From the NCBI GenBank assembly GCA_964016885.1, contig OZ024756.1:26908001-26972000 (forward strand): a stretch of 64,000 nt of DNA. Direction: 5' to 3'. This document shows, one piece after another, positions 1 to 64,000 of the stretch. Each line of letters opens with the position of its first letter. Within the stretch, counting starts at the first letter, position 1. Source of the DNA: Eledone cirrhosa (taxonomy: Eukaryota). Below the pieces are notes generated by a model that saw nothing but the letters and a program-made list of their open reading frames with translations, was not told where the DNA came from and did not search any database. The position numbers and the translations under genes are program-made.

Positions 1-104
1 ATGACGATGACGATGACTATGATGATGACCATGATGATGATGATGATGGTGATGATTATGGTGACTAACAGTGACAATGAAGATGGTGAATGTGATGTGA
101 TTGT

Positions 105-848
105 GATGGAGCGCACTTAGGAAAACAAAATTAACAACAAACGAGGAGGAATGTGTTGAGACAGATGGCACTAAGGAATAATGGTGGAACCTGAAAATAA
201 AACCTGTCACTAAATTAAAGCACAACCGGCCTGACATTGTTGTTTGGGACCACACACTGAAAACGTGCTCTGTTGTAGAGATCAGCTGCCCACTTGATGT
301 CAACGTTGTAAGAAAAATACAAGAGGAAGGAGGACATCTACGGACCATTGATGAGGAGTTTGTAGATCCAGTATCCAAGATACACCTTCAGCTTCATACC
401 CATCATTATTGGAGCTACAAGTGGATTGGCAGTATCGGTAGAGAGTCGGACGCTATGCTTTCCAGCATAGTTACGTCCCTTTACGGTCTGAGTTCAAATC
501 CCGCCGAGGTTCACTTTGCCTTTCATCCTTACGGGGGTCGATAAAATAAAGTACCAGTAATGCACTGGGTAATTGTTGGCCTTGTGCCAAAAGTAGAAAC
601 AATTATTGGAGCTACAAGTTATATACCAACCCGCTTGGACCAAAGTATAACTGAACTTGGATTTGCGGACAAAGAGCGCAGCTCCCTAATTCGTAGTCTA
701 CAAATGGCTGCCATTGCTGGCACCTTCAAAATTTGCAAAACATTCTTGCGATTCAAGGGATGACAATTTCTTTTCTTTTACAACCTTGCCACCAGGAAGG
801 TGGCCGGTCAAAAATGTACTCGAAATTAAGAGAGATACATAAGAAGAA
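105..848 (+). mobile_element. 3' fragment of an R4/Dong-like (restriction-like endonuclease) LINE, pseudogenised and split by a SINE
   Basis: From 182 it reads WWNLKIKPVTKLKHNRPDIVVWDHTLKTCSVVEISCPLDVNV, then after a frameshift ..IYGPL..FIPIIIGA-(SINE)-SYIP..KICKTFL* (stop 763). This is the PD..E motif of RLE non-LTR elements. It lies between (GAT)n and (CATA)n. Confidence 0.8.
421..608 (+). mobile_element. tRNA-derived SINE (family A) with an 18-bp target-site duplication
   Basis: Box A TGGCAGTATCGG, box B GAGTTCAAATC, central GCCTTTCATCCTTACGGGGTCGATAAAATAAAGTACCAG. ATTATTGGAGCTACAAGT occurs at 405-422 and 602-619. Confidence 0.92.
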
Positions 849-886
849 CATACATACATACATACATACATACATACATACATACA

Positions 887-917
<31 letters not shown>

Positions 918-1185
918 TTTAGTATTGAATATATTCCTTTCTGCAAACAAAAGGACCCTAAATATTATCAGACGCCATGAGGATTTAATATTGCCCAGAG
1001 ACGACATATGATCCTATGAGCGGGAAGGAAAAAATGTGAAGTATGTGGAATCCATGATGTTATTATATCATATATTAACAGCGTTGAAGTAAAACTATAA
1101 AAGAGTGGAACTTCGGTTCACGAACAATCTTTCCCTAGACCGTATCGGTTCACGATTGGAGTCTCGAGTAACGAACACGCAAGTC

Positions 1186-1292
<107 letters not shown>

Positions 1293-1383
1293 CAGTGGAA
1301 TCTCGGTTCACGAACAGTATCTCGAGTAACGAACACGCAAGCCCGCCGCAATATATATATATATATACACACACACATATGCA

Positions 1384-1448
<65 letters not shown>

Positions 1449-1865
1449 TCTCTCCCACGCACGCACACACATACACAAGCACATTCTCGTACACACACAC
1501 ACCTATTTCCTATTTCGACTACATTATAGACAAATCCAGCCTTGTTTTGGTTGCTGTTGTTGTTGTTGCTGCTGTTGTTAATGTTATTGTTTTTGCTGCT
1601 GTTGCTGCTGTTGTTGTTGATGTTGTAGTTGCTGCTGTTGTTGTTGTTGTTGCTGCTGTCGTCGTCATTGTTGTTGTTGTTGTTGTTGTTGTTGTAATTA
1701 ATGTTAGAAATATTTGTTTGACATTTCAATATCTCAGACCATTTCATATGTGAGAACACACCAGCAATTGTGTACAGAAATCTCGTCAACAATAACAATT
1801 CTTCTCACATTAGTAGCCACCACCACAATATATATGTATGTATGTATGTATATATACAAACACAC

Positions 1866-1896
<31 letters not shown>

Positions 1897-1898
1897 TG

Positions 1899-1961
<63 letters not shown>

Positions 1962-2040
1962 TAGATCTACCAAATCATAATATTATAAAATTAAATCAAA
2001 TTGTTTAGAACTACAAGTGAAGTCATTATTTTCCTTTTTT

Positions 2041-2082
<42 letters not shown>

Positions 2083-2349
2083 AATATAAATTAGCGAGAA
2101 TCGTATTTCGGCTTAGGAATTAACGAAAAACAACTTCCGAGATGTGTGGCAAGCGCTCGATGTTTCAGATGAACCAGAGCTACAACATACGTTAAAGGTC
2201 AAACACACTGAGACGATGGTTAAACAATCATCCGCACAACCAAAGAAACGAACAAGTAATTCGGGTGAAACAAATAAAAATATATGTGATTGAAAATTTA
2301 TATATATATATATATATATAAATATATATATATATGAATATATATATAT

Positions 2350-4142
2350 TGTGTTCAGAGAGATTGTTTTGGTAAAAACAGGAGTAAGCAGGAGAAAGCT
2401 GTCAACAGTCGTAGTTTTTAGTTACGATGGAGATTTTTTTATAAAAATAACAAAATAAGATGCTGAGGTTACATAGGTGAAAAAAAGTTGATCAAAATTG
2501 TATCTAGGGTTATTGCCCTTTGCCACAGCCTCAAGCTTCGTCTGACGGGATGTTGGTGATTCTTCCGTCAGCGCTTGTTGGCGACGAAGGCGAACATCAG
2601 CAAGCCTTGTCGTACGTGATGTTGGTGACTCAACCAGCCGGGAAAGACGTCTATCAGCGAGTCGAGATTCGCGCTCAGCAGGTGTTTCCTAGAGAAAATG
2701 AATTAATTCTACTGGTTAGCTAAGCCAATGGCAGTGTCAATAGTAAATGAGAAAAGTCTAACATGAACAAAAGGGAATCAAGGTAAGACAATAAATTTAA
2801 TATAACTACGATTAGAATGTTGTAGTTGCTTAAAAGTGGTGACAGTTAGGATAAACGCAGTACTTGCTAACATTAAGGGAGAATATTGCATAAAGGATTA
2901 ATCAATTGTGAATGAACTCATACCTGAGAACGCCTAATTCGTTGTCTCAAAGCAATAGCTGTACCTTTTTTGGAGGTAAGTCTTGAACGTTTCCGTGTGG
3001 GCATAACGACGTGTAACGAAGCTGTTAGGTTAGAGAGAGGTGATTAAATACAGAGAGAGATGACACCAGATTCGTTAGCATGGTTACTGGTGAATGGGAA
3101 GGTTTGGAAATATGATTACAATAACTTACCGAATTTTCCCGTCTATAAATTGCACTTAAAATAATTAAATTTAATCAAAAAACAGCTCTGCGCTTTATAC
3201 TCCGGTGAGCCTTATGTATAAATAATACAATGGTAATCAATCACGGCTCTAACAGAAGTAATAGATCTAGACTAAAAGTAAAGAAGATAGCATTTTCCTG
3301 GTTGGTATTACACGCCGTTAAGCAAGTTATCGATTTTTTATTGGCTGTCAGTGTCTATCTGGATGCAGGTGTGCACGTGTGCGCAATTAATTGCAAATGC
3401 GCTCATAACATTTAGTCGTAGGCAGAACAAAAAATGCCATTAGAGGTGGGCTAATAATGAAGACACAAACCCTGGTGAACTTACGTTTAAACACCCGAAA
3501 AGTTACTCACTTCCTGTGCAAAAGACTGTATTATAAATTAAGTAATTTTTTAGAATCTTTTGTTTAAAAAAAGAAAACATTGGTACGACGTAAATTTTTT
3601 TACTTGTATTGTATGTGTACAATACAACTTGGTCAACGTATTATTTAGTAATTTTTTTTTCAAAAAGCATGATTATTTAAGACTGTTTGAAAATTTACTC
3701 ACAGCTTTTAGGTTCACAAAAGACACCATTAAATTTGGTTCCCTTTTCAGATAGGGATAATACTGTATTTCCACTTGAATAAGGTGGAATATGAAAAGAT
3801 AAACTCTTTAATGGTCGGTCGTTTACTGAGACAGCTGGGAAGACATGCAGCTGGCCGTCCAATCAATAACGCACGTCCTTATATGGGCATATGAAATTTA
3901 TTTTTATTGCGCCAGATGTAAACTAAGAGTTCTTGTGTTCGAATTCACATAAAATTTCATTGGAATCGAAAAACATTCTGTCATAGGGCCCGATTATCGA
4001 TTTTTCGAAAATTTCAAGTAGCCTATTCCACTCTACGCGTTGAGTTTTATATATGTGTGAGGTTTCATGAAAATTGGATGAACGGTGTAGCATGCAAGTT
4101 CGGTACACTAAACAATGTCCATCTTCCCTTTATATATATAGA
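2350..4142 (-). mobile_element. Helitron 5' portion, 3'-truncated
   Basis: Minus strand begins A^TCTATATATATAAAG at 4142, the same start as the Helitron at 40519. It carries a spliced basic/STPR-repeat ORF. No CTAG end was found. Confidence 0.6.
2520..3004 (-). pseudogene. Spliced ORF remnant with STPR-like repeats, probably a Helitron protein N-terminus
   Basis: Exon 3004-2924 gives MPTRKRSRLTSKKGTAIALRQRIRRSQ. Donor CAG|GTATGAG, 235-nt phase-0 intron, acceptor TTTTCTCTAG. From 2688 it continues ETPAERESRLADRRLSRLVESPTSRTTRLADVRLRRQQALTEESPTSRQTKL. Confidence 0.7.
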
Positions 4143-4412
4143 TATATATATATCCGAAACCTTAAGATCGTCTTCCTGCTATTTTAAACTTTAAACTAAT
4201 ATATTCCTTCCATATACTGTACCGATTGTGTTGTTATTTCTGTTTACCTTTTACATACATAAATATTTATATAGAATGATGTCTTATATTTCTAATCCAA
4301 GTTTCACAAATGCTCCATCTATCAGGCGATTATTGTGGGTCTGAAATTTTCTGACAGAGCAAATGACAGATGGTGTGGCAGACATTTTGTACACTAGAAG
4401 AACCGTCACTAG

Positions 4413-4461
<49 letters not shown>

Positions 4462-5080
4462 CTAATTACATAAATACACACAAATGGTAGGTGTAATAAC
4501 ATGTATTAAAATATGTAAGAATATATTGCGTGATAAAAACATAGTATTCGGTGTATATTATCTTACTTAGAATGGTTATTATGAAAAAAAAAAAAAAAAA
4601 AAAAAATTAAATTGAAAACAAAAAATCAAAATAAAATAAAATCTATGAATGGAATGAATGAGTTGTGATTTTTTTTTATGAATGAAATAAATATTTCCCT
4701 ATAACAATATCGTATTATTATATCTCATTCATAAAATAAAGTCACAATACAATCATGTGGTCATATATAATATACACGTGAATAAAAATAAACTTCGGTA
4801 ATAATCAGTAAGTCAGTAAAATTCATCTGAATCAAACTTTTAATTGTTAAGGGAATTGCTTTTCGTCATTTTTCTAATAAAAAAAAAAAGTGGGACGGAG
4901 GATCGGCAGAAAAGTACGTGTTCTTGTTTTTGTTTTGTTAATTATTTTATCATCTCATTCATTATATATATAGTTGTAAGTTTGCAATAAATGCGCCCGT
5001 AGGCAGTATGCCGTTTGAGCACTCGATGCTCGCGCAGAGCAGAGTATATTATTATAGAGTATATTATAGAGTATATGTGA

Positions 5081-5270
5081 AGGCGGTGGATTGGCAGTAT
5101 CGGTAGAGGGTCGGATTCCATGCTTTCCAGCATAGTTACGTCCCTTTACGATCTGAGTTCAAATCCCGTCGAGGTTGGCTTTGCCTTTTATCCTTACGAG
5201 GTCGATAAAATAAAGTACCAGTAATGCACTGGGTAATTGCTGGCCTTGTGCCTAGAGTAGAAACAATTAT
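5081..5270 (+). mobile_element. SINE family A, full length
   Basis: Same sequence as 421-608. TATTATAGAGTATAT at 5062-5076 and 5268-5282 is a probable TSD. Confidence 0.9.
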
Positions 5271-5741
5271 TATAGAGTATATTATATATAATATGCATAT
5301 CCATATTTATAGATATATCGAGAACGATACTTTCTTTTTACTATTACACTCCCTTACCTCTTTTTCTTCCGCATATAAGTGTACGTGGGTGTGGGTGTGT
5401 TTATACGCGTGCCTTCATATTCTTATAATGTATCTAATACCCTGTTTTTTCTGTGTACATCACAATCATATCATGTCTGTCTGTAGTTACAGATACACAG
5501 ATACACTTGCCCTAACATTTATATTTACGCACACTTTTTCACTATACGTACACATTTGTACATACACACATATGTACATCTGTGAGCGTATATACATACA
5601 TATACACACACCTAACTATATTTCTTGAAAGGTTTTTTATATATTTCATATGGCTATTGTAATTCCTTTATCTACATTTATATAATTAATTTTTTTTGCT
5701 TTTCTTGATGAGACTTTCCAAGTATTTAGCCATGTTTTATA

Positions 5742-5817
5742 TTGCCTCGTCTGACGAACGAATGAAGACGTTTCTTTCGTATTCGCCTCATTCGGGAAAC
5801 CTCTGGTAATGAGGTAA
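5742..5817 (+). ncRNA. Type I hammerhead ribozyme
   Basis: Stem I TTGCCTCGT/ATGAGGTAA, core CTGACGA, stem II CGAATGA../..TCATTCG, then GAAA-CC-TCT-GG-TA (GUA site). Downstream of it is (TA)n. Confidence 0.85.
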
Positions 5818-5944
5818 TTATATTGTATTGATTTTTATACATTAAATTTTGCTCTGGTACTTACATAGAGCACTCTTCACTTCTATGACCTTTTCTGTTT
5901 TCAACGGAAATTTCAATACATATACATATATATATATATATATA

Positions 5945-6006
<62 letters not shown>

Positions 6007-6019
6007 CATATATATATAT

Positions 6020-6068
<49 letters not shown>

Positions 6069-6474
6069 TATATATACATATATATACACACACACATATA
6101 TATATACATTTTTTCTTTCCCGACCAATACAATTTACAAAAATTCAAAAGCAACATCAATCATTGTCATCTCTCTCCATGAATTATATTCTCCGTCTCGT
6201 ATTTTTTCCTTCTCACTAATCCTTTTATTTTATTGGCTTTATTGTCTTGCTTGGGGCTGAGCAAAAACAATGGTACTAATCCATTTGAAAGTATTATTGA
6301 TTAAAATATCTTACTCTGATTAAAAATTGGTTCTTTTTTTTTTTAAAGGTCTAATCAGAGAGAAAACGGTGAATCCCATGACTATTGCCAGGCAGGAGGC
6401 GCGGTAACCTAGAACAGGACGTACGTCCCAAATACTTGCACCACAAGCCAAAAATGGTGGTGTTAACCCGGGTT

Positions 6475-7771
6475 ACAAAACAAAACAAAACAAAACAAAA
6501 CAAAAAACAAAACAAAAAAAACAAAAAAACACCAAAAAAACAAAAAAAACAACAAAATAAAAACAAAACAAAACAAAAAAAAAACAAAACAAAAAAAAAC
6601 AAACAAAAAAACAAAAAAAAAACAACAAAACAAAAAACAAAACAAAACAAAAAACAAAAAACAAAAAACAAAACAAAACACAAAAACCAAGCACCAAGCA
6701 CCAAACACCAAACACCAAGCACCAAGCACCAAGCACTAAGCACCAAGCACCAAACACCAAACACCAAGCACCAAGCACCAAACACCAAACACCAAGCACC
6801 AAACACCAAACACCAAGCACCAAGCACCAAACACCAAACACCAAGCACCAAGCACCAAACACCAAACACCAAGCACCAAGCACCAAGCACCAAACATCAA
6901 GCACCAAGCACCAAGCACCAAACACTAAGCACCAAGCACCAAGCACCAAACACCAAGCACCAAACACCAAGCACCAAGCACCAAGCACCAAACACCAAGC
7001 ACCAAGCACCAAACACCAAACACCAAGCACCAAGCACCAAACACCAAACACCAAGCACCAAACACCAAACACCAAGCACCAAACACCAAACACCAAGCAC
7101 CAAACACCAAGCACCAAGCACCAAACACCAAGCACCAAGCACCAAACACCAAACACCAAACACCAAGCACCAAGCACCAAACACCAAACACCAAACACCA
7201 AACACCAAGCACCAAGCACCAAGCACCAAACACCAAGCACCAAACACCAAACACCAAACACCAAACACCAAGCACCAAACAGCAAACACCAAGCACCAAG
7301 CACCAAACACCAAACACCAAGCACCAAGCACCAAGCACCAAGCACCAAACACCAAACACCAAGCACCAAACACCAAGCACCAAGCACCAAACACCAAACA
7401 CCAAGCACCAAGCACCAAGCACCAAACACCAAACACCAAGCACCAAGCACCAAACCACAAACACCAAGCACCAAACACCAAACACCAAGCACCAAACACC
7501 AAACACCAAATACCAAACACCAAACAGCAAACAGCAAACACCAAACACTAAACACCAAACACCAAACACCAAACAGTAAACACCAAACAGCAAACACCAA
7601 ACACGAAACAGCAAACACCAAACAGCAAACACCAAACACCAAACACCAAACAGCAAACACCAAACAGCAAACACCAAACACCAAACAGCAAGCACCAAGC
7701 ACCAAACACCAAGCACCAGCACCAAACACCAAGCACCAAGTACCAAGCACCAAGCACCAAGCACCAAACAC

Positions 7772-7772
<1 letters not shown>
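6475..7772. repeat. (CAAAA)n tract followed by a 7-bp satellite (AGCACCA/AACACCA)n
   Basis: Seen directly. The 7-bp array spans ~6686-7772. Confidence 0.97.
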
Positions 7773-8354
<582 letters not shown>

Positions 8355-8659
8355 TATATATAGATATACACACACCTCTAAATGCAAGTTCGGTTTAGTG
8401 TTGTTTTAACACAGATTCTATACCAACGGTTATAAGAATATTTTATAGAATGGTCAATGGTTGTTTGGAGCACTCAAAGCCACAGAGACTACAGTGGAAT
8501 GTTTTAGAATGTTCTAGAAATTTGCAGACAATATAATTAATCTAATTCCATTAGCTGTCATTTACTAATGACATTTAATGAGTTATTGGGCAGTATGATT
8601 AGGAAATAGTTTAACATATCCACTAGAAGGTTAATAAATATTGCCACCAGTGTGCTTGG

Positions 8660-8784
<125 letters not shown>

Positions 8785-9017
8785 TGTGTATAATGGTAGC
8801 TAAGGTGCTTCCATAGGTGGTATGCCAAAATTAGCACTCGATATTCATCAGAGTAGAGTGTAGATATTATAAAGAAAACGAAAAATCAGTGATGCATCTG
8901 GACTTAATTTATTGCGTAAAACAGCCAATGGCATGACAAGAGTGGAAGTAGGGTTTTTTGAGGGTATTTTTTTTATGATAACACCCCAGTGATAACATTT
9001 GCTCCTAACGAAATACT

Positions 9018-9108
9018 CGTGTCTGAAAGAACCTGCAGAAGTAGAATCAGCCGGATCCATACAAGGACCACGTCTCGAGCTACCTGCTGGAGAAACAATT
9101 GTAACACG
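9018..9108 (+). ncRNA. Type I hammerhead ribozyme with a 1-nt core insertion and a 61-nt stem II
   Basis: CGTGT-CTGAAAGA-aCCTGCAG..GTAG/CTAC-CTGCTGGa-GAAAC-AATT-GTA-ACACG, then AATAAA. An inverted copy of the downstream sequence lies at ~8862-8917. Confidence 0.75.
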
Positions 9109-9160
9109 CAATAAATTAAGTCCAGATGCATCACTGATTTTTCGTTTTCTTTATAATATA

Positions 9161-9921
9161 CTAGCAGTAAAGCCCGGCGTTGCTCGGGGTCGCTCAGTAG
9201 CTGTGTTAAAGTTACAATGTTAAGTTTCTATTTTGGCTTAAAAACTGTAGTGTCTACTGTGCAGACTTGCATGTGGTGTTTTTGATTAATATTCCCTCAA
9301 CCAACAATATGCCTTATGAAGTTAAGAAAACATAACGATAACCCGAATGTTATAACAAAAGAGGATGCTGGGGATAAAAACTGCACTGGTTATTTATTAA
9401 CAAAGATCGAAAATGTAAACACTGCAACGCAGAGAAAAACATTAGCGTAACCAAATTATCAGTTATGTCTGTCTGCACGCCTATATCACCTCTCTGCACG
9501 ACTGTCTGTCTGCACGCCTGAAATATTTGCTTGTTTTACGTAGTCTTTAAATAGACTTGTTTTCAAGTAAAAATATTGTTTTAAAATGCTTTTAAATGGA
9601 AATGAAGCAAAACGGAAGCTTAGTGTTCGAATGTTCGTGTATTGTGTTAATGTCATTTTAAACGCTGAGAAAGCCAGCGTAATTTTTTACGTAAGACGCT
9701 CAATGTAAACAGAACAAAGGGAAATAACTGATAACTTACGCTCAAAAATCGATACATTATATTCGATTTCGTCACATAGGGTGGGTCAATTTGAAATATT
9801 TTTTTCCGATGTCTTCGCTAGGGCTCAATGTACAAGTATACCAATTTCGGTGCAATTCCGTCAGAGATTCTAAGAGGAGATGTGTGCCAAAAATCGATAG
9901 ACAGACAGACAACCACAGTTT

Positions 9922-9950
<29 letters not shown>
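9161..9950 (-). mobile_element. Non-autonomous Helitron
   Basis: Minus-strand 3' end CCCCGAGCAACGCCGGG (hairpin) then CTAG-T. 5' end TCTAATATAT..AAAACTGTGGTTGTCTGTCTGT. Confidence 0.85.
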
Positions 9951-9952
<2 letters not shown>

Positions 9953-10002
9953 GTGAGGTTTTTTTACAAAATGAAAAATAACCGAGTGAAAGTATAAAGA
10001 AA

Positions 10003-10099
10003 AAAAGATGAAATCGAAAATGCAACTGGAGTCTTATTTAAAAATATATATATATATTTTTTAAATAAGACTCCAGTTGCATTTTCGATTTCATCTTTT
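10003..10099. repeat. ~42-bp inverted repeat centred on (TA)n
   Basis: AAAAGATGAAATCG..TTTAAAAA-(TA)n-TTTTTAAA..CATCTTTT. The arm belongs to the family at 19130-19280 and 54580-54695. Confidence 0.95.
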
Positions 10100-10100
10100 A

Positions 10101-10154
<54 letters not shown>

Positions 10155-10272
10155 TTCAAAAGATGAAAGGTAGAGTGGAATTCAGCGTGATATGAACTCA
10201 GTGAGCAGAGAACCGGAATGTAAGCCACAAAGTTTTCTATCTGACGTTCTAACGACTCTACCAATTCGCTGG
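10155..10272 (-). mobile_element. Old diverged SINE related to family A
   Basis: GATGAAAGG..TGAACTCAG..CTAACGACTCTACCAATTCGC resembles the family A head in reverse. Confidence 0.6.
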
Positions 10273-10661
10273 CTCTGGACGAAGGTTAGCCTGGGGCTAA
10301 ACAACAATAAGAAAAGTATTATAAAGAACAATTGGTCGATAGAATATGATAACATAAAGCTTGTTGTTGTTGTTGTTGTTGTTGTTGTTGAACAAGACGT
10401 CTTTGTTTAACGCATGAATACGGTTAATTATGACAACACATAGACTTTGCTGTTTCATTATCAAAACAAATATTATGTAAGGAATAGAGAGAGAAGGAGA
10501 GGGGGAGAGAGGGAGAGAGGGAGAGAGGGAGAGAGAGAGGGGGGATAGGGGGATAGGAGGAGAGAGAGAGGGGGATAGGGAGAGAGAGGGAGAGAGGGAC
10601 GGAGAGAGAAGAGAAAAGAGAGTGAGAGAGTGAGTGAGTGTATGTATGAATGTGTGTGTAT

Positions 10662-10721
<60 letters not shown>

Positions 10722-10727
<6 letters not shown>

Positions 10728-10863
10728 TAAAATAACAGATTAAAGTTTAAGCAAAGAATCGCTGTTATTTTAATAAATATTTGCTCAACGGTTCTTATAT
10801 ATTTGATATATATTTATCCTTATCGAGCCCTCTTTGGATTTTAGTCTTCAAATTTATTATTAT

Positions 10864-10917
<54 letters not shown>

Positions 10918-11172
10918 GTTTTTCCCGTTCTTTGCCAGGGAACGTTTCCACGAACCAAAGTATCGTCTTCCTGTCTTCCTGAAATATCCAGTTCTGCGTT
11001 TTCAGATTGACTTTGTTTGTTTCAGAAGATCCTGTTAAGGGTGAAAGCAGCGATTCTTTGCTTAAACTTTAATCTGTTATTTTAATAAATATTTGCTCTA
11101 CGGTTCTTATATATTTGATATATATTTATCCTTATCGAGCCCTCTTTGAATTTTAGTCTTCAAATTTATTAT
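10722..11172 (+). mobile_element. Two copies of a short (TA)n-anchored family, the first with an inverted 5' piece
   Basis: CTTTGCTTAAACTTTAATCTG..CCTTATCGAGCCCTCTTTGGATTTTAGTCTTC recurs at 42996-43120, 45010-45040 and 46960-47010. Confidence 0.8.
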
Positions 11173-11276
11173 TCTCCGAGGGTTCATAACCCCACTATCA
11201 GGCTAAATAATTTCTTTAATTTCTTTAGTCAAAATACGGCGATAGCTAACATTTCTAATAATATTATATATATATA

Positions 11277-11393
11277 TCAAATCCCGCCAAGGTTAACTTT
11301 ACCTTTCATCCTTACGGGGTCGATAAAATAAAGTACCAGTAATGTACTGGGATAATTGCTGGCCTTATGCCAAAAAGTAGAAACAATTACTAT
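11277..11393 (+). mobile_element. SINE family A, 5'-truncated
   Basis: Central and tail sequence match 421-608. Confidence 0.9.
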
Positions 11394-11692
11394 TATATAT
11401 ATATATATATGTATATGTATATAAAATCAGAATTGTACGCTTTAATTTTTATTTACTCAACTCTATATGTTAATATATAAATATAAATGTCTAAATATAT
11501 ATTGGTGTGTGTGCCTGAGTGTGTATGTCTGTATATATATATATATGTGTATGTGTGTGTGTGTGTGTGTGTGTTTCTGTGGTTTTATGGTTTAACGTGC
11601 AAAATCACAAATGCATACACACTTGTGCACTCATTCATACACGCACACATATGCATAATGTATGTATGAGTGTATATACACACACACATATA

Positions 11693-11762
<70 letters not shown>

Positions 11763-11763
11763 C

Positions 11764-11822
<59 letters not shown>

Positions 11823-12129
11823 TGTGTGCGTGTGTGTGTACGTGTGTACGTGCTCCCATACTCTAATATAGACTCACACACATTTGTATAAGACTGTGTA
11901 TGTGTGTGGGCGTGTGTGGACGTGTGTATGTGTGTGTGTATGTGTGTGTGTATGTGTGTGTGTGTGTGTGGACGTGTGTATGAGTGTGTGTGTATGTGTG
12001 GCCTGTTTATGAGCCCGTGTGTGTGTGTGAATGTGTGTGTGTGTGTGTGTACATGAGTGTGTTTACACAATGCAGCGACTTTGAAATTTTAACTGATTGA
12101 AATAAGCGATAGTTTTAAAAGATGACACA

Positions 12130-12489
12130 TCAATCATCGCCATCATCACCATCATCATTATCGCCATCATCATCATCATCAACATTGGCAACCACGTCAT
12201 TAACATCATCATTAACATCATTAACATCATCATCATCATCATCATCGTTAACACCATCATCATCATCATCGTTAACATCATCGTTATCATCAGCAGCATC
12301 ATCATCACCATCATAATCAACACCACCACCACCACCACCATCATCGTCGTCATCATCATCACCACCACCACCACCACCACCACCACCATCATCATAATCA
12401 ACACCACCACCATTATCGTCGTCATCATCACCACCACCACCACCATCACCACCACCACCACCACCACCACCATAATCAACATCACCACC

Positions 12490-12520
<31 letters not shown>

Positions 12521-12540
12521 GCAACAACTAACAACTAACA
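12130..12540. repeat. (CAT)n/(CAC)n low-complexity tract
   Basis: Seen directly. Confidence 0.95.
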
Positions 12541-12879
12541 ACATGTAAGTTTAGTCAAACTGATTATATGGGCGGAGTATATACTTGTGTCGATAATGGA
12601 TATTAATTTTCATTAGAACAACAAGAAAGCTGGATCTGTTAAATGGTTTTTAAAAGCTACCGGGTAGATTGGGTATTGAAAGGAATGTAAGGTATCTAAG
12701 GGTTATTTCACACTGGTAAACCCCAAAAGATTTAGCAAAGAGATAATGTTTTAATAGAATAAAGTATAATTGGGTCTACCCAGACGTTTTGAGCAGAACC
12801 GGCGCCTAGTTATTCAGCGCCTTCTGCTAGTTAGACAAAGTGGGTCCTTTTCTTTTAATTATGTGCTCCACTCTAAGTA

Positions 12880-13203
12880 GAAGTCTAAAGTCTGTCTCGA
12901 CGAGCCCCGGAGGCTCTTTAGGCCAGTGCTTATCTCGCTCCCCGTGGCATGAAGAGACTGAGAGTACAAGCCTCTCTCTCTCTCTCTCCACTCCTGGACA
13001 GGACGCCAGTCCATCGCAAGGTTAACCTCTCCCCCACCGCCAGCTATCGTGAGTACTTATTTTCAGCTGAGTATGTTGGAGCAACGGGAAATGAAGTGGT
13101 TTTTTTTTCTCGAGAACATAACACACAAGCCATTCCAGAAATAGAACCGACAACATTATGATGTATGTCCAGCATCCTTGCCACTAGGCGACGTGCCTCA
13201 CTC
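12880..13203 (-). mobile_element. tRNA-derived SINE family B
   Basis: The minus strand starts with a tRNA-like head. The GGAGCAACG.GAAAT.AAGTG segment is shared with 20105-20227. Confidence 0.7.
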
Positions 13204-13584
13204 TTTCAAATACTAAACGTAAATCGCCGTAATTAGATACTGCAAAATTATTTAATGTGCCACATTCTTGATTCTACCATTGCGTTTTTTTTTTTAACTT
13301 CCTTAGTGGGCCTCCGTCGTTTTTGACGATGAGCGTTCCATTTGTTCCATCAATGGAACGGTCTACTCCGAGAATTGGGCAACATTTTTCGAGCAGTGGG
13401 TCGCATAGGATGTGGCTCATCATAAGACGGGGCCGCACTACTATAAAAAATTCAAGGCAATTTTGAAATTAGGTGTGCTATTCAGAAAGCCAAGCGAATC
13501 GCATGCGACTCGTGGGCCGCAGTTTGCTCTTGATTAGTCTACTCGTTAAATTAACGTGTGTCTCAGTATTTCACAGACACGTGT

Positions 13585-13692
<108 letters not shown>

Positions 13693-13829
13693 CCTCCTCT
13701 CTCTCTGAAATCTAGCCTTAAAAAAATGGAAGGATACATAAAAAAATGGCGAACATGTTGCAGCTGTAACGCTTTCTCTCATATTTCTGCTGGATACCGG
13801 CATTGACCTAAAGGATGCTCAGTGACTTT

Positions 13830-14273
13830 AAAAACAACGGAAACAACAACATCAGCATCAACAACAACAGCAACAACAACAGAAACAACAGCATCTTCAT
13901 CATCATCATCATCAACAACAGCAACAATGACAACAACAACAACAACAACAACAACAGCAACAACAATAAAAGAAACAACATCAACAACATCGACACCACC
14001 ACCAACAATATCAACAACATCATCAACAACATCAACATTAATATCAACAACAACAACAACAACAACAACTAGAACAACAACAATAACATCAATATTAAAC
14101 ACCACCACCACCACCAACAACAACAACAGAAAGACCACATCAACATCGACACCACCACCACCACTACCAACAAAAACGTCACCACCCTCCACCACCACCA
14201 ACAACAACAACAACAGCAAGACCACATCAACATCGACACCACCACCACCACTACCAACAAAAACGTCAACACC

Positions 14274-14304
<31 letters not shown>

Positions 14305-14410
14305 GCAAGACCACATCAACATCGACACTGACACCACCACTACCAACAAAAACGTCAACACCACCAACGCCACCAACAACACCACTACCACCACCAACAA
14401 CAACAACGAT
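13830..14410. repeat. (CAA)n/(CCA)n low-complexity tract with internal duplications
   Basis: Seen directly. AAGACCACATCAACATCGACAC occurs three times. Confidence 0.95.
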
Positions 14411-14479
14411 ATTTATGACATTGTGTTATAATTAGAAACCCCGCTCGTCATCATCATCATCATCATGTTATATTTATCA

Positions 14480-14562
14480 TATTGGGTCGTCAAGTATGAA
14501 ATTTGTAGAAATTTTGTTTTTTTACTAGAATTTCTACAAATTCCATACTTGACGACCCAATA
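14480..14562. repeat. Small fold-back with ~33-bp arms
   Basis: TATTGGGTCGTCAAGTATGAAATTTGTAGAAATT versus AATTTCTACAAATTCCATACTTGACGACCCAATA. Confidence 0.9.
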
Positions 14563-14819
14563 ATTATTAGTGGTTTCTCAGATTTCAAACATTTCCGCTT
14601 TACTCAACTTTCGTATCTAATTTTATCTTTTATTTTTATTAAATACTTGAAAAAAAAAGAAAAACAAAAATAAAAAAAAGATTTTGCGATTTTAAAATTG
14701 TTAAACTTCGTCTAAAATAATATCACACCTTTCTTTATCCTCTCCACACTATCTCTTAAGCTCACATACCTGTGCTTAGCCTTTGGTTAGTCTACAACCA
14801 CAGGCTTCCTATAGACAGT

Positions 14820-15283
14820 TCGTCACGCATGAACGGCGAAAAAAGTTAATTCCTTGAATTTATCCTGAAATTGCATAATAATGCTTGTCTAAATTCAAGA
14901 AATGAACTGTTTTCGCGTTGTCCACACGTCTGGAAACATCTCTTGCGTAATTACAAAGCTCCACACTGACTAGCATGAGCAATCTATAATATTCTGGACT
15001 GAATAACATGAATAATCTATTTTTATTCTGAGTATCCACAGTTGTCTCCCTAGCACCGATCCAACGTGGGTTACTTCCCCTTTGTGAAATGAGTTTCTGC
15101 ACATGCGTACTTGTACAATTGTTTTTCCTCTTCCGTACAATCTCATTTAAACCGAGCTGATGATCCGAATCAGGTGAAAAAATTCTTCTCGGAAATGATG
15201 AATTAACTGTTGTGGAACTACTAACAAACTCGTCCCGTGGACTGAGTGCTCTACTACTACGGATATAACCCTTCAGTGTTTAC

Positions 15284-15290
<7 letters not shown>
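14820..15290 (+). mobile_element. Degenerate PLE 3' end: endonuclease C-terminus, 3' UTR and HHR
   Basis: 14889-14969 reads LNSRNELFSRCPHVWKHLLRNYKAPH*, the LNxRxE..CxH tail of PLE GIY-YIG endonucleases. An HHR follows at 15152 and the element ends in (TA)n. Confidence 0.65.
15152..15192 (+). ncRNA. Minimal type I hammerhead ribozyme with degenerate stem III
   Basis: CCGAG-CTGATGA-tCCgaatcaGGt-GAAA-aaattctt-CTCGG. Homologous to 19752-19789. Confidence 0.65.
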
Positions 15291-15374
<84 letters not shown>

Positions 15375-15375
<1 letters not shown>

Positions 15376-15680
15376 AAATATTGAAACAAACCGAACATTA
15401 TAATAAATGTTCGGTAAACCCATACGTACATATATATATATATGTGTGCATAAGGAAAGTATATACTTTCAAACGTTCAATCATCTGACAGAAAGGTATA
15501 CGGTGCTGACGATAACAAATAAGTTTGAAACTAGTTCATCGTTCCTTTGTCAGTGTTGAACAAAAGGGCAACGATGGTTGCCGAACACTGTACGGCTTAA
15601 TTCGGGCTGTTTGTTTACAAACAAACCGAACATTATAACAAATGTTCGGTAAGCCCATACGTACATATATATATATATGT
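15375..15680 (+). mobile_element. Retrozyme-like monomer of 235 nt with ~55-nt terminal redundancy
   Basis: AAACAAACCGAACATTATAA.AAATGTTCGGTAA.CCCATACGTACATAT at 15384 and 15619, with an HHR between the copies. Confidence 0.8.
15485..15553 (+). ncRNA. Type I hammerhead ribozyme
   Basis: CGGTG-CTGACGA-tAACaaataaGTTt-GAAAC-TA-GTT-CATCG. Stem I extends as CTGACAgAAAGG/CCTTTGTCAG. Confidence 0.85.
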
Positions 15681-15817
15681 GCATGTATGTATATATATAT
15701 ACATACTACTGTACGTCTGTATACATATATGTATGTACGTATACATACTTATATTTAGGTATCAGCCGTACTAAGAGTGAGAAATGAAATTTCATTTTTT
15801 TCCATTTATATATATAT

Positions 15818-15892
<75 letters not shown>

Positions 15893-16041
15893 TAAATAAT
15901 TACAACAGTAACATAAACAGGTACTCAAGTTTCGTTGGGTTATGGGTCTCAATTCCTTCAGCCTGTTATGAGAAAAATAAAACTCGCACTATGGACTGAA
16001 TGCTCTTACTCTTGGATATTTCCACTTAACTTTTACTTCAG

Positions 16042-16113
<72 letters not shown>

Positions 16114-17072
16114 AATGGGCCACTGGCACATCGAATGTGCTCAGGCGCCCACAACCCTCTGGCAGGCGGATCCGGCGATCAGTGGTGACTCCACTTCGTC
16201 ATTCTATAGAGGGTTGATCCGCAGCAAGTGCGACGACGCGCTCGGTGAAACTCGAGGCGTAGAGGAAGATGAACTGGCAAGTCTGTTCGGTAGGACTTTC
16301 CGCCCGGGACCGATGGACAACTTCCAAAAGTCCCTGGCCTGGCAGTGCTACCGAGGAGCTCGACCAGTTCGAGACAAGCTCTACAGACATGGGCGCCCGG
16401 GCAGGGACCCTGCAAAAAAGATCTGTCCGAGGTGCGTGCGAGACGAAGAAACCGTCGCGCACGCATTCATACACTGCCCGGGCGTCACTGACCTGTGGGG
16501 CTATGTAGAACGACTATTGTCGCGGGTGGGACCAATCCGGTTGACCACCGAGTCCATTGTCATGATCAAACCACCACCCTCCTTCAAAAACGAAGGAGAG
16601 GCGGTTTTCCTTTGTGTGATAGCTATGGCGAAAGAGGTTGTATGGTGGACAAGGTTGAAAGGGCTGAGGTCAGACACCTTTCTCTCCGGCCAACAACTGA
16701 TTCTTTTTTTCAAATACCACTTTGGAAGAAGAATCAGGATGGAGAGAGAGGTGCTGTACCCCAGCAAGTTTTATGAAAGGTGGGTGAAAGTGGCGAGAAT
16801 GGCCTGAGTGAATGGGCCTTCTCTCTATATCAGCCTGTAGGTTGAGGAAAGAGAGGAAGGGGGTACAAACTCTTCGTACTCCTGGAGATGAGGGTTGCAC
16901 ATTTTTTCGGGAGTATGTGTTACCCATATGAACTGTCTCCCCCTATTGGGGAAAATCGACTAATTTTTAAATTGCATTTGTGATAATATTTTACACGTTT
17001 TTATTGTATGTAAACTTCCCCCTTTGTATTTGTCCCCTTCTTTTGTGCCCCTGTGGCTAATAAAGAAACATA
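16114..17072 (+). mobile_element. 5'-truncated Tx1/L1-clade LINE (ORF2 C-terminus and 3' UTR)
   Basis: Open to 16807 with a zf-RVT-type knuckle W..YRGARPVRDKL..CPRC..EETVAHAFIHCP..W. Ends AATAAAGAAA. Flanked by (TATC)n and (TC)n. Confidence 0.88.
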
Positions 17073-17096
17073 TCTCTCTCTCTCTCTCCCTCTCTC

Positions 17097-17186
<90 letters not shown>

Positions 17187-17283
17187 TAAGCAAAAGGGAT
17201 ATTTAATTTGTTGGTAATTCAACAAATATATATGTTTGTAATTGATTCGAAGCACTCGACAAGTTTCCATTTATTAATATCAT

Positions 17284-17370
<87 letters not shown>

Positions 17371-17409
17371 TACACACACACATATATACGAACACACACA
17401 CATACACTG

Positions 17410-17488
<79 letters not shown>

Positions 17489-17955
17489 AGAACAGACATA
17501 TATACACATATATATGTACATACGTGTGGTCTGTATGCACAAGTATACAAGTATATATGTTTATGTGCGTATGACTGGTATATCGGTACCGTACCATCAA
17601 TTTCTAACGCTACTGATAACACATATAACAGTTTTGTAGGAGGCTACCTAAACTGTGAAAAGAACAGATATATATATTATTAAGAGATAACGGCTTCCCT
17701 TAAACATTTCGTATTATATTACAGATTATAGATAATTCTCTCCAGGGAATTTTCTATATATATGGGTTGATATGCCTGTGTATAAGTGTATAATTGGAGG
17801 GAGAGCAAGAGATCTGGGTGTATGTATACTTGAATGCATGTTGGTGTTGTAAGTTCTTATGTGCGTTCTTACGTGTGCATGTGTATGCGTCCAATTTTAC
17901 ACAGACATCTAAATCTGTATATATATGTATATATATATACATACCCCCCCCCCCC

Positions 17956-18049
<94 letters not shown>

Positions 18050-18184
18050 GTATGTATGTATATAGATATACATATATATATATACATATATATACATATA
18101 TGTATATATATGTATGTCTGTATATATATATATATATATATATAGTTAATGCGTCTTTTTATGTGTGTGTATGTGTGTATGTGT

Positions 18185-18227
<43 letters not shown>

Positions 18228-18390
18228 ATGCGTCTTTTTATGTGTGTGTATGTGTGTATGTGTCCATATATATATACTTTTCATTTATATATATATATAT
18301 ATATACGATATTAACAAAAACTTGTCGAGTGCTTTATATCAGTTATAAAATATTTACTTGTTGTAACCCAACAATTTTAAATAAAACTTT

Positions 18391-18454
<64 letters not shown>

Positions 18455-19103
18455 TATATATATATGGATTTAAATCTCTGTATATAATTGGAGGGAGTGG
18501 AATAGATTTGGGTACATGTACACTTGAATGTTAGTGTATGTTTTATGTGTGTATGTGTGTGCGTGTGACCGTATACACCCCCCACCCCACACACACATAT
18601 ATATATATGGGTTTATATGTCTGTGTATAACTGGAGAGAGTACAATGGATCTGGGTGTATGTATACTTCAGTGCATGTTAGTGTATATCATGTGTCTATG
18701 TAATTGTTTTATACGAATATATATATATATATATATACGTTAAAGTATGATTAGTGATGGAATGTTGTTCTGTCATATATGTGTGTCTGTGTGTGATGCG
18801 AAAACATCACCTATAGTTGGGTGTTTACAGAACATGCCGTCTGAAAGAGACAGAAAGAGACAGGGTGTAGGAGAGAAAGAGAAGGAGAAAGTTAAATAGA
18901 TGGTTTTTATCTACAGACATATAGATAAGATATTACAGGCCCTTGCAGATAAATTGAGAGCAATATTATACAGTTGACTTAGTTGTTTAACATTTCATTT
19001 TTTGACAAAACCTTGCTTGCTTGAAAATCTAATCCTCCTCTTTATTTTTCGGGTAAATAGCGAACTGATTGGACAAAAGAAAGTCATGGAACAACAGAAC
19101 CAT

Positions 19104-19134
<31 letters not shown>

Positions 19135-19201
19135 AAAGAGATGAAATCGAAAATGCAACTGAAGTCTTATTTTTTTAAAAAATATATATATTTATTTGGT
19201 T

Positions 19202-19239
19202 CCTTTACCGGTTTCGCAGTTCTTCTGCTTTTCAAAAGG
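19202..19239 (-). ncRNA. Minimal hammerhead ribozyme with a U3-A8 variant core
   Basis: Minus strand: CCTT-TTGAAAA-GCAGaagaaCTGC-GAAA-CCGG-TA-AAGG. Confidence 0.8.
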
Positions 19240-19274
19240 TGAGTTGAGATGGAGGGTCTGTGGGTTTTCTCACA

Positions 19275-19338
<64 letters not shown>

Positions 19339-19484
19339 CGTTTCTGAATTTGTTTAGCAAGATTCTTTATCTGAAAACGTGTGTTGAAACCGATATTGTT
19401 ATACTTTGGGAGAACACACACAAAAAACAAGATGGCGTAGGACAGAACAAAGGAGAAGCACAAAAACAAAGAAAGGAATCCCCA

Positions 19485-19527
19485 GTCACTGAAGAGGTCA
19501 CAGGATGTGTGACGAAAGAACTTTGAC
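19485..19527 (+). ncRNA. Minimal type I hammerhead ribozyme
   Basis: GTCA-CTGAAGA-gGTCACAggatgTGTGAC-GAAAG-AA-CTT-TGAC. Confidence 0.8.
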
Positions 19528-19751
19528 AATATATGAACAATCGTCTGGTTGTGGAACAAACCAACCGGAAATTTATAAATTCCTAAATTTATAAATTTAA
19601 TTTATAATAAATTGAAGTGAAAGCAACTGGTGCGTGTATTTCTTATATGTATATATATAGTGGTAGAACACTGGAAGGTAATATCCGTAGTGGCAGAGCA
19701 CTCAGTCCATGGGACGAGTTAGGTAGAAGTGGTTACTTAACAGTTAGTAAA

Positions 19752-19789
19752 CGAGCTGAGGATCCGTTAAGGTGAAACAATTGTTCTCG
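19752..19789 (+). ncRNA. Minimal hammerhead ribozyme within the inverted-tail insertion 19658-19820
   Basis: CGAG-CTGAGGA-tCCgttaaGGt-GAAAC-AATT-GTT-CTCG. The segment 19658-19749 is a diverged reverse complement of 15200-15285. Confidence 0.78.
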
Positions 19790-19816
19790 GTATGGTGAAC
19801 TAACTGTTGAGTAACC

Positions 19817-19896
<80 letters not shown>

Positions 19897-20104
19897 ACAC
19901 ACACACACATATATATATATATATGTATTTATATGTGTGTGTGTGCGTGTGTGTGTATGTGTGTGCGTGTGCGCGTGTGTGTGTATATATATATATATAT
20001 ATTTAAAGGAACGATCGACTTTCGTCAAATCGGACCGAGGGAACAATGTTTCCGTTGGTCTTTCCAATTGCTAATACTAACTATCGGTCGCAACTCCAGG
20101 TAGA

Positions 20105-20227
20105 AGGAGCAACGTGAAATAAAGTGTCTTGCTCAAGGACATAACGCATCGCCTGGTCCAGGAATCGAACTCACAACCTTACGATTGCGAATCCAATTCT
20201 CTAACCACTCAGCCACACGCCTTCACT
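20105..20227 (-). mobile_element. SINE family B head
   Basis: Minus strand has box A GTGGCTGAGTGG, box B GAGTTCGATTCC, then TGTCCTTGAGCAAGACACTTT. Confidence 0.8.
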
Positions 20228-20484
20228 ATATATATATATATTTACAATCACGCCATGTGTTCCAACCCACTGTTCTGGTCTCTAGCCCTCCTCGTTTCCT
20301 GAAGATTGCTTCAGGGCATTAACTGTTTAATGAGATGTCAGGCTGACTCTATTAAATCTATCCAATGAATTTCCTGTACTCGAGGTATTGAATTCATTTT
20401 GGGTTGTCGGTTAAAATATTTTGTAAGTAGAAATATATGCAAAAACACAGTCCCATAACTATATATAGATATATATCTGATTAA

Positions 20485-20732
20485 CTTTTTCAAGTTTCAC
20501 TTGAAGAGGAAAATCAGGGTGGAAAGGCAAGTGCTGTCTTCTAGTAAGTTTGTTGAAAGGTGAGTGAAAGTGGCGAATCTGGTCCGAGTGAACGGACCCA
20601 CGGACCCACTCTGAGTATGCGACTGTAGACTGAGGAGTAGGAAAACTGAGAGAGGGCGCTTGCCCTGGTGGTCAGGGTGGCCGTAGTCTTTTGTGTAGTT
20701 TTCGCCATGAGTGACCCTCGGAAGCTTCCCCC
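20485..20732 (+). mobile_element. Diverged Tx1/L1 3' fragment
   Basis: AAGTTTGTTGAAAGGTGAGTGAAAGTGGCGA aligns with 16767-16800. Confidence 0.7.
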
Positions 20733-20902
<170 letters not shown>

Positions 20903-20948
20903 AATAAAGCCCTTATTGTATAGCAAACCATGTCACTCTTCTTTCTTG

Positions 20949-20985
<37 letters not shown>

Positions 20986-21141
20986 AACCACTCTACTACC
21001 CTAAGTATTGAGTACTTTGGTGCGTTATGGTCCACCTGGTTCCTTACCACATTTCCTTCGTTATATATATATATATATATTATATATATTTATACATATA
21101 TATATATTCTCACATATATGTGCGTATGTGTGTATACATAT

Positions 21142-21192
<51 letters not shown>

Positions 21193-21296
21193 CACACATA
21201 TATATACATATTCACATATATATATAATATATATATACATATTCATATATATATATATATATACATATTCATATATATATAATATATATATACATA

Positions 21297-21332
<36 letters not shown>

Positions 21333-21713
21333 ATGATAATTAATTCGAAGATGATATAACGCGGTCATTACATTTTGCAGCCAGCCCCACTCTAGTGAAA
21401 TCAATGCGGTTGATATACAGGGTAAACCTCCTCAGACAGAGTAGTGGAACATGAGGGGAAGGCAGGGTTTACAAATGCTTGCAGTATTAGGTGTTTAGTT
21501 TCAGGCTACAGAATTTATAAAATAATCTCTATAACTTAAATATCAGGTAAGCATGGAAATATATAGTATAATATATTACTATTTAATTAGAGCAGAGAAA
21601 CCCGAACAGTTGTAGTACTCAATATATATAGTAGAGTGTGTATATACATATATATATATATATATATGTACGTATATGTATCTATACACATATACACACA
21701 CAGACACACACAC

Positions 21714-21779
<66 letters not shown>

Positions 21780-21782
21780 AGA

Positions 21783-21880
21783 AGTACTATACCCGCTACC
21801 CAAGATCGAAACCGTGTACGATTGGTACCAGAATTATCGGCAACACTCTTACCAACTAGACCACCAGACAAGTCTACCAT
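21783..21880 (-). mobile_element. tRNA-like SINE head or tRNA pseudogene fragment
   Basis: Minus strand has TGGTCTAGTTGGTAAGA (box A) and GGTTTCGATCT (box B-like). Confidence 0.45.
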
Positions 21881-21903
21881 ACATATATATATATATATAT
21901 ACG

Positions 21904-21957
<54 letters not shown>

Positions 21958-22517
21958 TATATATGTATTATAAAAACTACCCGGTTGAGTGCTTATTCGA
22001 TTTGTGCTATCTATGCAATTTTTTTGCATGATATACACATACTGAATTCATTTGCCAAAATCTGGGGTTTTTCTCCTTGTGAATTACACATGTGCTTTTA
22101 CAAAGCTCTACGTCATTCACAAAGTTGGTGCAGAGCAAAATACCTGTTGATAACGTGATATTCCTTGTTCGATCATTATGCTAAAAGCTTATAGTTTTAA
22201 GCAGACAGTATTATTGATTTAGGTCCCATAGAAACCCTGCATTTAGAATTTACCATCAATTCCATTTCGGTCCAGGTCTGTTTTTATCATTTATTTTGTT
22301 TGACCTGTTTAGCTTGATTTGTTTTTTGGCTTAGGTGGTTAATGCCTTCTTGACCACTTTTTCAGTTTGTATGGCGTTTTAACATATTGTTTAGCTCTAG
22401 CTTTTTAACTATTGAGCGCTTGCCAGCATAACTTTGATTTTTGCGTTTCATTTCGCTTTTTCAACCCGCCGAAATACGATTCTCGCTGAATTTATATATA
22501 TATACGTATATATATAC

Positions 22518-22607
<90 letters not shown>

Positions 22608-22651
22608 TTGTGTGTGTGTGAATGTATGTGTGTTTGTGTGTATACATATGT

Positions 22652-22698
<47 letters not shown>

Positions 22699-22716
22699 TA
22701 GATATGTATACATATG

Positions 22717-22754
<38 letters not shown>

Positions 22755-22784
22755 TACACACACGTATATATATATTTAACTCTA

Positions 22785-25700
22785 ACCCAACATCAACTAC
22801 ACCACCAACCACAATACCAATTATAACATCAACCACAACTCCATTCATAACACCAACAACACCAACAACAACACCAACCACAACACCAACAACCACAACA
22901 CCAACCACAACACCAACAACAACACCAATCACAACACCAACAACCACAACACCAACCACAACACCAACAACAACACCAACAGCAACAACAACCACAACAC
23001 CAACCACAAACCAACCACAACACCAACAACAACAACAACCACAACACCAACCACAACACCAACCACAAACCAACCACAACACCAACCACAACACCAACCA
23101 CAACACCAACAACAACAACAACCACAACACCAACCACAAACCAACCACAACACCAACCACAACACCAACAACAACAACAACCACAACACCAACAACAACA
23201 ACAACCACAACACCAACCGCAACACCAACCACAAACCAACCACAACACCAACAACAACAACAACCACAACACCAACCGCAACACCAACCACAACACCAAC
23301 CACAACACCAACCACAACACCAACAACAACAACAACCACAACACCAACCACAACACCAACAACAACAACAACCACAACACCAACCACAACACCAACCACA
23401 ACACCAACAACAACAACAACCACAACACCAACAACAACAACCACAACACCAACCACAACACCAATCACAACACCAACCACAACACCAACCACAACACCAA
23501 CCACAACACCAACCACAACACCAACCACAACACCAACCACAACACCAACCACAACACCAACCACAACACCAACCACAACACCAACAACAACAACAACCAC
23601 AACACCAACAACAACAACAACCACAACACCAACAACAACAACAACCACAACACCAACAACAACAACAACCACAACACCAACCACAACACCAACCACAACA
23701 CCAACAACAACAACAACCACAACACCAACAACAACACCAACAACAACACCAACCACAACACCAACCACAACACCAACCACAACACCAACAACAACAACCA
23801 CAACACCAACCACAACACCAACCACAACACCAACCACAACACCAACAACAACAACAACCACAACACCAACCACAACACCAACCACAACACCAACCACAAC
23901 ACCAACAACAACAACAACCACAACACCAATCACAACACCAACAACAACAACAACCACAACACCAATTACAACACCAACCACAACACCAACCACAACACCA
24001 ACAACAACAACAACAACAACCACAACACCAACCACAACACCAACCACAACACCAACAACAACAACAACAACAACCACAACACCAACAACAACAACAACCA
24101 CAACACCAACAACAACAACAACCACAACACCAACAACAACAACAACCACAACACCAACCACAACACCAACCACAACACCAACAACAACAACAACCACAAC
24201 ACCAACAACAACACCAACAACAACACCAACCACAACACCAACCACAACACCAACCACAACACCAACAACAACAACCACAACACCAACCACAACACCAACC
24301 ACAACACCAACCACAACACCAACAACAACAACAACCACAACACCAACCACAACACCAACCACAACACCAACCACAACACCAACAACAACAACAACCACAA
24401 CCACAACACCAACCACAACACCAACAACAACAACAACACCAACCACAACACCAATCACAACACCAACAACAACACCAACAACAACACCAACCACAACACC
24501 AACAACAACAACCACAACACCAACCACAACACCAACCACAACACCAACAACAACAACAACCACAACACCAACCACAACACCAACCACAACACCAACCACA
24601 ACACCAACCACAACACCAACCACAACACCAACAACAACAACCACAACACCAACCACAACACCAACCACAACACCAACCACAACACCAACAACAACAACAA
24701 CCACAACACCAACCACAACACCAACCACAACACCAACCACAACACCAACAACAACAACCACAACACCAACCACAACACCAACCACAACACCAACCACAAC
24801 ACCAACAACAACAACAACAACAACAACACCCACAACACCAACCACAACACCAACAACAACAACAACACCAACCACAACACCAATCACAACACCAACAACA
24901 ACACCAACAACAACACCAACCACAACACCAACAACAACAACCACAACACCAACCACAACACCAACCACAACACCAACCACAACACCAACAACAACAACAA
25001 CCACAACACCAACCACAACACCAACCACAACACCAACCACAACACCAACCACAACACCAACCACAACACCAACAACAACAACCACAACACCAACCACAAC
25101 ACCAACCACAACACCAACCACAACACCAACCACAACACCAACCACAACACCAACCACAACACCAACAACAACAACAACCACAACACCAATCACAACACCA
25201 ACAACAACAACAACCACAACACCAATTACAACACCAACCACAACACCAACCACAACACCAATTACAACACCAACCACAACACCAACCACAACACCAACCA
25301 CAACACCAACCACAACACCAACAACAACAACAACCACAACACCAACAACAACAACAACCACAACACCAACCACAAACCAACCACAACACCAACCACAACA
25401 CCAACAACAACAACAACCACAACACCAACAACAACAACAACCACAACACCAACAACAACAACAACCACAACACCAGCAGCAACACCAACAACAACAACAA
25501 CCACAACACCAACCACAACACCAACCACAACACCAACCACAACACCAACAACAACAACAACCACAACACCAACAACAACAACAACCACAACACCAACAAC
25601 AACAACAACCACAACACCAGCAGCAACACCAACAACAACAACAACCACAACACCAACCACAACACCAACCACAACACCAACCACAACACCAACCACAACA

Positions 25701-28700
25701 CCAACAACAACAACAACCACAACACCAACAACAACAACAACCACAACACCAGCAGCAACACCAACCACAACACCAACAACAACAACAACCACAACACCAA
25801 CAACAACACCAACAACAACACCAACCACAACACCAACCACAACACCAACCACAACACCAACAACAACAACCACAACACCAACCACAACAACAACCACAAC
25901 ACCAACAACAACAACAACCACAACACCAACCACAACACCAACCGCAACACCAACCACAACACCAACCACAACACCAACCACAACACCAACCACAACACCA
26001 ACCACAACACCAACAACAACAACAACCACAACACCAACCACAACACCAACCACAACACCAACCACAACACCAACCACAACACCAACCACAACACCAACAA
26101 CAACAACAACCACAACACCAACCACAACACCAACCACAACACCAACCACAACACCAACCACAACACCAACCACAACACCAACAACAACAACAACCACAAC
26201 ACCAACCACAACACCAACCACAACACCAACAACAACAACAACCACAACACCAACAACAACAACAACCACAACACCAACCACAACACCAACCGCAACACCA
26301 ACCACAACACCAACCACAACACCAACCACAACACCAACCACAACACCAACCACAACACCAACCACAACACCAACCACAACACCAACCACAACACCAACCA
26401 CAACACCAACAACAACAACAACCACAACACCAACCACAACACCAACCACAACACCAACCACAACACCAACAACAACAACAACCACAACACCAACCACAAC
26501 ACCAACCACAACACCAACCACAACACCAACCACAACACCAACCACAACACCAACAACAACAACAACCACAACACCAACCACAACACCAACCACAACACCA
26601 ACCACAACACCAACCACAACACCAACCACAACACCAACAACAACAACAACCACAACACCAACAACAACAACAACCACAACACCAACCACAACACCAACCG
26701 CAACACCAACCACAACACCAACCACAACACCAACCACAACACCAACCACAACACCAACCACAACACCAACCACAACACCAACCACAACACCAACCACAAC
26801 ACCAACCACAACACCAACAACAACAACAACCACAACACCAACCACAACACCAACCACAACACCAACCACAACACCAACAACAACAACAACCACAACACCA
26901 ACCACAACACCAACCACAACACCAACCACAACACCAACCACAACACCAACCACAACACCAACAACAACAACAACCACAACACCAACAACAACAACAACCA
27001 CAACACCAACCACAACACCAACCGCAACACCAACCACAACACCAACCACAACACCAACCACAACACCAACCACAACACCAACCACAACACCAACCACAAC
27101 ACCAACCACAACACCAACCACAACACCAACCACAACACCAACAACAACAACAACCACAACACCAACCACAACACCAACCACAACACCAACCACAACACCA
27201 ACAACAACAACAACCACAACACCAACCACAACACCAACCACAACACCAACCACAACACCAACCACAACACCAACCACAACACCAACAACAACAACAACCA
27301 CAACACCAACCACAACACCAACCACAACACCAACCACAACACCAACCACAACACCAACCACAACACCAACAACAACAACAACCACAACACCAACCACAAC
27401 ACCAACCACAACACCAACCACAACACCAACAACAACAACAACCACAACACCAACCACAACACCAACAACAACAACAACCACAACACCAACCACAACACCA
27501 ACCACAACACCAACCACAACACCAACCACAACACCAACCACAACACCAACCACAACACCAACAACAACAACAACCACAACACCAACCACAACACCAACCA
27601 CAACACCAACCACAACACCAACCACAACACCAACAACAACAACAACCACAACACCAACCACAACACCAACCACAACACCAACAACAACACCAACCACAAC
27701 ACCAACCACAACACCAGCAGCAACACCAACCACAACACCAACCACAACACCAACCACAACACCAACAACAACAACAACCACAACACCAACCACAACACCA
27801 ACCACAACACCAACCACAACACCAACAACAACAACAACCACAACACCAACCACAACACCAACAACAACAACAACCACAACACCAACCACAACACCAACCA
27901 CAACACCAACCACAACACCAACCACAACACCAACCACAACACCAACCACAACACCAACCACAACAACAACCACAACACCAACAACAACAACAACCACAAC
28001 ACCAACCACAACACCAACCGCAACACCAACCACAACACCAACCACAACACCAACCACAACACCAACCACAACACCAACCACAACACCAACCACAACACCA
28101 ACAACAACAACAACCACAACACCAACCACAACACCAACCACAACACCAACCACAACACCAACCACAACACCAACCACAACACCAACCACAACACCAACCA
28201 CAACACCAACCACAACACCAACCACAACACCAACCACAACACCAACCACAACACCAACCACAACACCAACCACAACACCAACCACAACACCAACAACAAC
28301 AACAACCACAACACCAACCACAACACCAACCACAACACCAACCACAACACCAACCACAACACCAACCACAACACCAACAACAACAACAACCACAACACCA
28401 ACCACAACACCAACCACAACACCAACCACAACACCAACAACAACAACAACCACAACACCAACCACAACACCAACAACAACAACAACCACAACACCAACCA
28501 CAACACCAACCACAACACCAACCACAACACCAACCACAACACCAACCACAACACCAACCACAACACCAACAACAACAACAACCACAACACCAACCACAAC
28601 ACCAACCACAACACCAACCACAACACCAACAACAACAACAACCACAACACCAACCACAACACCAACAACAACAACAACCACAACACCAACCACAACACCA

Positions 28701-58534: not shown

Positions 58535-58710
58535 AGAGGGTCGGACGCCATCCTTTGACGCAAAGAGTTACGGCCCTTTACGATCTGAGTTCAAATCCCA
58601 CCGAGGTTAACTTTGCCTTTCATCATTACGGGGTCAATAAAATATAGTAAAGTACCAGTAATACACTGGGATAATTGCTGGCCTTGTGCCAAAAGTAGAA
58701 ACAATTATTA
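58535..58710 (+). mobile_element. SINE family A, 5'-truncated
   Basis: Matches the family A consensus. Confidence 0.9.
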
Positions 58711-58757
58711 ATATTCGAAGAACTCAGATTACATTTATTATATAAATACCCCTTCTA

Positions 58758-58869
<112 letters not shown>

Positions 58870-59040
58870 CGAAGGAAATGTGGTAAGGAACCCGATGGAC
58901 CATAACTCACCAAAGTACTCAATACTTAGGGTAGTAGAGTGGGTAATGGGAACGAGTAGGACCCCGACGGCTGAGCTCAAGCTCAGTCCAGAATTAGCCG
59001 TCGAAACGGCTTGAGCTCAGCCGTCGGGGTCCTACTCGTT

Positions 59041-59076
<36 letters not shown>

Positions 59077-59302
59077 ATATACGTTCCTTCACGCACAAGG
59101 CGCCAAGGTACGCATGTATTGTCCAACCAAATGCCAGTGTGGTTCAATGGCGGGTTAATAAATTAACGAGCCAGAACAAATATAAACAAGGTTTAGCAAA
59201 TAATGAAAAAGTTTCAAAATAAATTTTAAAAAATTGACTTTACCTACTATAGTTACCTTTACCGATCGGTTTCAGGAATTTTATATTCTTTGAATGAAAA
59301 GA

Positions 59303-59386
59303 ACCTTCTGACGAGAATCTTTCTTTGCAACGAAGGCCGTATGGTCTCCGTTTTATTTTTGGGATTCGAAACCGATCGGTAAAGGT
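59303..59386 (+). ncRNA. Type I hammerhead ribozyme, copy 1
   Basis: ACCTT-CTGACGA-GAATCTT..GGGATTC-GAAA-CCGATCGG-TA-AAGGT. Confidence 0.93.
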
Positions 59387-59779
59387 AACTATAGTAGGTA
59401 AAGTCAATTTTTTAAAATTTATTTTGAAACTTTTTCATTATTTGCTAAACCTTGTTTATATTTGTTCTGGCTCGTTAATTTATTAACCCGCCATTGAACC
59501 ACACTGGCATTTGGTTGGACAATACATGCGTACCTTGGCGCCTTGTGCGTGAAGGAACGTATATCCTATTACTACTACCTCCACTAATGTTGAGAACAAA
59601 TTTGGTCGTTCTGACTGCTGCTAGCAATAGCTAGTTTGACCTACCTCCTTTTGCCTCTATCTTTGCTTCGGCCCTTGATAAACCTGTTTCTACATCATCC
59701 ACTCTCATCCCAGGAACAGTTTTGATAGCGCTAGTCTGTGATTTAAATTCAGGAATTTTATATTCTTTGAATGAAAAGA

Positions 59780-59863
59780 ACCTTCTGACGAGAATCTTTC
59801 TTTGCAACGAAGGCCGTATGGTCTCCGTTTTATTTTTGGGATTCGAAACCGATCGGTAAAGGT
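59780..59863 (+). ncRNA. Type I hammerhead ribozyme, copy 2
   Basis: Identical to copy 1, 477 nt downstream. Confidence 0.93.
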
Positions 59864-59933
59864 AACTATAGTAGGTAAAGTCAATTTTTTAAAATTTATT
59901 TTGAAACTTTTTCATTATTTGCTAAACCTTGTT

Positions 59934-60021
<88 letters not shown>

Positions 60022-60090
60022 TACATAAATGTGTATATTGTTACGTGCATATATTTATATACAGGCAAACATATACACATCTATGTACAT

Positions 60091-60121
<31 letters not shown>

Positions 60122-60724
60122 CGATGACGTTGACGTTGACGTTCATGAAGGAGAATGGTGACAATGATAATGATACTGATGATAATGGTGATGATGATGA
60201 TGATGATGATGACGATGACAATGACGAAGAAAAGGATGATGATGCACTACATTCACAGAAAATATGTTATAAAACACACCTTTACACAAATGCGCACACA
60301 CACACATACACACACACAACGGTCCCATACCTCCCTCCCACGACGATCTCCCCCCCCCCCCGCATACGCACACACAACGAACCCCCCCCCCCCCCCCCAC
60401 ACACACACACATGAATGTATACATTCATTAAATTAAATGTCTTTGCAATTTATTTTTCTTACTAATTAAACATTATGAAAAAGAAATAAATAAGAAATTC
60501 TTGAGAACTGAAATGAGATTTGTTTTAGGCTAAATCACTCATCGTCGTCTTCTTCTTCTTCTTCTTCTTCTTCTTCTTCTTCTTCTTCTTCTTCTTCTTC
60601 TTCTTCTTCTTCTTCTTCTTCTTCTTCTTCTATATATATATAGCTTATATATATATATAGCTTTTTGTTACAATATATATATATATATATATAGCTTTTT
60701 GCTACAATATTTTCTATACCTTTC

Positions 60725-60797
<73 letters not shown>

Positions 60798-60800
<3 letters not shown>

Positions 60801-60965
60801 TTTTTTGAAATTTATTTTGAAACTTTTTCTTATTTGCTAAACCTTGATTATATATGTTCTGGCTCGTTAATTTATTAACCTGTCATTGAACCACATTGGC
60901 ATATGGTTGGACAATACATGTGTCCCTGGACGCTTTTTGCGTGTAGGGATATATACTTTATTATT
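60798..60965 (+). mobile_element. Diverged fragment of the 477-nt family
   Basis: Aligns with 59408-59572. Confidence 0.88.
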
Positions 60966-60969
60966 ATAT

Positions 60970-61800
60970 ATACAAATACATGACAACAACATACATAGGT
61001 GAGACAGCTCGTAGCATAGGTGAAAGGATAGACCAACACTGGGGGGAACTAAAAGGACGAAAAAACGGGTCAGTACTATACGAACATGCTAGACAACAAC
61101 ATGACGGTAACATAGACAACATAGAAATTAGAATAATATCTAAACATAGGAATGACCCAGCAGATAGGCAAATCAGAGAGGCCAGTGAAATAGAAATTAG
61201 AAGACCAAAGCTAAACAGAAAGAATGAGTGGAACAACAACAACACCCAAACAAACAACACTGACCTAAGAGAAGTATAAATAAGTAAATAAAATAAAATA
61301 AAATAAGATAAATAAATACATACACAAGCACAATAACAACAAGCACATAAACACACACTAGTCACCCAGCAGACACAACACTATACACACTAGTCACACA
61401 TCACACATAACACTATACACACACGCAAACGCATGCGCAAAGAAGACAAAATAAAATAAGATAAACAAACAAGCAAATAAATAAATAAATATATAGACAG
61501 ACTGAATAAAAAATGGCGTAGACATAAAACACAACAGGAGGAACAATGAATATAACACCACTGACGATGTTGCAGATGTGCAACGAAAGATTTATGTAAA
61601 TTATGTAAACTATATATATGTGTTTGTGTCTATATTGTACCTGTATTATTTTTGACCGCCGGTCAGTCAATGGCAACATTGAGGACCGAGTAAGTTAGAT
61701 CGCAGATATAAAAGACAGCGAGAAGCGAAAACCAACCAAACAGTGAGTGTGTTCTGTTATTAATTCTGGCAATATTACGCAAATATGACCCTCCCCAAAT
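60970..61800 (+). mobile_element. 5'-truncated Penelope-like element: GIY-YIG endonuclease fragment, 3' UTR and HHR at 61555-61598
   Basis: ORF 60980-61279 has YIGETARSIGERIDQH..SVLYEH...H..RQIREASEI...PKLNRKNEW. Downstream is CTGACGA-tGTTGCAgatgTGCAAC-GAAA. Confidence 0.9.
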
Positions 61801-62112
61801 ATACAAATATATATATATACAAATATATATATATATTGCTCGAATATTGCTCGGTTTGTTGTTGTTTTTCGTTGTTTTGTTACTGTTTTCTCTTTTCTTC
61901 CCCCCTTTGCTCCTTCTTCCGTTTTCCCAATAACTTATCCAGTTATTGAACGCCCTGGGCTGTAGATATCTTGTCTTTAAAGCGTAGAAACATCCGAGAC
62001 CCCCAGTAGACAACTGACGAGGAAAACTCCCCCCCCCCTCGTTCCCACTGCATTTTAATTACCTTAAATAGCAACTACACAGCCATTTCTATTCCCTTTC
62101 TATATATACACA

Positions 62113-62147
<35 letters not shown>

Positions 62148-62151
<4 letters not shown>

Positions 62152-62389
62152 AATCCACAAAGTCTTATTAGGATCACGCGTAGGAAGAAGTAGAAGTAGA
62201 AGAAGGTTCGGCGCTTCGGACGGAAGTCTTTCGTCAGGAAATGGAGAGTTCGGATATATATACATATATATATATATAGCGAGGGAAAAGTGGTAAGGAA
62301 CCAGGTGGACCAAAACGCACCAAAGTACTCAATTCTGTACAGAATTAGCCGTCGAAACGGCTTGAGCTCAGCCGTCGGGGTCTTACTTA

Positions 62390-62463
<74 letters not shown>

Positions 62464-62566
62464 AAATCCACAAAGTCTTATTAGGATTACGCGTAGGAAG
62501 AAGTAGAAGTAGAAGAAGGTTCGGCGCTTCGGACGGAAGTCTTTCGTCAGGAAATGGAGAGTTCGG

Positions 62567-62570
<4 letters not shown>
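62148..62570 (-). mobile_element. Two ~110-bp copies of an element with a degenerate minimal HHR, flanking a CAGAATTAG-family insertion
   Basis: 62148-62256 matches 62462-62568. Minus strand TTC-CTGACGA-aaGACttccGTCc-GAAGCGCC-GAA. Confidence 0.6.
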
Positions 62571-62654
<84 letters not shown>

Positions 62655-62670
62655 ATAATAATAAATTTTA

Positions 62671-62726
<56 letters not shown>

Positions 62727-62742
62727 ATAATAATAAATTTTA

Positions 62743-62806
<64 letters not shown>

Positions 62807-63194
62807 AACATACATATATATGTATGTATGTATATTCATTTATTTTTTACATTTAAATTAGATATGAAATTAAGAATTATAGACCTGAATTTGGGTGGCG
62901 GATGAATGACTGGGTGGGTGGATAAATCTGTGGTAAAATTGGTGGAGCGTGGGAAAAGATAGCTCGTTATTGGTTGTGATTCAATTTCTGGGTTCAAACC
63001 ACATCCAAGCCTCTATTTTTGCCTTTAGTTCTTCTGAAGTCGACTAAGTACAGTGAAGTACTAAAGATGATTTAACCAGATTTACTCTTGAAAGACGGTA
63101 ATTTAGTTTAATCACACTCTGGTGACTAAAGTTAGTGAAATAAGTGTTGTTGGTCATTAGAGAATTGTTGACGAGCTCTTGGTGGGAAATGTGA

Positions 63195-64000
63195 CTGCTA
63201 TTGTTGCTGTTGTTGTTGTTGTTGTTGTTGGTGGTGGTAGTGGTGTTGTTGGTGTCGCTGTTGTTGGTAGTGGTGTTGTTGGTGTCGGTGTTGTTGTTGG
63301 TGTTGCTGTTGCTGTTGTTGTTGGTGGTGGTGGTAGTGGTATTGGTGTCGGTGGTGTTGGTAGTGGTGTTGTTGGTGTCGGTGTTGTTGTTGGTGTTGCT
63401 GTTGCTGTTGTTGTTGTTGTTGGTGGTGGTGGTAGTGGTGTTGGTGGTGGTAGTGGTGTTGGTAGTGGTGTTGTTGGTGTCGGTGTTGTTGTTGTTGTTG
63501 TTGGTGGTGGTAGTGGTGTTGGTGGTGGTAGTGGTGTTGGTAGTGGTGTTGTTGGTGTTGCTGTTGCTGTTGTTGTTGTTGTTGGTGGTGGTGGTAGTGG
63601 TGTTGGTGGTGGTAGTGGTGTTGGTAGTGGTGTTGTTGGTGTCGGTGTTGTTGTTGTTGTTGTTGGTGGTGGTAGTGGTGTTGGTGGTGGTAGTGGTGTT
63701 GGTAGTGGTGTTGTTGGTGTCGGTGTTGTTGTTGGTGTTGACGTTGCTGTTGTTGTTGTTGTTGTTGGTGGTGGTAGTGGTGTTGGTGGTGGTAGTGGTG
63801 TTGTTGGTGGTGTTGTTGTTGTTGTTGTTGGTGGTGGTGTTGTTAGTAGTGGTGTTGGTGGGAGTGTTGTTGTTGTGTTGTTGTTGTTGGTGGTAGTGGT
63901 GTTGTTGTGTTGTTGATGTTGGTGGTAGTGGTGTTGGTGGTAGTGGTGTTGGTGGTAGTGGTGTTGTTGGAAGTGATGGTGTTGGTCTTGGTGTTATGTT
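63195..64000. repeat. (GTT/GGT)n low-complexity tract
   Basis: Seen directly. Confidence 0.95.

Follow-up and report, generated by a model that had tools for sequence, protein, structure and literature searches.

The element under study occupies positions 59072-59938 of the window, by which we mean the whole 64,000-nt stretch of the Eledone cirrhosa genome that was analyzed, and is bordered by a (TA)n run on either side (Table 1). Two repeats define its layout: a direct repeat of 191 nt (59271-59461 and 59748-59938, lying 477 nt apart) and an inverted repeat of 202 nt (59072-59273 against 59368-59569), both with 100% identity. The right element end at 59938 is ambiguous, as it lies inside the TA run. 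The longest frame fully within the element comprises 85 aa and gave no match in a Pfam search. Since the antisense 85-aa frame found no Pfam match and, judged by eye, is not kept in an older relative, its protein-like look was dismissed. The 64-kb window comprises no protein match to Penelope-like elements (PLEs) either. Folded as a circle, the predicted 477-nt monomer reaches z -2.3 against 60 shuffles.

Throughout, unit position 1 corresponds to window position 59271, while family positions refer to a natural copy of 483 nt (L006) whose numbering is the same up to position 359. S denotes the short end (unit 191) and L the long end (unit 299-307). The stretch between them is termed 'tail' here, and we infer from the end positions and from the work of Frangieh 2024 (PMC11167929) that its borders are two reverse-transcription start sites.

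Table 1. Features of the hammerhead element and its immediate surroundings (window positions).
Feature	Positions	Strand	Description
Inverted 5'-truncated arm	59072..59273	-	Unit 98-299; 3' end 59072 is the L end, running into (TA)n
Head-to-head arm junction	59271..59273	.	3-nt microhomology (arm overlap)
Main arm	59271..59938	+	1.4 units (477 + 191 nt); 3' end 59938 is the S end, running into (TA)n
Type I hammerhead motif 1	59303..59386	+	5-bp stem I, core 59308, long stem II, GAAA 59368, palindromic stem III; predicted cut after 59381
Type I hammerhead motif 2	59780..59863	+	Identical to motif 1, core 59785, predicted cut after 59858
Predicted cut-to-cut monomer	59382..59858	+	477 nt, non-coding
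'Tail'	59462..59577	+	108-116 nt, S end (unit 191) to L end (unit 299-307)
6-nt deletion point of the window copy	59629..59630	+	Against most family members, 483 to 477 nt
(TA)n target, left	59043..59074	.	Common to a neighbouring insertion of another family
(TA)n target, right	59934..59956	.	Read from the sequence
Separate older 5'-truncated fragment, same clan	60799..60966	+	87%, unit 136-304, ends at the L site

Much of this anatomy had been described by the original prediction. The two identical hammerheads 477 nt apart and the positions of their predicted cuts were confirmed by our motif scan, the reverse-complement piece of ~200 bp proved to be a perfect 202 bp, and (TA)n on both sides, the lack of a meaningful ORF and the assignment to a retrozyme-type element hold as well. 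What the first reading overlooked is that the layout is the footprint of a PLE insertion.

Several other repeats are found in the window. A second two-armed element (58869-59042) uses the same left (TA)n run and belongs to a family of 1,901 candidates, with a tail of about 81 nt and short plus long ends in 17 of 18 two-armed loci, as judged by eye. Neither a hammerhead nor an ORF was seen in 25 loci of this family, which is possibly Naiad-like or another PLE passenger. At 7772-8354 lies a diverged two-armed copy of a 467-nt sister family with a hammerhead remnant on the minus strand (8021-8075). In addition, there are a 10.3-kb array of 862 copies of a 12-nt unit (22784-33088), a related 7-nt unit repeated over 1.1 kb (6676-7773) and copies of an abundant SINE-like repeat (58203-58345, 58535-58700 and 52178-52705), which is inverted around 58236-58624 and also occurs in a 201-nt tandem.

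Hammerhead motif and family

Our hammerhead call rests on a motif scan, folding and covariation. Scanning both strands of the 64-kb window revealed two hammerhead cores, at 59308 and 59785; an Rfam search of the window gave 0 hits at the gathering score, and none of its 65 hits at E<=10 belonged to a hammerhead family. Stem II of the motif is long (53 nt), while stem III is a weak palindrome. In folds of the isolated motif, the probability of stems I and II is 0.67-0.98. Stem III alone is weak (p 0.03), yet its 10-nt palindrome pairs with itself at -16.6 kcal/mol, and a weak palindromic helix III has been described for the dimer-type animal hammerhead (Cervera 2014).

Among 74 distinct motifs, pairs 1-5 of stem I are kept in 67-73 and pairs 1-7 of stem II in 66-73, counts that are inflated by the relatedness of the copies. 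A few distant ones belong to a sister family, and the core letters were demanded by the search pattern. Stem II pairs in 94% of cases, against 70% and 58% in slid controls. Compensatory swaps occur between subfamilies, for example T-A/C-G and G-C/A-T in stems I/II, and the stems are conserved with such changes down to ~70% identity. In the 3.0-Gb genome, the general core pattern matched 2,709 times and an exact 30-mer around the cut 1,185 times, counted as units and not as insertions, while the reversed-pattern controls matched 0 times in either case. Thus the motif matches are not due to chance.

A genome search with the unit gave 2,043 first-look candidates, and among the 40 that were scored most measure 480-484 nt at 96-98% identity. 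The unit length of the family is 480-485 nt, and the 477 nt of the window copy reflect its 6-nt deletion. Among the matches listed, subfamilies range from 100% to about 73% identity, while the unit stays non-coding and of similar size. The 467-nt sister family comprises 2,364 candidates. Reads or contigs of all 4 of the 4 DNA runs checked, including a second organism code, contain the family. With one intact-core type I hammerhead per unit, head-to-tail units at many loci and no coding capacity, its features match those of an animal non-LTR retrozyme. The window element thus represents a single insertion of this kind, from an abundant family of non-coding hammerhead repeats within which its locus is an ordinary one.

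Arm ends, junctions and template

We parsed 77 insertions (20 overlapping loci and 4 later duplicates were dropped), a sample that leans to long copies and to copies with an L site. Their arms end at two fixed places: 61 of 119 arm ends lie at unit 191 and 48 at 299, 301, 304 or 307 (109 of 119 in total), which corresponds to 80 and 188-196 nt past the cut. The four L variants are successive TA-like points. The head-to-head layout with an inverted 5'-truncated copy is present in 42 of the 77 insertions, and 39 of these 42 combine one S with one L end, while one is S+S, none is L+L and 2 could not be parsed. The other 35 insertions are apparently one-armed (25 S, 10 L); however, two of them, L134 and L151, have a second arm past a gap, and both are S+L. 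In a second sample of 20 loci chosen by hammerhead position, 13 are two-armed; 8 of these are clearly and 1 is probably S+L, 1 is S+S, and in the other 3 an end is lost or odd. The arms of the 467-nt sister family end 87 and 192 nt past its cut, with S+L in 6 of 7.

The 5' junctions of the arms, in contrast to their ends, are scattered, and the arms mostly overlap by 0-4 nt. Consequently, the join of the inverted piece at GAAA, to which the original prediction had drawn attention, is present in the window copy but incidental, one of many scattered junctions. Positions 92-112 take 16 of 117 arm stops where 6.4 are expected (P 0.0004, for an interval picked after seeing the data). These stops lie at the stem III palindrome and are not sharp at the cut, as only 2 of 117 lie at position 111. 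The two arms of one locus (L133, G000:C3:305852400-305858400) each stop within the stem III palindrome and overlap by 10 nt, as if two cDNA ends had annealed via this palindrome. The 5' ends also seemed to accumulate at unit position 1, but this was rejected as an artifact of the linear reference and of sampling.

The overlapping pieces of an insertion carry the same variants. Of 108 segregating variants, 87 are common to all overlapping pieces of their insertion, while 10.4 are expected under random draw, and 37 of 50 are shared across opposite arms. Among variants private to an insertion, 9 occur in all of its overlapping pieces, 4 of these across both arms; another 127 are present in a single piece and are read, from the sequence, as probable post-insertion change. 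Since units and both arms share variants, they go back to one template lineage. The cut site is crossed by 95 of 117 arms, and twice or more by 40. The most extreme case (L207, G000:C1:149205027-149210846) has a 4.9-kb arm with 10 hammerheads and no substitution between its units; it also has an opposite arm and comprises 1 substitution in all. Later local amplification or assembly smoothing could add to this uniformity, and gene conversion could likewise homogenize units. No ligation-site scar is visible at the cut base genome-wide (9 changes, compared with 4 at a control A and with 1,185 unchanged copies). Consequently, 3 changes at the cut base in a smaller sample were rejected as such a scar, as the genome-wide count disagrees.

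Proposed insertion by Penelope-like elements and its alternatives

The family shows the features of PLEs: pseudo-LTRs in partial tandem, 5' truncation and a one-sided tail. The PLE footprint has been described as a partial tandem, an inverted truncated copy and a tail of 30-40 bp at one end (Craig 2021, PMC8557442; Arkhipova 2013, PMC3846280). EN+ PLE coding elements with the same (TA)n target exist in the same genome. Among 10,597 GIY-YIG candidates, the frames that were read encode an RT followed by a C-terminal GIY-YIG domain, with an upstream cysteine motif that is given for Neptune and Nematis by Craig 2021. In three of the RT+GIY-YIG-coding families, the ends likewise run into (TA)n and fall at two fixed sites; their tails measure 61, 48 and 40 nt. 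Both arms are present at 6 coding PLE loci, of which 5 are S+L and the remaining one is unreadable. Experiments with a purified PLE protein showed that it cuts both target strands, extends both of them, and begins at two sites inside the RNA that delimit the tail; these experiments found no strand difference in start site, and hammerhead cleavage was dispensable in vitro (Frangieh 2024).

A profile of the clan did not match the terminal repeats of coding PLEs in 50 GIY-YIG loci (of the 10,597 candidates) and 50 further ones. Nor was a coding element joined to the unit found among GIY-YIG loci (50 of 150 scored), with short-stem-II hammerhead patterns or in the search of the sister family. One PLE (L061, G000:C1:145869300-145876500) has direct terminal repeats with 99% identity, an RT+GIY-YIG frame of 938 aa and a variant hammerhead whose core has U in place of the usual C3 and A in place of the usual G8. 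Its family resembles the unit in stem I (4 of 5 pairs alike), in the palindromic stem III and in the distance from cut to S (82 against 80 nt). However, the sequence likeness is not significant (z 0.6-1.2), so that it was rejected as the helper on likeness of geometry; as a young coding family it is worth testing as a helper candidate.

We propose that the insertion was likely copied into (TA)n by a PLE RT/GIY-YIG protein acting in trans, with one arm per strand and site and with a circular monomer as the likely template. In this reading, double priming driven by a PLE is the part we hold with high confidence, and for the template we lean toward the circle over an uncut multimer. A tandem locus would be transcribed and its RNA cleaved at successive hammerheads, probably as a dimer via the palindromic stem III. 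The cut monomer would then be closed into a circle by a host ligase, a step that has been suggested for animal retrozymes elsewhere (Cervera & de la Pena 2020, PMC7229834). A PLE protein, supplied by a TA-targeting PLE of the same genome as the helper, would capture this RNA in trans and nick both (TA)n strands, so that priming would start one cDNA at S and the other at L. Each cDNA would lap the unit RNA over a variable distance, and the cDNA 3' ends would join via 0-4 nt of microhomology, while a single surviving arm would give a one-armed insertion. Against this scheme stand, besides the lack of a matching helper in the loci compared, of a ligation scar and of any strand difference or need for hammerhead cleavage in the experiments of Frangieh 2024, the tail of 108-116 nt, where 30-40 are described for PLEs, the hammerhead fold of the monomer, which costs 7-8 kcal/mol at equilibrium in full-unit context, and the finding that 1 of 9 frog retrozyme dimers was cleaved in vitro (Li 2026, 10.64898/2026.07.22.740005). 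One might go further and speculate, tentatively and at less than even confidence, that double priming is obligately asymmetric: a protein dimer would sit on a circle made by the ribozyme, with one start site per nicked strand, both RTs would lap it, and the cDNA ends would meet head to head. The family, whose start sites would lie 108 nt apart and whose arms reach 10 laps, would then be a record of the rolling-circle reverse transcription of an animal retrozyme, and five other PLE-type families of the genome would follow the same rule.

The window copy itself was put forward by the original prediction as a source, from which read-through would excise a 477-nt monomer. We consider this unlikely. 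Its two motifs are intact and identical, and without the inverted arm hammerhead 1 lies within about 2 kcal/mol of the best fold. However, the arm would be transcribed first and would pair with hammerhead 1. In models of a transcript from the left flank, a 202-bp hairpin (mean p 0.997) pairs the arm with the GAAA, the stem III and the cut site of hammerhead 1. Folding of this hammerhead then costs 21-30 instead of about 2 kcal/mol, and its stem I disappears (probability 0.0), even in co-transcriptional snapshots. Thus read-through would be predicted not to release a monomer, and the hairpin could feed dsRNA silencing instead. The transcript that had been proposed for an in vitro test (59271-59936) omits the inverted arm, and the element ends at 59938 instead. 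In full-unit context the cost of hammerhead 2 stays at 7-8 kcal/mol whether the arm is present or absent, and in its absence the two hammerheads together cost 12.9, which indicates that equilibrium folding understates kinetic or dimeric folds. A recent insertion was claimed as well, and the copy is indeed fairly young with 0 differences at 398 overlapping positions. Nevertheless, it is not uniquely so: 7 of 45 insertions have 0 (median about 0.7%, range 0-2.6%), and other loci look younger. The marker 6-nt deletion recurs in no other full unit compared, so that no daughter is known. Most likely, the window copy is a product rather than a source, and it could act as a source only if transcription began within the main arm. 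At three loci of subfamilies that are 92-94% like the reference (L207, L208 and L210), a single arm holds 3-10 hammerheads in tandem, and no more than 1-2 substitutions occur along 1.7-5.8 kb. Judged by sequence, these loci appear more likely to have been active recently than the window copy, which had been named the best candidate for an active element.

The alternatives for the family as a whole concern template, enzyme and assembly. The same PLE double priming could have used an uncut linear multimer from tandem master loci, with neither hammerhead nor circle needed; we regard this as a serious though rather unlikely reading. It fits hammerhead mutants that left insertion by the purified PLE unchanged (Frangieh 2024), long tandem loci such as L207 and L208 as possible masters, the lack of a genome-wide ligation scar and of a sharp run-off at the cut. 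On the other hand, the 9 insertion-private variants repeated in all overlapping pieces, including the 4 across both arms, are what one lapped unit would leave, multi-unit insertions occur in each of many subfamilies, and the hammerhead stems are kept by compensatory changes. We see little chance that a different enzyme (LINE/RTE-type) or DNA-level amplification moved the retrozyme, with fold-back repair in (TA)n forming the inverted arms. Homology to a coding PLE was not found in the 100 loci compared, and the junction excess at the stem III palindrome, noted post hoc, would suit a fold-back. But fold-back would not yield two fixed, different ends that are each used once, the coding PLEs of the genome follow the same end rule, and a poly(A) tail is lacking. 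Moreover, LINE twin-priming inversions have arms without sequence overlap, whereas the arms here overlap. That the assembler made the tandem and inverted layout is hardly credible. The repeats are perfectly identical and, among the joints listed, no read spans this junction, the reads being from other samples; yet the same layout recurs at dozens of loci with differing junctions and with post-insertion differences between arms, and the family is present in every run checked. Copying by a PLE protein in trans, likely from a circle, remains our preferred reading.

Comparison with known systems

Like other animal non-LTR retrozymes, the family consists of non-coding head-to-tail units of a few hundred nt with low GC, each with one type I hammerhead and without LTR features (Cervera & de la Pena 2020; Li 2026). 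Both sources carry the proposal that such retrozymes are non-autonomous PLE derivatives. The units differ in size, with 480-485 nt here against RNAs of 170-400 nt in the former and 51-972 bp in the latter. Furthermore, the inverted arm, the two fixed ends and the TA target are mapped here, while the word 'inverted' has 0 occurrences in the text of Cervera & de la Pena 2020 and no description of an inverted arm was found in the main text of Li 2026. For the retrozymes of coral, mussel and axolotl, expression and circles have been demonstrated.

With EN+ PLEs of the Neptune type and Poseidon the family shares the partial tandem, the inverted 5'-truncated arm, the tail at one end, a hammerhead with palindromic stem III, microhomology at the 5' junction and an AT-rich or microsatellite target (Craig 2021; Arkhipova 2013; Frangieh 2024). 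It differs by having no ORF and by its longer tail (108-116 against 30-40 nt). In these papers the use of ends is described as 'optional' or 'often at one end', while here it was counted, with one of each in 39 of 42. The PLEs of Chlamys such as MRC1 are likewise non-coding, with pseudo-LTRs and multicopy head-to-tail insertions. However, non-autonomous elements of Chlamys generally resemble an autonomous family at the 3' end and their clade is reported to be without canonical hammerheads (Craig 2021), whereas our family has a hammerhead, and a matching autonomous 3' end was not found in 100 loci. As in plant LTR retrozymes, two hammerheads bound an excisable monomer. The plant elements, however, have type III hammerheads, true LTRs, PBS/PPT and a 4-bp TSD (Li 2026), while the hammerhead here is of type I, and the direct repeat arises as a side effect of the partial tandem and varies in length with truncation.

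Judged by title and start of abstract, no paper found in our searches of the literature outside subscription journals and Repbase/Dfam counts one-of-each ends or maps the inverted arms of a retrozyme. So far, the mobilization of animal retrozymes by PLEs has been argued from shared hammerheads, co-occurrence and trees of terminal repeats. Here, the insertions themselves bear the full PLE footprint, and since their ends are widely spaced, the one-of-each rule is easily counted. The RNA is short and non-coding, its natural products number in the thousands, and it leads to exact predictions for PLE proteins in vitro, namely on start sites, on the assignment of strands and on circle against multimer. 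The two fixed arm ends would make this family a good test of element insertion.
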